NCBI GenBank assembly: GCA_040753155.1 | Contig: JBFMEU010000001.1 | Span: 13,273-77,272 of the forward strand | From: Bacillota bacterium | GTDB lineage: Bacteria; Bacillota; Desulfotomaculia; Desulfotomaculales; JBFMEU01 | Direction of reading: 5' to 3' | DNA: 64,000 bases | Part shown: positions 1 through 64,000 of the stretch, in pieces | Layout: every line of letters begins with the position of its first letter | Numbering within the stretch: the first letter of the stretch is position 1 | Notes under the pieces: generated by a model | What the model saw: the letters and a program-made list of their open reading frames with translations, nothing else | Told to the model about the DNA's origin: nothing | Database searches by the model: none | Position numbers and translations under genes: made by a program

Positions 1-999
1 CAGATCCAGCACCCGGTTGGAATAACCCCATTCGTTATCGTACCAGGCCACAACTTTTACCAGGTTCTCGCCAATAACCATGGTGGACAGGCCGTCCACA
101 ATGGAGGAATGCGGGTTGCCGTTGAAATCGCTGGATACCAGCGGCAGGCTGCAGTAATCCATGATCCCTTTCAGCTCTTTCCCGGCCGCCTCCCGCAGGG
201 CCTCATTGACCTCTTCCGCCTTAACCGGCCGGGAAAGCTCCGCCACCAGGTCCACCACCGACACATTGGACGTGGGCACCCGCATGGCAAACCCGTTCAA
301 CTTCCCCTCCAGTTCCGGCAGCACCGCGGACACCGCCCGGGCCGCGCCGGTGGTGGTGGGGATGATGGAAAGGTAGCCGGCCCTGCCCCGCCGCAGGTCC
401 CGGTGGGGCATATCCAGCATCTGCTGGTCATTGGTTACCGCGTGAACCGTAGTCATCAAGCCCTTTTCAATACCGAATTTTTCGTGCAGCACCTTGGCCA
501 CCGGCGCCAGGCAGTTGGTGGTACAGGAAGCGTTGCTCACCACCCGGTGGCGGCCGGGATCATACATGTGCTGGTTCACGCCTACAACAATCATTAATAC
601 ATTTTTGGCCGGGGCGGTAATAACCACCCTTTGGGCCCCGGCATCCAGATGGCTCCGGGCCCCGGTCACACTGGCCAGCTTGCCGGTGGACTCCACCACC
701 ACATCCACACCCATATCATACCAGGGCAATGCGGCGGGATCCAGCTCTGCAAACACTTTTATATTCTTGCCATTTACTGATATAATATCATCATATCCAT
801 TTATGTCATAATCCAGTATACCATGTATGGAGTCAAACTTTAATGTGTGGGCCAATGTTCCGGCATAGCTCTCATTTACCGGGAGCCTTCTGGACTTATG
901 GTTTATAGCCACAACCTCAAAATTATCCCTTTTGAGGGCAGCTCTAAGCACATTCCTTCCAATCCGGCCGAAACCATTAATCCCTATCCTTACGGCCAT
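1..999 (-). CDS. gap: glyceraldehyde-3-phosphate dehydrogenase (C-terminal end runs off the window)
   Basis: Absent from the ORF track because no stop lies in the window. My translation from ATG at 999-997 gives MAVRIGINGFGRIGRNVLRAALKRDNFEVVAIN. The window edge encodes VKVVAWYDNEWGYSNRVLDL, in frame (333 codons). Confidence 0.9.
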   Translation of the reverse strand, partial: MAVRIGINGFGRIGRNVLRAALKRDNFEVVAINHKSRRLPVNESYAGTLAHTLKFDSIHGILDYDINGYDDIISVNGKNIKVFAELDPAALPWYDMGVDVVVESTGKLASVTGARSHLDAGAQRVVITAPAKNVLMIVVGVNQHMYDPGRHRVVSNASCTTNCLAPVAKVLHEKFGIEKGLMTTVHAVTNDQQMLDMPHRDLRRGRAGYLSIIPTTTGAARAVSAVLPELEGKLNGFAMRVPTSNVSVVDLVAELSRPVKAEEVNEALREAAGKELKGIMDYCSLPLVSSDFNGNPHSSIVDGLSTMVIGENLVKVVAWYDNEWGYSNRVLDL

Positions 1000-1123
1000 T
1001 ATTACTACCCACTCCTTCCAATAGTATGCATTAGTCAATAAAAATTATTTAATTGTGATATACATTATTCGGTAAAGCGCCAATATTTCCTTCTTTTTTT
1101 CCCAATTTATATGATTTTTCATT

Positions 1124-1205
1124 TTATCTTCGCACAGCCTGTAAGACCCCGCCCTCTCAGGTCGGGGTCTTACAGGCTGTAAACTCGAAATAAGCGCGAC
1201 TAAGG
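1124..1205 (+). repeat. repeat family TTATCTTCGCACAGCCTGTAA..., full copy with a perfect 17-bp-stem hairpin (1135-1151 / 1163-1179)
   Basis: Shares TTATCTTC(G/A)CACAGCCTGTAA and ACTCGAAATAAG(C/T)GCGACTAAGG with 5031-5074, and its 5' part with 36611-36640. Confidence 0.8.
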
Positions 1206-1551
1206 AATTGGAGAGGACAAAAGGCTATGAGTTTAACCGCCAAAATTCAGGACCTATTGGATAAATCTCTGGCCGGAGAAGGGTTGACCTGGACAGAATA
1301 TTTCTATCGGCGGCATGGTGAGGAAAAGTATTCCGGAAAACATGCGTATGGTGGCAAATATAGGAGATTTTGGGCTGGAAGAAGCCGCCGCCCTATCGGC
1401 TGCGGCTCAAACAGGATTATGGATGTTTGAACATACTATCATATGGCGAGAATGGCCTCCAGGTTGTTACTATAAACTCTGTTCTCCTTATGAAAAGCTA
1501 AGCCAGCCGGCATGAATACCGGATCCAGGTCTCCTTTTCGCAATGGAAGAA

Positions 1552-2109
1552 TCATTTAAAAATGTCCTTCAGTTGTATTTCTAAGCCAGTTAACAGGAGA
1601 GAGGTTAGGGTTTCCTCCGCACCATAGGCTTGAAATAAATTCCAATTTTTCTCGCCTGGAACAAAAATCTCAACAACCTTACCATCGGGATCGACTATCC
1701 AGTATTCCTTTACCCCATGTTTGTAGTACAGCCTGCTTTTTTCGACTCTGTCCCTCTTGCTTGTGGATGGCGATAATATTTCAATGACTAAATCGGGTGC
1801 GCCCTGGACGTTCGTTTCGGTAATGATACTCAGACGTTCTTTTGATACGAACAAAATATCCGGCTGCGGCTTGTCTTTTTCGGTTAAAACAACATCCGTT
1901 GGAGCATCTAATATTTCGCCCAAATCATTTTTGCGGATAAAATCCGCAATAAACAAAACCAATCTTATTTTAATTCTCTGGTGTATAGTCCGTGGCGCTG
2001 GAACCAAAATTAACTTCCCCCCGATTAACTCATATTGGTTGTCATCATCTATTTTTAAATAGTCATCATAGGTATATGAAGCAGCAATAATATCAGTTTG
2101 CATGAACAA
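1552..2109 (-). CDS. Uma2-family (DUF820) putative endonuclease
   Basis: 185-aa ORF. Has YELIGGKLILVP..., PDILFVSKE... and APDLVIEILSPST...D...K...Y, the layout typical of Uma2/PD-(D/E)xK-like proteins. Confidence 0.75.
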   Translation of the reverse strand: MFMQTDIIAASYTYDDYLKIDDDNQYELIGGKLILVPAPRTIHQRIKIRLVLFIADFIRKNDLGEILDAPTDVVLTEKDKPQPDILFVSKERLSIITETNVQGAPDLVIEILSPSTSKRDRVEKSRLYYKHGVKEYWIVDPDGKVVEIFVPGEKNWNLFQAYGAEETLTSLLLTGLEIQLKDIFK

Positions 2110-2188
2110 CCCTCCTTTACCTAAAGCCTACCTTTTTGGATAAAAATTGTCAAGCCAGGGTTTTGGAGTTATAGTAAGGTTATAGTAA

Positions 2189-3607
2189 TTAATAACGCTT
2201 TCTCTTTCTGATGGGCTGAATCCCCAGTTCGTCACGGTACTTTGCCACCGTGCGGCGGGATATCCGGATGCCCTTTTCCCTGAACAGGTCCGATATCTTC
2301 TGGTCATTTAGCGGCGCCTTAGTGTTTTCGGCATCCACCATCTCCTGCAGCATTTTTTTAATGCTCTCCACCGAAGTCATGGTACCGGCAGTGTTATTAA
2401 GGCCGGTGGAAAAGAAGAATTTCATTTCTAAAACGCCCTGGGGCGTCTGAATGTATTTGTTTGAGGTGGCCCGGCTTACGGTAGACTCGTGCAGCCTCAC
2501 TATGTCGGCCACTGTTTTTAAATTCAAAGGTTTCAAGTACTTAATGCCGTAATCAAGGAAATCCCTCTGCAAGTTAACCAGGCACTGGGCTACCTTGTAC
2601 AAGGTGAGCCGGCGCTGTTCAATGCTGCGGATCAGCCAGGCGGCCGCATTGAGCTTGCTTTCCACAAAACGCCTGGTTTTGGGATCATCCCCCTTATCCT
2701 GGCTGAGTACCGAGCGGTAAGTGGAGTTAATGATAAGCCTGGGCATTGAATTATCGTTGACAATAATTAAGTACTCTCCCTCAACCTTTTCCAGCACTAT
2801 ATCCGGCGTGATATAGCGGATATCCTGGGGGCTGGAAAAACACCGGCCCGGCTTGGGGTCCAGGGTCCTGATCAGATCGGCGGCCCGCTGCACCTCCTGA
2901 ACGGGCACATTCAGGCTATGAGACATGCGGTTCAGCTTACCCTTGGCCAGGTCCACCAGGTAACCCTTGATTATTTGATTAACCAGGGGATCATTGATGC
3001 CCAGGTGGGCCACCTGGATTAATAAGCATTCCTGCAGCGTGCGCGCCCCAACGCCCGGCGGATCGAAGTTCTGGATTACCCCCAGCACCCGCTCAATCAG
3101 CGCCTGGGACTGGCCCAACTGCAACGCCGCCTCCTCAACACTGCATTGCAGGTAACCATACTGGTCCATGTTGCCAATCAGGTATTCCCCGGCCAATCTT
3201 TCCCTGCCCTTAAGGCTGGTCAGGCTGAGCTGCATCATCAAATGCCCGGCCAGGGTGGGGGCCTGACTCAAGAAATTCTCATAGCTGTATTCCCGGTCCT
3301 CCCCCTGCTTTTCCCCCCTGAGTACACCCAGGTCACTGCTGTCTTGAAAGTAGTCCTCCCAGTCCAGATCATATTCCCGCCGGGGTTCCTCATCAACCTC
3401 AGGCTCCTCAAGTTCCGCCTCCGCCTGCTCAACCCTGTCCCCCTCCTCTTCACCCAGCTCCAGCAGTGGGTTTTCCTGCAACTGCTTCTGAATGTAGGTG
3501 GTGAGCTCCAGGGAAGACAACTGCAAAACGGTAATGGCCTGGCGCAGTTCAGGGGTCATGATTAATTTTTGTGTTTGTTCGATGCTAAGCCCATAACCCA
3601 TGCGCAT
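2189..3607 (-). CDS. rpoN: RNA polymerase sigma-54 factor
   Basis: 472-aa ORF. N-terminus is LIMTPELRQAITVLQLSSLEL, followed by an acidic linker. C-terminal RpoN box is RLHESTVSRATSNKYIQTPQGVLEMKFFF. Confidence 0.95.
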   Translation of the reverse strand: MRMGYGLSIEQTQKLIMTPELRQAITVLQLSSLELTTYIQKQLQENPLLELGEEEGDRVEQAEAELEEPEVDEEPRREYDLDWEDYFQDSSDLGVLRGEKQGEDREYSYENFLSQAPTLAGHLMMQLSLTSLKGRERLAGEYLIGNMDQYGYLQCSVEEAALQLGQSQALIERVLGVIQNFDPPGVGARTLQECLLIQVAHLGINDPLVNQIIKGYLVDLAKGKLNRMSHSLNVPVQEVQRAADLIRTLDPKPGRCFSSPQDIRYITPDIVLEKVEGEYLIIVNDNSMPRLIINSTYRSVLSQDKGDDPKTRRFVESKLNAAAWLIRSIEQRRLTLYKVAQCLVNLQRDFLDYGIKYLKPLNLKTVADIVRLHESTVSRATSNKYIQTPQGVLEMKFFFSTGLNNTAGTMTSVESIKKMLQEMVDAENTKAPLNDQKISDLFREKGIRISRRTVAKYRDELGIQPIRKRKRY

Positions 3608-3696
3608 TAGCCGTCACTCCTGTCTCCTTTGGCTGCTGTCTTAAAAATCTGAAAATTAGTATTTTTACCCCTCTGCTGACGCCCGCTTCGGCGGCT

Positions 3697-3753
3697 TGAA
3701 CAAGACTTCATTCAGAGGGGGATTCAACCCCCTCTGAATGTTAGCCGAGTCCA
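3697..3753 (+). repeat. partial copy (first hairpin only) of the 134-nt structured repeat
   Basis: TGAACAAGACTTCATTCAGAGGGGGATTCAACCCCCTCTGAATGTTAGCCGAGTCCA is identical to the 5' part of 58161-58294. Confidence 0.85.
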
Positions 3754-3950
3754 GTGTTGAATGCTATCTGGTTAATTAACAGATAATACTGTGATTTTTG
3801 TCTTATTAACTTCTCTGGCCTAACTTCTCCGGCCCGCCGTTCTTTTCCTGCTTGAATCAGTTTCTGGCAGGATTTACAAACCCGGGACACCATGACCGCC
3901 TTCGCCGGCAGGCCGGCAACCCTCCCGGGGATCCCGGCGCCATCAAGGGA

Positions 3951-4886
3951 TTAGGGCCGCATTTTTTCAGCTATTTTTTCTAGCTTGCGCAACCTGTGGT
4001 TAACCCCGGACTTGCCCACCGGCGGCTGCATTAGCTCCCCCAGTTCCTTGAGGCTGGCATCAGGGTTTTTCAGGCGCAGCGCCGCCATCTCCCGGAGCGA
4101 CGGGGGCAGTTTATTCAGGCCGATGGACCGGGCAATGACCTGAATAGAATCAATTTGCCGCACCGAGGCATTAACTGTTTTATTCAAGTTGGCCGTCTCG
4201 CAATTAACCAGCCTGTTCACATGGTTACGCATATCTTTAAAAATCCGAATATTCTCAAAGTTCAGCAAAGCAGTATGGGCGCCCATGATATTAAGGCAGC
4301 TCACTATTTGCTCACTTTCCTTTAAATAAACCACATGCCACTTCTTACGGTAACTGATTTTGGCCGCCAAATCAAATTTCTTCATCAGACGGGCCAGGTC
4401 TTTGGCATGGCGCTGGTTATTGGTAACTATCTCCAGGTGATAGGCGCCTTTGGGGCTGTTGACCGAGCCCCCGCCCAGAAAGGCCCCCCGCAAATATGAC
4501 CGCCGGCAGCAATCCCGGCGAACGAGGTCCTCCAGCATACTCTCCAGCAGGTTGCCCTCGCCGTCCAACATCCCCAGGCGCTCCAGGATACCTGCAGCCC
4601 CCTCCCGGGGGGCAATGCGCACCAGATAAACATTATTCTTGCGCAAGCGAACTTTCTTGCTCACCAGCACCTCGGTATGCACCCCGAAGATTTCCTTGAA
4701 CAGGACAAAAATTTTTCTGGCCACAGCTGCGTTTTCCGTAACAATATGCAAGTTGGCGCGCCTGCCGCTGCTCAACTGCAGCGTGCCGTCCATTTTAACC
4801 AGGGCGGCCAGTTCCGCCAGGCGGCAGCACTCCCGGGCGGCCGTTACCCTGGCCAGTTCATTCTTGGTTACCACAGAAAAACTCAC
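3951..4886 (-). CDS. whiA: DNA-binding sporulation/cell-division regulator WhiA
   Basis: 311-aa ORF starting [15 protein letters not shown]-terminal HTH ([16 protein letters not shown]). Lies directly downstream of rapZ-yvcK, as in Firmicutes. Confidence 0.9.
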
Positions 4887-5030
4887 CGACGGTCACCCGC
4901 TTTCCACACAAATATTATACCACAACAAATGCAATAAACCCAGGAAGAACCTGGGTTATGTCGCCCGGGGGAAACTTAAGTTAAAATTCTGCGCTGACCG
5001 GGCCCAAATTATGACTGGCCGGCCCGGGTT

Positions 5031-5074
5031 TTATCTTCGCACAGCCTGTAAACTCGAAATAAGTGCGACTAAGG
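5031..5074 (+). repeat. short copy of the TTATCTTCGCACAGCCTGTAA family (internal hairpin deleted)
   Basis: Matches 1124-1143 and 1180-1205 joined at the CAG(C/G)CTGTAA direct repeat. Confidence 0.8.
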
Positions 5075-5085
5075 TTTAGCGGTCA

Positions 5086-5116
5086 GGGAACACACCTCCT
5101 TCGGAGGAATGTCTCC
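5086..5116 (-). repeat. 31-nt hairpin element GGGAACACACCTCCTTCGGAGGAATGTCTCC
   Basis: Reverse complement of 61644-61674 with about 3 mismatches. Confidence 0.7.
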
Positions 5117-5126
5117 AACGTATGGG

Positions 5127-6449
5127 TTAAAACCCCTCCTGAACCAAGTCTTCTTTATCCTGGCGGTGCTTCTGACCGTTTTCCGCCGCCTGCATAATCT
5201 GATACATCAGCAGGCGGGCCAGGCGCCGGGGATGGTGCCGCACCACGTTGCCGTCCTGCACCAGGCGGCCGGCCAGGAGCTTAACCCCCATGGCCTTGAG
5301 CTCATCTTCATCCACCGCAACTAAAGCGGCGCCCTCCCTGCGGTAGCGGGCCGAGACCCAGAAGGGAATTTCCTCCCTGTTCACCACCATATAATCGGGC
5401 AGCGGCCCGCCGTGGTCCAAAATAGCCTTCAGGTGGTCTGATGCGGTATAGCCGTCGGTTTCCCCCGGCTGGGTCATGATATTGCAAATATAGATTTTCA
5501 AAGCCGGTGTATCGTTAATGGCACCGGCTAGGCCCTGCACCAAAAGGTTGGGCAGAATGCTGGTGTACAGGCTGCCGGGGCCCAGAATCACAGCGTCGGC
5601 TTCACGAATGGCCAGCAGGGCCTCCTCGGGGGGAAAGCACCGGGCCGGCTCAAGGAAAACCCGCTTGATGGGCCTTTTACTGGCGGGTATACTGGACTCC
5701 CCCTTCACCACCGAGCCGTCGGCCAGCTCGGCGCAAAGCTGCACATGGGCCAGGGTGGCCGGCAGTACCTGACCCCGGATAGCCAGCACCTTGCTCAGAC
5801 TGCGCACGGCCCGGTCAAACCCGCCGGCGGTTTCGTTAAGGGCGGCCAGCAGCAGGTTGCCCATATTGTGGCCGGCCAACTCCCCCTTGCGAAACCGGTA
5901 TTGCAGCAACTCCTCCATCAAAGGCTCGGTGTCAGCCAGGGCCACCAGGCAATTCCTGATGTCACCCGGGGGCAGCATGCCCAGGTCCCCCCGCAGGCGC
6001 CCGGAGCTGCCCCCGTCATCGGCGACAGTTACTACGGCGGTAAGGTTGCTGGTATACTCCTTAAGGCCTCTGAGCAGCACCGGCAGGCCGGTTCCCCCGC
6101 CCACAACAACCACCTTCGGCCCCCGCTGCAGGTAACGGCGGAAATACACCATATCCACCACCCGGTGTTCGTCCTCGGGCAGCAGGGCATTAACCAGGGA
6201 GCCGAACCCCCGGCGCAGCCCCCAGACCATCAGCACCAGTCCCGCCAGAAATAAACCGGCGCCTGCCAGCCAGGCCAAATCAGCCCCCGGCAGGGTTTCA
6301 CTCCAGGCATCCGCTGCTTGCCGCAGACCGGGCGCGGCAGCCCCGGCCCAAAGAACGGCACCGGCCAGGGAAATCACAAAACCTGTCACGGACAGACTTA
6401 GCCAGCGTTTGATACCCATACCCGGTAACAGCCACTTAAAAGAATTCAT
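5127..6449 (-). CDS. yvcK: YvcK-type gluconeogenesis factor (CofD-like, UPF0052) with N-terminal membrane extension
   Basis: Motifs VVVVGGGTGLPVLLRGLK and VTVADDGGSSGRLRGDLGMLPPGDIRN. About 100 hydrophobic N-terminal residues. Confidence 0.88.
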   Translation of the reverse strand: MNSFKWLLPGMGIKRWLSLSVTGFVISLAGAVLWAGAAAPGLRQAADAWSETLPGADLAWLAGAGLFLAGLVLMVWGLRRGFGSLVNALLPEDEHRVVDMVYFRRYLQRGPKVVVVGGGTGLPVLLRGLKEYTSNLTAVVTVADDGGSSGRLRGDLGMLPPGDIRNCLVALADTEPLMEELLQYRFRKGELAGHNMGNLLLAALNETAGGFDRAVRSLSKVLAIRGQVLPATLAHVQLCAELADGSVVKGESSIPASKRPIKRVFLEPARCFPPEEALLAIREADAVILGPGSLYTSILPNLLVQGLAGAINDTPALKIYICNIMTQPGETDGYTASDHLKAILDHGGPLPDYMVVNREEIPFWVSARYRREGAALVAVDEDELKAMGVKLLAGRLVQDGNVVRHHPRRLARLLMYQIMQAAENGQKHRQDKEDLVQEGF

Positions 6450-6493
6450 CCGTCCAACTCCTTGCTGGCTGAATAATGCAGTGACTCCGCAAA

Positions 6494-7366
6494 TCAGGGG
6501 TGGGCAATGTCCCGGTGCCGGACCGCAACCCGGTAGTCTTTACCCTGGAGCAGCTCATACAGCCTGTTGGCCAGGGACACCGAGCGGTGCATCCCGCCGG
6601 TACAGCCAATGGCTATAGTCAGGGTGGCTTTCCCCTCCTTAATGTATTGAGGGATCAGGAACTCAATAAGTTCCATAAATCTTTGCATAAATTGAGAAGT
6701 TGCGGCGTGCCCGAAAACAAAGTCCCGCACTTTTTGGTCGTTGCCTGTCAGCTGGCGCAAATCCGGAATGTAATGGGGATTGGGCAAGAAGCGAACATCG
6801 ATGACCAAATCGCTGTCCAGGGGCAGGCCGTACTTGTAGCCAAAGGTAACCAGGGTTATAAGCAGCCTTGACGGCCCGGCTTCCTCCCCAAAGACAGACC
6901 CGATCTCTTCCCTCAGCTGCTGGGGGGTGAGGTCGCTGGTGTCAATGATTTTGCTGGCCTTGCCCCGCAGTTCCTGTAATAGGGCCCGCTCCCGCCTGAT
7001 ATCGCTTAAAACGTCCCCGGTGCGCAGGGGATGATGCCGGCGGGTTTCCTTGTACCGCCGCACCAGGGTTTCATCGGACGCCTCCAGAAACAGCACCTCG
7101 TACTTGATCCCCCGGCTGTCCAGATCACCCAGTACCTCAAAAAGGGTGTCAAAAAACTCGCCGCCCCTTATATCCACTGCTAGGGCTATATTATTAATCT
7201 GCCGGTCCGACTGTGCACAAAGCTCGGTGAATTTGGGGATCAGGGCCGGGGGCAGGTTGTCCACACAGAAATAATTCAAATCCTCAAGGCTGTGCATGGC
7301 CTGAGTTTTCCCGGCCCCGGAAAGGCCGGTCACAATTACCATCTTCCTCACTTTACCAGCTCCCAT
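6494..7366 (-). CDS. rapZ: RNase adapter / nucleotide-binding protein RapZ (YvcJ)
   Basis: P-loop [14 protein letters not shown], then NLPPALIP and a C-terminal [10 protein letters not shown] motif. The ORF track starts at 7456. I prefer the internal ATG at 7366 (or 7342) because family members are about 285-295 aa. Confidence 0.85.
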
Positions 7367-7415
7367 ATTAATTATTATGTATAATTCCACTGCAAAAAGG
7401 GGGCTTTTTTTCTTC

Positions 7416-7622
7416 TCATTTTCCCTTTTTTTTAGAACAGGAAAAGGGAGTCTCATCTATTTTACAAAACACCTGCTCATAGAAAAGGGGCGCCCAAGTT
7501 CCCTGCAAACTGGCCTGTATCTTTGGATTCATCCATGAGCAGCTATTAAATAGTTCTTGTTGTAAGGGGTCTTTGTTTTTCCGGAACATCTGCCCCCCCT
7601 GGATCACATTTTGTTGGTTCAT
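7416..7622 (-). pseudogene. possible N-terminal remnant of a DDE transposase
   Basis: The 68-aa ORF contains [22 protein letters not shown]. This resembles the SWAxxFxxxxFPxIDExPF N-terminal motif of some IS4-like transposases. No catalytic domain follows. Confidence 0.3.
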
Positions 7623-7974
7623 CAGCTGGTATCTCTTGATATTTACAGTACACTTCGATATCCAACCTTATTTTTCCTCTTAAATGATATTCATCACCAC
7701 AACTTTTCATTAACGTCCCTGGCTTTGCGCTTGCTTCGTTCTTATATTTAATCAAGATTTGGCATCTGGCAGGGGCCCTCTTCTCAAAGAGTGCCCCTGC
7801 CAGGTATAAATGACCAATTTAGAATTTCTGACGGGGAGTTGACACTATGAGTTCCTTTTCATCCCGTAAAATATTTTACAGGAAAAAGCCCGCCCGGGTT
7901 GTACATTTATGATTACCAGGCAAGGCTTTTTAATATTCATAAAATTCAGGATATAGCCAAAGGTTTCCATAAAT

Positions 7975-8010
7975 CATATATTCTCGGGGCATTCTGAATT
8001 CTGACTCCTG
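7975..8010 (+). repeat. 36-nt terminal fragment of the four-helix-bundle MITE family
   Basis: CATATTCTCGGGGCATTCTGAATTCTGACTCCTG equals the reverse complement of 19313-19346 and resembles 51871-51893. Confidence 0.7.
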
Positions 8011-8210
8011 TCACAGCAGCGTAACCGTTAATGCTTCAGACTTCCCAACTGGTATGACCGAACAATGGAAAGAGGTGATTATCTTAATGATTTATCCAGA
8101 ATGCATGAGAGTTTAGTGCTAAATATAGGAACAAGCTGTACGGGAACCAGGAAGCTTGCAAAATTGGCAAGCAAGTACATGGCATTAATTAATGGAGGGA
8201 GAAAATACAT

Positions 8211-9809
8211 TTGAAACTGAAAATTGTGCATAAAATAGGACTTGGGTATGGCGTAATGCTGGTACTGATTCTATTACTGGCCGGCTATTCCTTTATCTCT
8301 ACAAATACTTTAGGCAACAATCTGGACAGAGTTGATGATGCGAGCCAGAAGATGATTATGAAGAACCACGTGGAGATTGAGTTTCACCAGGCGGTTGCGG
8401 CTATTCGGGCGTATATAGCTTATGGTCGAGACGCCCATCATGAGACATACATGGAAAGGATGACCGCAGCCCTGGAGTTGGAGAACCAATTACTCAGCAT
8501 GGTGGACGGGGAAACGCGTAATGAGGTGCAACGCCTGATCCAGGCAACGGAGACCTACCACCGGGGGGTCAGTGGTGAACTGGCGTCAGCGGTAAAAAGA
8601 CAGTACCAGGCACAGGCCGCCGGCGACATGGCCCTGGCAGCTGAGGAAGCGGCCGAGGTGCAGCGCATAGCCGGCGAGTATGTACCCATAGCCCAGGAAA
8701 TAACCGGTATTCTGCGAACTCTTGAGGCTGATAAAAAAGAGATTTTAATCACTGCCCTAGCTGATGCCGACAGCACAGCTGCCGGCATCAGCAGGACTTC
8801 GTTGGTACTGGGGATTATCGCTATGGTTTTAGGTATAGCGCTAAGCTTGCTCCTGACCCGCTCCTTAAAGAATCCCATCGTGGCCATGGGTGGCGGGGCC
8901 CAGCTTTTCGCCCAGGGGGATTTCAGGAACCGCATCAATGTTAATACTTCTGACGAAGTGGGCGATCTGGCCAGGTCCCTGAACACCATGGCAGATGAGT
9001 TAAGCAAATTAATCTCCAGGGTTATTGAAAACGCCCAGACCGTGGCCGCCCACAGCGAAGAATTGGCCGCCTCGGGTGAAGAGGTTAGCGCCACCATTGA
9101 AGAAGTAGCCAGCACCACCAACGAGGTGGCTGCCATTGCCGCCAAGAATGTGTTCAACGCCAATACCGCTGCCTCGGAATCCGAGAAGATGGGCCTGGTG
9201 GCCCGGGAGGGCAATGAAACAGTTAAGCAAACGGTGGAGAAAATCCATTCCATTTCCGAGTCCACCGCCGCCGTGGGCGATGCGGTGAAAAACCTGGGTA
9301 AGCTCTCCACCCAGATTGGCAATATCACCAATGTGATTACCGGTATTGCCGAGCAGACCAACCTGCTGGCCCTGAACGCCGCTATCGAAGCTGCCCGGGC
9401 CGGTGAACAGGGGAGAGGCTTTGCCGTGGTGGCTGAAGAGGTTCGCAAACTGGCCGAGCAGTCAGCCGGGGCCGCCAAGGAGATTACCCAACTGATCAAC
9501 CAAATCCAGTCCGGTGTTGACGTGGCTGTAAGATCCATGGAGCACGGGGCTGAAGAGGTAAACCAAGGTGTTAAGCTGGCCTCCCAGGCCGGTGTGGCCC
9601 TCGATAATATTAATCAGGCCATCCAGGACAGTATTTCCCTGGTCAGGGACATAGCCACCGGTTCTGAGCAAACCAGTGAGGACACCCAGCAGTTGTCGGC
9701 GGCCAACGAGCAAGTTACCTCAACCATTCAGCAGATTTCCTCCGCCTCCCAAGAGTTGGCCAGGATTGCCGGGGACCTGCAAGTGTCTGTTGAAAAATTC
9801 AAAGTGTAA
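8211..9809 (+). CDS. methyl-accepting chemotaxis protein
   Basis: 532-aa ORF with a TTG start. Two TM segments flank a helical sensor. HAMP domain ([18 protein letters not shown]). Signalling hairpin [38 protein letters not shown]. Confidence 0.93.
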
Positions 9810-9975
9810 TGGGGATGGCGCCAGGCGCCTTACTTATTAACTTATTGCCTTGCCGAGAAGGCAGCAGCTTATTTACCTATTTTACAGCAAAAGGTTGTTA
9901 TTGTTTACAGAAAGTGTTATGATGATGAAAATATTCCCATTGCCGGATACTGAAATTTCTTTTTGGGGGTGTATC

Positions 9976-11577
9976 ATGAGAGGAAGAGCGTTCTTAACGG
10001 CGTTACTGACCCTGGTTTTCTGTTTGACTGCGGTATTCCCCGTTGGCGCTGCCCAACCGGCAGCCAAAGATCTGGTATTGAATGCGGTCAAGAACTTCGA
10101 TCTGGGGATCAATCAAGGCTTCTACGAACAATCATACGGTGAAGCCAACATTACCGTTACTAGATTCGGCGGGAGTTTGTCCGAAGTGTTGGGCGATTAT
10201 TCAGGCTCAAAAATCCGGCTCTTTATGACGCTGGATGATTCCCAAAAAGCGATGAAACTAAGCTATAACACAGACATCAAGGGCCTTGCCCGTGGTGGTG
10301 AGGTTTATATTTTGGACGACAAAATCGTCCTCACCAAAGACTTGTTTTACTTGCTGCAGGACTTCGGTGTCGACGTTTTTGAACACAGTGACTTCTCTCT
10401 GGCTGAAGCCCCCAAGTATCTCTACTTGACTGATCCCCAATTCAAGGCGGTCTGGGAACAGATGGCCGACTACCAAAACCGGCAATTGCCTGAAGAATAC
10501 ACTGAACTGCTGCTGTTCCTGGTGGAAGCCATACCCGACGAGTGTTTCCGTTTGTCTCCGGCTAAAGTTACCATTCAGCTGGACCAGGATGGTCTTGTGA
10601 ACACTATTATCAACTTGCTAACGAAGATGAACAACGAAAGTGAGCGATTCGCCGAGATAATGGTCGGTGCCAACCGGCACAGTTTCGAACAAATGGGGAT
10701 GGATCCCGAAGAAATGAAGCGGGAAATGGCTGACAGCATGAAAGACATGCCCGTTCCGACCAGGGAGGAAGTACAGGCGGTAATGAGCCTGGTGGAAGTA
10801 AAGGACTTCACTTTTGAATATTCCCTTCTTCCCGGCGGCCCCAAGAAATTCAATGTGGACTTGGGCTTTAACGCGCCGGATGATTCGGCAAAGGGGTCGC
10901 TTGCGTTCTCGATGGATATGGCGGGCAAGCAAAACAATCTTCAAGGCTCGTACCGTTTGGCCGGCGGCTTCAGTGCCGTGGACGGCCCGGGAATCGATTT
11001 TGCCTACGACGGCAAGTCCAGTTATGCAGACACTGTCGCCCACTCCGAGTTTGTCGTCAACATGGTGGCCAGGGACAACAAAACCGGGGACTTGATGCTG
11101 GATTTCGGCCTGACGGGAGATTCGGTCAGTAAAGTCGACCCCAACCTGGACTTGGACGTCCCGGTGCTTGCATCCGAGAACAGCGTGGACATCACCGAGG
11201 TTGTCACCATGGGGCCTGCGGTCACCAACGAACCAATGGAACCCGACCTCCGCCTGGTGGTCAACGGCGTTGAACTCAAAGCCAAGGCCGGAATCGGGAA
11301 ACAGGGAGAATTGGTGGTCCCGGCGAGGGCGGTGCTTGAGCAGTTGGGTTGCGAGGTTATATGGGTTGAACCGGATGAGGTCCGGATCGTTGCTGACGAT
11401 GAGATCATTTCACTCTTCATCAATCAAAACAGGTTTACAGTAAACGGCGCCGAGAGAAGACTGACCGTACCGCCCTTCGTAGAAGCAGGCACGGCCATGA
11501 TCCCGCTGGAGTTCGTCATAGACCACATCGGAGCCGGACTGACCTTTGCGAATCGCAGTCTCGTGATCACCAACTAA
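9976..11577 (+). CDS. secreted protein with C-terminal copper-amine-oxidase N-terminal-like (stalk) domain
   Basis: Signal-peptide start MRGRAFLTALLTLVFCLTAVFPVGAAQP at ATG 9976, preceded by GGGGG. The C-terminus (VVPARAVLEQLGCEVIWVEPDEVRIV...TAMIPLEFVIDHIGAGL) fits the Cu_amine_oxidN1 pattern. Confidence 0.75.
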   Translation: MRGRAFLTALLTLVFCLTAVFPVGAAQPAAKDLVLNAVKNFDLGINQGFYEQSYGEANITVTRFGGSLSEVLGDYSGSKIRLFMTLDDSQKAMKLSYNTDIKGLARGGEVYILDDKIVLTKDLFYLLQDFGVDVFEHSDFSLAEAPKYLYLTDPQFKAVWEQMADYQNRQLPEEYTELLLFLVEAIPDECFRLSPAKVTIQLDQDGLVNTIINLLTKMNNESERFAEIMVGANRHSFEQMGMDPEEMKREMADSMKDMPVPTREEVQAVMSLVEVKDFTFEYSLLPGGPKKFNVDLGFNAPDDSAKGSLAFSMDMAGKQNNLQGSYRLAGGFSAVDGPGIDFAYDGKSSYADTVAHSEFVVNMVARDNKTGDLMLDFGLTGDSVSKVDPNLDLDVPVLASENSVDITEVVTMGPAVTNEPMEPDLRLVVNGVELKAKAGIGKQGELVVPARAVLEQLGCEVIWVEPDEVRIVADDEIISLFINQNRFTVNGAERRLTVPPFVEAGTAMIPLEFVIDHIGAGLTFANRSLVITN

Positions 11578-11602
11578 ACCCAAGCCACACTGTACTATGA
11601 AA

Positions 11603-11639
11603 GCGGGGGCAAGGCGTGCCGGGCGCGCCTTGCCCCCGC
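11603..11639 (+). terminator. GC-rich hairpin downstream of the 9976-11577 gene
   Basis: GCGGGGGCAAGGCG / CGCCTTGCCCCCGC form a 14-bp stem. There is no clear U-tract. Confidence 0.45.
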
Positions 11640-11687
11640 TGGCGTCAAATCTTCCCCCATGCGCGGGTCGGCACTTACATTGACGTT

Positions 11688-11813
11688 ATGAATTCCTACA
11701 AAAAAACCTGTTCAATGCTCCTGGAAGCGGAAGCCGCCAAAATCTCAGGCGCCAAAACCTATACCATTGAGGAAGTCAGTGAGAGGTTAAAAAAGCTGAT
11801 AAATGAAGTATAG
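11688..11813 (+). pseudogene. C-terminal remnant of a Phd/RelB-type antitoxin
   Basis: LLEAEAAKISGAKTYTIEEVSERLKKLINEV parallels the C-terminus of the intact antitoxin at 36967-37251 (LKEAELEAETTGKRFSHKEVFSGLRRKL). It overlaps the downstream toxin-like start. Confidence 0.5.
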
Positions 11814-11931
11814 AGTTAAGTTTCTGCAAACAGCCCTTGATGATTTAGGGGGAATCGTATTGCACATTCCAAGGTTGTTTGCTAGTCAACTGAAAAACGA
11901 GCAAAATGTGCAGTTTCAAAGTGATTGCTGA
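11803..11931 (+). pseudogene. truncated ParE/RelE-family toxin (42 codons)
   Basis: My translation is MKYRVKFLQTALDDLGGIVLHI..., a typical ParE N-terminus. The ATG overlaps the antitoxin stop. The frame then diverges and stops. Confidence 0.5.
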
Positions 11932-12060
11932 TAAACTGGGAGCCACCAGTGACGCGGGTAAACCGGCCGGTCTACCCGCGTCACTGCAGTACGGTAGAAA
12001 TCCCCTGGTTTACCAGGTATTTGGACATCTCCCGGTTAAGTGCAGTAAAGTCACCCTAGC

Positions 12061-13890
<1,830 letters not shown>

Positions 13891-13999
13891 TTATTTTAAC
13901 CCTCCTGTATTCAGATCTCTCTAAAAAAGTCGAAGGTTGGTACCTTAAAAAACACAAAGTGCCCCGGGCACGGCAAAATGCCCACGGCACAACTATCGA

Positions 14000-14176
14000 C
14001 ATATTTGGTTGCCCATGCCGCCCGACGGTTGCCCGGCACCCTTTGTCCTGCCGGTTGCCCGGCAGTTTTGTAGTACCTTTGACGGTGGCAACCACACCGG
14101 AGAGCATCCGCCGAAAAAATCGATGACTCCCCCCTCGTCAACCGGGAGCAGCTGCTGCCCGGTTCCGGCGCTTTAG
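14000..14176 (-). ncRNA. glmS ribozyme: glmS ribozyme (GlcN6P-dependent) in the glmS 5' leader
   Basis: The - strand reads AAAGCGCCGGAACCGGGCAGCAGCUGCUCCCGGUUGACGAGGGGGGAGUCAUCGAUUUUUUCGGCGGAUGCUCUCCGG. This matches the B. subtilis core (AGCGCCAGAACU...GACGAGG...AUCGAAUUUUCGGCGGAUGCC). The 3' boundary is approximate. Confidence 0.85.
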
Positions 14177-14251
14177 TTAGTTGTCAGGTTACCTCGCCCC
14201 GCCTGGCCGCGCCGGGGCTGCCCATCACCTCCCGTAACAGGGTTCCCGGGG

Positions 14252-15592
14252 CTAGACCCCCAGGCGCCGCACCAGATCCACCAGCTCATCCACCACGGCC
14301 CGCAGTTCACCGGCATCCCGGCCCTCGCCCATCACCCGGACCAATGGCTCGGTACCCGAAGGGCGCACCAGAATGCGGCCGCTGCCGGCCAGGCACCGCT
14401 CCGCGGCGGCAATGGCCTCCGCCAGCTCATTACTGGCCATTACTTCCTGCTTGTTGTTCACCTTCACGTTAACCAGCAGCTGGGGCAGCTTTTCCATCTG
14501 GGCCGCCAGTTCCCCCAGGGGTTTGTTCTTTTCCTTGACTGCCGCCAGCAGCTGCAGGGCCGTTAGCAGCCCGTCACCGGTGGTGGCGTGGTCCAGGAAC
14601 AAAATGTGGCCCGACTGCTCACCGCCGAAGCGGGCCCCGGAGCGCAGCATTTCCTCCAGCACGTAGCGGTCCCCGACTTTAGTTTCCAGCACTTTGATGC
14701 CGGACTCCCGCATGGCCAGGTGCAGGCCCAGGTTGCTCATTACGGTTACTACTATTGTATTCCCGGCCAGGCGCCCCAGTTCCTTTAAATAACGGGCACA
14801 GATCACCATGATCTGATCTCCGTCGACAATACGGCCAGCAGCATCCACGGCCAGCACCCGGTCGGCGTCGCCGTCATGGGCCAGCCCCAGGTCGGCCCGG
14901 TGCTCCCTTACCGCCGCCTGCACCATATCCAGGCAGGTGGAGCCGCAATTCAGGTTGATGTTCACCCCGTCGGGCCGGTTGTTGATGGCAATGACTTCGG
15001 CCCCCAGCTCCGCCAGCGCCCCGGGGGCAACCCCGGAGGCGGCGCCGTTGGCGCAGTCCAAAACCACTTTGAGCCCGGAAAAGTCAACCTGCACGGTATT
15101 TTTCAAAAAACCTACATAACGGTCCACGGCGTCCGGAAGATCGGCAATCCGCCCCACACCGCCGCCGGTGGGGGCCGGGATGGTGTCAAGGTTCCCCAGG
15201 GCCAGCTGTTCTATCTCCAACTCCAGGCCGTCGGTCAGCTTGTAGCCGCCGGGCCCGAAAAATTTAATGCCGTTATCTTCAAAGGAGTTGTGGGAGGCGG
15301 AGATGACAACTCCCCCGGCGGCGCCCAGTTCCTTGATCAGGCAGGCCACCCCGGGGGTGGGCAATACGCCGGCCAGCAAGACGTCCACCCCCGCCGAGCA
15401 AAGCCCGGCGGCCAGGGCCGCCTCCAGCATGTCGCATGATTTTCTGGTATCCTTACCGATGATGACCCGGCTGCCGGCCTTACTTTTACTTAATACCGCC
15501 CCACCGGCCCGGCCCAGACGAAGCGCCGTTTCCGGGGTCAAATCCTTGTTAGCCACACCACGCACACCATCAGTACCAAACAATACCGCCAT
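14252..15592 (-). CDS. glmM: phosphoglucosamine mutase
   Basis: LFGTDGVRGVAN and the phosphoserine loop SASHNSFEDNGIKFF. ATG at 15592 has AGGAGG 8 nt upstream. The ORF-track TTG at 15616 is unlikely to be the start. Confidence 0.95.
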   Translation of the reverse strand: MAVLFGTDGVRGVANKDLTPETALRLGRAGGAVLSKSKAGSRVIIGKDTRKSCDMLEAALAAGLCSAGVDVLLAGVLPTPGVACLIKELGAAGGVVISASHNSFEDNGIKFFGPGGYKLTDGLELEIEQLALGNLDTIPAPTGGGVGRIADLPDAVDRYVGFLKNTVQVDFSGLKVVLDCANGAASGVAPGALAELGAEVIAINNRPDGVNINLNCGSTCLDMVQAAVREHRADLGLAHDGDADRVLAVDAAGRIVDGDQIMVICARYLKELGRLAGNTIVVTVMSNLGLHLAMRESGIKVLETKVGDRYVLEEMLRSGARFGGEQSGHILFLDHATTGDGLLTALQLLAAVKEKNKPLGELAAQMEKLPQLLVNVKVNNKQEVMASNELAEAIAAAERCLAGSGRILVRPSGTEPLVRVMGEGRDAGELRAVVDELVDLVRRLGV

Positions 15593-15743
15593 GCACCGGT
15601 CCTCCTGTTTGCTCAAATGTCTAACTCATTATAATCCTCGCCAGGTTTGTTGTCAATTATAGACAATTGTTCAACTATTTATATATATTATGATCATCTG
15701 TCATTCCGGGTCCGGATTTTCGGCATGTAAATCCTGCCGGTTA

Positions 15744-16697
15744 CTAATGTTCCTCCGGAGGCGGCGGCTCACCTCCATTGTTCCCGCCGCTACCGGTCTC
15801 GGGTATGGGCTCAACCCTGATCACAACCTCCACCCGGCCGGGCTCCGCACCCTGGGCGCCGGGAGGCGCGATTAATCCAACCTGCCTGGTAACATCCGCA
15901 ACCACCCCGGTGATATTGATGGTTTCCGTGGCCACCGGCTGAATATTTCCTTCAGTCCCCGGCGGCAGGAGCACCTGCACGGTTTCCGGCCGCACAGTTA
16001 CGCCGGTGACATGGTAACCCTGGGCGGGGCTGCCGCTAAGGCGCGGACTTACCGCCACCTGGGCGGGCTGCAGGGCATTAACCGGCACCACCACCCGCAC
16101 GTTCTCCGGGGACAGGCGCACCCTGTCCAGGCCGGTGGATACCGCCAGCATGGTGTCCACCACATCCCCGGCCCCTTCAAGATCAACGGTCACAACCACC
16201 TGGTTGACCTCCTCCAGCCACCTGGCAGGACCCCGGGCCTGGACCACTGACGGCTCCAAAACAGGTTCCCCGGCAAAATAGCCCGGCGCCGGGGCACCCT
16301 TGACATTTACCAGCACCCTCACCTGTTTTTCCGCCAGGCGATCCACCACTACTTCCACCCGGGATGGACGTACAACGGACATCTGCACCCCGGTGGGGGC
16401 GCTTACTGAAACCGGCAGCCCGAACTGCCCCGGCTCAACCCCGTCAAAATCAATCACTGCCTTGAAGTCTGCGCTGCTTATACCGGCCAGCTGGCCCCGG
16501 GTTCCCTGCACCCGCACATCCACCGTACCCGGCAGCCCGTCCACCGTGAGCTCGCCGGCCAGGTTGCTGGCCTGCAGGGGAATGGCAAACACCTGCTCGG
16601 TCAAGGGATTGCGGTCTATGGTGACGTGCAGCCACATGGCCGTGGCGAGAAGTATTGATAGGACCATGATATATTTGTCCCGCCACTGAAACAGCAA
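15744..16697 (-). CDS. cdaR: YbbR-domain protein (CdaA regulator CdaR)
   Basis: N-terminal TM segment plus repeated YbbR-like beta modules. Conserved position between cdaA and glmM. Confidence 0.8.
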   Translation of the reverse strand: MLFQWRDKYIMVLSILLATAMWLHVTIDRNPLTEQVFAIPLQASNLAGELTVDGLPGTVDVRVQGTRGQLAGISSADFKAVIDFDGVEPGQFGLPVSVSAPTGVQMSVVRPSRVEVVVDRLAEKQVRVLVNVKGAPAPGYFAGEPVLEPSVVQARGPARWLEEVNQVVVTVDLEGAGDVVDTMLAVSTGLDRVRLSPENVRVVVPVNALQPAQVAVSPRLSGSPAQGYHVTGVTVRPETVQVLLPPGTEGNIQPVATETINITGVVADVTRQVGLIAPPGAQGAEPGRVEVVIRVEPIPETGSGGNNGGEPPPPEEH

Positions 16698-16703
16698 GGG
16701 TGA

Positions 16704-17570
16704 TCACCTCCGGTGCCACAAATTGTTCAATTTGTTCTGGGGCTTTTCTTGCTGCAGAGCCTTAATCAACCGGTCCCTGAGGGCGGCCTCGTCCATGTTC
16801 CGGGTGAGTATGCCCTCACCGGCCAGGGTTATGGCTCCCGTTTCCTCGGACACAATTAGCGCCAGGGCATCGGACTCCTCGGTTATACCCAGGCCGGCCC
16901 GGTGCCGGGTGCCCAGATTGCGGTCAATATAGGGGCTTGGGGACAGGGGCAGCACACAGGCCGCCGCCGCCACCCGGTCGCCCCGGATAATTACCGCTCC
17001 GTCATGGAGGGGGGTTTTCGGGACAAAGATATTCACCAGCAGTTCTGCCGAAACCATGGCATCCAGCCTGGTTCCGGTGTCTATAAACTCCTCCAGGCCG
17101 GTGTTGCGCTCCAGCACGATTAAGGCCCCCACCCGGTTGACCGCCATGGCGCCGGCGGCCCGGATTACCTCATCCACCAAGCGGGTGCGGTCAATGTCCG
17201 TCATCTGGGTCAGGGGGTTGAAGAATTTGCCGCCGCCCAGCTTTTCCAGAGCCCGGCGCAGCTCCGGCTGGAACACGATGGGCAGGGCCACCACCAGGGC
17301 CAGCCAGGCCTGGCTGAGCAGCCAGTACAGGGTATTCAGGTTAAGCCAGTTGCTTACGGCGGTGGCCACCAGGAGCACAACCAGCCCTTTGATCAGCTGT
17401 ACCGCCCGGGTCCCCTTGATCAGGAGCACCAGGCGGTAGAGCACAAAGGCCACGATGATAATATCAATAACGCTGAGGATATTAAATTCCCTGACGATTA
17501 GGGTTATATTATTTATAATATTATCCAGCCCGTCCACCTGATACACCCCCCCCCCGCAACTGCGCCGCAA
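16704..17570 (-). CDS. cdaA: diadenylate cyclase CdaA
   Basis: Three N-terminal TM helices plus DAC-domain motifs PLHDGAVII, GTRHRAGLGITE and IVSEETGAITLA. The true start is probably GTG at 17537 or 17546, behind a G10 tract. Confidence 0.92.
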   Translation of the reverse strand: MRRSCGGGVYQVDGLDNIINNITLIVREFNILSVIDIIIVAFVLYRLVLLIKGTRAVQLIKGLVVLLVATAVSNWLNLNTLYWLLSQAWLALVVALPIVFQPELRRALEKLGGGKFFNPLTQMTDIDRTRLVDEVIRAAGAMAVNRVGALIVLERNTGLEEFIDTGTRLDAMVSAELLVNIFVPKTPLHDGAVIIRGDRVAAAACVLPLSPSPYIDRNLGTRHRAGLGITEESDALALIVSEETGAITLAGEGILTRNMDEAALRDRLIKALQQEKPQNKLNNLWHRR

Positions 17571-17672
17571 ACATATCCGCTAGTCCCCATTATAGTTCCT
17601 TTGCCAGGAACGTCAAGGGACAATTAATACCTTGTCCTAAAAACAAGTAATCCAGCAATGATTACACATCTA

Positions 17673-18986
17673 TCAGGCAAGTAAATCCTTGAGAACCCCC
17701 ACTGCATAAAGCGGCACATTGGTAAGCCATTGTTCCTTGCGATAGTCGGACATGGAGGCTCGCACCGCATGCCGGGGGCGATATTTTTCACAATAGAACT
17801 TTAGGCTTTTCGCTTTGAGGTTTTCCTCGGCCTTGACTTCAACAGGTACAACATCCGAATCAAGCTGGAACACAAAATCCACCTCGGCCGTGGCGCGTTC
17901 CGCCGTCCAGTAAAAAACCTCAATCCCACCCTCGGCAAGAAGCTGTTGCTGGACATATTGTTCGGTCAAAGCTCCTTTAAATTCCTCAAATACACGGTTT
18001 CCCTCCAGCAGAGACTTTAAATCCAACCCGCTTTTGGCGGCGAGCAATCCCACGTCCACCATATACAGCTTGAATACGCTTTGCTCCTGATAAGCCATCA
18101 ACGGCATATCAGGCTTTGTAACACGGCAGACTTTATGAATCAGGCCGCAATCCAAAAGCCACTGCATGGCAAGCTCAAACTCTTTGGCTCTTGCACCTTG
18201 ACGGATCAAGCCATAGATAAATTTACGGTTTTCCTTGGCCAGCTGCGCGGGAACGGAATTCCACAGCATACGGATCCGGGGCACCGTCTCATTGGGGGCA
18301 TGCTTGGAAAAATCCTGCTCATAAGCTTCTAAAAGGCGGTTCTGTATCCGTCTGACCTCCCGGTAATCTTTCTGCCCGGCAAAGGAAGCCACTGCTTCCG
18401 GCATCCCGCCCACATAGTAATACTGTTTAAGCAAGTCGGTATACTTTCCTTTAAATGCGGTAATGAGGCTGAAATCCCGCGAACGAAGAAGATCGGCAAG
18501 ATTGCTGTTCTCAGTTGCTTCGAGAAACTCTAAGAAACTCATTGGGTATAGTTTAAGAAAATCCACCTTACCGACAGGAAAGGACGTCCCCGGGTGCAGG
18601 GCGACACCCAGCATTGAGCCCGCAGCCAGTATAGCATACTCGGGCGCGTTTTCGTTGAAGTATTTCAAGGAGGTAAGCGCACGCGGCACCTCCTGCACTT
18701 CATCAAAGATGATTAATGTATCGGAAGCGGTGATAGTGATTCCTGCTTCAATCTGTAAAGCAGTGACCAAGCGGTTGATATCTAAATCTCCTTGAAACAG
18801 TGAAATCATCCGCTCATTGTTATCGAAGTTGATATAGGCAACCTTTTTAAACCGGGTGCGCCCGAATTCACGCATGAGCCATGTCTTACCTACCTGTCTT
18901 GCCCCGCGGATTATCAGCGGCTTACGGTCTTTCCGCTTTTTCCAGTTTTCCAGTTCTTTCATAGCGTAACGAATCATAGGCCTCAC
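17673..18986 (-). CDS. AAA+ ATPase of the AAA_14/DUF4143 type (COG1373-like)
   Basis: 437-aa ORF. Walker A IIRGARQVGKTWL and Walker B LIIFDEVQ. C-terminal region has the DUF4143-type layout. Confidence 0.75.
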   Translation of the reverse strand: MRPMIRYAMKELENWKKRKDRKPLIIRGARQVGKTWLMREFGRTRFKKVAYINFDNNERMISLFQGDLDINRLVTALQIEAGITITASDTLIIFDEVQEVPRALTSLKYFNENAPEYAILAAGSMLGVALHPGTSFPVGKVDFLKLYPMSFLEFLEATENSNLADLLRSRDFSLITAFKGKYTDLLKQYYYVGGMPEAVASFAGQKDYREVRRIQNRLLEAYEQDFSKHAPNETVPRIRMLWNSVPAQLAKENRKFIYGLIRQGARAKEFELAMQWLLDCGLIHKVCRVTKPDMPLMAYQEQSVFKLYMVDVGLLAAKSGLDLKSLLEGNRVFEEFKGALTEQYVQQQLLAEGGIEVFYWTAERATAEVDFVFQLDSDVVPVEVKAEENLKAKSLKFYCEKYRPRHAVRASMSDYRKEQWLTNVPLYAVGVLKDLLA

Positions 18987-19164
18987 CTCGTTTTATTATC
19001 TTAATTATATCCTTTTTATACATATTTACAAACGAATATAGTATAAGTTATAACATTAGTTCAAATGAATAACCGAAGCAATGCTCGTTATGAGTATTTT
19101 ACAGCTTTTATCGCCTTGCCAATCATCTTCGTGACGAAAGGCGCAGCCTGTTCCGCCAGGCTTG

Positions 19165-19198
19165 ATCAAAGAAAAAGAGTCTGGTTGCACCAGACTCC
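19165..19198 (-). terminator. intrinsic terminator downstream of the ilv/leu/cimA operon
   Basis: The - strand reads GGGAGUCUGGUGCAACCAGACUCUUUUUCUUUG. 9-bp stem, 3-nt loop, U-tract. Confidence 0.7.
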
Positions 19199-19290
19199 CA
19201 ATGGCCGGAATATTAGTAAGCATTCAGTAAACCAGGTGGAGGCACGGCGTTATCGTTAGCGAACGACGCAGCATAGCCGGTAACATCACC

Positions 19291-19419
<129 letters not shown>

Positions 19420-19423
19420 TTCT

Positions 19424-19496
19424 GCGCGGAGCACTGGAGCGAGCGGTGATACCGTAGTGCTTTAACACCGGTTTCACTGAATATATACGAATATTG
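19424..19496 (+). repeat. about 70-nt repeat, inverted copy of 26187-26249
   Basis: GCGCGGAGCACTGGAGCGAGCGGTGATA..TTAACACCGGTTTCACTGAATATAT is the reverse complement of 26187-26249 with a few mismatches. A partial third match lies at 19240-19256. Confidence 0.75.
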
Positions 19497-19549
19497 TGGT
19501 AAACGATCTGCAAATGGCGGCGAACGGATACCCGGCGGAGCAATGCAAT

Positions 19550-21157
19550 TTATCCCCCGGCAGTTGCCTTTTTTTCCTTGTCTTCCTGTTTAATCTGATC
19601 GCCTTTCAGTAAACCGTAGGCTATGCTGTCCACCAGGGCCAGCCAGCTGGCCTCGATGATGTTGGTGCTTACCCCCACGGTGCCCCAGGAGTTTTGCCCG
19701 TCACCGGTTTCCACCAGCACCCGCACCCGGGCGCCGGTACCGTCTTTTTCCTCCAGTACCCGTACCTTGTAGTCGTTGAGCTGCATTTTCATGACCTCGG
19801 GATAGAAGGCCTCCAGGGCTTTTCTGAGGGCGTTGTCCAGGGCGTTTATCGGCCCGTTGCCCTCGGCCGCGGTGTGCATGACCTGGCCGTCCACCACCAG
19901 CTTGATGATGGCCTCGGAATAAACCGGGTTGTTTTCCCGCATTTCGATGATGATCCGGAGGTTTTCCAGCTTGAAGGGCTCCTGGTAATCCTGGTTCATT
20001 TTGCGCACCAGCAGCTCAAAGGAACCCTCGGCCCCCTCAAACTGGTAGCCCATGTTTTCCAGGTGCTTGATTTCTTCCAGCAAACGCCGGTTGTCTTCGT
20101 TATTCTGGTGCGGGTCAAGGTTGAGTTCCTGGCACTTGTAAATCAGGCTGCCCACGCCGCTCAGCTCGGAAACCAGTACCCGCCGCCGGTTGCCTACCTC
20201 CGCCGGGTCCAGGTGCTCGTAGGTGCGGGGGTTTTTCAGGATGGCGCTCACGTGCACTCCCCCCTTGTGAGCAAAGGCGCTGAGCCCCACATAGGGCTGG
20301 TGCGGGTAGGGGTTCATGTTGGCCAGTTCGCTGACATAGCGGGAAACCTCGGTCAGCTGCCGGAGATTTTCCCGGGGTATGGACTCCATCCCCATCTTCA
20401 GGCTCAGGGCCGGGATAATGGAACACAGATTGGCATTGCCGCAGCGCTCCCCGTAGCCGTTAATGGTGCCCTGCACCTGCACCGCCCCGGCGGTTACGGC
20501 GGCCAGGCTGTTGGCCACCGCCAGCTCGCCGTCGTTGTGGCAGTGAATGCCCAGGGGAACCGCGATGCGGCCTGCCACCACGCCAACGATCGACTGGATT
20601 TCCAGAGGCAGGCTGCCCCCGTTGGTGTCGCACAAAATGATCCGCCTGGCCCCGCCTGCGGCGGCGGCCTCCAGGGTGGCCAGGGCGTAGTCCCGGTTGG
20701 CCTTGAAGCCGTCAAAGAAATGTTCGGCATCATAAAACACCGTCAGGCCGTACTTCTTTAAGTGGGCCACGGAGTCCCGGATCATGTGCAGGTTTTCCTC
20801 CAGGGTGGTGACCAGGGCCTTGGTGACGTGAAAGTCCCAGGTTTTGCCGAAGATGGTAGCCACCCCGGCCCCTGACTCCAGAATGTGCTGCAGGTTCTGG
20901 TCGGCACCGGGGGATATGCCGGGCCTGCGGGTGCTGCCAAAGGCTGTTATTTTGGCCCGCTCCAGGCGCTGGCCCTTGATGCGCCGGAAAAACTCCATGT
21001 CCTTGGGGTTAGAGCCGGGCCAGCCCCCTTCGATATAGTGAACCCCCATCTTATCCAGACGCAGGGCTATTTTCACCTTGTCTCCCGCCGACAGGGCGAT
21101 CCCTTCCCCCTGGGTGCCGTCTCGCAGGGTAGTGTCGTATATTTCAACTGACCGCAT
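19550..21157 (-). CDS. cimA: (R)-citramalate synthase (LeuA-family)
   Basis: MRSVEIYDTTLRDGTQGEGIALSAGDKVKIALRLDKMGVHYIEGGWPGSNPKDMEFF is the CimA-type N-terminus. C-terminal LeuA-dimer domain. ATG at 21157 follows GGGGGAGAAAAGCC. Confidence 0.85.
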   Translation of the reverse strand: MRSVEIYDTTLRDGTQGEGIALSAGDKVKIALRLDKMGVHYIEGGWPGSNPKDMEFFRRIKGQRLERAKITAFGSTRRPGISPGADQNLQHILESGAGVATIFGKTWDFHVTKALVTTLEENLHMIRDSVAHLKKYGLTVFYDAEHFFDGFKANRDYALATLEAAAAGGARRIILCDTNGGSLPLEIQSIVGVVAGRIAVPLGIHCHNDGELAVANSLAAVTAGAVQVQGTINGYGERCGNANLCSIIPALSLKMGMESIPRENLRQLTEVSRYVSELANMNPYPHQPYVGLSAFAHKGGVHVSAILKNPRTYEHLDPAEVGNRRRVLVSELSGVGSLIYKCQELNLDPHQNNEDNRRLLEEIKHLENMGYQFEGAEGSFELLVRKMNQDYQEPFKLENLRIIIEMRENNPVYSEAIIKLVVDGQVMHTAAEGNGPINALDNALRKALEAFYPEVMKMQLNDYKVRVLEEKDGTGARVRVLVETGDGQNSWGTVGVSTNIIEASWLALVDSIAYGLLKGDQIKQEDKEKKATAGG

Positions 21158-21274
21158 GGCTTTTCTCCCCCAAAAATACCGATTTATAACCTGAAAAACC
21201 CTTGCCTCATACAATTCATCTATCTAATTCCAAATCCTAATTCTAACGACTGAAGTCCACTGCATATCTTCCGG

Positions 21275-21299
21275 TGCCTGACGCCCGACGTCCGACGCC
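21275..21299. repeat. short heptanucleotide array (TGCCTGA CGCCCGA CGTCCGA CGCC)
   Basis: Same heptamer flavour as 26331-26407. Directly abuts the leuB stop codon (21299-21301). Confidence 0.7.
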
Positions 21300-22378
21300 T
21301 AAACCCCCGCCTCGATCTGCTCAATGATCCGGTCACCCATCTGGATGGTGTTGACCAGTTCCTTGCCCTCTTCCATCAGGTCGGCGGTGCGGCAGCCCAG
21401 ATCCAGGACTTTGGTGATGGATCGCTCGATGCAGCCGGCCTCCTCCTCCAGGTTCAGGGAGAAGCGCAGCAGCATGGCCCCGGACAAGATGGTGGCGATG
21501 GGGTTGGCCCGCTGCAGGCCGGTGTACTTGGGCGCTGAGCCGTGGCTGGGCTCGTAAAGGCCAATCTTGCCGCCGATGCTGGCCGAGGCCAGCATACCCA
21601 GGGAGCCGGAAAGCATGGAGGCCTGGTCGCTCAAGATGTCGCCGAACATGTTGTCGGTAACCAGCACGTCGAACTGCCCCGGGTAGCGGACCAGCTGCAT
21701 GGCGCAGTTGTCCACATACATGTGATCCAGTTCCACGTCCGGGTATTCCTTGCCCACTTCGGTGACCACTTCCCGCCACAAGCGGGAGCTTTCCAGCACG
21801 TTGGCCTTATCCACCGAGGTCACCTTGTTGCGGCGCTTCCTGGCCAGGTTGAAGGCCATCCGGGCAATGCGGTCAATTTCCATGGTGGTGTACTCCAGGG
21901 TATCCACCACCAGGGTACCGCCGCCAGGCAGGGGCTCCCGGTACTTTTTGCCGAAATACAGGCCGCCGGTCAGTTCCCGCACCACCAGCAGATCCAGGCC
22001 GTTAATGACCTCGGGCTTGAGGGTGGAGGCGTTCACCAGGGCCGGAAAAACCTTGGCCGGGCGCAAATTGGCGTACAGTCCCAGGTGCTTGCGCAGGGGC
22101 AGCAAGGCCCCCACTTCCGGGCGCAGGTGGGCCGGCAGGTCGTCGTACTGGGGCGCCCCCACGGCCCCCAGGAGGATGGCGTCACTATTGTTGCACAAAT
22201 CCAAAGTATCCTGGGGCAGGGGGTGACCTGCCGCATCATAGGCGGCGCCGCCCACCAGGCCCTCAGTAAACTGAAACTCCCGGTTGAACCGGCGGCCCAC
22301 GGCCTTCAACACTCTGACGGCCTGCACGGTTATTTCCGGCCCGATGCCGTCACCGGGCAAAACTGCTATCTTATACAT
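21299..22378 (-). CDS. leuB: 3-isopropylmalate dehydrogenase
   Basis: 359-aa ORF starting [16 protein letters not shown]. Has NMFGDILSD and GSAPKYTG-type motifs. Confidence 0.95.
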
Positions 22379-22875
22379 TACTTTTTCACCCTTTCGGCCA
22401 CGTAGTTTATTAGTCCTCCTGCGGCGATAATTTGCTGCATGAAGGGTGGTACGGCGGTTGCCCGGTATTCCTCGCCCCTGGTCAAGTTGGTGATGACCCC
22501 GCTCTCCACATCCACCGCCACCCGGTCCCCCTCAGCTATGCCGGCCGCCGCTTCCGGCGACTCAAAGATCAGCAGGCCGATGTTGAAGGCGTTACGGTAG
22601 AAAATCCGGGCAAAGGTGGCGGCCACCACACAGCTTACCCCGGCGGCCTTGATGGCAATGGGGGCATGCTCCCGGGAGCTGCCGCAGCCAAAGTTTTTGT
22701 CCGCCACAATGATGTCCCCGGGCTGCACTTTGGCCGGGAAGGCCGGGTCGGCGTCTTCCATACAGTGTTTGGCCAGTTCGGCCGGGTCCGAGGTATTCAG
22801 GTAGCGGGCGGGTATGATGGCATCGGTATCGATATCGGCGCCAAATTTCCAGGCCTTGCCTTCCAGCTTTTTCAT
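22378..22875 (-). CDS. leuD: 3-isopropylmalate dehydratase small subunit
   Basis: 165-aa ORF with [21 protein letters not shown] and [11 protein letters not shown]. Start and stop overlap the neighbouring genes. Confidence 0.93.
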
Positions 22876-24137
22876 CAGGCCACCTCCTCCGGGTGTGCTA
22901 TGCGCCCCAGCACCGCCGAGGCGGCGGCAACTGCCGGGCTGGCCAGGTAAACTTCACTTTCCGGGTGGCCCATGCGGCCCACAAAGTTACGGTTGGTGGT
23001 GGCCAGGCACTTCTCCCCGGGGGCCAAAATGCCCATGTGGCCGCCCAAACACGGCCCGCAGGTGGGGGTGCTGAAGGCGCCGCCGGCATTGATGAAGATT
23101 TCGATCAAGCCTTCCCGCATGGCCTGCAGGTAGATTTCCTGGGTGCCGGGGATGACAATCAGGCGCACCTGGTCGCTGATCTTGCGGCCCTTGAGCAGTC
23201 CCGCGGCCACCCGCAAATCCTCCATCCGGCCGTTGGTGCAGGAGCCGATGACCACCTGGTCCAGGCTTACACCGGTGGACTGACTGACCGGCCGGGTGTT
23301 GGAGGGCAGGTGGGGAAAGGCGATCTGGGGCTCGATTTGGCTCACGTCATATTCGTAAACCGCCGCGTAGGCGGCGTCGCTGTCACTGTTGTAAAAAACG
23401 TACTCTCTCTTGGCCCGGCCCTCCACATACCGGCGGGTGATTTCGTCCGGGGCGATGATGCCGTTCTTGGCCCCGGCCTCCACCGCCATATTGCACATGG
23501 TCAGCCGGCCGTCCATGTCCAGGGCCTCAATTACCGGGCCGGTGAATTCCATGGCCTGGTAGAGGGCCCCGTCCACCCCGATGTCCCCGATGGTGTGCAG
23601 AATCAAATCCTTGCCGCTGACCCAGGGCTTCAGCTCACCCTTGTAGATAAACTTGATGGATTCGGGCACCTTCAGCCAGGTTTCCCCCAGGGCCATGGCG
23701 GCGGCCAGATCGGTGCTGCCCACGCCGGTGGAGAAAGCCCCCAGGCCCCCGTAGGTGCAGGTGTGGCTGTCGGCGCCAATCACCAGATCCCCGGGGCCCA
23801 CCAGGCCCTGCTCCGGCAGCAGGCAGTGCTCAATGCCCATACGGCCTACCTCGAAATAGTTTGTTAGCTGGTGCTTGCGGGCAAATTCCTTGAGCATTTT
23901 GGCTTGTTCCGCCGACTTGATGTCCTTGTTGGGCACAAAGTGATCCGGCACCAGGGCCACCCTATCGCGGTCCCACACGGTAGCCACGCCAATCCGCTCG
24001 AACTCGCGGATGGCCACCGGGGCGGTAATGTCGTTCCCCAGGGCCAGGTCCACCCTGACGTTAATCAGTTCACCGGGCTTTACCATGTCCTTGCCGGCGT
24101 GGTCTGCCAGGATTTTCTCGGTAATTGTCATGGGCAT
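22875..24137 (-). CDS. leuC: 3-isopropylmalate dehydratase large subunit
   Basis: 420-aa aconitase-family ORF with [22 protein letters not shown] and CGPCLG cluster ligands. Confidence 0.93.
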
Positions 24138-24266
24138 GTTTATTTCACCTCTTAGTCTTCCCTTGTTTTACGCAAGTCATATACCAGTTTGTTTACAGCA
24201 TTCACGCAGGCCCGGGCGCCGGCCTCCAGAATGTCAGTGCTGAAACCCCGGCGGCCACCGCCGGCT

Positions 24267-24394
<128 letters not shown>

Positions 24395-24398
24395 GCCT

Positions 24399-26063
24399 TT
24401 AGCAGTCAATAGCCTCGTCAATAGACTTGCCCGCCAGGACCATGGGCGAAACATTTTCATCAGGGTTAACCATACAATTGATTAGCGCCGGGCCTTCATG
24501 GGCCAGCATCTCCGGCAGCGCCCGCCGCAGTTCTTCCCCGGTGCGCACGGTATACCCCTTGATGCCGTAGGCCCCGGCCAGGGCTTCAAAGTCCGGGTGG
24601 AAGCCAAAATTCACGGCGGTATGGCGGCCCTCGCAGTAAATCGTTTGCAGCTGGCGCACCATGCCCAGCACGTAGTTGTTAAGGATGATTATTTTCAGGG
24701 GCAGCTTTTGCTCCACGGCGGTGGCCAGCTCCTGCAAAGTCATCTGGATGCTGCCGTCGCCGGTAACCAGAACCACCTGCTTACCGGGGCTGCCCAGCTG
24801 GGCGCCCACCGCCGCCGGCAGGCCAAAGCCCATAGTACCCAGCCCGCCGGAGGACACCAGGGTGCCGGGATACTTGAATTTATAAAACTGGGCCACCCAC
24901 ATCTGGTGCTGTCCGACATCGGTAACCACGGTACACTCACCCCGGGTTTGGCGGTACAGCTCCTCCACCACCCACTGGGGCTTTAAGGACCCGTCACTGC
25001 CGTAGGTAAGGGGATACTGCTCCTTCCAGGCCTTGATCTGGTCCGCCCACTCCTGGTTGGAGCGGGGCTCCAGCTGGGGCAGCAGGGACTGTAGCACATT
25101 TTTAACATCCCCCACGATGGGGACATTTATGATCACGTTTTTGCCAATCTCCGCCGGGTCGATATCCACATGGATGATCTTGGCCCGGGGCGCGAAGGCG
25201 GCAATTTTGCCCGTTACCCGGTCATCAAACCTGGCCCCCAGGGCAATGAGCAAATCGCAATTGGTTACCGCCAGGTTGGCGTAGCGGGTGCCGTGCAGGC
25301 CCAGCATGCCCAAAAACAGCGGGTGCTCGCCGGGGAAGCTGCTCAGCCCCATGAAGGTATTGGTCACCGGGGCGTTGATCATCTCGGACAGGGCCAGCAG
25401 TTCGGCGCTGGCTTTGCTGTTCAGGATGCCCCCGCCGGCATAGATCACCGGGCGCCTGGCCTCAAGCATTAGCTTGGCGGCCTGGCTGATTTTCGCGGGA
25501 TGACCCCGGAGCACGGGCTTGAAGCCCCGCAGGCTTACGGACCCGGGATACTGAAACTTGATCAGGGCCGAGGCCACATCCCGGGGCAGGTCGATGAGCA
25601 CCGGGCCGGGCCTGCCCGTGGACGCGATGTGAAAGGCGTTTTTAATAATGGCAGGCAGCTTCTGGGCGTCTTTAACCAGGTAATTGTGCTTGGTAATGGG
25701 CAGGGTTATGCCCGTTATGTCAACTTCCTGAAAGGCATCGGTTCCCACCTGGCTGGTGGGCACCTGGCCGGTAAACAGCACCAGGGGTATGGAGTCCATA
25801 TAGGCATTGGCGATACCCGTCACCAGGTTGGTGGCCCCGGGGCCCGAGGTGGCCATGACCACCCCCACCCGGCCCGTTACCCGGGCGTAGCCGTCGGCCG
25901 CATGCACCGCACCCTGCTCATGACGTACCAGGACATGCCGGATTTTGGATTTGGACAGGGCATCATAAACCGGCAGGACAGCCCCGCCAGGGTAGCCGAA
26001 AATAAGATCTACGCCCTCTTTTTCCAGACACTTGACCAGGGCTTCCGCCGCAGTGATTTCCAC
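24399..26063 (-). CDS. ilvB: acetolactate synthase large-subunit paralog (ThDP enzyme) with no adjacent small subunit
   Basis: ITAAEALVKCLEKEGVDLIFGYPGG..., GPGATNLVTGIANAYMDS and GLGTMGFGLPAAVGAQ. I place the start at GTG 26063, which follows AAGGGGGGGAAG. The ORF-track ATG is at 26111. Confidence 0.85.
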   Translation of the reverse strand: MEITAAEALVKCLEKEGVDLIFGYPGGAVLPVYDALSKSKIRHVLVRHEQGAVHAADGYARVTGRVGVVMATSGPGATNLVTGIANAYMDSIPLVLFTGQVPTSQVGTDAFQEVDITGITLPITKHNYLVKDAQKLPAIIKNAFHIASTGRPGPVLIDLPRDVASALIKFQYPGSVSLRGFKPVLRGHPAKISQAAKLMLEARRPVIYAGGGILNSKASAELLALSEMINAPVTNTFMGLSSFPGEHPLFLGMLGLHGTRYANLAVTNCDLLIALGARFDDRVTGKIAAFAPRAKIIHVDIDPAEIGKNVIINVPIVGDVKNVLQSLLPQLEPRSNQEWADQIKAWKEQYPLTYGSDGSLKPQWVVEELYRQTRGECTVVTDVGQHQMWVAQFYKFKYPGTLVSSGGLGTMGFGLPAAVGAQLGSPGKQVVLVTGDGSIQMTLQELATAVEQKLPLKIIILNNYVLGMVRQLQTIYCEGRHTAVNFGFHPDFEALAGAYGIKGYTVRTGEELRRALPEMLAHEGPALINCMVNPDENVSPMVLAGKSIDEAIDC

Positions 26064-26186
26064 AGCTCTTCCCCCCCTTATATGTTCACTTATATGTTCA
26101 CTCCGGCCCATTCTTGTTTATCGAACGGGCCGCCTCGTATTCATTATCTTACTGTCTGCAAGATCTCTATAGGCGCGCCAGGAGGT

Positions 26187-26249
26187 ATATATTCAGTGAA
26201 ACCGGTGTTAAGGCACGGCGTTATCACCGCTCACTCCAGTGCTCCGCGC
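26187..26249 (-). repeat. inverted copy of the repeat at 19424-19496
   Basis: See 19424-19496. Confidence 0.75.
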
Positions 26250-26330
26250 CGACAGCACCCCGGCTTGTTTCGGACCGGACTGGCGGCGCTGCAAAGGCGG
26301 CGATAGATTTGTATGAGTCTTATAATCAGA

Positions 26331-26407
26331 CGCCCGACGTCCAACGCCCGACGCCTGACGTCCAACTTCCGACGCCCAACTTCCGACGCCTGACGCCCGA
26401 CGTCCGA
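26331..26407. repeat. heptanucleotide tandem array, 11 units (CGCCCGA/CGTCCAA/CGCCTGA/CTTCCGA...)
   Basis: Direct reading. Ends 3 nt from the ilvC stop codon (26411-26413). Confidence 0.95.
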
Positions 26408-26410
26408 CGA

Positions 26411-27403
26411 CTACTTCTTCAGCCAGGGCATCATTTTCCGCAGCTCAGCCCCCACCTGCTCAATCTGGCCTGCCTGTTCCTGCTTGCGGATGGCGTTAAA
26501 CACCGGGCGGTTGGCCTGGTTCTCCAGGATCCACTGCTTGGCAAACTCGCCGTTTTGCACTTCGGACAGGACCTTTTTCATTTCCGCCCTGGTTTCGCCG
26601 GTGATGATCCGTTTGCCCACCATGTAGTCACCGTACTCGGCGGTGTTGCTGATGGAATAGCGCATGAAGCTAAGGCCTCCCTCGTTGATCAGGTCCACAA
26701 TCAGCTTGAGTTCGTGCAGGCACTCGAAGTAGGCCATTTCCGGGGCGTAGCCGGCTTCCACCAGGGTGTCGAACCCGGCCTTGATCAGCTCGCTGACACC
26801 GCCGCACAGTACGCACTGCTCGCCAAACAGGTCGGTTTCGGTTTCTTCCTTGAAGGAGGTTTCAAACACGCCGGCCCTGGTGCAGCCGATGCCCTTGGCA
26901 TAGGCCATGGCAATTTCCCTGGCCTTGCCGGTGGCATCCTGGTGGATGGCCACCAGCCCGGGCACGCCCACGCCGTCCTGGTACATCCGCCGCACCATGT
27001 GGCCGGGGCTCTTGGGGGCCACCAGAAATACGTCCACATCCGCCGGGGGCACAATCTGGCCGTAGTGGATGTTGAACCCGTGGCTGAACATCAGGGCCTT
27101 GCCGCCGGTGAGGCAGGGGCCGATTTCTGCTTTGTACAGGCCGGCCTGGATTTCGTCCGGCACCAGGATTTGAATGACGTCGGCCTGCCGGGCGGCTTCG
27201 GCCACCGTAAGTACGGTCAGTCCGGCGGCCTCGGCTTTGGCCCGGCTGGCGCTGCCCTGGTGCAGGGCCACCACTACGTTCAGGCCGCTGTCCTTGAGGT
27301 TTTGGGCCTGGGCATGGCCCTGGCTGCCGTAACCCACCACGGCGATTATCTTGCCCTGCAGTACGCCCAGGTCCGCATCTTGATCATAATAAACTTTAAC
27401 CAC
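26411..27403 (-). CDS. ilvC: ketol-acid reductoisomerase
   Basis: 330-aa ORF starting [12 protein letters not shown]. Contains [19 protein letters not shown]. Confidence 0.96.
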
Positions 27404-27405
27404 AA

Positions 27406-27924
27406 TTATTCCTCCTCTTTTGTTCCGTTGACGGTTAGTCCCGTGTAGCGGGAACCCCTCAGCATAGCTATTTTACCGGTCCTTACCAGCTCTTTGATGC
27501 CGTAAGGACGCAGTGATTCCTCAAAGGCATTTATTTTACCGTCATTGCCGGTACATTCCAGGGTCAGGGTTTTTTTGCCCAGGTCCACGATTCTGGCCCT
27601 GAAGACATCGGCAATTTGCATGATCTCGCCCCGCTGGGCTGGGTCAGCCGCTACCTTGATCATCACCAGTTCCCGGTCAACATACTCATCGGAGGTGACG
27701 TCACTGATTTTGATTACGTCCACCAGCTTGTGCAGCTGTTTGGTAACTTGCTCCAAAACCCGGGCATCCCCTTCCACCACTATGGTCATCCGGGAAACGG
27801 TAGGATTATCTGTCCGGCCCACCGCCAAACTGTCAATATTATAGCCCCGCCGGCTAAAGAGTCCGGCTACCCGGGCCAGGACACCGGGATTGTTTTCCAC
27901 TAATACCGCTAAGGTGTGGCGCAT
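27406..27924 (-). CDS. ilvN: acetolactate synthase small (regulatory) subunit
   Basis: 172-aa ORF. ACT domain [35 protein letters not shown]. Confidence 0.93.
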
Positions 27925-27940
27925 ACCTTTCCCTCCTGTT

Positions 27941-29614
27941 TTAGCCCAGCATTTTATCCAGGGTTTCCCCCGGCGGAACCATGGGCAGAACGTTTCCTTC
28001 CCGCTCGATGATGAAGTCCAGCATCACGGGCTTGTTTATGGACAGGGCTTCTTCCAGGGCGGGCACCACCCGGGTTGGCTTGGTCACCCTGAGTCCCTCC
28101 GCCCCGTAGGCCTCGGCCAGCTTTACAAAGTCGGGGTTAACCAGTTCGGTATAGGAGTAGCGGCGGTTATAGAACAGCTCCTGCCACTGCCGGACCATAC
28201 CCAGGAAGCCGTTGTTCAGGACGGCCACTTTGACCGGCAGTTCGTAGTTCACCGCGGTCATCATTTCCTGGATGTTCATTTGGATGCTGCCGTCCCCGGA
28301 AATACTGAAGACGGTTTCATCGGGGCAGGCCGCCTGCACCCCGACGGCGGCCGGCAGGCCGAAGCCCATGGTGCCCAGGCCGCCGGATGAGATAAAGGAG
28401 CGGGGCCTGGTATAGGTATAGTAATGGGCGGCCCACATCTGGTGCTGGCCCACGTCGGTGGCAATTCTGGCCTGGCCTTTGGTTACGTTGTAAATTTCCC
28501 GGATCACTTTTTGTGGCTTGAGGGCGCCGTTGTTGTCAAAGTTCAGCGGGTACTCCTTTTTCCACTGGTCTATTTTGTCCCGCCAAACGCTTTGCAAACG
28601 CGGCTGCAGTGTTTTGATCAGTTGCTGCAGCACGATTTTTACGTCCCCTACGATGGGGATGTTACACCTTACGTTTTTGTTGATTTCCGCCGGGTCAATG
28701 TCGATGTGGATGATTGTGGCGTCGCTGGCAAAGGCGTCTATTTTGCCGGTTACCCGGTCGTCAAAGCGGGCGCCCACCCCGATCAGCAAGTCGGTTTCGC
28801 AAACGGCATAGTTGGCGTATTTGCTGCCGTGCATACCCAGCATGCCCAGGGCCAGAGGATGGTCGCCGGGGAAGCCGCCTAGTCCCATCAGGGTGGTGGC
28901 CACCGGGGCCAGGAGCATTTCCGCCAGTTGCTTCAGTTCTTCGTGGGCGCCGGAGTTGACTACCCCGCCGCCGGCATAAATAACGGGCCGCTCGGATTTC
29001 ATGATCGCCCTGGCGGCCCGCAATAGCTGTTCCTGATCCGGTTCGGCCACCGGGCGGTAGCCTGGCAGGTTCACCGGGCCTGGTTCTTCGTATTCTGTCA
29101 GGCCCGCCGAAACGTCCCGGGGAATGTCTATGAGTACGGGCCCCGGCCGGCCGGTGGTGGCTATGTGAAAGGCTTCTTTCACGGTTTTGGCCAGGTCGTC
29201 GACGTTTTTGACTATATAGTTGTGCTTGGTAATGGGTAAGGTTATGCCGGTTATGTCCGCCTCCTGGAAGGAGTCACGGCCCAGCATGGCCATAGGTACC
29301 TGGCCTGTCAGGGCCACCATGGGCACCGAGTCCATGTAGGCATTGGCAATGCCCGTCACCAGGTTGGTGCCGCCGGGGCCGGATGTGGCCAGGCATACCC
29401 CCGGCCGGCCGGAGGCCCGGGCGTATCCGTCGGCGGCGTGGGCCGCTCCCTGTTCGTGTCTGGTCAGGATATGTCTGATGTCGGCGTCGTAAAGAGCGTC
29501 GTAGATGGGCAGGACCTGGCCTCCCGGATAGCCGAATATGGTGTCGACACCTTCGGCCATAAGGCTTTGAATTAGTATTTCAGCTCCGGACTTTTTCACA
29601 CCCTCCACCTCCAT
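27941..29614 (-). CDS. ilvB: acetolactate synthase large subunit
   Basis: 557-aa ORF with GAEILIQSLMAEGVDTIFGYPGG, GPGGTNLVTGIANAYMDS and GLGTMGFGLPAAVG. Directly followed by ilvN. Confidence 0.95.
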   Translation of the reverse strand: MEVEGVKKSGAEILIQSLMAEGVDTIFGYPGGQVLPIYDALYDADIRHILTRHEQGAAHAADGYARASGRPGVCLATSGPGGTNLVTGIANAYMDSVPMVALTGQVPMAMLGRDSFQEADITGITLPITKHNYIVKNVDDLAKTVKEAFHIATTGRPGPVLIDIPRDVSAGLTEYEEPGPVNLPGYRPVAEPDQEQLLRAARAIMKSERPVIYAGGGVVNSGAHEELKQLAEMLLAPVATTLMGLGGFPGDHPLALGMLGMHGSKYANYAVCETDLLIGVGARFDDRVTGKIDAFASDATIIHIDIDPAEINKNVRCNIPIVGDVKIVLQQLIKTLQPRLQSVWRDKIDQWKKEYPLNFDNNGALKPQKVIREIYNVTKGQARIATDVGQHQMWAAHYYTYTRPRSFISSGGLGTMGFGLPAAVGVQAACPDETVFSISGDGSIQMNIQEMMTAVNYELPVKVAVLNNGFLGMVRQWQELFYNRRYSYTELVNPDFVKLAEAYGAEGLRVTKPTRVVPALEEALSINKPVMLDFIIEREGNVLPMVPPGETLDKMLG

Positions 29615-29742
29615 TTTTACGGGCCGGCTGTTGCCGGGCCCTGTATTTATGTTAAGTAAGTACTCGCTGTTGCTTAAAGAATATAATTCATTAGACCACG
29701 TTATTTTAGTGGTTTAGCCGGGATATCTAGTTAGACTTCCCT

Positions 29743-30104
29743 GGGGGCCGGTGTTATTCTTCGCCTGCAAACTACCGCATAAGCACCGGCCCCCGGCATC
29801 ATGGGAATCTGTTCTTGATCGGTATCTAGGTAGGCTTGCAAAGGGTCCGGTGTTATTCCTCGCTTGCTGCGCAACTTTCTCTGACCCCGGTGAGTTATTT
29901 GCTTTGCCCGCCTGCTGCATTACCCGTTAAGCTACTTTACGCCCTTTCGGGGTCATCCTCTGGGGATATGACGGGCTAGACACCGCACCCGGTGCTCCGC
30001 TGCGCTCCGGATAAGCACCGACCCCCGGGCATCATGGTGTTCCGTTCCAGAAAGTAATAAGGTAGGTTTGTAATGGGGCCAGTGTTATTTTTACACCGGC
30101 CCCC
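29743..30104. repeat. three tandem TIR-hairpin elements (29743-29794, 29843-30026, 30075-30104) of the GGGGGCCGGTGTTATTC family
   Basis: Each unit starts with GGG(G/T)CCGGTGTTATT and ends with (ATAAG)CACCGGCCCCC, which are inverted repeats. The 184-bp middle unit is about 90% identical by eye to 58996-59185. Confidence 0.85.
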
Positions 30105-30163
30105 GGCATAAAAGGTATCTATTTTAGACTCCGCATTTTCTTTGGTACCCCATTCAGGTGCTG

Positions 30164-31822
30164 CTATTTCAGTATGGCGCCGGTGCTGGCCGAGGTTACG
30201 GCTGCGACGTAGCGGGCCAGGTAGCCGCCGGTTATTTTTGGCTCGGGGCGCTGCCACTCCTGGAGCCGGGCGGCCAGTTCGGCCGGGGTTAGTTTTACGT
30301 TGAGGCTGCAGTTGGGGATGTCGATTTCTATGATGTCGCCCTCCCGCACTGCGGCCAGGGGTCCGCCCTCGGCCGCCTCGGGGGAGATGTGCCCGATGGA
30401 GGCGCCCCGGGTAGCGCCGCTGAAGCGGCCGTCGGTGATCAGGGCGACGTCTTTGTCCAGGCCCATGCCGGCCACGGTGGCGGTGGGGGTGAGCATTTCC
30501 CGCATGCCGGGGCCGCCTCTGGGGCCTTCGTAGCGGATGACGATGACGTCACCCTTGTTGATGACGCCGCCCATGATGGCCTCTACGGCTTCTTCCTCGG
30601 ATTCGTAGACCCGGGCCGGGCCGCTGTGGACCAGCATTTCTTCGGCCACGGCGGAGCGTTTGACCACGGCTCCGTCCGGGGCCAGGTTGCCCCTCAGGAC
30701 GGCGATGCCGCCGGTGGGGCTGTGGGGATCATCCACCGGCCGGATTACTTCGGGCCTGATGACTTCACGGCCCTGAATGTTTTGGGCCACGGTTTTGCCG
30801 CTGGCGGTGAGCAGAGTTGTGTCAATCAGGTTTTGCCGGGCCAGCTGGGCCAGTACGGCCTGGACGCCGCCGGCCTCGTCAAGGTCTTGAATGTGGTAGG
30901 GGCCGGCCGGGCTGAGTTTGCACAGATTGGGGATCCGGCCGCTTACCTCGTTTATTCTCTCCAGGTCCAGTTTGATGCCGGCCTCGTGGGCTATGGCGGG
31001 CAGGTGCAGCACGGTGTTGGTGGAGCAGCCCAGGGCCATGTCCAGGGCCAGGCCGTTGTCAAAGGCGGCTTGGGTCATAATATCCCGGGGCTTGATGTTA
31101 TCCCGGACCAGGTCCAGGATTTTTACGCCGGTGAGTTTGGCCAGGCGCCGCCGGGCCGCTGTTGTGGCCAAAATGGTGCCGTTGCCCGGCAGGGCCAGAC
31201 CCAGGGCCTCGGTCAGGCAGTTCATGGAGTTGGCGGTAAACATGCCGGCGCAGGAGCCGCAGCCGGGACAGGCCACTTCTTCCATCTCCGCCAGTTCTGC
31301 GGCGGTCATCTTGCCGGCCTTGACCTGGCCCACGGCCTCAAACATGTTGCTCAGGGAAATGTCTTGCCCCTTGTATTTGCCGGCCTGCATCGGCCCGCCG
31401 CTGACGACGATGGCGGGGATGTTCAGCCGCGCAGCGGCCATGAGCATGCCGGGCACCACCTTGTCACAGGCCGTGATCAGCACCAGGCCGTCAAAAGGAT
31501 GGGCCCGGGCCATTACTTCCACTGAGTCGGCGATTAGCTCCCGGCTGGGCAGGGAGTATTTCATCCCGGTATGGTTCATGGCCAGGCCGTCACACACCGC
31601 AATGGCCGGAAATTCCATGGGTGTCCCGCCGGCCAGGCGCACCCCGCTTTTTACCGCCCCGGCGATCTCCCGCAGATGAATGTGCCCGGGCACTATTTCG
31701 TTGAAGGAGTTCACCACCCCAATCAGCGGCCTTTCCAGCTCCTGGTCGATGCAGCCCAGGGCTTTTAACAGGGAACGGTGCGGGGCCTTCTCCAGTCCTT
31801 TGGTCATGGCGTCGCTGCGCAT
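30164..31822 (-). CDS. ilvD: dihydroxy-acid dehydratase
   Basis: [23 protein letters not shown] start at ATG 31822 behind GGGGG. Fe-S ligand regions CDKVVPGM and [17 protein letters not shown]. Confidence 0.95.
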
Positions 31823-31908
31823 TTTAAAACCCCCTTGTAAAGTTTTGCTGTTTTTGCCGGTTGCCCGGCCTGCTGTGGATTCTATCACATTATTGTTAAG
31901 AAACTTGT

Positions 31909-32790
31909 TTAATCGGCAAAAATTTGCGGGCCGTCGTATTTGGTTAGCTCCCGGAAGGCTTCAATCAATTCTTTGGTCATTTCCCCGGGTTGGCCGGCGC
32001 CAATAGGGCGGCCGTCCACTTTAACGGCGGGAATGACTTCGGCCGCGGTGCCGGTGAGGAAGCACTCGTCGGCAATGTAAATGTCATGGCGGGTAAATAC
32101 TTTTTCCGCCACGGTAATACCCATTTTGCGGGCCAGGTCCATAACGGTGTTCCGGGTAATCCCCTCCAGGATGCCCAGGTGGGCGGGCGGGGTAATCAGC
32201 ACGCTGTTCTTGACCAGGAAGATGTTGTCCCCGGTGGCCTCGGCCACGTAGCCGTCGGCGCTGAGCATAATGGCCTCTAAAACCCCGTGCAGGTTGGCCT
32301 CAATTTTGGCGTAGATGTTATTCAGATAGTTAAGGGACTTGACCCTGGGGTTGCAGGCCTCGGGAAGGTTACGCCGGGTGGCCACGGTAATCACGTCCAG
32401 GCCCTTTTCGTAAAACTCCCCGGGGTATAGCTGAATGGAGGCCGCAATACAGAATATGGTCGGGCGGGGGCATTTCCGGGGATCCAGTCCCAGGTCGCCA
32501 ACGCCGCGGGTTACTACCAGGCGTATGTAGGCATCCCGCAGGTTATTGCGGCGGCAGGTCTCCAGTACAACCTCCTGCATTTCTTCGATGCCGATGGGAA
32601 TGGTCATGTTAATGGAACGGGCGGACTCGTACAGGCGCTCCAGGTGTTCCTGGAGTTTGAACACCCGGTTATGGTAGGCCCGAATGCCCTCAAACACACC
32701 GTCGCCGTATAGCAGGCCATGATCGAAAACGGAAACCACTGCCTCTTCCCGCGGAACATATTTACCGTCAAGATAAATTGTCAAGCTCAT
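31909..32790 (-). CDS. ilvE: branched-chain amino-acid aminotransferase (class IV)
   Basis: [47 protein letters not shown] and GITR motifs. Confidence 0.92.
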
Positions 32791-32844
32791 TCCACACTCT
32801 CCCATTATATTTTTTAATCCTCAACAAAACTTGGCTGAACAAGA

Positions 32845-33195
32845 GGCGAAACCCCAGTGCACTTCCCTCACCCATTTCCATATTTAGCCTGAAAAAGCAA
32901 ATTCCCCCCGCTCCCGGCAACCTCTTTAAAGCTGCCAGGGACGAGAGGCTTATTCCTCACGCGGTACCACCCTGCTTACCTCTGCCTCGCGGCAAGGGTC
33001 CCTTGGTATGTTTTAAACACGGTTTTGCTAACGGGTTGGCCAACCCGGCCGGGCCTAGTAGGTGTTGCTCCTTTCAGCCGGCAGTTCCGGGGTGATGTTT
33101 CACCTGCGCCAGGCGCCGGTTTTCAGCTACCCCGGCTCTCTGACCCCTGGCCCGCAAGGCTACGATCCCCTTCATAACCTCTGCTTTTAAGCTTG
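32845..33195 (-). promoter_or_regulatory. T-box: T-box leader upstream of ilvE, with terminator/antiterminator at about 32900-32983
   Basis: The - strand contains the T-box sequence AGCAGGGUGGUACCGCG (plus-strand 32970-32983 CGCGGTACCACCCT) and an AGAGAG bulge motif upstream. Downstream is a hairpin CUCGUCCCUGGCAGC...GUUGCCGGGAGCGGGG followed by UUUGCUUUUU. Confidence 0.8.
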
Positions 33196-33275
33196 ATAAG
33201 AAGTATACCGGAAATAGCTATTCAGGTCAACAGTTTTCCTGCCAATTTTGCCCCCGGGTCAAATGGACGCGCACA

Positions 33276-34805
33276 CTACAAAAAGTATTGCAGGCCCGCC
33301 ATGGCCAGCCCGATGACCGCTCCCAGCAGGGCGCCCAGCCAGGTGATGGCCACCAGTTCCTTGCGCATGATGCCCAGCATCATGTCCTCCACCTGCAGCA
33401 CATCAAGTTCGTTCACCCGGTGGCGGACCATCCCGTTAACGTTGACAAAGCCTATGAGGCCCGGTACTCTGGTGCGGACAAAGTTCTGGTAGTGGCGCAC
33501 CAGGTCCTCCTCCAGGGCAGGGGGGCCAAATTTACCCCAAAACTCAGCCAGGTCCTTAACCGGAAGATCCAGGCACCGGGCGGCCAACGCCTGCAGCAGC
33601 CGGTGCAGGGTCTGCTCCAGGCGCGGCCCGGGGGCGGCGCCCAGCAGGCGGTAGATCAGGTCTTCGCTCAGGCTGGCGCCCTGGTCTGCGGCCGGGATAT
33701 TCAACAGCTGCCGCCAGGTTTTGGACTCCTGGCCGGCCAGGGCCAGGTCCAGGTCGTTTAGCAGCCGGGCGGCATTGCCGGGACTGGTCAGGACTTCTGT
33801 GAGGCATCCGGCCAGGTGACCGAGTATTTCCTCCCGGGCCTTGAGGCCGGCCGGCAGCAGCCGGGCCGGGCTCTGGTTCAGGTAGTCCCGGAACATGGCG
33901 CCCACTTGCCGGCTTATTTCGGCCTGGTTATGGGGGCCGGCCAAAAACTCCACTATTTCTTCCGCCGCCCGCCTGGCCAGGGTGCGGGAGTCGGCCCCGA
34001 TGAGGTTGAATACGTTGCCCACCACCCGCTTGAACAGGTTTTCCTCAAAGAAACGACTGATCTTTGCTTTGAGCCGGGTCCTGGTGGCGGGGCTTTGAAT
34101 ATAGTTTTGCAGGGCCGCGGCAATATCCGGCCCCCGGGCCTCCACCAGCCCCACCAGCTGCTCCAATAACTCCGGCGGCAGCAGTTCGGATAATGGCTGC
34201 TCGTTTCCGGCAGCCAGCAGCAGGCGGCGCTCCACGGCCCGCCGGGCCGCCTGCCGGGCCGGCTCACCGGCCAGCAGCTGCTCCAGGGCCTGCTCCAGGC
34301 CCTCCTTGAACTCCCCGTACCCCCGGGAAAAAACCAAATCCCGCACCCGGCGGTCCAGCAGGGAGTCAGCCGCCCCGGCCAGGGCCGCGGCCAGGCGGCG
34401 GCGATAGGCGGAGTCCTGCAGCAGGCCGGCCAGATAACGGGCCGCATTTTTAATAAGCTGCTCCATTTCCTCCTCCGGCGCCCCCAGCCGGGTCAGGATT
34501 TGCCTGATTGTGCGCCGGTCCTCCAGGGACTGCTCCCCGGCTCGCCGAATAAAGTTCCGCACCTGCTCCTCCACGGCCGGGGCCAGGAGGCGGGCCACCA
34601 CCTGCTCCTCATTGAGCAGCAGATTGCCCACCGTATCCCCGATGCTGCCGGCCAGGCGCTCCTTTTCCTTGGGAATCACCCCGGGGGTCAGGGGAATGCG
34701 CCAGCTCAAGATTTTCTTTTCCGTAAGGGGCCGGAACAGCATCCGGATGGCAAGCCAATTGGTCACGTAACCGATCAGGGATCCTATCAGCACCGCCAGC
34801 ACCAT
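33276..34805 (-). CDS. DUF445-family membrane protein
   Basis: LIGSLIGYVTNWLAIRMLFRP near the N-terminus and C-terminal VEDMMLGIMRKELVAITWLGALLGAVIG. Start set to ATG 34805, because the ORF-track start at 34970 would overlap argH by 119 nt. Confidence 0.75.
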   Translation of the reverse strand: MVLAVLIGSLIGYVTNWLAIRMLFRPLTEKKILSWRIPLTPGVIPKEKERLAGSIGDTVGNLLLNEEQVVARLLAPAVEEQVRNFIRRAGEQSLEDRRTIRQILTRLGAPEEEMEQLIKNAARYLAGLLQDSAYRRRLAAALAGAADSLLDRRVRDLVFSRGYGEFKEGLEQALEQLLAGEPARQAARRAVERRLLLAAGNEQPLSELLPPELLEQLVGLVEARGPDIAAALQNYIQSPATRTRLKAKISRFFEENLFKRVVGNVFNLIGADSRTLARRAAEEIVEFLAGPHNQAEISRQVGAMFRDYLNQSPARLLPAGLKAREEILGHLAGCLTEVLTSPGNAARLLNDLDLALAGQESKTWRQLLNIPAADQGASLSEDLIYRLLGAAPGPRLEQTLHRLLQALAARCLDLPVKDLAEFWGKFGPPALEEDLVRHYQNFVRTRVPGLIGFVNVNGMVRHRVNELDVLQVEDMMLGIMRKELVAITWLGALLGAVIGLAMAGLQYFL

Positions 34806-34851
34806 GTTTTCCCAAGTCAAACTAATACACTTCCCATCTTTGGCCCGCAGC

Positions 34852-36228
34852 TCAGGCCTTGAGCCGGTCCCAGGCCCGGGCAAGGGCCCCGGCAACCGCC
34901 TCCGGGGCCGGCCCGCCCCGCAGTTTCCTGGCTGCGACGCACCGCTCGACACTGATGTATTCGTACACATCTTCCCCCACCAGGGGCGAGAGGGCCCGGA
35001 ACTCGTCCAAGGTCAGCTGGTCCAGGGCGATGTCCCGCTGCACACAGTTTAGCACGGCCCGCCCCACTATTTCGTGGGCCTCCCGGAAGGGCACGCCCCG
35101 GCCCACCAGGTAGTCGGCCAGGTCGGTGGCGTTGGTGAAGCCACCCCGGGCGGCCAGGCTCATTCTGTCGGCCCGCACCCGCATGGTCTCAACCATGGGC
35201 CGGAAGGTGAGCAGGCATTTCTTGACCGTGTCCACCACATCAAAAAGGGCCTCCTTATCCTCCTGCATGTCTTTGTTATAGGCCAGGGGCAGCCCTTTGA
35301 GCATTACCAGCAAAGCCTGCAGGCCACCGAATACCCGGCCGCTCTTACCCCGGATGAGCTCGGCCACGTCCGGATTCTTTTTCTGGGGCATCATACTGCT
35401 GCCGGTGCTGAAGGAGTCATCCAGCTCAATAAAGCCAAACTCGGCGCTGGACCAGAGGATTATTTCCTCGCAGAAGCGGCTCAGGTGCACCATCACCAAG
35501 GAGGCCGCGGCGGCGAATTCCACGGCAAAGTCCCGGTCGCTTACGCCGTCCAGGCTGTTCTCGGTCACCGCGGTAAAGCCCAGAGCGCCGGCCACCAGTT
35601 CCCGGTCCAGGGGGAAGGTGGTGCCGGCCAGGGCACCGGAGCCCAGGGGCATCACATCGGTGCGCCTGCGGCAGTCCTGCATCCGCTCCTGGTCCCGGCT
35701 GAACATCTGCACGTAGGCCAGCAGGTGGTGGGCCAGAGTGATGGGCTGGGCCCGCTGCAGGTGAGTGTAGCCGGGCATTACCGTGCCGGTGTGGACCCCG
35801 GCCAAATCCAGCAGGGTAACCTGAAGATCAACCAGCAGGCGGGTGATTTCATCTATTTCATCCTTTAAATACATGCGCACGTCCAGGGCCACCTGGTCGT
35901 TGCGGCTCCGGGCGGTGTGCAGCTTTTTGCCCACCTCCCCAACCTTGGCGGTGAGCAACTGCTCCACATTCATGTGAATGTCCTCGGCCTCCACGGCAAA
36001 CTCGACCCGGCCGGCCTCAATGTCGGCCAGAACTTCCTCCAGTCCCCGCACTATCTCCCGGGCCTCGGCGCCGGTGATAAGGCCTACTTTGGCCAGCATC
36101 CGGGCATGGGCCATACTTCCTTTAATATCATAGCGGTAAAGCCTCTGGTCAAAGGAAATGGAGGAGTGGAAATCTTCCACCAGCCGGTCAGTTTCCCGGG
36201 TAAACCTGCCGCTCCACAGCTTGGACAT
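34852..36228 (-). CDS. argH: argininosuccinate lyase
   Basis: 458-aa ORF starting MSKLWSGRFT. Fumarate-lyase signature GSSMMPQKKNPD. Confidence 0.96.
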   Translation of the reverse strand: MSKLWSGRFTRETDRLVEDFHSSISFDQRLYRYDIKGSMAHARMLAKVGLITGAEAREIVRGLEEVLADIEAGRVEFAVEAEDIHMNVEQLLTAKVGEVGKKLHTARSRNDQVALDVRMYLKDEIDEITRLLVDLQVTLLDLAGVHTGTVMPGYTHLQRAQPITLAHHLLAYVQMFSRDQERMQDCRRRTDVMPLGSGALAGTTFPLDRELVAGALGFTAVTENSLDGVSDRDFAVEFAAAASLVMVHLSRFCEEIILWSSAEFGFIELDDSFSTGSSMMPQKKNPDVAELIRGKSGRVFGGLQALLVMLKGLPLAYNKDMQEDKEALFDVVDTVKKCLLTFRPMVETMRVRADRMSLAARGGFTNATDLADYLVGRGVPFREAHEIVGRAVLNCVQRDIALDQLTLDEFRALSPLVGEDVYEYISVERCVAARKLRGGPAPEAVAGALARAWDRLKA

Positions 36229-36304
36229 CTATAATCCCTCCCGTCAGGCCATACGAAACCTGGCTCTTCTAAATATACAAAATCTAACACATTATAACAC
36301 ATAT

Positions 36305-36438
36305 TGAACGAGACTTCATTCAGAGGGGGATTCAACCCCCTCTGAATGTTAGCCGAGTCCATACTGGACTTAACCGCCCTTTGAAACCCGCCGCCTACAG
36401 AGGCGGGGGTCTTAGGGCGGATTAGTTCAGTGATAAAT
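36305..36438 (+). repeat. 134-nt three-hairpin repeat element (full copy)
   Basis: Near-identical to 58161-58294 and 62751-62884. Hairpins are CATTCAGAGGGGG/CCCCCTCTGAATG, GAGTCCA/TGGACTT and nested CCGCCC..CCCGCC/GGCGGG..GGGCGG. Confidence 0.9.
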
Positions 36439-36610
36439 TCCAGCGCTGGCAAGCATCCGTCCCCTTCCCTTTTCATTCTCTGCCGGCGCCGCTTCTGCGG
36501 CCTGGATGTCTTACTTAACAAATCGCTAGGGGCAGCATCCGTAAGACTCAAAAGAGGACAGGCTACTATTTTCGCTTGGCGAAAAAGTTACCTGTCCTCT
36601 TTTGGTTTTT

Positions 36611-36640
36611 TTATCTTCACACAGCCTGTAAGACCCGCCC
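36611..36640 (+). repeat. 5' fragment of the TTATCTTCGCACAGCCTGTAA family
   Basis: TTATCTTCACACAGCCTGTAAGACCCGCCC matches 1124-1153. Confidence 0.7.
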
Positions 36641-36665
36641 ACCAGGCAAAGAAAGAACGAACCGT

Positions 36666-36974
36666 TTAAAGCTGTTTATCAAGGTCCCTCTTGGCATAGA
36701 ACACACGATAAATCTCCACGGTTTTTTCTTGTTCGTTGACAGTATAAAACACGGCGTAATTTTTGACATTCAGGATGCGATACTCACGCTCCAAAGGCTT
36801 TGCCGGTTGGTAGACACGGCAGGAATACGGAAGCTCCTTCAGGCGGGATATGGCGAGGTCCAATACTTCGAGCAGATCGATAGCCGCCTTTGGCGCGCTG
36901 AGAGTCTCCGCGATGTAAAGCGCGGCATCCGCAATGTCACGACTGGCAACAGGCAGATACGAGAGACTATACAT
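36666..36974 (-). CDS. parE: type II toxin, ParE/RelE family
   Basis: 102-aa ORF overlapping the upstream antitoxin by 8 nt. MYSLSYLPVASRDIADAALYIAE... with a YRILNVKNYAVFYTV core. Confidence 0.8.
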   Translation of the reverse strand: MYSLSYLPVASRDIADAALYIAETLSAPKAAIDLLEVLDLAISRLKELPYSCRVYQPAKPLEREYRILNVKNYAVFYTVNEQEKTVEIYRVFYAKRDLDKQL

Positions 36975-37251
36975 CCTCCGCTACCTTTTCCTGAAGTTTG
37001 CGCCTCAGGCCGGAAAACACTTCCTTATGAGAAAATCGTTTGCCGGTGGTCTCCGCTTCCAGCTCCGCCTCTTTCAGCTTGAAGTAAACCTCGCTGTCAA
37101 ACTGAAGGCGCTCAAAGGCCTCCATGCTCATGACTACCATGTCGCCGTAGCCGTTCTTTGTCAGAAAAACCGGCTCGGAACTCTCGTGAACCGTTCTCGA
37201 TATATCCGCAAAATTATTGCGAAGATCGGATACAGGTCTGATATGCGGCAT
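36967..37251 (-). CDS. phd: type II antitoxin, Phd/YefM family
   Basis: MPHIRPVSDLRNNFADISRTVHESSEPVFLTKNGYGDMVVMSMEAFERL. ATG at 37251 follows GGGGGGG. Confidence 0.85.
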   Translation of the reverse strand: MPHIRPVSDLRNNFADISRTVHESSEPVFLTKNGYGDMVVMSMEAFERLQFDSEVYFKLKEAELEAETTGKRFSHKEVFSGLRRKLQEKVAEDV

Positions 37252-37853
37252 GTTTTTCCCCCCCATCACAGCTTTGCTTAATATTATCATAATTATGCTA
37301 ATTACACAAGAACTGTTCCAAAAAAAGGAGTAGGACTGTGATTATGTTTGAACGTTTCCTATTGTCTCGTTAAAACTGCCGACCTTATATCCTTCTTACC
37401 GGCCTGGGTTTTTCGTATCAACTCTATGCGGTGGTTTAAAGCAATTGAAGTTTAATTTGTAACTCTTAATCTATCATCAGCCTTGAGGATAATGGTAAAA
37501 GACCCCTGGGGGGGCCAAATATCATGCGCTTATAAAGAATAAACTAAGGGGTACAACTCCAGGAGTTCCTTTGTACTCATATTTTCCCCTCATCTTTTAT
37601 AAACATAAAGCAAAGGTGCTATTATCTTTACCTGGAACAATTATAGCAATTTTCTGTGATACAGGTCAACAATTTATAAATTCGGGAAATTCGGGACACA
37701 ATAAATTTTCTGGATCTACTCTATGATTTTTTTCACGATTTGCACACGCTGCAGGGTGAATTGAATTTTAGGAAAAACTGGTGCCAGGCACTAACTTCTA
37801 ACTTATTAACTTATTTGAATCGATGCCTAGCGCCCGGGATTGCTTGGTGTCGT

Positions 37854-39329
37854 CTAGCGGTGTGGTGAATTCTCTTGCGATTGCCTGGGCCGGCCGTTCC
37901 TTCGCCCGTTGTGTCCGTTGACCCTGCTCTGCGATCGGTTTACCCAATCCAGTAACCTATCCCCGTCAGACTCTGATATGTGAATCAAGCCGAAGGCGGC
38001 TCCCGCTACCGGAATCCCAAAATTGGCCAATCCCGCCCGGCGCTGCAGGGGTGATCGGGACAGGGTAAAAGACTGAACTCGATGCCGGGGGATGAGGGCT
38101 GTGGTCCGGTTCAAAATGCGAAAACGAACGGCCAGCATGTCGCCGTTTAGGCTCCAGGCTGCATCTTTGTATCTCCATAACCCCCATAGCAGACTCAAAG
38201 GAAGAAAAGGCAGCGCATATTTGCCCCAATTAAACCAAAGAGACAAAGGAAGCGCCACCAAGGTCAGGGGGAGTAAAAACTGAAGGATGTAACGCCTGCC
38301 GGCAGTCGGTGAAAGGGATTTCAGTTCGAAGTCCCGGGCAAATTCCGGGAGATATTCCTCCAAAAATCCCGCGACTTGATTTCTGGGCAGCAGCGGCCAG
38401 AGCAACAGCTTCTGGCTGCTTTCCGTGGCAAAGCCGGCGCTTTCCACCTGAAGGGTTACATAGCCGAAGGGCTGGCGCAGAATACCCTCAATCAGGCATA
38501 CGGCCTGAATCCGCTTGATGGGGATTGACACTTCACGACGGTAAAGAAAGCCTTGGGCGATCTGCAGCCTATCCTCCGATCTTGTTAGAGAGAACCCGCC
38601 ATAAAGGGCGCAGATGCCCCCGAAAGCTAAGAGCCAAATGACGGCAATCACACAGAGAGCAAAAGCCAATGCATAGCCGGAGACCCAAATCCACTCGAAG
38701 AACTTGTGCATATTAGAGTCTAGATTAAGGTCGTCAAATATGGCCCATCCGCCTGACAGAGCGGAAATTGCGATCCCGAGACTGCCGCCCGACGTTAACC
38801 CAAAGACCAGGAGGTCCCGATTTGACAGGACTTTAGCAGTTTCGGAAGCCGGATCTTGTTCGCCGGTTCCGGGTTCCCGGTTTACCAACAGTTTCTGTCT
38901 AAGCAGTTCAGCATCCTTTATGCTGACTGCCGCCAACTCGGCTTCCGATTTCAATCCGCCGGCTGTCTCAACCCTGACCGTTACCACCCTGAAGAGACGC
39001 TGCAGAACTCCCTGTGTCAGGTCAACCGTTTGAATACGCTCAAGCGGAATGAATTTTCGATGCCGAATAAAGACTCCTTGCTGGAGGCGTAATTCGTTAT
39101 CCTCGACTTGATAGGTGAAACGGCGCCAGGAGAGCAATTCCCAGCCGATGATAAGAGAAAAGAACATCCCTCCGCCGGCCATTATCATAAAAAACGGTAA
39201 GCCGGATTCCCCTCGAAAACCGTCTGTCACAATGACAGCGACCAACGGTAGAGCCAGATGCTTCAGATTCTTGAGTGATAACGTCAAAGCGGCCAGGGGA
39301 TGCAGGTGAAGAGGCTTAGATGTCATCGT
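37854..39329 (-). CDS. ydbT: YdbT-like membrane protein with repeated bacterial PH (bPH_2/DUF304) domains
   Basis: About 490 aa with three repeats of a TM hairpin plus a PH-like module (RFTYQVEDNELRLQQGVFIRHRKFIPLERIQTVDLTQGVLQRLF and two similar copies). Confidence 0.75.
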   Translation of the reverse strand, partial: TMTSKPLHLHPLAALTLSLKNLKHLALPLVAVIVTDGFRGESGLPFFMIMAGGGMFFSLIIGWELLSWRRFTYQVEDNELRLQQGVFIRHRKFIPLERIQTVDLTQGVLQRLFRVVTVRVETAGGLKSEAELAAVSIKDAELLRQKLLVNREPGTGEQDPASETAKVLSNRDLLVFGLTSGGSLGIAISALSGGWAIFDDLNLDSNMHKFFEWIWVSGYALAFALCVIAVIWLLAFGGICALYGGFSLTRSEDRLQIAQGFLYRREVSIPIKRIQAVCLIEGILRQPFGYVTLQVESAGFATESSQKLLLWPLLPRNQVAGFLEEYLPEFARDFELKSLSPTAGRRYILQFLLPLTLVALPLSLWFNWGKYALPFLPLSLLWGLWRYKDAAWSLNGDMLAVRFRILNRTTALIPRHRVQSFTLSRSPLQRRAGLANFGIPVAGAAFGLIHISESDGDRLLDWVNRSQSRVNGHNGRRNGRPRQSQENSPHR

Positions 39330-39858
39330 CCGACACCCTCGCCAACCGGGCAATCCGGTCCCGCAGTTCGTCCGCGGCCTCTACGGACAAGGCCGGTATT
39401 TCCTGGCAGTCCGCCGCCGTCCAAATAGTGACGCCGGCCAGGCCGTAGCGCCTCATAATAACCCCTTGCTTTGTATCCACATGCTGAACACGAACCATCG
39501 GGATCAGGGTCCGCCTAACATACCACACTCCCCGTTGCAGATCAACTTGGTGTTCACTTACCTCGTAACGCCAGCGTTGCCAATTGAGACCCGGGAGTAT
39601 GCCGATTACCAGTACCCCATAGGAAACCACCAATAGTCCGGAAATAACCCACAGCCACCAGACCCAGTCCCCGGCCCAAGACAATCTAACTGTAACAAAC
39701 AACCCTATGGCCGCCGCTATGAGCGCAAATACTGTCGTCTTGATGATTCCGCTAATAATCCAAACCTTGATCGCCCGCCGGTCGATTCTGGAACTTAAGC
39801 CACTGGCCAAGACTCGTAACACCCTTTCCATACTGCAGTATTTAGCTAATCGTGGCAT
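39316..39858 (-). CDS. ydbS: YdbS-like membrane protein with one bacterial PH domain
   Basis: TM hairpin then WRYEVSEHQVDLQRGVWYVRRTLIPMVRVQHVDTKQGVIMRRYGLAGVTIWTA. Overlaps the ydbT start. Its own start is uncertain (39858 or 39831). Confidence 0.72.
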   Translation of the reverse strand: MPRLAKYCSMERVLRVLASGLSSRIDRRAIKVWIISGIIKTTVFALIAAAIGLFVTVRLSWAGDWVWWLWVISGLLVVSYGVLVIGILPGLNWQRWRYEVSEHQVDLQRGVWYVRRTLIPMVRVQHVDTKQGVIMRRYGLAGVTIWTAADCQEIPALSVEAADELRDRIARLARVSDDDI

Positions 39859-40059
39859 TTGAAGACTTCGCCGGCTGCAGGCATTTTCCTTTCGTAGTTG
39901 GAGTAATTAATTGGGATTAAGATACGCGGAAGTCCGGTATCGGTTTGAAACGGAGAACATTACGATAGAAAGGGACGGGGGTTGGGATAATTCTCCTTGT
40001 TGGAAAGATATGAGGTGCCTGGCACCTATGGGATATGAGGTGCCAGGCACCTAGACGTC

Positions 40060-40088
40060 TTGACGCTATGATGTCATAACGCTATAAT
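40060..40088 (+). promoter_or_regulatory. sigma-A-type promoter TTGACG-17-TATAAT with operator-like TATGA-NN-TCATA in the spacer
   Basis: TTGACG at 40060-40065 and TATAAT at 40083-40088. GAGAGG RBS precedes ATG 40110. Confidence 0.65.
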
Positions 40089-40109
40089 GGATTTGAGAGG
40101 TGATTCTTA

Positions 40110-40343
40110 ATGAGTAAGGCCACTAAGCGTTCCACTGTCTACTTCGAGCCTGAAATCCATAATGCTTTGCGGTTAAAGGCGGCTTCGACGCACCGCTCGG
40201 TATCGGACTTGGTAAATGAGGCTGTTCGGCATGCTCTCCGGGAAGATCAGGAGGATTTGGCCGCTTTCGAAGAGCGTGTTGCCGAGCCTACAATAAGCTA
40301 CGAAGCACTGTTGGAAAACCTAAAGGCCCATGGCAAGCTTTGA
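40110..40343 (+). CDS. ribbon-helix-helix (CopG-like) antitoxin
   Basis: 77-aa ORF with STVYFEPEIHNALRLKAASTHRSVSDLVNEAVRHAL. Overlaps the toxin gene by 14 nt. Confidence 0.8.
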   Translation: MSKATKRSTVYFEPEIHNALRLKAASTHRSVSDLVNEAVRHALREDQEDLAAFEERVAEPTISYEALLENLKAHGKL

Positions 40344-40593
40344 GATTCGCTTTAAGGAGTCCGTGGCCAAGGATCTACGGCACCTACCGAATAAAGATGT
40401 AAGGCGGATCCTCAAGCGCATTGACGCATTGAGAAACGAACCACGCCCGACTGGTTGTGAAAAACTTTCAGCCCAGGAGCGATACCGTGTGCGTCAAGGA
40501 GTCTATCGGATTATTTATGAGATCAAGGACGAAGAGCTTATCATCATTGTGGTCAAGGTTGGTCATCGGCGTGAAGTCTATAAGCGCGGCTAA
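40330..40593 (+). CDS. relE: type II toxin, RelE/ParE family
   Basis: 87-aa ORF with FKESVAKDLRHLPNKDVRRILKRIDALRNEP...YRVRQGVYRIIYEIKDEELIIIVVKVGHRREVY. Confidence 0.85.
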   Translation: MASFEIRFKESVAKDLRHLPNKDVRRILKRIDALRNEPRPTGCEKLSAQERYRVRQGVYRIIYEIKDEELIIIVVKVGHRREVYKRG

Positions 40594-40772
40594 CAAGAGT
40601 TTCAACTCGGACCGGCTTTTCCGCAGACGCTCAGAAGCCGACCATTTTCTGAGCATTTGATCAAAGAAAAGGGTTTACAGGCTCGGCGGATGGCTTGCGC
40701 CATTGACAATTTAACAATAAATATGTTCTGCGAGCATTGGGAATTTTTCTCTTTGCCTTTCCCAAAAACCTC

Positions 40773-40803
40773 TTGACTTGGAGTAAACTCCAAGTGATAG
40801 GGT
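40773..40803 (+). promoter_or_regulatory. MerR-family-type promoter/operator: TTGACT, 19-nt spacer, TAGGGT, with perfect 9-2-9 palindrome
   Basis: TTGACT at 40773-40778. Palindrome ACTTGGAGT-AA-ACTCCAAGT at 40776-40795. TAGGGT at 40798-40803. Same architecture as the PzntA/PcopA-type operators. Confidence 0.55.
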
Positions 40804-41104
40804 ATCAAATAGGGCAGCTATAAAAAGCTTGACAAGAAAAACTCGATTAAGAATATTGAGGGGGATGATTTACTTTATAACTTATGCCCTGTCTGCCGGT
40901 AAGGCATTTTAAAAGCACACCCAAGGGCAAGGCCCTGTTCCCCAGGGTACGCATTTTATTTGACCAGGATCGCCGGCCCCGGCGCAACCCCGTGGAAGTA
41001 TCTTTATACGGCCAGACCGACCTGTTCATTGTCAGAGTCCTGCCCAACGAAGAGATAAATCCCTTGTTAAAGCAAAATTGAACCCATTAAAAAATAGTAA
41101 TAAC

Positions 41105-41821
41105 TTATTTTGTTTGCCGCAGGTAGGCCCGTTGGACCTGCCGGTCCTGCCTCAGCTGATCCGGGGCGCCCTCCAGGGATACCTGGCCCCGTTCCAGGAT
41201 ATAAACCCGGCCGGCTATTTTCAGGGCGGCGTGGGCATTTTGCTCCACCAAGAGGATGGTGGTCCCCTCCTCCCTGAGCCTGGCCAGGGTGGCCATAATC
41301 TCCCGGACCACCAGGGGCGCCAGGCCCAGGGAAGGCTCATCCAGCATCAGCAGCCGGGGCCGGGCCATCAAACCCCGGCCGATGGCCAGCATCTGCTGCA
41401 TCCCCCCGCTGAGGCTGCCGGCGGCCACCTTTTCCTTACCCGCCAGGGCGGGAAACATTTCCAGCACTCTGGCGGCGTCTGCCGCAACCCCGGCCCGGTC
41501 CCGCCGGTAGCGGTGGTAGGCCCCCAGCAGTAAATTATCTTTGAGGCTCAAGGTGTCAAACATTTGCCGCCGCTCCGGCACCAGGCTAATGCCCCATCGA
41601 ACCACCTTCTCCGCCGGCAGGCGGGTAATATCTTTTTCGTCCCAGACTATTTTCCCCCGGGCCGGCTTGTAGATGCCGGCCAGGGCACCCAGCAGGGTGC
41701 TCTTTCCCACCCCGTTGGCCCCGATAATGGCCACCAGTTCACCCTCCCCAACGTGCAGGGAGACACCCCTCAAGGCATGGATTTCCCCGTGGTAGACGTG
41801 CAACTCTTCCACCACCAGCAT
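41105..41821 (-). CDS. livF: branched-chain amino-acid ABC transporter ATP-binding protein
   Basis: 238-aa ORF with GANGVGKSTLL, LSGGMQQMLAIGR and LLMLDEPS. Confidence 0.9.
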   Translation of the reverse strand: MLVVEELHVYHGEIHALRGVSLHVGEGELVAIIGANGVGKSTLLGALAGIYKPARGKIVWDEKDITRLPAEKVVRWGISLVPERRQMFDTLSLKDNLLLGAYHRYRRDRAGVAADAARVLEMFPALAGKEKVAAGSLSGGMQQMLAIGRGLMARPRLLMLDEPSLGLAPLVVREIMATLARLREEGTTILLVEQNAHAALKIAGRVYILERGQVSLEGAPDQLRQDRQVQRAYLRQTK

Positions 41822-42589
41822 CTAATCCACCTCCTCGCCCAGATAGGCGCTGATTACCCCGGGATCGGAGCAAACCCGGGCCGGCGGACCCTCGGCAATT
41901 TTAACCCCGAAGTCCAGCACCAGGATCCGGTCCGCCACGGACATAACTGTTTCCATGTCGTGCTCCACCAGCAGCACGGTAATGCCCCGGTCCTTGAGAC
42001 GGGCGATGAGTTCGACCAGTGACCTGCTTTCACCGGCGTTCAGCCCGGCCGCCGGCTCATCCAAAAGCAGCAGGCCGGGCTCCGGGGCCAGTGCCCGGGC
42101 CAGTTCCAACAGGCGCTGTTCACCAAAAGAAAGGGCGGTGGCGGGCCAATCTGCCCTGTCCTCCAGGCCCACCAGCTCCAGCTGCCTTTGGGCCGCCTGC
42201 AGCATCTCCTCTTCCTCCCGGCGCTTGGCGGGCAGGTGCAAGGCTGCGGCCAGCAGTCCCGTCCGGCCCCGCAGGTGGCGGCCCACCATGACATTTTCCA
42301 GCACCGTCATGTTACCGAATAATTGCAAGTTTTGAAAGGTCCTGGTAATCCCCAGCCCGGCTATCCGGTAAGGCGGCAGCCCGTTCAGGGATTGGCCGTC
42401 AAAAATAATCTCCCCGCTGCCGGCGGGCACAATCCCGGTGATCAGGTTGAACACCGTGGTTTTGCCGGCCCCGTTGGGGCCGATGAGGGCATAAACCTGA
42501 CCCTTATCCACACTAAAGCTGAGCCGGCTGACGGCCAGCAGGCCCCCAAAGGAAACAGAAACGGCTTTTAGTTCCAGCAGGCTGCTCAT
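41822..42589 (-). CDS. livG: branched-chain amino-acid ABC transporter ATP-binding protein
   Basis: 255-aa ORF with GPNGAGKTTVFN, LSFGEQRLLELAR and LLLLDEPAAG. Confidence 0.9.
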   Translation of the reverse strand: MSSLLELKAVSVSFGGLLAVSRLSFSVDKGQVYALIGPNGAGKTTVFNLITGIVPAGSGEIIFDGQSLNGLPPYRIAGLGITRTFQNLQLFGNMTVLENVMVGRHLRGRTGLLAAALHLPAKRREEEEMLQAAQRQLELVGLEDRADWPATALSFGEQRLLELARALAPEPGLLLLDEPAAGLNAGESRSLVELIARLKDRGITVLLVEHDMETVMSVADRILVLDFGVKIAEGPPARVCSDPGVISAYLGEEVD

Positions 42590-43635
42590 AGCTCCCCCTT
42601 CCCAGCCCCGGGCCCGGTCCGCCCCGAAGTGGGGGGCACGGCCGCCGGCAGTTTGAGGAACTTAACCCGCTTGTTCTTAACCAGATCCATCAGCCAGCAG
42701 GTCAAGCCCTGGGGCGTGAGGATGATAATCAGCACCAGCATGACCCCGAAGAAGATCAACTCGTACTCGCCGCCGGCCCCGGGAATGAAGTGGGGCATGA
42801 AGTGCCGCAAAAATTCTCCTAACAGAATCACTGCGGCAACCCCGAACAGCGGCCCCCAGACGCTGGCCAGGCCCCCGACTACCGCCATCAGCACAAAATC
42901 AATGGAGGCCTTGAAGCTGAACACGCCGGGGCTGATAAAGGTGATGTAATGGGCGTACAGGCTGCCGGCCACACTGGCAAAACCGGCGCTGAGGACGAAA
43001 ATCTGCAGCTTATACTGAAAAACCCTCACCCCCAGGCTCTGGGCGGCCACTTCACTGCCGTGAATAGCCCTAAGCGCCCGGCCGATGCGGGAGTGCACTA
43101 TGTTTTGGGCCAGCAGGATGGCCACCAGCCCAAAGGCCCACACCAGGTAATAATACCCCAGGTCTGTTTTAATCGTATAGCCCAGGAAGCTGATATAGGG
43201 AATGCCACCCAGCCCGGACGGTCCGCCGGTAATGTCAACCTGTTCGTTAAAAAAGATAAAAATAATGATGCCAAAGGCCAGGGTGGCCAGGGCCAGGTAG
43301 TTCTCCCGCAGCCTGAAGGCTATCCTGCCGATGCCGTAGGCTACCAGGCAGGTCAGCCCCAGGGCCAGGAACATGGCCGGCCAGGGGCCCAGGCCGTACT
43401 TTACCGTCAGGATGGCCGAACCATAGGCCCCCAGCCCGTAAAAAGCCCCGTGCCCCAATGATACCTGGCCGGCATAGCCCATGAGCAAACAAAGCCCCAC
43501 CACAACGATGGTGTAAATCCCCACGGTGATCAAAGTAACCAGGTAATAATTATTATTTAAGATGAGCGGCAACAGGATTACCACCGCCGCCAAGAGGAGC
43601 GGCCCGTAAATCCTGGCCAGCCTGTGTTTGGTCAT
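42586..43635 (-). CDS. livM: branched-chain amino-acid ABC transporter permease
   Basis: 349-aa polytopic ORF with GYAGQVSLGHGAFYGLGAY. 4-nt overlap with livG. Confidence 0.88.
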   Translation of the reverse strand: MTKHRLARIYGPLLLAAVVILLPLILNNNYYLVTLITVGIYTIVVVGLCLLMGYAGQVSLGHGAFYGLGAYGSAILTVKYGLGPWPAMFLALGLTCLVAYGIGRIAFRLRENYLALATLAFGIIIFIFFNEQVDITGGPSGLGGIPYISFLGYTIKTDLGYYYLVWAFGLVAILLAQNIVHSRIGRALRAIHGSEVAAQSLGVRVFQYKLQIFVLSAGFASVAGSLYAHYITFISPGVFSFKASIDFVLMAVVGGLASVWGPLFGVAAVILLGEFLRHFMPHFIPGAGGEYELIFFGVMLVLIIILTPQGLTCWLMDLVKNKRVKFLKLPAAVPPTSGRTGPGAGKGEL

Positions 43636-43654
43636 GGCTTTTGCCTCAATTCCG

Positions 43655-44536
43655 TTAAACCCTTTTGCCCTGGGTAAAGCCCAGGAGCCCCTCGGGCCGG
43701 TACAGCAGTACCAGCAACAGGGTCACAAATGAAATCAAGTCCTTGTAGTGGGACGACACCAGGCCCGCCCCCAGGGACTCTATAATGCCCAGGATCAGGC
43801 CCCCCAGCACGGCCCCGCCGGGGCTGGTCAGCCCGCCGATAACAGCGGCCACAAAGCCTTTGAGCCCCAGCATCAGCCCCATGTCGTAGGTGGCCATGGT
43901 GATAGGGCTGATGACTATGCCCGCCAGAGCGCCCAGGGCGCCGGCCAGGCCGAAAACCAGCATGGCCATGTTCCGGGGACTGATCCCCATCAGCCGGGCG
44001 GCCAGCTGGTTGACGGCGCAGGCCCTTAAGGCCTTGCCCTGGTAGGTAAGCTCAAAGAAAATAAACAGCGCCGCCACTACCAGCACCACGATGCCCAGCA
44101 CCCACAGGCTCTGGGGGATGATGGCGGCCCCGGCCAGCCGGATGATCTGCTCTCCGGAAAAGGCCGGCAGGATATAGGGGTTGGTGCCCCAGGCCAGCAG
44201 GCCGATACCCCGCAGGGCCACCGCGGCCCCGATGGTTATAATGATCATGGTTACCACCGAGGCATTACGGGCGGCGTCAATGGCCAGTCGCTGGAACAGT
44301 CCGCCAATGACCGCCACCAGCAGCACGGCCAGGGTAATGGAAAGGGGCAGGGAAAGCCCGCCCCCGTAAATGCTGACTGTCAACAACGCGCCCAGCATGG
44401 CAAATTCACCCTGGGTAAAGTTGAGGATGCCGGTAACATTATACACCAGTACAAAGCCCAGGGCAATCAGGGCGTAAATGCCCCCCAGGGTCAGTCCGGT
44501 AACCAGATACTGCAGGATTTCACCCGGTCCGGCCAT
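43655..44536 (-). CDS. livH: branched-chain amino-acid ABC transporter permease
   Basis: ILQYLVTGLTLGGIYALIALGFVLVYNVTGILNFTQGEF. ATG at 44536 overlaps the upstream TAA (TAATG). Confidence 0.88.
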   Translation of the reverse strand: MAGPGEILQYLVTGLTLGGIYALIALGFVLVYNVTGILNFTQGEFAMLGALLTVSIYGGGLSLPLSITLAVLLVAVIGGLFQRLAIDAARNASVVTMIIITIGAAVALRGIGLLAWGTNPYILPAFSGEQIIRLAGAAIIPQSLWVLGIVVLVVAALFIFFELTYQGKALRACAVNQLAARLMGISPRNMAMLVFGLAGALGALAGIVISPITMATYDMGLMLGLKGFVAAVIGGLTSPGGAVLGGLILGIIESLGAGLVSSHYKDLISFVTLLLVLLYRPEGLLGFTQGKRV

Positions 44537-45714
44537 TATTCGATAATCACCCACTTGCCTTCTCTAATCCCCACCATGACCAGGGCGCTGCTGTCCAGGC
44601 CGCTGTGGTCCTGGGCCGACATATGGTAAGTGCCGGATATACCGTGATAGCCGCTGATTTTCTCCAGCTCATCCCGGATGGACGCCCGGTCGGCCTCCGG
44701 GCCGGCGTTTTTGATGGCCTCCACAATCAAGGCCACGGCATCATACCCGTGCCCGCCAAAGGTGCTCCGGGGCTGCTTGAACTTCTCTTCAAAGGAGGTG
44801 GCGTAATCAACCAGCAATTCCTTGCGGGGATCACTATCCGGCAACTGCTCGGCCACCAAAAGCTTGCCCACCGGGAACACCACGTCGTTGGCGGCCTCCC
44901 CGGCCAAATCAATAAAGGTCCGGTTACCGATGCCGTGGCTATGAATCAGGGGCATCTCCAGGCCCAGCTGCCGGAAGTTCTTGGTTATGATGGAGGCCGC
45001 CGGGGGAATGGCCCAAACCACCACGGCCCCGGGATTGGCGGTGCGCACCCGGGTAAGCTGGGCGGACATATCCTTGTCGGTGGCATTAAACCGCTCCATG
45101 GCCACCACCTCCAGGCCCGCAGCAGCCGCCTCGGTCTCAAACTCCACCCGGCCGCTGTCGCCGAAGGCGTCATTCACGCTCAAAAAAGCCACCCGGTTAA
45201 TCCCCTGCCCCTTCAGGTAGGCGATAATTTTCTCCACCACCACCGAGTCATTCTGGGCGGTCTTGAACACCCAGTGCCGCTCCTCCACCGGCTCCACAAT
45301 CAACCGGCTGGCCGCGGCGGAAACCAATGCAATCTCGCTCTTGGTGACTGTGTCCACCAGGGCCAGGGAGGTGCCGCTGGTGCTGGGCCCGGCTATGGCC
45401 AGCACTTTGTCCGCATCAATCAGCTTCTTGGCCACCCGCACCGCCACCGTGGCATCGCTTTCATTGTCTTCGATGAGAATCTTCAGGGGCTTGCCGTGAA
45501 TCCCCCCGGCGGCATTAACCTGCTCCTCCAGCAGCTTGGCCGAATCCCGCTCGGGGATGCCCAGGGACGAGGCCGGCCCCGTAATGTCAAAAATGGCGCC
45601 AATAACATAGGCGTCCTCCCCTTTAGTCTGGGCGCCGCAACCCCCGGCTGCCAGGGCCAGGGCCAATAGCACCACTACCGCCGCACCAAGCCAACTCATT
45701 CTTTTCCTACCCAT
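44536..45714 (-). CDS. livJ: ABC transporter substrate-binding lipoprotein (LivJ/K-like)
   Basis: Start MGRKRMSWLGAAVVVLLALALAAGGCG (lipobox) at ATG 45714 behind AAGGAGGAG. Periplasmic-binding type I fold pattern. Confidence 0.85.
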   Translation of the reverse strand: MGRKRMSWLGAAVVVLLALALAAGGCGAQTKGEDAYVIGAIFDITGPASSLGIPERDSAKLLEEQVNAAGGIHGKPLKILIEDNESDATVAVRVAKKLIDADKVLAIAGPSTSGTSLALVDTVTKSEIALVSAAASRLIVEPVEERHWVFKTAQNDSVVVEKIIAYLKGQGINRVAFLSVNDAFGDSGRVEFETEAAAAGLEVVAMERFNATDKDMSAQLTRVRTANPGAVVVWAIPPAASIITKNFRQLGLEMPLIHSHGIGNRTFIDLAGEAANDVVFPVGKLLVAEQLPDSDPRKELLVDYATSFEEKFKQPRSTFGGHGYDAVALIVEAIKNAGPEADRASIRDELEKISGYHGISGTYHMSAQDHSGLDSSALVMVGIREGKWVIIE

Positions 45715-45740
45715 CCTACCGTACTCCTCCTTAATTAAAA

Positions 45741-45765
45741 TACAAAAAACACCCGCAGGTGTTCT
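45741..45765 (-). terminator. short hairpin plus U-tract in the liv leader (possible attenuator)
   Basis: The - strand reads AACACCUGCGGGUGUUUUUUGUA, about 30 nt upstream of the livJ start. Confidence 0.45.
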
Positions 45766-45935
45766 CGCCAAAGAATGTAACCCGCCGTTCTGTCGTCCTG
45801 CCCTGTGTTGTCTGTATGTAACAATTTACACCAAAATACTGCTTTACCAACCATACTGCCAGTTAATCATAACATAGCCGCAGGCTGGCAACAAGATATT
45901 TTCCAAATTCTCAGTCAGGTAATATTAAAATTCGG

Positions 45936-46060
45936 GTTACTATTCAGGTATTCAGAATTCAGGAGTCAGGATTCAGAATGCCCCGAGAATATGGAATGTT
46001 TTCGCTGGTTTTCTCATTCTGACTCCTGACTTCTGACTGCTGACTCCTGACTTCTGACTG
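45936..46060 (-). mobile_element. four-helix-bundle MITE, deletion variant with a degenerate heptamer array (GACTCCT/GACTTCT/GACTGCT)
   Basis: The left arm GTTACTATTCAGGTATTCAGAATTCAGGAGTCAG and the interior are identical in type to 19291-19419. Confidence 0.75.
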
Positions 46061-46062
46061 CA

Positions 46063-46161
46063 GGGGTTCCGATCCGCTTCGTCAGCGAAGCCCTGGAAGC
46101 GAAAGTGGATTGGAACGCCACGACCAGGCAGGTCACCATCAAGGACGGCGGCAAAGAGATC
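46063..46161 (+). pseudogene. orphan fragment of a copper-amine-oxidase-N-domain (stalk) protein
   Basis: My translation is GVPIRFVSEALEAKVDWNATTRQVTIKDGGKEI, the canonical Cu_amine_oxidN1 repeat. There is no start and no upstream coding sequence. It abuts the MITE. Confidence 0.65.
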
Positions 46162-46179
46162 GGGGAAAAATTCTACATA

Positions 46180-46208
46180 TTGACTGCAGCTTATATTATG
46201 TATATACT
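46180..46208 (+). promoter_or_regulatory. sigma-A-type promoter TTGACT-17-TATACT for mazEF
   Basis: TTGACT at 46180-46185 and TATACT at 46203-46208. AT-rich palindromic surroundings. Confidence 0.55.
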
Positions 46209-46244
46209 ATGTATAAACATATTGGGTTAAAGGCGGGGATCGTT

Positions 46245-46478
46245 ATGCAATATCATATTCAAAAGTGGGGTAATAGTTTGGGGATACGAATTCCTAAAAC
46301 CCTGGCCCAGAAGGCGGGACTGGTAGAAGGCACGCCTGTTGAGATTATATTGGGGGACGACGCTATTATTATCCGGCCAAGGAGCTATAGTCTGGAAACA
46401 TTATTGTCCGACGTCACACCCGAAAATTTGCACAGGGAAGCGGACACCGGAAAACCTGTTGGGCGTGAAGCATGGTAA
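46245..46478 (+). CDS. mazE: MazE/AbrB-SpoVT-type antitoxin
   Basis: MQYHIQKWGNSLGIRIPKTLAQKAGLVEGTPVEIIL. ATG at 46245 follows AAAGGCGGGG. The upstream part of the ORF-track frame is non-coding. Confidence 0.85.
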   Translation: MQYHIQKWGNSLGIRIPKTLAQKAGLVEGTPVEIILGDDAIIIRPRSYSLETLLSDVTPENLHREADTGKPVGREAW

Positions 46479-46819
46479 CGGCGGACGCAAAATATATTCC
46501 CGGCCGCGGTGATCTAGTGTGGTTGCAGTTTAGTCCGCAATCAGGGCATGAACAGGCCGGGTTTAGGCCGGCGCTGGTATTATCACCGCAAAGTTACAAC
46601 GGAAAAGTTGGATTGGTACTGGTATGCCCTGTTACGTCAAAGGCAAAAGGTTATCCTTTCGAGGTTTTATTACCAGATGGACTGGAAGTATCCGGTGTTG
46701 TGCTGGCGGATCAGGTTAAAAGCCTGGACTGGCAAGCTAGAAACGCGAAATATATTTTTACCGTCCCGATGCGGATTACTACAGAAGTGCTTGGGAAAAT
46801 ACAGTTACTAATTTCTTAA
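46472..46819 (+). CDS. mazF: MazF/PemK-family endoribonuclease toxin
   Basis: 115-aa ORF with YIPGRGDLVWLQFSPQSGHEQAGFRPALVLSP and VCPVTSKAKGYPFEV. Overlaps mazE by 7 nt. Confidence 0.9.
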   Translation: MVTADAKYIPGRGDLVWLQFSPQSGHEQAGFRPALVLSPQSYNGKVGLVLVCPVTSKAKGYPFEVLLPDGLEVSGVVLADQVKSLDWQARNAKYIFTVPMRITTEVLGKIQLLIS

Positions 46820-46894
46820 CGTTGCACGGTAGTTTCCGAAAGAGCTAACGGTCCTTATGGTATAATAATGCAAATTGTCTTCGGGGTGTGTTTT

Positions 46895-47314
46895 ATGCTG
46901 GATAATAAAATCAGGTCGGCCTTAAGGGAAATATTCGGTGCTTACAAAGATGTTTTAGTAGTGTACCTATTTGGCTCTTATTTAGATGATCAGCAAAACG
47001 CTCGGGATGTCGACCTGGCGATCCTTTTGAAACAGCCGGCCAACAGACAGGTGGACATTTATATGAGCTTGTACCCCCGACTGGCTGAGGCATTGGCGCC
47101 ACTGGAACCGGACCTGCTGTTCCTTCACTCCGCGTCCCTGCCGGTGCGCTTTGAGGCGGTTTCTAGAGGGGACGTTATTTATTCCGTGGACGATGATTTG
47201 CGTACTGATTTCGAATATGCTGTATCCGGGGAGTACATGGATTTTAAGTATCACCTTGATATGGCCCGGCGCGAGTTGTTTGAATCCATCAAGGAGGACG
47301 GTTTGGATGTATAA
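46895..47314 (+). CDS. mntA: minimal nucleotidyltransferase (MNT) antitoxin
   Basis: VVYLFGSYLDDQQNARDVDLAIL (GS...DxD NTase motif). Precedes and overlaps the HEPN gene. Confidence 0.82.
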   Translation: MLDNKIRSALREIFGAYKDVLVVYLFGSYLDDQQNARDVDLAILLKQPANRQVDIYMSLYPRLAEALAPLEPDLLFLHSASLPVRFEAVSRGDVIYSVDDDLRTDFEYAVSGEYMDFKYHLDMARRELFESIKEDGLDV

Positions 47315-47726
47315 CCCGGATCTTGTTACCGAAAGGTTGAACATTATTCGCGGCGCCGTCAAGCGGTTGGAAGTGTTGGCCCGGGTGCCGCGTGAAGAAT
47401 TTTCCCGTAATGAGGATTTCGTGGACATTGCAGAAAACAGGTTGCGCAGGGCTATTGAAGCTTTATTTGATTTAGGGCGCCATTTGGTGGTGAAAACCGG
47501 TACCGGAGTGCCGAAGGACTACCGCTCGGTTATTGATATGCTGAAGGACGCCGGTATCATCCCTGTTGAAGTTGCAGTTCGTATTGCCGGTATGACAGGT
47601 TATCGAAACCGCCTGATACATGAATATAACAAGGTGACTCCTGAAGAATTACATTATATTTTGCAGAACAGGCTCAATGATTTTGAATTGTTTTGTCGGT
47701 ATATCGTAGATTATTTAAAGAAGTAA
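47307..47726 (+). CDS. hepT: HEPN/DUF86 toxin (HepT)
   Basis: ATG at 47307 behind AAGGAGG. Rx4-6H motif in GYRNRLIHEYNKV. Confidence 0.85.
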   Translation: MYNPDLVTERLNIIRGAVKRLEVLARVPREEFSRNEDFVDIAENRLRRAIEALFDLGRHLVVKTGTGVPKDYRSVIDMLKDAGIIPVEVAVRIAGMTGYRNRLIHEYNKVTPEELHYILQNRLNDFELFCRYIVDYLKK

Positions 47727-47814
47727 GGAATAACATTGGAAACCTGGCTGTTACATTGCCGTCGCACAAAAGAAAATCCCCGGTATTATGGGGATTTAAA
47801 CTTTTTTGTCGCGG

Positions 47815-49035
47815 CTATAAGCTGTTGAATAATTCATCCAGTTGCTTATAGATGCCGAAAAGGTTATCTACAACTTCCCTGTCCAATGCCGACTTTAAAA
47901 CCATGTTGTTCATAATCTTTTCTATTGAATGCCTTTCCATGCCCCGCCTGTATGGCCGGTCCTCGCGAAGGGCGGTAAAAACGTCGGCCGCGGCGACAAT
48001 TCTTGAGCCCAGGGAAATTTGCGGGGCTTCCAAATGAAAAGGATAGCCGTTGCCGTCCAGCTTTTCATGGTGGTATGCCGCCCATTCGGCAATTTCTTTC
48101 GGAGCGCCGGCATTGCAGAGTATGTGATAAGTATGGTAAGTATGTTGCTTGATTTCGGCAAATTCTTCTTTGGTCAGTTGGTCCGGTTTTTCCAATATGC
48201 CGTCGCGTATTGAAAGCTTGCCTATATCATGCAATAGTCCCGCTATTCTCATGTTGACAAGCTCTTTGTCCTTAAAACCCATCGCGGAAGCCAAAAGAAC
48301 GGCGGCGCCGGCCACACCACGGGAGTGGCGATATGTAAAGGGGCTTTTTCTGTCAATGACGTCCGCAAACAAATTGGCCAGTTGTAAAACCTCATTCACA
48401 CCGACATCGATGGTAAATTCAAAATCCTGGAGTTTGGTCTTGTTTAACACCTCCGGCGCAGTTAAATCCAGCCAGAAGCTTTCACGCCGGGCCAATTGCA
48501 TAAACTGTTCCACCAGTTCGGGGTCGAAGACGGCTCCGGAAAGCTTTTTTATTTGCCCGGTTATTTGTTCTACGCTGCATAATATGGGATTGCCCAGTTT
48601 ATGTTGATTATTGATTAATATATCAACCCGGTCAGCCAAATGAATAATTCTGGAAGCGCAAGGAATATCCCGACCCGCCAAACCGATTTTATTGCCGCCG
48701 GCAAAATTGTTGTGGTGATGAAGAATCACATTGGCAACGGGTTCCAATCGTTTAGATCTGCTTACCAGCTCCGCGCCGGATATGCAATGGTCCCAGGGGT
48801 TGTTAACTTCGAAGTTAAGCAAAACGTCTCTTTCTCCCCACGTTCTGACCCCGATATCGTGAATCACAGCTGCCGTGCCGACTATTTTTCTCTCCCGCCG
48901 GCTTAATCCAATTTGGTCCGCCAGGCTTAAACTGATCTGGCATACTTTTTGATGATGGGCGTTTATACCCCGGCTGTCAAAGTCCAGACACGATGATAAC
49001 GTTATCAGCAATTGTTGCAAATCGATTTCTGCCAT
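47815..49035 (-). CDS. HD-GYP domain protein with a degenerate N-terminal HD domain
   Basis: C-terminal domain has LLHDIGKLSI and AAYHHEKLDGNGYPFHL. N-terminal domain has VIHDIGV...HHHNNFAG...HLADRVD. Confidence 0.85.
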   Translation of the reverse strand: MAEIDLQQLLITLSSCLDFDSRGINAHHQKVCQISLSLADQIGLSRRERKIVGTAAVIHDIGVRTWGERDVLLNFEVNNPWDHCISGAELVSRSKRLEPVANVILHHHNNFAGGNKIGLAGRDIPCASRIIHLADRVDILINNQHKLGNPILCSVEQITGQIKKLSGAVFDPELVEQFMQLARRESFWLDLTAPEVLNKTKLQDFEFTIDVGVNEVLQLANLFADVIDRKSPFTYRHSRGVAGAAVLLASAMGFKDKELVNMRIAGLLHDIGKLSIRDGILEKPDQLTKEEFAEIKQHTYHTYHILCNAGAPKEIAEWAAYHHEKLDGNGYPFHLEAPQISLGSRIVAAADVFTALREDRPYRRGMERHSIEKIMNNMVLKSALDREVVDNLFGIYKQLDELFNSL

Positions 49036-49219
49036 ATTAGATCACCCTTAAGTTAATTTCTATCTGTTTATTCGTTTTTTGGATCAGGAATTCCTACTGA
49101 ACTTGTACACCTAAGCTAAGCTGGGAGATTGGCGGCCAGCTGCTAATGTGAAATGTTTCACCAAGGAGGGAATAATACAGTGCCGGAGAGCAGGGATACC
49201 TTTGTGGGCGAGGAACGCA

Positions 49220-51817
49220 CTACAACAAATCCTTCACCTGAAAGGCACAGCGGCAGGGGGGACTGTGGGAACAGACAGCCAGCGGCCCGCGCCTGGAGGT
49301 GATCGTTTTCAAAAGATGACCTGCCGGGCAGCTCAGCCCGGCTTCAGCCAGGTATTGTCCCAGGATTTCCGGCGTCAGATTTTGGGCCGGCTGCCGGCAG
49401 CGCGGGTAGGCCGTGCAGCCCAGGAAATATCCGTGGCCCGTTCCGGCACGGACTGTCAGCGGACTGCCGCAGCCGGAACAGGTGAGCATGTTCTCCACGT
49501 AAGCCCTCAGTCCGGAATAGCGCCCTCCCAGGAAACCTTTGCGCAAATCCAACTCCAATAGATACATCAGGGTGCGGCAGACCTTTTCTCCGCTTAACCG
49601 TACGCTCAAGCGGTCCACCCGGTGGTCGTCCGGCCAGGGGCAGCCGTACCAAACCGAGCTGGTGTCGATGGCCGTAAGCGGCGTCCTGACACCGGGGGAC
49701 TTGACCACATAGGGCTGTAATTCCCCGGGAAAGGCTGAAGGCCGGCCCGCCCGCAAAGAGAGGCGGGCTCCGCCGGCCAGGGCCCGCTGCAGGGCGGCTG
49801 TCACAGGCCGCCCCGGCGGTCCGGCGGAGGCGGGCCAGTCCATTTGCACCACGGCGGCCTCCCGGATATCTTCACACCACGCCTCCAGGACCGGCATGCG
49901 CTCGGTATGCCAGTCGAGGCTTAAGGCCGAACCCCGGAGATGATCAGGCAAAGCCGCCAGAAGTTCTTTGCCCCTGATCACCCTGCCGTTCTGTTCAATG
50001 AAGCGAAAGAGCCGCGGCACGATGGAGTCACCGGGCAGCCGGTCCTCCAAAAAGGCGCGGTGGGCCAACACCATAAGCTTGCCCCGCGCCCTGGTGACGG
50101 CAACGTTCACCAGCCGCTGCCCGGCCCCGCCTGCCCGGCGGGAAAGGATACCCCCCGGACCACGCTGGGGGAAAGCGTCCACCAGGTCCAGCACCACCGC
50201 GTCCTGTTCCGCACCCTGAAAGCGGTGGATGGTGGCGGCCACCAGGCCGGCTGCCTCGGATCGGGCGCCGGCCGCCCCCAGCAGCCCGGAAACCATGGCG
50301 TTCAACAGCCTGGCCTGGGCTGCGTAAGGCGCGAGCAGTCCTACCGAGAGGCCACTCAGCCTTACCTGCCAGGCCAGCGCCAGGGCCAGAAAAGCGGAAA
50401 AAGGGTTGAAGCGGGAATGAACATGCCGGTAGCACATGGCCGGCAAGTCGCTCAAGTCAACCAGCACCAGCGCCGACCCGGGGCAGGGGTCAACGGCGGC
50501 CAGTTCAGCGCGCCGGGCGGTCTCGGGGGCGTTGAAAAGCTGGCCGCCGTACACGGTGTCGTTGACAAAGCCGGCAATGGCCGGATGCATGCGGCGCTGG
50601 TAGCGCAATACAGCCAGATCCGGCATCTTGCCGGCCTCAAAGGAGGCAATGATTCCGGCTTCATCGAAGATGTCGCGCTTCAGCCAGCGATCCACTCCCT
50701 CCGTCCCGGCCAGGGCCACCGGGGCCAATTGGCGGAAATCACCGCTGACCACCAGGTTCCGGCGGGCCAGCGAGGCGGCAAAAAAGACTTGAGGAATATA
50801 GGCCATACTGGCTTCGTCCAGCAGTACGGTGTCGAAGTGGCCCTGGTAAATCAGAGGATCTGTCGCCGCCATGGCCAGAGTACAGCCAAGCACACCGGCC
50901 TCACGGGCCAGTTGCGCCTCCGCTTCTTTCAGCTTCGCCCGAACCTCACGCAGCGCCAGTTCCACCTCATCCATACCGCCGCCGGGGCGCCTGCCGGAGC
51001 GCAGTCCGGCCAACAGGGCGCTGCGCTCCGCTTCCAGTTTTCTCCGCCGGTCCCGCAGGTCGGGGCGCCGGGCGGCGGCCAAGTTGGCCGCCAGCAGCCC
51101 ACTCTGCCGCAGCGCCGGCAACCTGGCCCAGCCGTAGCGCAACACCAGGCCGGAGGGCGCAGACTCTCCAAATTGCGTTGCGGCCCGTAACACGGCGCCA
51201 TCCACGGCCACGTTGGCGTGCGAAAGGATCAAGACCCGCCGTCCCTGTCCGTGAAAGAGCCGCGCCAGGCGGGCCAGGGTCTCGGTCTTACCGGTGCCCG
51301 GCGGTCCCCAGATAAAAGTGATTTCCCTGCCGTCAGCCAGGCGCAAGGCCTCTTCCTGGGCACCGGCCGCCGCTGAGGGCGGGACATAAAGCCGCGGGCC
51401 GGCCGGCACGCTTCCCAGCACCGCCAGGGCCATCTTGAGGTTTCTCTGAGGTGCCTCGCTTAATCGTTCCTGCAGGGCGGTCAGTAAAAACCAGGGCTCG
51501 CCAAAGACCTCGGCTCGCTCGACATAATCACCTATATTTTTGCTTAGCGCCAAAGTAAGCTCGGCGCCACGGACTGTCACAACCTCGCCCCTGGATTCGC
51601 GGTGTCCCGAGCAAACCCGCACCGGTGTGCCGTCCAAAAGAAACGACTCTATCTCCAATTCAAAGACATACAAAAAACCTGATTCGCCGCGATGGATTAA
51701 CACCCCGTCCAAAGCCATCAGGGGGCGTCCGCCCTCGTGCGTCAAGTAAGCTATTTCGTCGGCCAGGGCCTCTTTAAAAGCTTCAATAATACTGGAAAAA
51801 TCCAATCCGGCAGGCAC
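49220..51817 (-). CDS. SF1B (Upf1/DNA2-like, AAA_11/AAA_12) helicase with a C-terminal Topo-IA-type zinc ribbon (gene D of the candidate system)
   Basis: 865-aa ORF with a GTG start. Motif I IWGPPGTGKT, II VLLDEASM, III SGDFRQLAPV, VI VAVTRARGKLMV. C-terminal CSGCGSPLTVRAGTGHGYFLGCTAYPRCRQ plus a second Cys-rich ribbon. Confidence 0.85.
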   Translation of the reverse strand: MPAGLDFSSIIEAFKEALADEIAYLTHEGGRPLMALDGVLIHRGESGFLYVFELEIESFLLDGTPVRVCSGHRESRGEVVTVRGAELTLALSKNIGDYVERAEVFGEPWFLLTALQERLSEAPQRNLKMALAVLGSVPAGPRLYVPPSAAAGAQEEALRLADGREITFIWGPPGTGKTETLARLARLFHGQGRRVLILSHANVAVDGAVLRAATQFGESAPSGLVLRYGWARLPALRQSGLLAANLAAARRPDLRDRRRKLEAERSALLAGLRSGRRPGGGMDEVELALREVRAKLKEAEAQLAREAGVLGCTLAMAATDPLIYQGHFDTVLLDEASMAYIPQVFFAASLARRNLVVSGDFRQLAPVALAGTEGVDRWLKRDIFDEAGIIASFEAGKMPDLAVLRYQRRMHPAIAGFVNDTVYGGQLFNAPETARRAELAAVDPCPGSALVLVDLSDLPAMCYRHVHSRFNPFSAFLALALAWQVRLSGLSVGLLAPYAAQARLLNAMVSGLLGAAGARSEAAGLVAATIHRFQGAEQDAVVLDLVDAFPQRGPGGILSRRAGGAGQRLVNVAVTRARGKLMVLAHRAFLEDRLPGDSIVPRLFRFIEQNGRVIRGKELLAALPDHLRGSALSLDWHTERMPVLEAWCEDIREAAVVQMDWPASAGPPGRPVTAALQRALAGGARLSLRAGRPSAFPGELQPYVVKSPGVRTPLTAIDTSSVWYGCPWPDDHRVDRLSVRLSGEKVCRTLMYLLELDLRKGFLGGRYSGLRAYVENMLTCSGCGSPLTVRAGTGHGYFLGCTAYPRCRQPAQNLTPEILGQYLAEAGLSCPAGHLLKTITSRRGPLAVCSHSPPCRCAFQVKDLL

Positions 51818-51870
51818 CTCTCAAGGGGATCAAGTAAAAAGCCCGGTCCGTTTTTTAAACATTGCTGGAG

Positions 51871-51962
<92 letters not shown>

Positions 51963-51965
51963 CAG

Positions 51966-53216
51966 TCAATATTCCTGTTCCCTTGCTTCAATCAATTCTT
52001 CACTGTCCGCAAGCTCACCAGGCAGGATTTCCTCCGGCATTACCACCGCAATCTCCGGCCTCTCGCCGTAAAGGTATTCCAGATCCAGGTACTCCACCAG
52101 GGCCCGGATCACCGTGCGCAGCGGCTTGTCCACGGGCAGACTGCCGTTGATCCGGTCAAAATCATCCGGCGCCGGCCAGTCGAAGGCCCGGGCATGGTGC
52201 TCCCGGATAGCCTGCAGCATCCGTCCGATGTCGAAGGTAGAGAGGGTGTCCAGAAAAAGGTTATCCTTTAAAAAGTGCCCAAAGACCTCTTTCACAGTGG
52301 GAATTTCATGCTGTCTCCCCTTGGCCTCCAGCTTCCGCGGCACATTGTCGTAATCACTGTTTTTCTGCTTCCAGATCAATTCCGACCACAGGTTGGACGA
52401 AGCGGAAAAGACAGTATAAGTGGCCGTAAGGCCGAAGGAGGGCGACATGAACCGGGCGGCGTTCAAGTAGGCGTTGGCCCTGGCGGTGACGCCCAGATAC
52501 ATAAGCTGCTCGAATTCGTCCAGCAGAAGAACCCAGCCGGCATAGCCGCCGGACTTAATCAGGCGGGAGAGAAAGCGGAAATAGTCAAAAACATTCTCCT
52601 TCACCTTAAAGGGCGGCATAGCCAGCGCCTTTCCGAAATTCAAGCGGTGAATGGATTTTAGCTGGGCGTTGGGCACAAAGTCACCGGCCAGATCGCTGGT
52701 CAGAATGTGCTGGTTGTATGCGTCACCGCTGCCGTCCAGATAATTTTTCAGCACAGCCTCAAGCCTGGGGTGAAGGTTGCGCCCGGCATAACGCAGGATC
52801 TCCTCCGCTTCCTCGCCGCCCGGTTTTAGCTTATCCAGCAAGGGCGTAAAGCCAGGCTGCGAGTAACCGGGCAGGTAGAGACTTGTTGCCGCCCGGCGGT
52901 AAAGGCGGTCCAGTTTGTCAAAGGGCGTTTCTTTGGATAGCGGCACAAAGCTCACGGCAAAGTTCATCTCCGCCGCCTGCCGGGCGATGATATTCAAAAA
53001 GTGGGTTTTGCCGTTGCCGAAGTTGCCTTTCAGCACCAGCGCGGAAACGCCGTCCTCCGTACGCACGCGGCCTAATTCACGTCCCACGCGTTCCAGGGCG
53101 GCTTCCCGCCCATAGGAAAAAATGGTGCTCAAATGCCGGGAAGAAACTCCGGAACGCAGGCACTCCATGACTTGCCTGGCCTCAAATCTATCCATCCCGC
53201 TCACCTCCCGCGGCAT
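51966..53216 (-). CDS. P-loop ATPase, BrxD/DUF2791-like (gene C of the candidate system)
   Basis: 416-aa ORF with ARQVMECLRSGVSSRHLSTIFSYGREAALERV, then Walker A LKGNFGNGKTHFL and Walker B WVLLLDEFEQL. The alternative start M8 (53195) gives an 8-nt overlap with gene B. Confidence 0.65.
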   Translation of the reverse strand: MPREVSGMDRFEARQVMECLRSGVSSRHLSTIFSYGREAALERVGRELGRVRTEDGVSALVLKGNFGNGKTHFLNIIARQAAEMNFAVSFVPLSKETPFDKLDRLYRRAATSLYLPGYSQPGFTPLLDKLKPGGEEAEEILRYAGRNLHPRLEAVLKNYLDGSGDAYNQHILTSDLAGDFVPNAQLKSIHRLNFGKALAMPPFKVKENVFDYFRFLSRLIKSGGYAGWVLLLDEFEQLMYLGVTARANAYLNAARFMSPSFGLTATYTVFSASSNLWSELIWKQKNSDYDNVPRKLEAKGRQHEIPTVKEVFGHFLKDNLFLDTLSTFDIGRMLQAIREHHARAFDWPAPDDFDRINGSLPVDKPLRTVIRALVEYLDLEYLYGERPEIAVVMPEEILPGELADSEELIEAREQEY

Positions 53217-54318
53217 GCTGATTGGCTATGGCCTCCACCACCCGCCGCAACGGCGAGATCATCCCGACGTTATCCACCAGGCAGCGAAAATCTTCCCGCT
53301 GAAGGCCGGAACCCATATCGAAGGCTTGGTTAAGCCTGTCTTGCAGATCCAGGCATAGTTCCGTTGTAAAAAATTCTTTCACCAAAGCGTCCTGGTTAAA
53401 AAGGTCGGCAAATTTATTTGGACGTGACCCGGAGACTTCGTTCTGAATGCGCATCCACAGGGCCTCATATGACTTGAAGCCTCCCTTTTCATCATAAAGC
53501 AGCTCATTCCGGCCGGCGAAGACAAAAAACGCCCCTTCAAAGCCGGCGAAGTCGTCTACCAGCTGCCGCAGGCTTTCGTAGACCTCGTTGCGGGCCGACT
53601 TGCCGTAAAGCGCCCGCCCTGTCGCCCCCCTCTCCAGGAGCGCGTCCAGGTTATCCATGGCCAGGCAAAGGCCCCGGCGGCCGCAGAGGCGCAGCAGACA
53701 AAGAAAAGAAGCCATCATGTGCCGGGCGTTATACTTGTCGATGCGGGTAAAGAGCTTCAAAGGCTTTAAAACCCTGGCCTGCAGCGGGCGGCCTTTAAGC
53801 CAGTCCGCCAGGATCTCCTTTTGCTCCGGGGCTAAACGGCGTGAACCGAGACGATGGGCGCAAAGCTGGGTGAAAGCCATGGCAAAGTTGTGGTCAATCT
53901 TCCTGTCGTGGTAAAGGGCGTCCAGGCTTTCCTGAATCTCGCGCCGGAGGGTGTCCGCCGCCCGCCCCTGCCCCTGGGCCCAGCTAAAGAAATCCTGCTC
54001 CGGTGGAATCTGCGGGGACCGGTAGCCCATGCCCTCCAGGACAATTCCACAGTAATCGTCCACCAGGGCTGCCATATCCACCTCTTCCAGCACACTCTGG
54101 TAGATGGAGTCAAACTTGTTCAAGCGCACCAGGCGGGCGTCTGCGAAAACTGTAAGATACCCCAACCGGCGGGCCTCTTCCAGCAGGAAGAGCAGCGCGT
54201 GGGTCTTGCCCGAGCCCGTCTTGCCGAGCAAAAATTTCACCTTGCTGCCGCCGGCGGCGATATAATCATCAAGGTAGTGCGTCCGCCAGAAATTCCAGAT
54301 GCCATCCTGCGCGCGCAT
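53188..54318 (-). CDS. P-loop ATPase, BrxD/DUF2791-like paralog (gene B). The N-terminus probably extends upstream of the first ATG
   Basis: 376-aa ORF. Walker A LLGKTGSGKTHAL and atypical Walker B LCLAMDNLDAL. The 30 in-frame codons upstream (54319-54408, PLDPVTREEALEHLRRGRPPQDKEALGAIT) align with the N-terminal motif of gene C but contain no ATG/GTG/TTG. Confidence 0.6.
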   Translation of the reverse strand: MRAQDGIWNFWRTHYLDDYIAAGGSKVKFLLGKTGSGKTHALLFLLEEARRLGYLTVFADARLVRLNKFDSIYQSVLEEVDMAALVDDYCGIVLEGMGYRSPQIPPEQDFFSWAQGQGRAADTLRREIQESLDALYHDRKIDHNFAMAFTQLCAHRLGSRRLAPEQKEILADWLKGRPLQARVLKPLKLFTRIDKYNARHMMASFLCLLRLCGRRGLCLAMDNLDALLERGATGRALYGKSARNEVYESLRQLVDDFAGFEGAFFVFAGRNELLYDEKGGFKSYEALWMRIQNEVSGSRPNKFADLFNQDALVKEFFTTELCLDLQDRLNQAFDMGSGLQREDFRCLVDNVGMISPLRRVVEAIANQHAAGGERDG

Positions 54319-54408
54319 TGTAATCGCACCCAGCGCCTCTTTGTCCTGCGGCGGCCGTCCCCGCCGCAGGTGTTCGAGGGCTTCTTCCCTTGTTACCGGG
54401 TCCAGAGG

Positions 54409-55203
54409 CTATCCCTCCCTGTAAAACTTCATTACGCCGAGGCGCTGGGGCTGTCCCTGGGCGTCCAAAACCACCAGGGCCTGTTTCCGGCTGCGCACAT
54501 TGCCCAGCCAGAGCCGCCGGCCGTCCGGCGCGTTCGGCTGGCCGCTCTTAAACACCCTGTGCAGGTCAAAGGCAAATAGCTGCAATGGATAATCCCGCCT
54601 TTGCTGCGGCATGGGTGTAAGGGTATTATAAACGTCTTTAATCAGCACTTCCTGTTCGTTTAAGTCGATTTTGGTTTTCGCGATCTGCCTGGCCATCTCC
54701 GTATCGTAAGCCGCCGCCAGGGCCTGGAGAAAGCGCTGGGCGTCGAAGGAAGCCGCGTTTAAGCGGTCAATGCTCTTCTTCAAGTGTCTGGCCAAAACCC
54801 CCGGGCGCAGGTTGCGGTAGACCTTATCGTCAATGGTTACCATTTCTTTGTCCGGCAGCACCCGCACCTTAAAAGGCAGCACCTCGTAGACCGGGTACTC
54901 GGCCTCCACAGCCAGACCCTCATCAGCCAAGGCCGCCAGGAACACCTGGTGAAAATCCTCCAAAAGGTACGACTGCAGGCTGAAAGACGGCACTTTTTCT
55001 TTAAAGTCCTGCAGGTTCGCTTTTTGCCTCTCCACCAGTTCCTCATAACGGACCAGTCCCTGCTGGAGGGCCTCCAGGTTTCCCCCAACGGCTGCTTCAT
55101 TGATCCGCCTCACCACGTTCAACATGCTGCGATGGACGTTGTTCAGGCTCTTAAAGTCCTCCTGCAGCGATTGATCCAGAAATTTATCCAGGTTTATAGA
55201 CAT
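54409..55203 (-). CDS. hypothetical helical protein (gene A of the candidate system)
   Basis: 264-aa ORF. Heptad-like helical N-terminus (LNNVHRSMLNVVRRINEAAVGGNLEALQQGLVRYEELVERQKANLQDFKEKV). No motif I recognise. Its TAG stop is in frame with gene B. Confidence 0.6.
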   Translation of the reverse strand: MSINLDKFLDQSLQEDFKSLNNVHRSMLNVVRRINEAAVGGNLEALQQGLVRYEELVERQKANLQDFKEKVPSFSLQSYLLEDFHQVFLAALADEGLAVEAEYPVYEVLPFKVRVLPDKEMVTIDDKVYRNLRPGVLARHLKKSIDRLNAASFDAQRFLQALAAAYDTEMARQIAKTKIDLNEQEVLIKDVYNTLTPMPQQRRDYPLQLFAFDLHRVFKSGQPNAPDGRRLWLGNVRSRKQALVVLDAQGQPQRLGVMKFYREG

Positions 55204-55359
55204 TTATTCCCTTAAGCACCTCCAGAGTTAGACAGAATATGCTTTTTTTCTCTAGAAGCAGTTGATTATCCTTCTTTGGCGAAAAAATAATCTAGGAAAG
55301 ACGGAAAACCCCTCGAAAACCTTACTGGATGGATCTAAAAATGGAACTCAATAACGCAA

Positions 55360-55408
55360 GGGGGCCGGTGCTTATCCGCAGCGCAGCGGAGGAATAACAC
55401 CGGCCCCC
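55360..55408 (-). repeat. minimal TIR-hairpin element (GGGGGCCGGTGCTTATCC ... GGAATAACACCGGCCCCC)
   Basis: The two TIRs of the 29843-30026 / 58996-59185 family are joined by an 11-nt loop, in inverted orientation. Confidence 0.8.
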
Positions 55409-55466
55409 ACAAAAACTTTACTTGTTTATCCCCAGGCATTAGAATACAAATAATAGCAACCATAGG

Positions 55467-55653
55467 GTAACTACTCAGGAGTCAGGAGTCAGAATGAGAA
55501 AACCAGCGAAAACATTTGAAGATTTACTGGTATGGCAGAAGGCGCACCTGTTCGTACTTGCGGCTTATTGTTTATCCATGGCGTTTCCGAAGTATGAGCT
55601 ATACGGTCCATTCTGAATTCTGACTCCTGAATTCTGAATACCTGAATAGTTAC
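55467..55653 (+). mobile_element. four-helix-bundle MITE, compact complete copy (2 AGGAGTC units)
   Basis: TIRs are GTAACTACTCAGGAGTCAG ... CTGACTCCTGAATTCTGAATACCTGAATAGTTAC. Flanks ACCATAGG / ACCATATG look like an imperfect TSD. Confidence 0.8.
55494..55616 (+). pseudogene. 40-codon mini-ORF, an N-terminal fragment of a four-helix-bundle (23S rRNA IVS / TIGR02436-type) protein
   Basis: My translation is MRKPAKTFEDLLVWQKAHLFVLAAYCLSMAFPKYELYGPF*. It matches the family N-terminus FEDLxVWQKAHxLxLxIYxLTxxFPKxExYG. SD AGGAG lies 5 nt upstream. Confidence 0.7.
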
Positions 55654-55683
55654 ACCATATGTCTTAAAAGCAGGAGGTTATAA

Positions 55684-56874
55684 ATGAACAATTCGCAGCC
55701 TGACCACCACCCGGGCAAGGTCCCGCTGTGGACCGGAAACTTTATCCTGCTCTGCCTGGTTAACCTGACCCTGTTCCTGGCCTTTCAAATGCTTATCCCC
55801 ACCCTGCCGGTCTATGTAAGTGAAATGGGCGGCAGCAAAACCGCCGTCGGCCTGATCATCGGCATCTTCACCATCTCCGCCGTGGTGGTGCGCCCCTTCA
55901 CCGGCCGGTTGCTGGATACCCACGGCCGCCGGGGGATTTTACTGATCGGGCTGGCCGTCTTCATCGTATCCACCGCCGCCTACCACTGGGCCGCCACCGT
56001 GGCCCTGGTGCTGGCCATCCGTTTCATCCACGGCTTCGGCTGGGGCGCCTGCACCACTGCCGCCGGAACTGCGGCCACCGACATCATTCCCACGCCCCGC
56101 CTGGCCGAGGGCATGGGGTTTTTTGGCCTGGCCGCCACCTTATCCATGACCATTGCCCCGGCGGTGGGTCTTTACCTTATTTATAACTACAGCTTCGGGG
56201 TCTTGTTTGCCGTCTCGGTAGCCCTGTCCATTTTATCCCTGCTCCTGGCGGCGGCGGTAAAATACCCAAACGTAGCCCCGGCAGCGAAAAATGTGCCGGA
56301 CGCGCTCTTTGAGCCGGCGGCCTTCCGCCCCTCGGTGGTTATATTCCTTTGCACCACCACCTACGGCGCGGTGGTGACCTTTATCGCCCTGTACGCCGGG
56401 CAGCAGGGCGTCCCCATCGACCGCATCGGCATTTTATTTACGGTATTCGCCATCACCCTTACTCTCACCCGCCCGTTGGCGGGCATGCTGGTGGACCGCC
56501 GGGGCTATGATGTGGTTGTGGTGCCCGGCCTGCTGTTTGTAACCGCTACCATGATCGTTCTTTCCCAGGCCGCAGCTTTGTGGATGTTTCTGCTGGCCGG
56601 CGTACTCTTCGGCCTGGGCTTCGGCACCATCCACCCCAGTATGCAGGCCATGGCCGTCCAGTTTGTGCCGCCCCACCGGCGGGGGGCCGCCAACGGCACC
56701 TTCTTTTCCGCCTTCGACCTGGGCATCGGGGCCGGCGCAATTGTTTGGGGGGCTGTTTCCCAGGCCTATGACTACAGCACCATGTATCTGCTGGCCGCCG
56801 GCCCCGGCGTCCTGGCCCTGGCAGTCTACCTGGTCACGGGCCGGCAAAGTTCCCGGGATAGAGCTACAGGCTGA
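55684..56874 (+). CDS. MFS transporter
   Basis: 396-aa ORF with about 12 predicted TM helices. Has the motif RPFTGRLLDTHGRR between TM2 and TM3. Confidence 0.88.
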   Translation: MNNSQPDHHPGKVPLWTGNFILLCLVNLTLFLAFQMLIPTLPVYVSEMGGSKTAVGLIIGIFTISAVVVRPFTGRLLDTHGRRGILLIGLAVFIVSTAAYHWAATVALVLAIRFIHGFGWGACTTAAGTAATDIIPTPRLAEGMGFFGLAATLSMTIAPAVGLYLIYNYSFGVLFAVSVALSILSLLLAAAVKYPNVAPAAKNVPDALFEPAAFRPSVVIFLCTTTYGAVVTFIALYAGQQGVPIDRIGILFTVFAITLTLTRPLAGMLVDRRGYDVVVVPGLLFVTATMIVLSQAAALWMFLLAGVLFGLGFGTIHPSMQAMAVQFVPPHRRGAANGTFFSAFDLGIGAGAIVWGAVSQAYDYSTMYLLAAGPGVLALAVYLVTGRQSSRDRATG

Positions 56875-56956
56875 GCCGGTCCCCCGCCCCGCTGCCGGAG
56901 GGCCGGCAGTCGGGGGTTTCGACAGGGTGGAGATGCTTTCACTGGTGTAATCTCGG

Positions 56957-58054
56957 CTAAAAGCGGCCTTTTTCCATGCCGATGCGGATGAGCTGCTCCT
57001 TTTTGTTTTGCGGGGGCGTATGAATAACTGACCGGCGTGACATGGTCAGGGCACCGCCGGGGCAGGCGTTGGCGCACACCCCGCAGCCAATGCACAGCTC
57101 GTTGTTAATGGCCGGCCGCTCATTATCCTGCATGGTTATGGCCAGGATATGACAGCTTTCGGCGCAGGCCCCGCAGCCGGTGCAACTGTCTGCATCCAGG
57201 ACGGGAATAAAGTTGCTGGGGTGAGTAAAGAACTGTCCGGCCTCGTTAATAGAGCGCAGCGCCAGGCAGCAGCAGCCGCAGCAGTGGCAGATGTAGGCCG
57301 GCTTATTCAGCACATTGTCACAAAGGTGCACCAGGCCGGCCTTTTCCGTTTCCTCCAATACCTTGTGGAGTTCATCAACCGATGCCCGCCTGGCGAATCC
57401 CTTCTGCACCAGCCAGTCTGCCGCCCCGCCCATAGAGGTGCACACATCAACCGGGGCGTCACAGGCTTTGCCCAGATGTTCGGCCTTATGGCGACAGGCG
57501 CACAGGGAGATGGCGCCGCCACCGGACTGGCGAATAACCTCCGAAGCCCTCTCGTAACTCAATACCTCGGTTTCCACCACCGCAGGAATCAGGTGCTCAT
57601 ACACCAGGGCCTTGAACATCTTGGTGTCCCCACCGGCAAACTCCTCCCGGACGCCGGGACTGTGGAAATATTTTTCAAACAGCTCCGCCATTTCCTTCAT
57701 GTTCACGTTATCCCTTACCCGCATGAAGGTGTACTCGAAGAATCCAATCACCATGGGGGTTAACATAAAGTAGGCGCTATCCTTGCGGGGAATGTCCAGC
57801 ACCAGGCCCTTGGCGGCCATGTCCGCAAGAATTTTTTTCAACTTATCTTCAGCAATCCCCGTTATGCCGGACATTTGGTCCAGGGTCAGCGGCAGCAGCG
57901 GGAATTTACCGGCCACCATGGCCTCGGTTTCCGTATAAAGGCGGTGGAGAATTTCCATCAGGGTTTCGTTAACCGGCGCTCCCACCGGGTTCTTGTTCAG
58001 CCGCTCGGCCAGCGCCCGGTAAACCTGTTCCTTGGCATCAATAAGGTGTCCCAT
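56957..58054 (-). CDS. Cys-rich Fe-S protein with a C-terminal 2x[4Fe-4S] ferredoxin domain
   Basis: CTGCGACAESCHILAI and CIGCGVCANACPGGAL ferredoxin motifs. Additional CHCCGCCC cluster. Possible wHTH-like N-terminus. Confidence 0.7.
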   Translation of the reverse strand: MGHLIDAKEQVYRALAERLNKNPVGAPVNETLMEILHRLYTETEAMVAGKFPLLPLTLDQMSGITGIAEDKLKKILADMAAKGLVLDIPRKDSAYFMLTPMVIGFFEYTFMRVRDNVNMKEMAELFEKYFHSPGVREEFAGGDTKMFKALVYEHLIPAVVETEVLSYERASEVIRQSGGGAISLCACRHKAEHLGKACDAPVDVCTSMGGAADWLVQKGFARRASVDELHKVLEETEKAGLVHLCDNVLNKPAYICHCCGCCCLALRSINEAGQFFTHPSNFIPVLDADSCTGCGACAESCHILAITMQDNERPAINNELCIGCGVCANACPGGALTMSRRSVIHTPPQNKKEQLIRIGMEKGRF

Positions 58055-58160
58055 AATTCAGCCTCCTAATAATTTTCTGTAAATACGCACAATTTTTTAT
58101 CCGGGTTGCCCTAACCATATGTAAGCCGGGGCCGGCACACCCCCTTCCACTTTACGAATT

Positions 58161-58294
58161 TGAACAAGACTTCATTCAGAGGGGGATTCAACCCCCTCTG
58201 AATGTTAGCCGAGTCCATACTGGACTTAACCGCCCTTTGAAACCCGCCGCCTACAGAGGCGGGGGTCTTAGGGCGGATTAGTTCAGTGATAAAT
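58161..58294 (+). repeat. 134-nt three-hairpin repeat element (full copy)
   Basis: See 36305-36438. Confidence 0.9.
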
Positions 58295-58359
58295 TATTGA
58301 CCGCCAATTAATAAGTGTATTATTTATGTGCAGGCAAACAATTATGGCAAAAAATAAGA

Positions 58360-58791
58360 TTACTTGGAAAGCTCGTCAATCACCCGTTCAAAAACCACAA
58401 AATCCTCCAGGGTAAACTGATCCCTGATCTCCTGGTCCAGCTTTTCAGCCAGACTGATAATCTCATCTTTGTTTGCCAGGGCCTTATCTTTTAAAAAGAT
58501 TAAAAGTGACCGGCGGTCCTCCGGGTCGTCCCTTCGCTCCACCAGTTCCGACCGCTCCATGCGGTCCATAATCCCGGTGAGGGTGGAGCCGTCCATGTTC
58601 AATTTCCGGGCCAGGTCCTTAAATTTTACCCCGTCGTCCTCCCACAAAGCGCTGAGCACGTAAAACTGCACCGGGGTAATGCCGTACGGCGCTAAGTTGC
58701 TCTCATAGTAGCGCTGCACTTTTCTCATCACCCGGCTGAGCTTGTAGCACATGTACTTGGACGGCCCGGACTGGCTTTGCTGCTGATCCAT
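58360..58791 (-). CDS. MarR-family transcriptional regulator
   Basis: 143-aa ORF with a winged HTH (GITPVQFYVLSALWEDDGVKFKDLARKLNMDGSTLTGIMDRMERSELVERRDDPEDRR). Confidence 0.9.
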   Translation of the reverse strand: MDQQQSQSGPSKYMCYKLSRVMRKVQRYYESNLAPYGITPVQFYVLSALWEDDGVKFKDLARKLNMDGSTLTGIMDRMERSELVERRDDPEDRRSLLIFLKDKALANKDEIISLAEKLDQEIRDQFTLEDFVVFERVIDELSK

Positions 58792-58995
58792 AACTTACCT
58801 CGCATTAACTTATGATTACATGCAATTTATTTGTATACTAATAATTATAACCCAAATCTAATTTATGTCAATGGCTTATTATGATTATCATCTAACTTTT
58901 TACTTCTTAATTGCCAGAGTCCCGGCAATCACCGATTGCACAGCAGACTTGCATCATGTTCCCGCCGGGTTTTTGATTATTCTAGTAAAGCTTTC

Positions 58996-59185
58996 GGGGG
59001 GGGGTCCGGTGTTATTCCTCGCTTGCTGCGCAACTATCTCTGACTGCGTTGAGTTATTTATGCTCCCCGCCTGCCACATTACCCGTGAAGTTAGCCTACG
59101 CCCTTTCGGGGTCATCCTCTTGGGATATGACGGGCTAGTCACCGCACCCGGTGCTCCGCTGCGCTCCGGATAAGCACCGGCCCCC
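58996..59185 (+). repeat. about 190-bp TIR element of the GGGGGCCGGTGTTATTC family
   Basis: Collinear with 29843-30026. The ends GGGGGTCCGGTGTTATTCC / GGATAAGCACCGGCCCCC are inverted repeats. Confidence 0.88.
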
Positions 59186-59231
59186 TGCATTGTTGATCCC
59201 GTTCTAGATTAACAAGGTTTACTTTCCAGAA

Positions 59232-59277
59232 GAAAAACCGGGCTGGGGGTGTAATTTGCCCCCCCAACACGGTTTTT
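59232..59277 (-). terminator. intrinsic terminator after the nitroreductase gene (hairpin flanked by A/T tracts on both sides)
   Basis: The - strand reads AAAAACCGUGUUGGGGGGGCAAAUUACACCCCCAGCCCGGUUUUUCUUC. Confidence 0.6.
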
Positions 59278-59293
59278 ATGTCTGCTTTGTTCC

Positions 59294-59827
59294 TTAAAAT
59301 TCCTTGCCCCACTCATTCAAGAATGCTATTTCCCTGATTTCCTTCCGGGGGCGGGGCTTAGGCTCGTAAGCGGGGTAGCCCAGGGGGGTAATCCCCACCA
59401 CCCGCAGATTGCCGGGGATGTTGAAGGTTTCCTTGAGGTACTTTTCATCCAGCCAGCCGGCCACCCAGCAAGTTCCCAGACCTTTATCCGCCGCTGCCAG
59501 CATGAGCTGCTGCATGGACAGGGCGGCATCAACCAGGTAGTAGTCCTTGCCGTCCTCACAGCCTGATTCCGCCGGGTCGGCGCACAGAATGATGTTTACC
59601 GGGGACTGGGCCAGAGCGTTTTTAGCCGGGTTTTTGTCGGGCACCGCGTTGGCCGCCAGCTTCCTGCTCTCGCCGGTGAGCACCAGGTAAAACCAGCCCT
59701 GCTTATTGTGCCAGGATGGGGCCAGTCTGGCCGCCTCCAGCACATATTCCAGCAGTTCCCGGGGAACCTGGTCCTCCTTCAGGCGACGCATGCTCTTTCT
59801 GGCTTTGATTGCTTCCATTAGCTCCAT
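59294..59827 (-). CDS. nitroreductase-family protein
   Basis: 177-aa ORF with AIKARKSMRRL and LEAARLAPSWHNKQGW. Confidence 0.88.
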   Translation of the reverse strand: MELMEAIKARKSMRRLKEDQVPRELLEYVLEAARLAPSWHNKQGWFYLVLTGESRKLAANAVPDKNPAKNALAQSPVNIILCADPAESGCEDGKDYYLVDAALSMQQLMLAAADKGLGTCWVAGWLDEKYLKETFNIPGNLRVVGITPLGYPAYEPKPRPRKEIREIAFLNEWGKEF

Positions 59828-59940
59828 ATGTGTTCAACCCCCTCACTCGATTCTAATCTTCTATAGGTCTGCCTCTGACCAATTCATGAAACAAAAACAG
59901 TGCTGCCACGCCGCTTTTAATCTTTCATAATTTATTTCTC

Positions 59941-61152
59941 TTAAACCTGGCGTAATCCTGCTTTTTTTTCCATTAAGGCCCTGACTTTCAGTGGCAGGCC
60001 AAACAGGTTGATGAAACCTTCGGCGTCAGCCTGGGTGTAGATTTCGTCCCGGCTGAAGGTGGCCAGTTCCTCATTGTACAATGAGTAGGGGGAGGTTGTG
60101 CCGGCCGGGGTGCAATTACCCTTGTACAGCTTCATGCGCACTTTGCCGGTTACGGTTTTCTGGGTCACCTCAACAAAGGCGTCCAGGGCCTCCCGCAAAG
60201 GTGAGAACCAAACCCCGTCGTAGACCAGCTCGGCATAACGGGCCGCAATAATTTCCTTGTAGTGCATAGTTATGCGGTCCAGGGTTAATAGCTCCAGCTC
60301 CCGGTGGGCCAGCCAGAGGATGGTGCCGCCGGGGGTTTCATAAACGCCCCGGGACTTCATGCCCACCAGGCGGTTTTCCACCATGTCCACAATGCCGATG
60401 CCATTGGCCCCGCCGATCTCGTTTAGCCTTTCTACCAGGGTTACCGGGTCCACCGTCTCACCGTTCAGGGACCTGGGATAACCCTGCTCAAAGCCAATTT
60501 CCACGTAGGTTGGCTTGTCCGGGGCCGCTTCCGGGGACACCGTCAGCATCAGCACATCACCGGGCGGTTCCTTGGCCGGGTCTTCCAGGTCGCCCCCCTC
60601 GTGGCTGAGGTGCCAGATGTTGCGGTCCATGCTGTAGGGGCGGTCCTTGGTCACCGGCACCGGAATACCCCGGGCCCCGGCGTAATCGATGGCATCTTCC
60701 CGGGAGCGGATGTCCCACTCCCGCCACGGTGCCACGATCTTGAGATCAGGGTTGAGGGCCTTTACGGTCAGCTCAAAGCGCACCTGATCATTGCCCTTGC
60801 CGGTGGCCCCGTGGGACACCGCCCCGGCGCCCTCCCGGGCGGCCACTTCCACCAGCTTCTTGGCAATCAGGGGCCGGGCCATGGAGGTACCCAGGAGGTA
60901 TTTGCCCTCGTAAATGGCTCCTGCCCGCAGGGTGGGAAATATGTAATCCTCCACAAACTCCCGCCGGACATCCTCAATGTAGATTTTGGCGGCGCCGCTC
61001 TTGACGGATTTTTCCTCCAGGGGGGCCAGTTCCTCCCCCTGCCCCAGGTCCGCCGCCATGGCAATAACCTCATAGCCGTAGTTTTCCTTAAGCCAGGGAA
61101 TAATGATGGAGGTATCCAGACCCCCGGAATAAGCCAGTACAACCTTTTTCAT
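59941..61152 (-). CDS. argG: argininosuccinate synthase
   Basis: [15 protein letters not shown], then [13 protein letters not shown]. The ORF-track start at 61161 is three codons upstream. Confidence 0.96.
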
Positions 61153-61206
61153 CAGCAACATCTCCTCTTCGCTCCAGGTACGCGTTAATGTCTTAAGTAA
61201 CCAAGC

Positions 61207-61498
<292 letters not shown>

Positions 61499-61531
61499 AA
61501 CCAAGCTTATGATTAAACCGGCGCACAAGTT

Positions 61532-61656
61532 GGGGACATTCCTTATCGGGGACATTCCTCATCGGGGACATTCCTCATCGGGGACATTCCTCATCGGGGA
61601 CATTCCTCATCGGGGACATTCCTCATCGGGGACATTCCTCATCGGGGACATTCCTC
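61532..61656. repeat. tandem 16-mer GGGGACATTCCTCATC, 7 full units plus 1 partial
   Basis: Direct reading; units start at 61532, 61548 ... 61644. There are no spacers, so this is not a CRISPR array. Confidence 0.95.
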
Positions 61657-61664
61657 CGCAGGAG

Positions 61665-61730
61665 GTGTGTCCCCTTTCCTCTGCCGGTGTGTCCCCTTTC
61701 CTCTGCCGGTGTGTCCCCTTTCCTCTGCCG
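61665..61730. repeat. tandem 22-mer GTGTGTCCCCTTTCCTCTGCCG x3
   Basis: Direct reading. Ends 8 nt from the argF stop codon. Confidence 0.95.
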
Positions 61731-61738
61731 GAGGCTGA

Positions 61739-62680
61739 CTACATCAGCAGGGTTAAAACAGCCTTCTGGGCATGGAGGCGGTTTTCAGCCTCATCCAGTA
61801 CCACCGAGTGCGGTCCGTCAATAACCGCATCGGAGACTTCCTCGCCCCGGTGGGCAGGCAGGCAGTGCAGGAAGATAAAGTCCGGCCTGGCGTAGCGAAC
61901 CAGGTCCAGGTTGACCTGGTAGGGGGCAAAGACGGCCTTGCGCCGAACCTGCTCCGCTTCCTGGCCCATGCTGGCCCAAACGTCGGTAACCACCACGTCG
62001 GCCCCGGTTACAGCCGGCACAGGGTCGGTCACCACCTCCACCTTGCCCCCCTGGTCCCGGGCGTCCCGGCGGGCCCGGGAGATTATTTCCTCCCGGGGCC
62101 AGTACCCCTCCGGCGCGGCCACACTTATGCTCATGCCCGTCTTGGCGCAGCCCAGGAGCAGGGAGTGGCACACATTATTACCGTCCCCCAGGTAGGCCAG
62201 TTTTAAACCGGCCAGCCGGCCCTTGTGCTCCCGGATGGTCTGCAAGTCGGCCAGCACCTGACAGGGGTGCTCCAGGTCCGTCAGGCCGTTAATCACCGGC
62301 ACCGCGGCATACTTGGCCAGTTCCTCCACGTCGGACTGGGCGTAGGTGCGAATCATAATCCCGTCCACATAGCGGCTCAGCACCCGCCCTGTATCAGCCA
62401 CCGTTTCCCCCCGGCCCAGCTGCAGGTCGTTGGTGTTCAGGTAGAGCCCGTGCCCCCCCAGTTGGAACATGGCCACCTCAAAGCTGACCCTGGTGCGGGT
62501 GGAGGCCTTTTGGAAAATCATAGCCAGTGTTTTGCCCTTCAGGTGCGGGTGGGGTACGGCCGCCTTGTGCTTCTCCTTGAGCAGGTCGGCCAGGTCAAGA
62601 ATGGCCATAATTTCTTCTCCGGTCAGGTCATTCAGGGACAGCAGGTCCCGGCCCTTGAATTTGCTGTTTTCGTATAACAT
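61739..62680 (-). CDS. argF: ornithine carbamoyltransferase
   Basis: 313-aa ORF with FQKASTRTRVSFE, HPCQVLAD and HCLPAHRGEE. Confidence 0.96.
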   Translation of the reverse strand: MLYENSKFKGRDLLSLNDLTGEEIMAILDLADLLKEKHKAAVPHPHLKGKTLAMIFQKASTRTRVSFEVAMFQLGGHGLYLNTNDLQLGRGETVADTGRVLSRYVDGIMIRTYAQSDVEELAKYAAVPVINGLTDLEHPCQVLADLQTIREHKGRLAGLKLAYLGDGNNVCHSLLLGCAKTGMSISVAAPEGYWPREEIISRARRDARDQGGKVEVVTDPVPAVTGADVVVTDVWASMGQEAEQVRRKAVFAPYQVNLDLVRYARPDFIFLHCLPAHRGEEVSDAVIDGPHSVVLDEAENRLHAQKAVLTLLM

Positions 62681-62697
62681 GATTATACCTCCGCCTT

Positions 62698-62960
<263 letters not shown>

Positions 62961-62986
62961 TCCGCCTTGTTATTAACCCGGGCCGC

Positions 62987-64000
62987 CTATTTTGCCTGCG
63001 CTTCCTGCATGGCTTGCTCCAGTATGGCCAGGGCCTCATCTACCTCGGCCTCACTAATGATCAGGGGCGGAATGAAGCGCAGGATGTGGTTGTCGATGCA
63101 GTTAATCAGCAGGCCCCGCTCCCGGCAGCCGTCCACGATCTCCTTGCCCTCGATGGACAGGTCCATACCCAGCAGCAACCCCAGCCCCCGGACCTCGGTC
63201 ACAAAATCATAGCGACCGGCCAGGGATGCCAGCTGCGCCTTGAAGTAGTCGCCTGTCTTGGCGGCGTTTTCCACCACCCCGCCCCGGAGCATGACCTCCA
63301 TGGCGGCCAGGGCGGCGGCACAGGCCAGGGGATTGCCCCCGAAGGTTGAGGCATGGTCCCCGGGACTAAAGGCGGCCGCCACATCCTCCCGGGCCAGCAT
63401 GGCCCCGATGGGGAAGCCGCCGCCCAGGGCCTTGGCCAAGGTGATGATGTCCGGCTCCACCCCGGTGTGCTGGTAGGCCAAAAACTTGCCGGTACGGCCC
63501 AGCCCGCACTGCACCTCATCATAGATTAACAGGGCTTGAAAACGGTCACACAAGACCCGGGCCTGCTCCAGGTACTCCCGGCCGGCCACGTGCACGCCCC
63601 CCTCGCCCTGCACCGGCTCCAGCAGCACGGCGCAGGTGGCGGGGCCAACGGCCTGGGCCAGGGCCGCCGGATCATTGAAGGAAACATATTTAAAGCCCGC
63701 CGGCAGGGGCTCGAACCCCTGCTGGTACTTGGGCTGGCCGGTGGCGGTAAGGGCGGCCAGGGTACGGCCGTGAAATGACTTCAGGGCGGTTACAATCTCC
63801 ACCTTGGCGGGGCCGCCCGCCTGCTTGGCGTACTTGCGGGCCAGCTTGATGGCCGCCTCGTTGGCCTCGGCCCCGCTATTGCAAAAGAAGACCTTATCAC
63901 AGCAGGAATTCTCCGCCAGCAAGCCGGCCAGCCGGGCCTGGGGCTCTATGTAGTACAGATTGCTGACGTGCATCAGGATACCGGCCTGCCGGGCAACGGC
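62987..64000 (-). CDS. argD: acetylornithine aminotransferase (N-terminus beyond the window)
   Basis: HVSNLYYIEPQARLAGLL...FFCNSGAEANEAAIKLARKY and LIYDEVQCGLGRTGK. The frame stays open to position 64000. Confidence 0.92.
   Translation of the reverse strand, partial: AVARQAGILMHVSNLYYIEPQARLAGLLAENSCCDKVFFCNSGAEANEAAIKLARKYAKQAGGPAKVEIVTALKSFHGRTLAALTATGQPKYQQGFEPLPAGFKYVSFNDPAALAQAVGPATCAVLLEPVQGEGGVHVAGREYLEQARVLCDRFQALLIYDEVQCGLGRTGKFLAYQHTGVEPDIITLAKALGGGFPIGAMLAREDVAAAFSPGDHASTFGGNPLACAAALAAMEVMLRGGVVENAAKTGDYFKAQLASLAGRYDFVTEVRGLGLLLGMDLSIEGKEIVDGCRERGLLINCIDNHILRFIPPLIISEAEVDEALAILEQAMQEAQAK

Follow-up and report, generated by a model that had tools for sequence, protein, structure and literature searches.

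In IS608 of Helicobacter pylori, which carries tnpA and tnpB and serves as the mechanistic model for its family, the target TTAC is read by a guide, AAAG, that lies directly 5' of the foot of the left-end hairpin: target base -4 pairs with guide base 2 and -3 with guide base 1, and the A at -2 stays unpaired (PMC3201880; PMC5934647). For IS608, ISDra2 and other members of the family, insertion oriented to the lagging-strand template has been reported (PMC5027513). PATEs are gene-less elements made up of hairpin-bearing ends only, which have no terminal inverted repeats, cause no target duplication, and are presumed to be mobilized in trans; they occur in Haloquadratum walsbyi, and PATE-like elements of Geobacillus stearothermophilus share their ends with ISGst1-5 (PMC10055086). 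The motif adjacent to the Geobacillus IS605-family elements and PATEs is TTTAT or TTCAT, with TTTAT for ISGst2 and TTCAT for ISGst5 (Meers et al., 2023; PMC10055086). Abundant, mostly intergenic, orientation-biased hairpin repeats are also formed by the REP/BIME/REPIN systems with their RAYT (TnpA_REP) proteins in E. coli and Pseudomonas, in which the REP is a palindrome of ~20-40 nt with a conserved head such as GTAG (Ton-Hoang, 2012, PMC3333891; Quentin, 2018, PMC6006769).

The repeat described here lies in a window of 64,000 nt (C1:13273-77272) from the 2.75-Mb draft genome (121 contigs, 91.6% complete) of a bacterium of the order Desulfotomaculales. It is most probably a non-autonomous element of the IS200/IS605 type, i.e., a PATE that consists of a left-end and a right-end module only and contains no gene, and it represents a previously undescribed family within a known class of mobile elements rather than a new RNA. 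Its likeness to IS608 extends to details: the target TTAT would be read by AAGA, the proposed left cleavage site lies 23 nt away from the foot of the hairpin (as against 19 in IS608), the proposed right cleavage site has the same sequence, TCAA, and begins 9 nt past the hairpin foot (10 in IS608), and both elements have a (nearly) invariant A at -2. The strand bias of this family may also correspond to the lagging-strand bias of IS608. Unlike IS608, the repeat has neither tnpA nor tnpB, its guide is placed in an internal loop within a nested hairpin, there is a contribution from a fifth target base (T at -5), and the canonical right-end guide position is occupied by CTAA, which does not fit, while a fitting GAAT is found in the hairpin loop.

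With PATEs, the repeat shares all of the general properties listed above, and like them it is inserted 3' of a motif of 4-5 nt, with TTTAT and TTCAT in common with ISGst2 and ISGst5. At 129 nt it is, however, so short that there is no room for an omega-RNA scaffold, and it differs from the PATEs compared in its very high copy number and in the dissimilarity of its left and right hairpins. REP systems are resembled in abundance, intergenic preference, and orientation bias, in the presence of a single-copy RAYT-like Y1 gene in the genome, and in hairpin arms that appear to correct each other. Yet the repeat is a 129-nt composite of two different hairpin modules that has no GTAG head, its ends and target are defined, no REPtron is found, and the RAYT-like family is equally present in relatives without the repeat.

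Limits, Abundance, and Genomic Context

The features of the repeat in the window are given in Table 1. “Top strand” denotes the strand proposed to be active, which is the complement of the strand on which the repeat was originally read (the reading strand). The reading strand begins with TTGAAC and ends with TTCAGTG, 129 nt in all, and the three long copies and the short copy of the window are 98-100% identical.

Table 1. Positions of the repeat, its parts, and related copies in the window.
Feature	Position	Strand	Description and basis
Full 129-nt element, copy 1	36304..36432	-	Limits from flank logo; top strand is the minus strand, 5'-CACTGAAC...CGTTCAA-3'; 76 nt upstream of an argH-like gene (34852-36228, -)
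Target pentanucleotide of copy 1 (host DNA)	36433..36437	-	ATAAA on +, TTTAT on -; abuts the left end; from empty and filled sites and flank logo
Proposed left-end guide tetranucleotide	36410..36413	-	TCTT on +, AAGA on -; on the top strand, abuts the foot of the inner hairpin on its 5' side; base 36410 covaries with the last target base
Left-end nested hairpin	36374..36420	-	Outer stem CCGCCC/GGGCGG; inner stem CCCGCCGCC/GGCGGGGG, loop TACAGA; from fold and compensatory changes in 6 of 16 pairs
Right-end hairpin	36317..36348	-	Perfect stem of 13 bp with a loop of 6 nt; 9 nt and then the terminal TCAA come after it on the top strand; from fold and compensatory changes in 7 of 13 pairs
Full element, copy 2	58160..58288	-	Target ATAAA at 58289-58293; MarR-family gene on one side, Fe-S protein gene on the other
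Full element, copy 3	62750..62878	-	Target ATAAA at 62879-62883; inserted in a Rep-B repeat copy (junction after ...CTTCGGAAACGCCATGG), between argD-like and argF-like genes
61-nt short form	3696..3756	-	Right-end module (positions 1-58) plus terminal GTG; whole left-end hairpin module deleted; then TTGAA, resembling the element's own end
Sister family F2, truncated copy	1128..1205		
Sister family F2, short copy	5035..5158		

An earlier note on this stretch of DNA had reported three near-identical copies and one short copy, all of which are present where it had placed them. The count of three full copies and one partial copy did not hold for the genome: a BLAST census yields at least 114 full-length copies, 62 on the plus and 52 on the minus strand, so that the single orientation described is a property of the window only; copies in both orientations had been named in the note itself as a refuting observation. 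Sixty of the full copies are identical to the query and nearly all others are at least 94% identical; the mean pairwise identity of the 114 copies is 97.4%, and 28% of the pairs are identical. Partial copies comprise 45 internal ones and 47 that are cut by contig ends, which implies that the repeat breaks the assembly. The short copy, which had been assigned to 3697-3753 and described as hairpin 1 alone, exists but keeps both termini, and the 61-nt form occurs genome-wide in 16 copies with an identical junction. With a density of ~1 copy per 18-24 kb and a share of ~0.6-0.7% of the genome, the element is very abundant, and it is recently active.

The top strand has one fully open reading frame (129 = 3 x 43), and contrary to the earlier description of all copies as intergenic, ~6 copies are located in frame within long ORFs, into which they insert ITELIRPKTPASVGGGFQRAVKSSMDSANIQRGLNPPLNEVSFN. 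Judged by their sequences, these ORFs appear to include Tex-like, ADP-forming acetyl-CoA-synthetase-like, peptidase-U32-like, and glycosyltransferase-9-like proteins. The element thereby shapes both gene structure and assembly quality in this lineage, as many as 47 contig ends being due to it, with copies in arginine-biosynthesis and other housekeeping operons as well as in frame inside several enzyme genes.

Insertion Site

A logo of the flanks of 98 copies is informative on one side only: the bases next to TTGAAC are random and carry no information, whereas the five bases after CAGTG read A-T-N-A-A (1.7, 1.9, 0.75, 1.75, and 1.3 bits), with random sequence beyond. On the top strand this pattern is TTNAT, and the element lies directly 3' of it (TTNAT, then CACTGAAC...CGTTCAA). 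The most frequent target is TTTAT (62% of copies); TTGAT, TTAAT, TTCAT, and ATTAT also occur. The same one-sided, specific pattern is found in four other carrier genomes.

Rep-B, another abundant repeat of the genome, provides insertion sites in both states. Approximately 50 empty sites read ...GCCATGG ATAAAC GATAAAC CGCAAG..., and at several independent filled sites the sequence is ...GCCATGG (TTGAAC...CAGTG) ATAAAC GATAAAC CGCAAG...; in one Rep-B copy, the element is placed before the second ATAAAC. The comparison of empty and filled sites establishes that the element is mobile, that it is 129 nt long, that its insertion causes no target duplication, and that the “ATAAAT” with which the repeat had been taken to end belongs to the host target. 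The limits of 36305-36438 proposed earlier therefore enclose a real repeat but also target DNA, in agreement with the flank logo. No terminal inverted repeats are present at the true ends.

Conserved Hairpins

Read along the top strand, the target is followed by 19 nt, AAGA, and an inner hairpin, CCCCCGCC-TCTGTA-GGCGGCGGG, which is nested in the outer stem CCGCCC/GGGCGG. A conserved linker leads to the perfect 13-bp hairpin CATTCAGAGGGGG-TTGAAT-CCCCCTCTGAATG, which is followed by 9 bases and the terminal TCAA. The strong structure that had been noted for the repeat is confirmed on either strand: the fold energies of the two strands are -72.5 and -74.1 kcal/mol (z = -8.8 and -9.7 against shuffles). 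The second hairpin proposed at the time, GAGTCCA/TGGACTT, competes with a longer pairing, ACTGGAC-GTTCAGT, which closes the whole second module.

Among 45 distinct copies from five genomes, 92.6% of the proposed pairs are standard, and 14 pairs are changed on both sides. Of these 14, the right hairpin (13 pairs) contributes 7 and the nested left hairpin (16 pairs) contributes 6. None of 500 shuffles reaches as many compensatory changes, and all five measures exceed 500 of 500 shuffles as well as all slid controls. The palindrome is imperfect, since half of the copies lack the pair at position 8 of the right hairpin. In some copies, one arm has been altered so as to complement the other exactly, and this is seen for both arms, which suggests that arm-to-arm (hairpin-templated) correction may contribute to the apparent compensation. 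The best-conserved parts of the element are the unpaired termini and linkers, not the loops. G-T mismatches outnumber A-C mismatches by 48 to 24, but one mismatch-tolerant position dominates, and these counts do not indicate the top strand as the folding strand.

Target Recognition by a Proposed Left-End Guide

In the other carriers, many copies are inserted at TTNAA rather than TTNAT. With 60 copies and their flanks from the four carrier genomes included, mutual information between the adjoining target base and every column of the element peaks at guide base 4 (0.66 bit), followed by a column with 0.44 bit. The peak column is the T or A in GGCGGGGG(T/A)CTTAGGGC on the reading strand. Across all sequences analyzed, the target base is A in 145 of 160 copies with TCTT, whereas it is T in all 19 copies with ACTT (Fisher p = 2.5e-19; 2.9e-12 when the genome under study is left out). 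On the top strand, the covarying guide base sits directly 5' of the inner left-end hairpin and varies in Watson-Crick fashion with the last target base. The relation holds within genomes: it applies to 9 of 9 copies in a Lutispora MAG and to 18 of 20 in L. saccharofermentans, and both guide types (TCTT and ACTT) occur within Lutispora genomes. Other high-scoring columns were considered but only track the genome of origin. Inherited linkage cannot explain the covariation of the guide, as every insertion selects its flank afresh and the flank is identified as host DNA by the empty sites.

Barabas et al. (2008) reportedly found that target base -1 pairs with guide base 4, which is the pair that covaries here. 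TTAT and AAGA satisfy all three IS608 pairs. We regard the covariation of the guide as the strongest evidence for a DNA-guided target choice of the IS608 type. The two subfamilies, which are one guide base apart and insert at TTNAT or TTNAA, form a natural counterpart of the engineered guide swaps in IS608, and suggest that a compact, retargetable single-strand insertion element from anaerobic Bacillota might become available once the enzyme is found.

The mode of transposition that these observations point to would be as follows. The active strand would be the complement of the reading strand, i.e., 5'-TTNAT, the left cleavage site, CACTGAACTAATCCGCCCT-AAGA-(inner hairpin)...(13-bp hairpin)-AAGTCTCGT-TCAA, and the right cleavage site at the 3' end. 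A tyrosine transposase of the Y1 HUH class, acting in trans, would bind the subterminal hairpins of the top strand and cut on the 3' side of both the flanking TTNAT and the terminal TCAA, whereby a single-strand circle would be released. This circle would be re-inserted 3' of another TTNAT in single-stranded DNA, for instance at a replication fork, and no target duplication would arise. The new target would be read by the AAGA located 5' of the inner left-end hairpin, whose bases 1, 2, and 4 would pair with target bases -3, -4, and -1, respectively.

Sister Families and the Right End

Two sister families, F2 and F3, share parts of the 129-nt element. F2 has 18 copies in the genome, two of them in the window (Table 1), and F3 is known from metagenome contigs. 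All three families have a common right-end module (...GACTT-13-bp hairpin-TTAG...) and a common motif of guide and C-rich inner hairpin, which reads AAGA-CCCCG in F2 and AATA-CTCCCG in F3. F2 and F3 insert at TTTAT.

A guide for the right cleavage site was sought at the canonical place, 5' of the hairpin foot. The candidates there (CTAA or GACT) were rejected, as they are invariant while the cleavage site differs between the families; the invariant CTAA cannot discriminate between them. The loop of the right hairpin, on the other hand, differs along with the right terminus: it ends in GAAT in the 129-nt family, whose terminus is TTCAA (cleavage site TCAA), and in AAAA in F2 and F3, whose terminus is TTTAT (cleavage site TTAT). 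Both combinations agree with what would be expected of a right-end guide under the IS608 rule, and GAAT/TCAA is the very pair of IS608. In the old copies of a Thermoanaerobacterales MAG, the loop is variable. This post hoc correspondence, which comprises two independent states only, suggests that the right-end guide may be located in the hairpin loop.

There is a slim chance that the 129-nt family, F2, and F3 together constitute a variant of IS200/IS605 in which the right-end guide lies in the hairpin loop and whose enzymes are the widespread, long RAYT-like Y1 proteins of subclass 2.1, which have an HTH at the C terminus. If so, the orphan proteins of subclass 2.1 would gain a DNA substrate, and the absence of a classical transposase that travels with the element would be explained.

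Candidate Transposases

The genome contains three matches to Y1_Tnp. Two of them represent the 5' portion of a classical tnpA that is cut short, with its frame still open, where contigs C22 and C118 end; the location at two contig ends implies that the element to which it belongs is multi-copy. The left end of this element, TTAC followed by ...AAAG-CCCACCAC, has the target and guide of IS608 but is otherwise unrelated to the 129-nt element, and the resident classical IS200/IS605 element was rejected as its parent for this reason. The third match is a single-copy gene for a RAYT-like protein of 264 aa with an HTH-like tail (C6:27902-28696), which matches Pfam Y1_Tnp and also, with a score equal to the cut-off (80 bits), the 'REP-associated tyrosine transposase' model NF047646 of NCBIfam. 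The protein is similar to those that Quentin et al. (2018) placed in subclass 2.1, a subclass of long, HTH-bearing proteins for which no REP-like partners were found (PMC6006769).

In contrast to the Geobacillus PATEs, an autonomous partner did not come to light: a transposase-bearing element with matching ends was found neither in the genome under study, nor in the four other carriers, where the RAYT-like and TnpA loci were inspected, nor in the 80 metagenome loci listed, and tblastn revealed none in 89 external loci. Three further candidates were rejected. The one RAYT-like gene encountered in the external loci, in L195, is of a TIR-flanked type and is not bounded by the element; two TnpB hits in the genome under study (a C-terminal fragment and a doubtful 18-residue match) are close to two variant copies whose loci share nothing else, and were treated as coincidence; and an inverted pair of copies 1 kb apart in the Thermoanaerobacterales MAG encloses a gene for a lipoprotein-like protein, not a transposase. 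The two carriers without any classical TnpA are those with older copies (pairwise identity 92 and 78%), and RAYT-like genes are the only Y1 genes found in them. Where bursts are recent (two genomes, 97 and 96%), classical TnpA genes are present but belong to unrelated lineages. As a rough estimate, the acting enzyme is about as likely to be the classical TnpA of the multi-copy IS608-like element as an enzyme that has been lost or is unassembled, and the RAYT-like protein is less likely than either.

The RAYT-like protein is also central to the best-surviving rival explanation, according to which the repeat is a REP/BIME/REPIN-type system maintained by this domesticated, single-copy Y1 protein and not by an IS transposase. 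Apart from the family match and the carriers in which RAYT-like genes stand alone, this explanation draws on two copies of the element at 1.6 and 0.7 kb from the RAYT-like gene, a proximity with a chance of ~0.009. However, these two copies are in direct, not inverted, orientation and are separated from the gene by other genes, which is not the layout of a REPtron, and in the other carriers the RAYT-like genes have no copy of the element within ~1.5 kb. Moreover, homologues of the protein (35-49% identity) are present in 28 of 40 relatives of the same order without the element, the closest homologues (45%) among them, a pattern that suggests vertical inheritance for the gene but not for the patchily distributed element. 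The repeat also has no GTAG-type head but a defined insertion target, which REPs lack, and the subclass that the protein resembles is the one without REP-like partners. The REP-type explanation is thus rather improbable, and a non-autonomous IS200/IS605-type element remains the preferred reading.

Strand Bias and Transcription

The G-rich strand is the leading-strand sequence and hence the lagging-strand template. In 84 of 114 copies (74%, p = 4e-7), the top strand of the element coincides with the locally G-rich strand, with similar results for intergenic copies (67 of 92, p = 1.4e-5), for copies whose flanking genes differ in direction (21 of 27, p = 0.006), and for the 61-nt short forms (13 of 16), while TTNAT is equally frequent on both strands. 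This orientation is consistent with insertion into single-stranded DNA at the replication fork. Of the ORF-called genes, 74% lie on the locally G-rich strand. The bias may be confounded by selection relative to transcription. In F2 the bias is opposite, with 5 of 18 copies, or 2 of 14 after removal of the copies that ride in Rep-B, which confines the replication argument to the 129-nt family and makes it supportive, not decisive. The right hairpin of F2 is followed by a T-rich tail, and it is conceivable that sense copies are selected against inside operons.

Most copies are located between co-directional genes with the top strand in sense (48 versus 15), where they are probably co-transcribed and could have a secondary effect on the mRNA. 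Such an effect would not explain the repeat. The proposal of the earlier note that the repeat is a small antisense or structured RNA, here taken to cover a small RNA with its own promoter as well as a cis-regulatory part of operon transcripts (e.g., a stabilizer or attenuator), would be in line with this location, with the very stable folding and the compensatory changes, and with G-T pairs that are approximately twice as frequent on the reading strand as on the other. It is nevertheless very improbable: a search of Rfam 15 gives no hit at gathering thresholds (best weak hit 19.8 bits against a threshold of 80) and nothing beyond noise at E = 10, a scan of the element for promoter- and terminator-like sites found none, copies occur in both orientations relative to genes and some inside ORFs, conservation is highest in the unpaired termini and linkers instead of the loops, and spread at the DNA level is evident from the insertion polymorphism and the target specificity of the repeat. 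At gathering thresholds, the window as a whole yields a single Rfam hit, a glmS ribozyme (14025-14183).

Of the other two proposals of the note, a MITE and a protein-binding module, the MITE was right in so far as the repeat is mobile and non-autonomous, given the filled and empty sites, the more than 100 near-identical copies, and the occurrence in unrelated genera; a classical MITE it is not. A miniature element of another class has in its favor the high copy number and uniform length, the TGAAC/GTTCA motifs, which are real and resemble weak inverted repeats but are internal and offset from the termini, and the fact that IS110 and IS91 elements likewise insert at specific sequences without classical duplications. 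There is, however, hardly any probability left for such a class, since a DDE MITE is excluded by the lack of both terminal inverted repeats at the true ends and a target duplication, and since, with regard to the IS110/IS1111 and the IS91 rolling-circle kinds, the one-sided 5-nt target, the guide base at the hairpin foot, and the IS608-like spacings fit Y1 elements.

Distribution Among Genomes

The non-autonomous IS200/IS605-type element proposed here is not found in 40 relatives of the same order, and collections of plasmid, phage, and viral sequences contain no match. The family is present, with dozens of copies each at 78-96% identity, in four other Bacillota genomes: Paradesulfitobacterium ferrireducens PLL0, Lutispora sp. 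MAG STD2_109, Lutispora saccharofermentans m25, and a Thermoanaerobacterales MAG. It also occurs in metagenomes from anaerobic digesters and fermentations. This patchy distribution points to horizontal transfer, and copies that are 85-96% identical in different orders document the recent transfer of a gene-less element.

Resident classical IS200/IS605 element and a TnpB-like gene fragment

The left end of the classical IS200/IS605 element resident in this genome resembles that of IS608 in having the same target and guide (TTAC|...AAAG), with the AAAG guide placed immediately 5' of the hairpin CCCACCACT-TAT-AGTGGTGGG. The remainder of this element, beyond the parts preserved at contig ends, is absent from the assembly. 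On another contig, the C-terminal fragment of a TnpB-like gene is followed by a structured tail with the hairpin CTCCCGCCT...AGGCGGGAG. This locus probably represents the right end of an IS605-type element in decay, guide-RNA region included.

Locations of IS-related features, repeat variants and insertion sites (C, contig of the draft genome; L, locus)
Feature	Location	Strand	Remarks
Classical IS200/IS605 element	C22:37600-37900 (L031); C118:2400-2710 (L032)		Multi-copy; tnpA truncated at contig ends
TnpB-like gene	C85:8300-8880 (L262:1483-2061)		C-terminal fragment, 192 aa
Hairpin variants of the 129-nt element	C2:8352, C2:80334, C19:40194, C31:15342, C78:3967; C9:40253; C38:19485; C61:2960, C54:16887, C79:10985		
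F2 copy 1	window 1128-1205	+	Right end missing; TTTAT target at 1123-1127
F2 copy 2	window 5035-5158	+	Left hairpin lost; TTTAT target at 5030-5034
Long ORFs with in-frame 129-nt element	C51:2247-4583, C32:9807-12041, C2:24317-26662, C87:3625-4992, C65:5240-6562		
Rep-B, empty site	window about 61268-61300		
Rep-B, filled site	window 62733-62749		

Variation and context of the 129-nt element

Several copies of the 129-nt element carry altered hairpins. In some, three concerted substitutions have made one arm the exact complement of the other, a rewriting that occurs in either direction, while in others extension of the right hairpin has produced a 27-bp perfect palindrome. These sequence patterns suggest in vivo formation of the hairpins, with each arm acting as a template for repair of the other. 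Copies also lie in frame within long ORFs, where they constitute a 43-residue insert; the coding strand is the top (proposed active) strand of the element in every case.

The abundant repeat Rep-B, itself present in dozens of copies, reads ...CTTCGGAAACGCCATGG ATAAAC GATAAAC CGCAAG... and additionally comprises arrays of the heptamer CTGACTC. The repeat offers two ATAAAC targets, and the element is found at both. Five Rep-B copies contain GCCATGG TTGAAC GATAAAC; judged from sequence, these look like sites from which an inserted element was deleted between two AACGA repeats, its first six bases remaining.

The sister family F2

A right-end module is common to the 129-nt element and F2, and the F2 left end bears the AAGA guide together with a C-rich hairpin. 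In the second of the two F2 copies in the window, the right hairpin is interrupted by another small insert. The top strand of both copies is opposite to that of the studied family, and the genome-wide orientation bias is likewise reversed: the G-rich strand holds the top strand in 5 of 18 F2 copies (2 of 14 independent ones), compared to 84 of 114 for the studied family. Given the T-rich tail 3' of the F2 right hairpin, sense-oriented copies might be terminator-like.

Other observations in the window

The 61-nt short copy at 3696-3756 is abutted by TTGAAT (3757-3762) instead of ATNAA. This hexamer is similar to the first bases of the element itself, TTGAAC, and may be a leftover of an adjacent copy or reflect insertion beside a right end. 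The sole Rfam match in the window is a glmS ribozyme riboswitch at 14025-14183 (- strand; 97.7 bits).

Follow-up and report, generated by a model that had tools for sequence, protein, structure and literature searches.

The window (the whole 64,000-nucleotide stretch that was analyzed) carries on its minus strand a four-gene module, A to D, in which a single in-frame TAG lies between gene A and the coding frame of gene B. The features, in window coordinates, are as follows.

55203-54409, minus strand: gene A, the first gene of the module, an open reading frame of 264 aa that is unassigned to a family.
54414..54420, minus strand: Shine-Dalgarno (SD) sequence AGGGAGG for B, inside the last codons of A.
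54409..54411, minus strand: TAG, the stop of gene A; orthologs have TAG, TAA, or TGA here.
54403..54405, minus strand: CTG, the proposed start of B, 3 nt past the A stop; GTG or TTG in orthologs.
54319..54402, minus strand: B codons 2-29 (DPVTREEALEHLRRGRPPQDKEALGAIT), matching BrxD profile positions 3-40 and omitted by public gene calls.
54316..54318, minus strand: ATG at codon 30 of B, the earliest canonical start, from which public annotation reads a 376-aa product.
53188..54405, minus strand: gene B as revised, a predicted 405-aa DUF2791/BrxD-like P-loop ATPase (PF10923).
51966..53216, minus strand: gene C, a second, divergent DUF2791/BrxD-like ATPase (Pfam match).
49220..51817, minus strand: gene D, the last gene of the module, a Upf1/IGHMBP2-like SF1B helicase with C-terminal Topo-I-type zinc ribbons.

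As read in the sequence, the TAG at 54411-54409 closes gene A on the minus strand and is followed by 30 open codons (54408-54319), reading PLDPVTREEALEHLRRGRPPQDKEALGAIT, whose frame is that of the ATG (54318-54316). The sequence-only reading had remarked that this segment holds no ATG, GTG, or TTG, and we agree: codons 1 to 29 of B, counted from the CTG, include none of the three, and the near-cognate codons among them are CTG at positions 1, 13, and 25 and ATT at position 28. CUG, AUU, AUA, and AUC are near-cognate starts in NCBI table 11. Three accounts of the junction had been offered, namely, initiation of B at a noncanonical codon, an A-B fusion made by readthrough or recoding of the TAG, and a 671-codon gene split by a nonsense mutation or a sequencing error.

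Gene A had no match in the Pfam, PADLOC, or NCBIfam profiles. Its AF2 model, which is poor (pLDDT 67.7), has a predicted N-terminal coiled-coil hairpin, and a fold search with this low-confidence model gave no significant match (best E = 0.8). The A orthologs show 85% mean column identity (18 aligned), and the length of 264 aa is kept in 25 of the 29 loci with a readable A. Gene B scored 93 bits against Pfam PF10923 (cutoff 22.2), which places it in the wider family, and 77.7 bits against the PADLOC BrxD model, aligned from position 8; a fold search of B returned only weak matches of the AAA+ type (HslU, RdrA, and ORC/Cdc6; E ∼5e-3, TM ∼0.3). The true start of gene C is probably the ATG at 53195, giving an 8-nt overlap with the end of B; this codon is preceded by the SD sequence GGGAGGTGA (-16.4 kcal/mol with a generic Firmicute anti-SD), and the C orthologs at three orthologous loci (L001, L031, and L032) are 409 aa long with the same 8-nt overlap. 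Gene D matched the Pfam profiles AAA_11, AAA_12, and Zn_ribbon_Top1, a PADLOC MkoA-like model, and the NCBIfam IGHMBP2 family, and its position is unchanged in L001, L032, and L047. Adjacent genes in the window encode a helicase, an HD-GYP protein, and an MFS transporter, and the orthologous modules sit among unrelated flanks. A, B, C, and D are a conserved module that is predicted to encode an SF1B helicase (D) and two DUF2791/BrxD-like ATPases (B and C) besides the 264-aa protein A.

The codons between the TAG and the ATG had been suggested to be coding and to specify a conserved N terminus, and their homology to the N terminus of the BrxD/DUF2791 family bears this out. When B was read from the CTG, the NCBIfam BREX_BrxD profile aligned from profile position 3 (75.5 bits); when B was read from the ATG, it aligned only from position 41 (71.1 bits), and a start there would cost 38 profile positions of the family. 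AF2 predicted helices at residues 3-14 and 22-27 of B (pLDDT 83-86). The accompanying claim that the N terminus of B aligns with that of C held at the level of the BrxD profile, which C matches from position 4, but not in direct BLASTP (22% identity), which left the first 50 residues of B unaligned. The Walker A motif, at residues 61-68 of B counted from the CTG and aligned with residues 64-71 of C, is indeed brought closer to the N terminus, by ∼30 residues, if the ATG is taken as the start. The 376-aa call is present in NCBI, JGI, and ENA, and the public records of B (NCBI, JGI, ENA, and Logan; 376-379 aa) miss 26 to 29 conserved residues at the N terminus, since CTG is not among the starts that gene callers take into account.

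Approximately 55 ortholog clusters of B were found to comprise separate proteins of ∼405 residues that start exactly at the position of the window's CTG codon, and orthologs of 403 to 414 aa cover 100% of the revised B. According to the sequence-only reading, orthologs without the upstream motif would speak against its being coding; the ortholog proteins carry it, opening with M/V-[DE]-P-A-V-R-E where the window has L-D-P-V-T-R-E. The codon at the position of the window's CTG (54405-54403) is GTG, TTG, or ATG in the orthologs, a finding that favors noncanonical initiation of B, and CTG occurs there only in the window's clade. Outside that clade, 21 junctions have the arrangement AGGGAGGGA TAG/TAA CCN GTG/TTG in the same register, single substitutions being allowed. 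A 404-aa ortholog (P0034) that starts at residue 10 was considered as a second start-less case and was rejected, because its DNA has a canonical GTG; the short call arose because A is frameshifted there and overlaps B.

The last codons of gene A (Y-R-E-G-stop) double as the putative ribosome-binding site of B. The GGAGG core (54418-54414) lies 8 nt ahead of the CTG, and the predicted SD duplex is -13.4 kcal/mol before the CTG versus -13.0 kcal/mol for the SD of A itself; these energies assume a generic Firmicute anti-SD, as the 3' end of the 16S rRNA was not found in the assembly. Before the ATG at 54318, by comparison, there is an interrupted duplex only (-8.9 kcal/mol) and no proper SD. The SD of B is kept, with one substitution allowed, in nearly all ortholog junctions. 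Folding of the region around the B start was no more stable than that of shuffled sequence (z = +1.6), and a hairpin that would sequester the SD, as in the RNA-unfolding model of coupling, gains no support from this result. Across the genome, the combination of GGAGG, 5 to 9 nt, and a CTG opening an open reading frame of at least 150 codons was not enriched relative to control spacing in a crude test (ratio 1.0), versus a ratio of 2.9 in the same test with ATG. The use of CTG after GGAGG is not general in this genome, and B is a single case, a point that weighs against a CTG start.

Comparison of the junctions bears directly on the fusion account, in which readthrough or recoding of the TAG, by pyrrolysine or by a suppressor, would yield a 671-residue A-B protein with the conserved segment as a linker. 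In the window, as in most orthologs, the TAG, the one-codon spacer, and B are indeed read in a single frame, and the coding constraint on the segment that is described below would also fit readthrough. However, the stop of A is TAA in L015-L018, L021, and L028 and TGA in L030. Junctions in other frames, which had been named as evidence against a fusion, were found in L011 (+4 or +1 nt), L030 (+2 nt), and L047 (A frameshifted and overlapping B). The window has a spacing of +3 nt from stop to start, as do 28 of the 29 other junctions that were extracted, the exception being L011 (+4 nt); a second junction alignment gave +2 nt for L030 and +3 nt for L028. Furthermore, the orthologs have a canonical start and an SD at the position of the CTG, which argues that B is an independent cistron. 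No A-B fusion was present among 5.8 billion proteins, and the fused 671-aa query retrieved matches of B length, each covering at most 60% of it. The search for pyl genes that had been suggested gave best scores of 24.8 bits for the PylS profile TIGR02367 (cutoff 178) and 18.7 bits for the PylD profile TIGR03911 (cutoff 150), and none of the 42 tRNAs has a CUA anticodon; pylS, pylD, and tRNA-CUA are thus absent from the genome, which is 91.6% complete. We regard readthrough or recoding as highly improbable and, from the comparison of the orthologs and the lack of Pyl genes or a suppressor tRNA, take the TAG at 54409..54411 to be a genuine stop of gene A.

Five distinct sequences carry TAG CCT CTG; they come from nine Logan runs, which belong to four accession series. 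The members of this CTG clade were gathered from cluster look-ups; an exact-pattern scan of JGI metagenome contigs for AGGGAGGGATAGCCNCTGRAC gave no match. The five sequences form one clade (100/99 support), the synonymous divergence between the window and the other members is ∼0.13, and the flanking genes differ among the members. These data address the third account, the splitting of a 671-codon gene, which fails on two grounds: A (264 aa) and B (∼405 aa) are separate in every ortholog, and the junction recurs in the nine runs. The source genome is a draft of 121 contigs, and one might suspect a sequencing or assembly error affecting either the TAG or the start codon, or else a pseudogene that has lost its start. 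Yet three further assemblies of the window's variant show the identical junction, as do four other variants from independent runs, and this recurrence of both TAG and CTG in independent assemblies indicates that neither is an assembly error. The TAG at the end of A is ancestral and conserved, and dN/dS for the remainder of B is 0.27, showing that the gene is under purifying selection. Error or decay of the gene is accordingly an extremely unlikely origin of the junction.

A further alternative is that B starts at the ATG at 54318 as a truncated ATPase of 376 aa and that the 29 upstream codons are a recent relic, left after the change of GTG to CTG; in a variant of this scheme both starts are used and two isoforms are made. 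The ATG is the start called in every public annotation, and CTG is a poor start codon, initiation at CUG being ∼1 to 2% of that at AUG (range 0.02-3%) in Escherichia coli reporters (bioRxiv 10.1101/063800). Moreover, the N-terminal segment evolves rapidly in the CTG clade, with dN/dS of ∼1 or higher (0.5-4 for the 29 N-terminal codons, from pairwise comparisons with small counts) versus the 0.27 for the rest of B, and the downstream ATGs of the window (codon 30) and of L001 (codon 28) might be compensatory gains. The N terminus of B is also fast-evolving in orthologs with canonical starts, where N-terminal dN/dS is 0.1 to 0.7 in most pairs, lower than in the CTG clade; some relaxation of constraint on the segment may have occurred in that clade. 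Against the truncation, the ATG is not conserved even within the clade: codon 30 is GTG in L001, L031, and L032 and GTA in L033-L035, and the L033-L035 variant lacks any in-frame ATG, GTG, or TTG until codon 56, beside Walker A. As noted above, this ATG also has no proper SD. Among codons 2-29 of the clade, 13 sites vary in amino acid and none of them falls on the eight family-conserved positions (hypergeometric p = 0.002), two of which (L10 and T29) show synonymous changes only; this avoidance of conserved positions indicates that the N-terminal segment is still translated. No stop or frameshift was found in the segment across the five diverged sequences. We consider it unlikely that B is truncated or made as two isoforms. 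The ATG at 54318 is probably an internal Met, with Val in orthologs, and may act as a minor second start, a role that the downstream ATG could have in the window and in L001.

We conclude that A and B are separate genes and that B most likely starts at the CTG at 54405-54403, encoding a protein of 405 residues, 29 more than the public call. The ancestral start of B was probably GTG, which one G-to-C substitution in the stem lineage of the clade converted to the CTG that has been kept since. Initiation at this codon, presumably by fMet-tRNA, would be supported by the strong SD AGGGAGG located 8 nt upstream in the last codons of A. The geometry of the junction suggests that ribosomes finishing A probably restart on B, that is, that the two genes are translationally coupled, and such coupling would make a weak CTG tolerable and would tie the output of B to that of A, at what may be a reduced level. 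A more tentative suggestion, to which we assign a rather low probability, is that the CTG is under selection as an attenuator, so that nearly all B would come from ribosomes fresh from termination on A and the ratio of B to A (and of B to C) would be held low. An equally doubtful part of this suggestion is that the module behaves like a mobile defence island. If the CTG were an attenuator, the CTG clade would offer a natural experiment on the tuning of a start codon in a hetero-oligomeric ATPase. The CTG start proposed for B belongs to an established class of events and involves no new mechanism. For annotation, the revision would restore the N-terminal residues to B, and no recoding has to be invoked for the in-frame TAG. 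The evolutionary history is unusually well resolved, with a GTG-to-CTG change that took place once, at a conserved and apparently coupled junction, and persisted through diversification, and the case would support a relaxed identity of the start codon at tightly coupled junctions.

Several known systems invite comparison with this locus. Some Desulfotomaculum- and Desulfitobacterium-type Bacillota encode the pyrrolysine (Pyl) system. The A-B junction resembles Pyl recoding in that a TAG lies in frame between two stretches of coding sequence and in that the host belongs to a group with Pyl-encoding species; it differs in that pylS, pylD, and tRNA-Pyl are missing from the genome and in that the TAG is an ordinary stop, replaced by TAA or TGA in orthologs. 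Like BrxD of BREX and SngB of Shango, B and C belong to PF10923 and match the PADLOC BrxD and SngB models, and like SngB in Shango they lie next to a helicase. Unlike BREX BrxD, B scores only ∼75 bits against the equivalog cutoff of 350 for NF033438, and no BREX genes are adjacent to the module (adjacent genes only being considered). The partners also differ from those of BrxD and SngB, as they are a Upf1-like SF1B helicase and a 264-aa protein without a family match, and there are two paralogous ATPases. Natural near-cognate starts are known for infC and pcnB (AUU) in E. coli and for infC, ccpN, and cvfC1 (AUA/AUU) in Staphylococcus aureus, and in S. aureus such AUA and AUU starts, when they have extended SDs, give ∼10% (PMC13009471). 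The CTG of B is like these in its homologous start position, its strong and well-spaced SD, its conservation in relatives, and its having been missed by gene callers. Unlike the infC-type starts, it is a young, clade-specific replacement of GTG in an accessory module rather than part of ancient housekeeping regulation, and for B, which is known here from its sequence, no feedback role such as that of infC is implied. Termination-reinitiation has been described at closely spaced gene pairs (PMC12548453, PMC6728339, PMC10666635), and the classic coupled pairs galT/galK and rplK/rplA have the +3-nt spacing from stop to start (PMC12548453). The A-B junction differs from these two pairs in that B starts with CTG rather than AUG or GUG and in that its coupling is suggested by geometry only. 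It shares with them the +3-nt spacing, the placement of the downstream SD inside the upstream coding sequence, and an arrangement that is conserved across orthologs, and, as in coupled pairs, A and B are plausibly subunits of one complex.

Gene A, whose end defines the junction considered here, is placed as follows:

55203..54409, minus strand, gene A, 264 aa, terminating in TAG at 54411-54409

Between this TAG and the ATG at 54318, from which gene B is called publicly, the minus strand of the window holds 30 open in-frame codons, and a codon scan found no ATG, GTG, or TTG among them; near-cognates are limited to CTG at codons 1, 13, and 25 of B (counted from 54405) and ATT at codon 28. The sequence-only reading had described the TAG and the open codons lacking a canonical start in the same way, and rereading of the sequence confirmed that account. 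When B extended upstream to the TAG was used as the query, the orthologs retrieved were 402-418 aa long with 96-100% (mostly full) query coverage. Almost all of the ∼55 cluster representatives open M/V-[DE]-P-A-V-R-E-E-A-L-E-x-L-R-x-G-x-P-P, and the ortholog N-termini fall precisely on L-D-P-V-T-R-E-E-A-L-E-H-L-R-R-G-R-P-P of the window. Junction DNA was compared for 24 loci from species-representative genomes, and additionally for metagenome contigs; the strongly conserved sequence is TTTTAC AGG GAG GGA TAG CCN, followed by GTG in most or TTG in five loci, where the window carries CTG (54405-54403). The BrxD profile alignment of B begins at position 3 if the protein is read from the CTG and at position 41 if it is read from the ATG, and AF2 models residues 3-14 and 22-27 as helices with good confidence (pLDDT 83-86). 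Initiator tRNA most likely begins translation of B at CTG 54405-54403. In three loci (L015, L016, and L018; proteins P0028, P0032, and P0033) B reaches 500-511 aa, because an extra low-complexity stretch of ∼100 residues, in which Glu, Ala, Gly, and Pro abound, separates the ALExLRRG motif from the conserved GTG start.

Public gene calls in the 90% cluster of B (376-379 aa) are all N-terminally short. Contigs from the clusters of B and A yielded five distinct variants of the junction:

Variant 1, the window's own, also in L036-L038
Variant 2, L001
Variant 3, L031
Variant 4, L032
Variant 5, L033-L035

Four accession series, with nine runs between them, supplied the five variants; all read TAG CCT CTG, and they group as one clade (support 100/99), a small sample of five sequences, one of them partial. 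Synonymous divergence of the other variants from the window is ∼0.13, and the flanking genes are not alike. An error of sequencing or assembly is excluded by this pattern, which is the one expected if GTG changed to CTG once, on the clade stem, and the change was retained during later diversification. The downstream ATG (54318) is not kept: the window alone has ATG at codon 30, three variants have GTG there, and L033-L035 have GTA, with codon 56, beside Walker A, as their first canonical in-frame start. A minor second start may lie at M30 in the window's own variant; its ATG has just an interrupted, badly placed Shine-Dalgarno (SD) match (−8.9 kcal/mol). Runs SRR22746111-135 (L033-L038) hold both window-type and L033-type modules within one accession series. 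The L033 type differs in its upstream neighborhood and has GTA as codon 30, so the source of these runs contains two related strains or species side by side.

Before the CTG, by comparison, AGGGAGG (54420-54414) is embedded in the invariant C-terminal codons R-E-G of A, with the GGAGG core 8 nt upstream of the CTG. The predicted duplex (−13.4 kcal/mol) is on par with that of A's own SD (−13.0 kcal/mol); for these values and that of the ATG the standard Firmicute anti-SD was assumed, because the 16S 3′ end is missing from the assembly. Predicted structure in the region does not exceed that of shuffled sequence (z = +1.6), so nothing points to an SD-sequestering hairpin. Genome-wide, a crude count of CTG at SD spacing gave a ratio of 1.0 versus 2.9 for ATG; in the absence of general enrichment, the CTG start is a one-off and not an organism-wide habit.

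Pairwise dN/dS within the clade was 0.5-4 for codons 2-30 and 0.27 for the remainder of B; the high segment value looks like relaxation but rests on small counts, and the N-terminus of canonical-start orthologs is also fast-evolving (dN/dS 0.1-0.7, with dN at 1-4 times the value elsewhere in B). A sharper test used the family-conserved positions L10, L13, G16, P18, P19, D21, L25, and T29. Amino acid variation affected 13 of 28 positions in codons 2-29 of the five clade sequences and none of the conserved ones (p = 0.002); two of the three synonymous-only codons are conserved positions, L10 (CTC/CTA) and T29 (ACA/ACC), and the five sequences contain no stop or frameshift in the segment. These patterns place the 29-codon segment under coding constraint.

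Production of A and B as one protein by readthrough or recoding of the TAG, which the in-frame arrangement would allow, was also considered. No A-B fusion is known; the 671-aa read-through query matched B-length proteins only, at ≤60% coverage. The stop of A is TAA in L015-L018, L021, and L028 and TGA in L030. The frame is not kept across the junction of L011 (+4 nt, or +1 counted to a TTG further upstream) or L030 (+2 nt), and A of L047, lengthened to 291 aa by a 1-nt insertion, overlaps B. In the window's genome (91.6% complete) neither PylS nor PylD scores above cut-off, and the 42 tRNAs include no CUA anticodon. Fusion and TAG recoding are rejected on these results, and the shared frame of TAG and B is a by-product of the conserved +3-nt junction. 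The insertion in L047 (1440-1550; GCA_001507835.1, Desulfotomaculum sp. 46_80), shared by L046, lies right before the C-terminal codons of A and shifts their frame (TTTTACTTAGGAGGGATAG vs TTTTACAGGGAGGGATAG), with an overlap of ∼75 nt; the GTG start of B is intact, but the called protein begins at residue 10, an internal ATG. Beyond the window, the presence of one tRNA-Sec (anticodon TCA) in the genome makes recoding of TGA as selenocysteine likely; ARAGORN calls of unusual look were tRNA-His(ATG) and three tRNA-Arg(TCT).

Gene A has no match in Pfam, PADLOC, or NCBIfam, and its low-confidence AF2 model did not significantly resemble any known fold. B and C are divergent paralogs (22% identity) of the DUF2791/BrxC_BrxD P-loop family (PF10923); the PADLOC BrxD and SngB models match both, with scores well under the BrxD equivalog cut-off (75 vs 350 bits). 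Gene D is an Upf1/IGHMBP2-like SF1B helicase bearing Topo-I-type zinc ribbons. For gene C the probable start is ATG 53195 rather than ATG 53216 (window 53188-53216, minus strand), since a strong SD, GGGAGGTGA (−16.4 kcal/mol), stands before ATG 53195. C is then 409 aa long and overlaps the end of B by 8 nt, as in the L001, L031, and L032 orthologs, and the 416-aa longest-ORF call is likely seven codons too long. D follows C after a 148-nt gap (window 51817-51965, minus strand; 85 nt in L001), and the GTG at 51817, its tentative start, has a poor SD (−4.9 kcal/mol); D may start elsewhere or be translated in another way. The order A-B-C recurs amid unrelated flanks, with D too where the contig or called genes extend that far, except that in L002 an acetyltransferase and no helicase follows C. 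The module was detected in 7 of 41 genomes searched within the same order, including the window's own, and therefore acts like a self-contained accessory unit. Its neighbors differ at each locus (window 49220-55203, L001, L002, L032, L033, and L047), which, with this distribution, suggests that it is a mobile accessory module, possibly for defence.

Among bacterial start codons, CTG is a known though rare one (NCBI table 11), and coupled gene junctions are well known; added here is the clean evolutionary picture of a datable GTG-to-CTG change kept within a clade, and the CTG start corrects all public gene calls for B. In E. coli reporters CUG gives ∼1-2% of AUG (range 0.02-3%; bioRxiv 10.1101/063800), and in the Firmicute S. 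aureus natural AUA/AUU starts with extended SDs give ∼10% (PMC13009471). Reinitiation at the CTG by ribosomes leaving A would make such a weak codon tolerable and would lower B output relative to A. Such reinitiation is probable on the basis of the +3-nt stop-start spacing, which is also that of galT/galK and rplK/rplA, both classic examples of coupling (PMC12548453).
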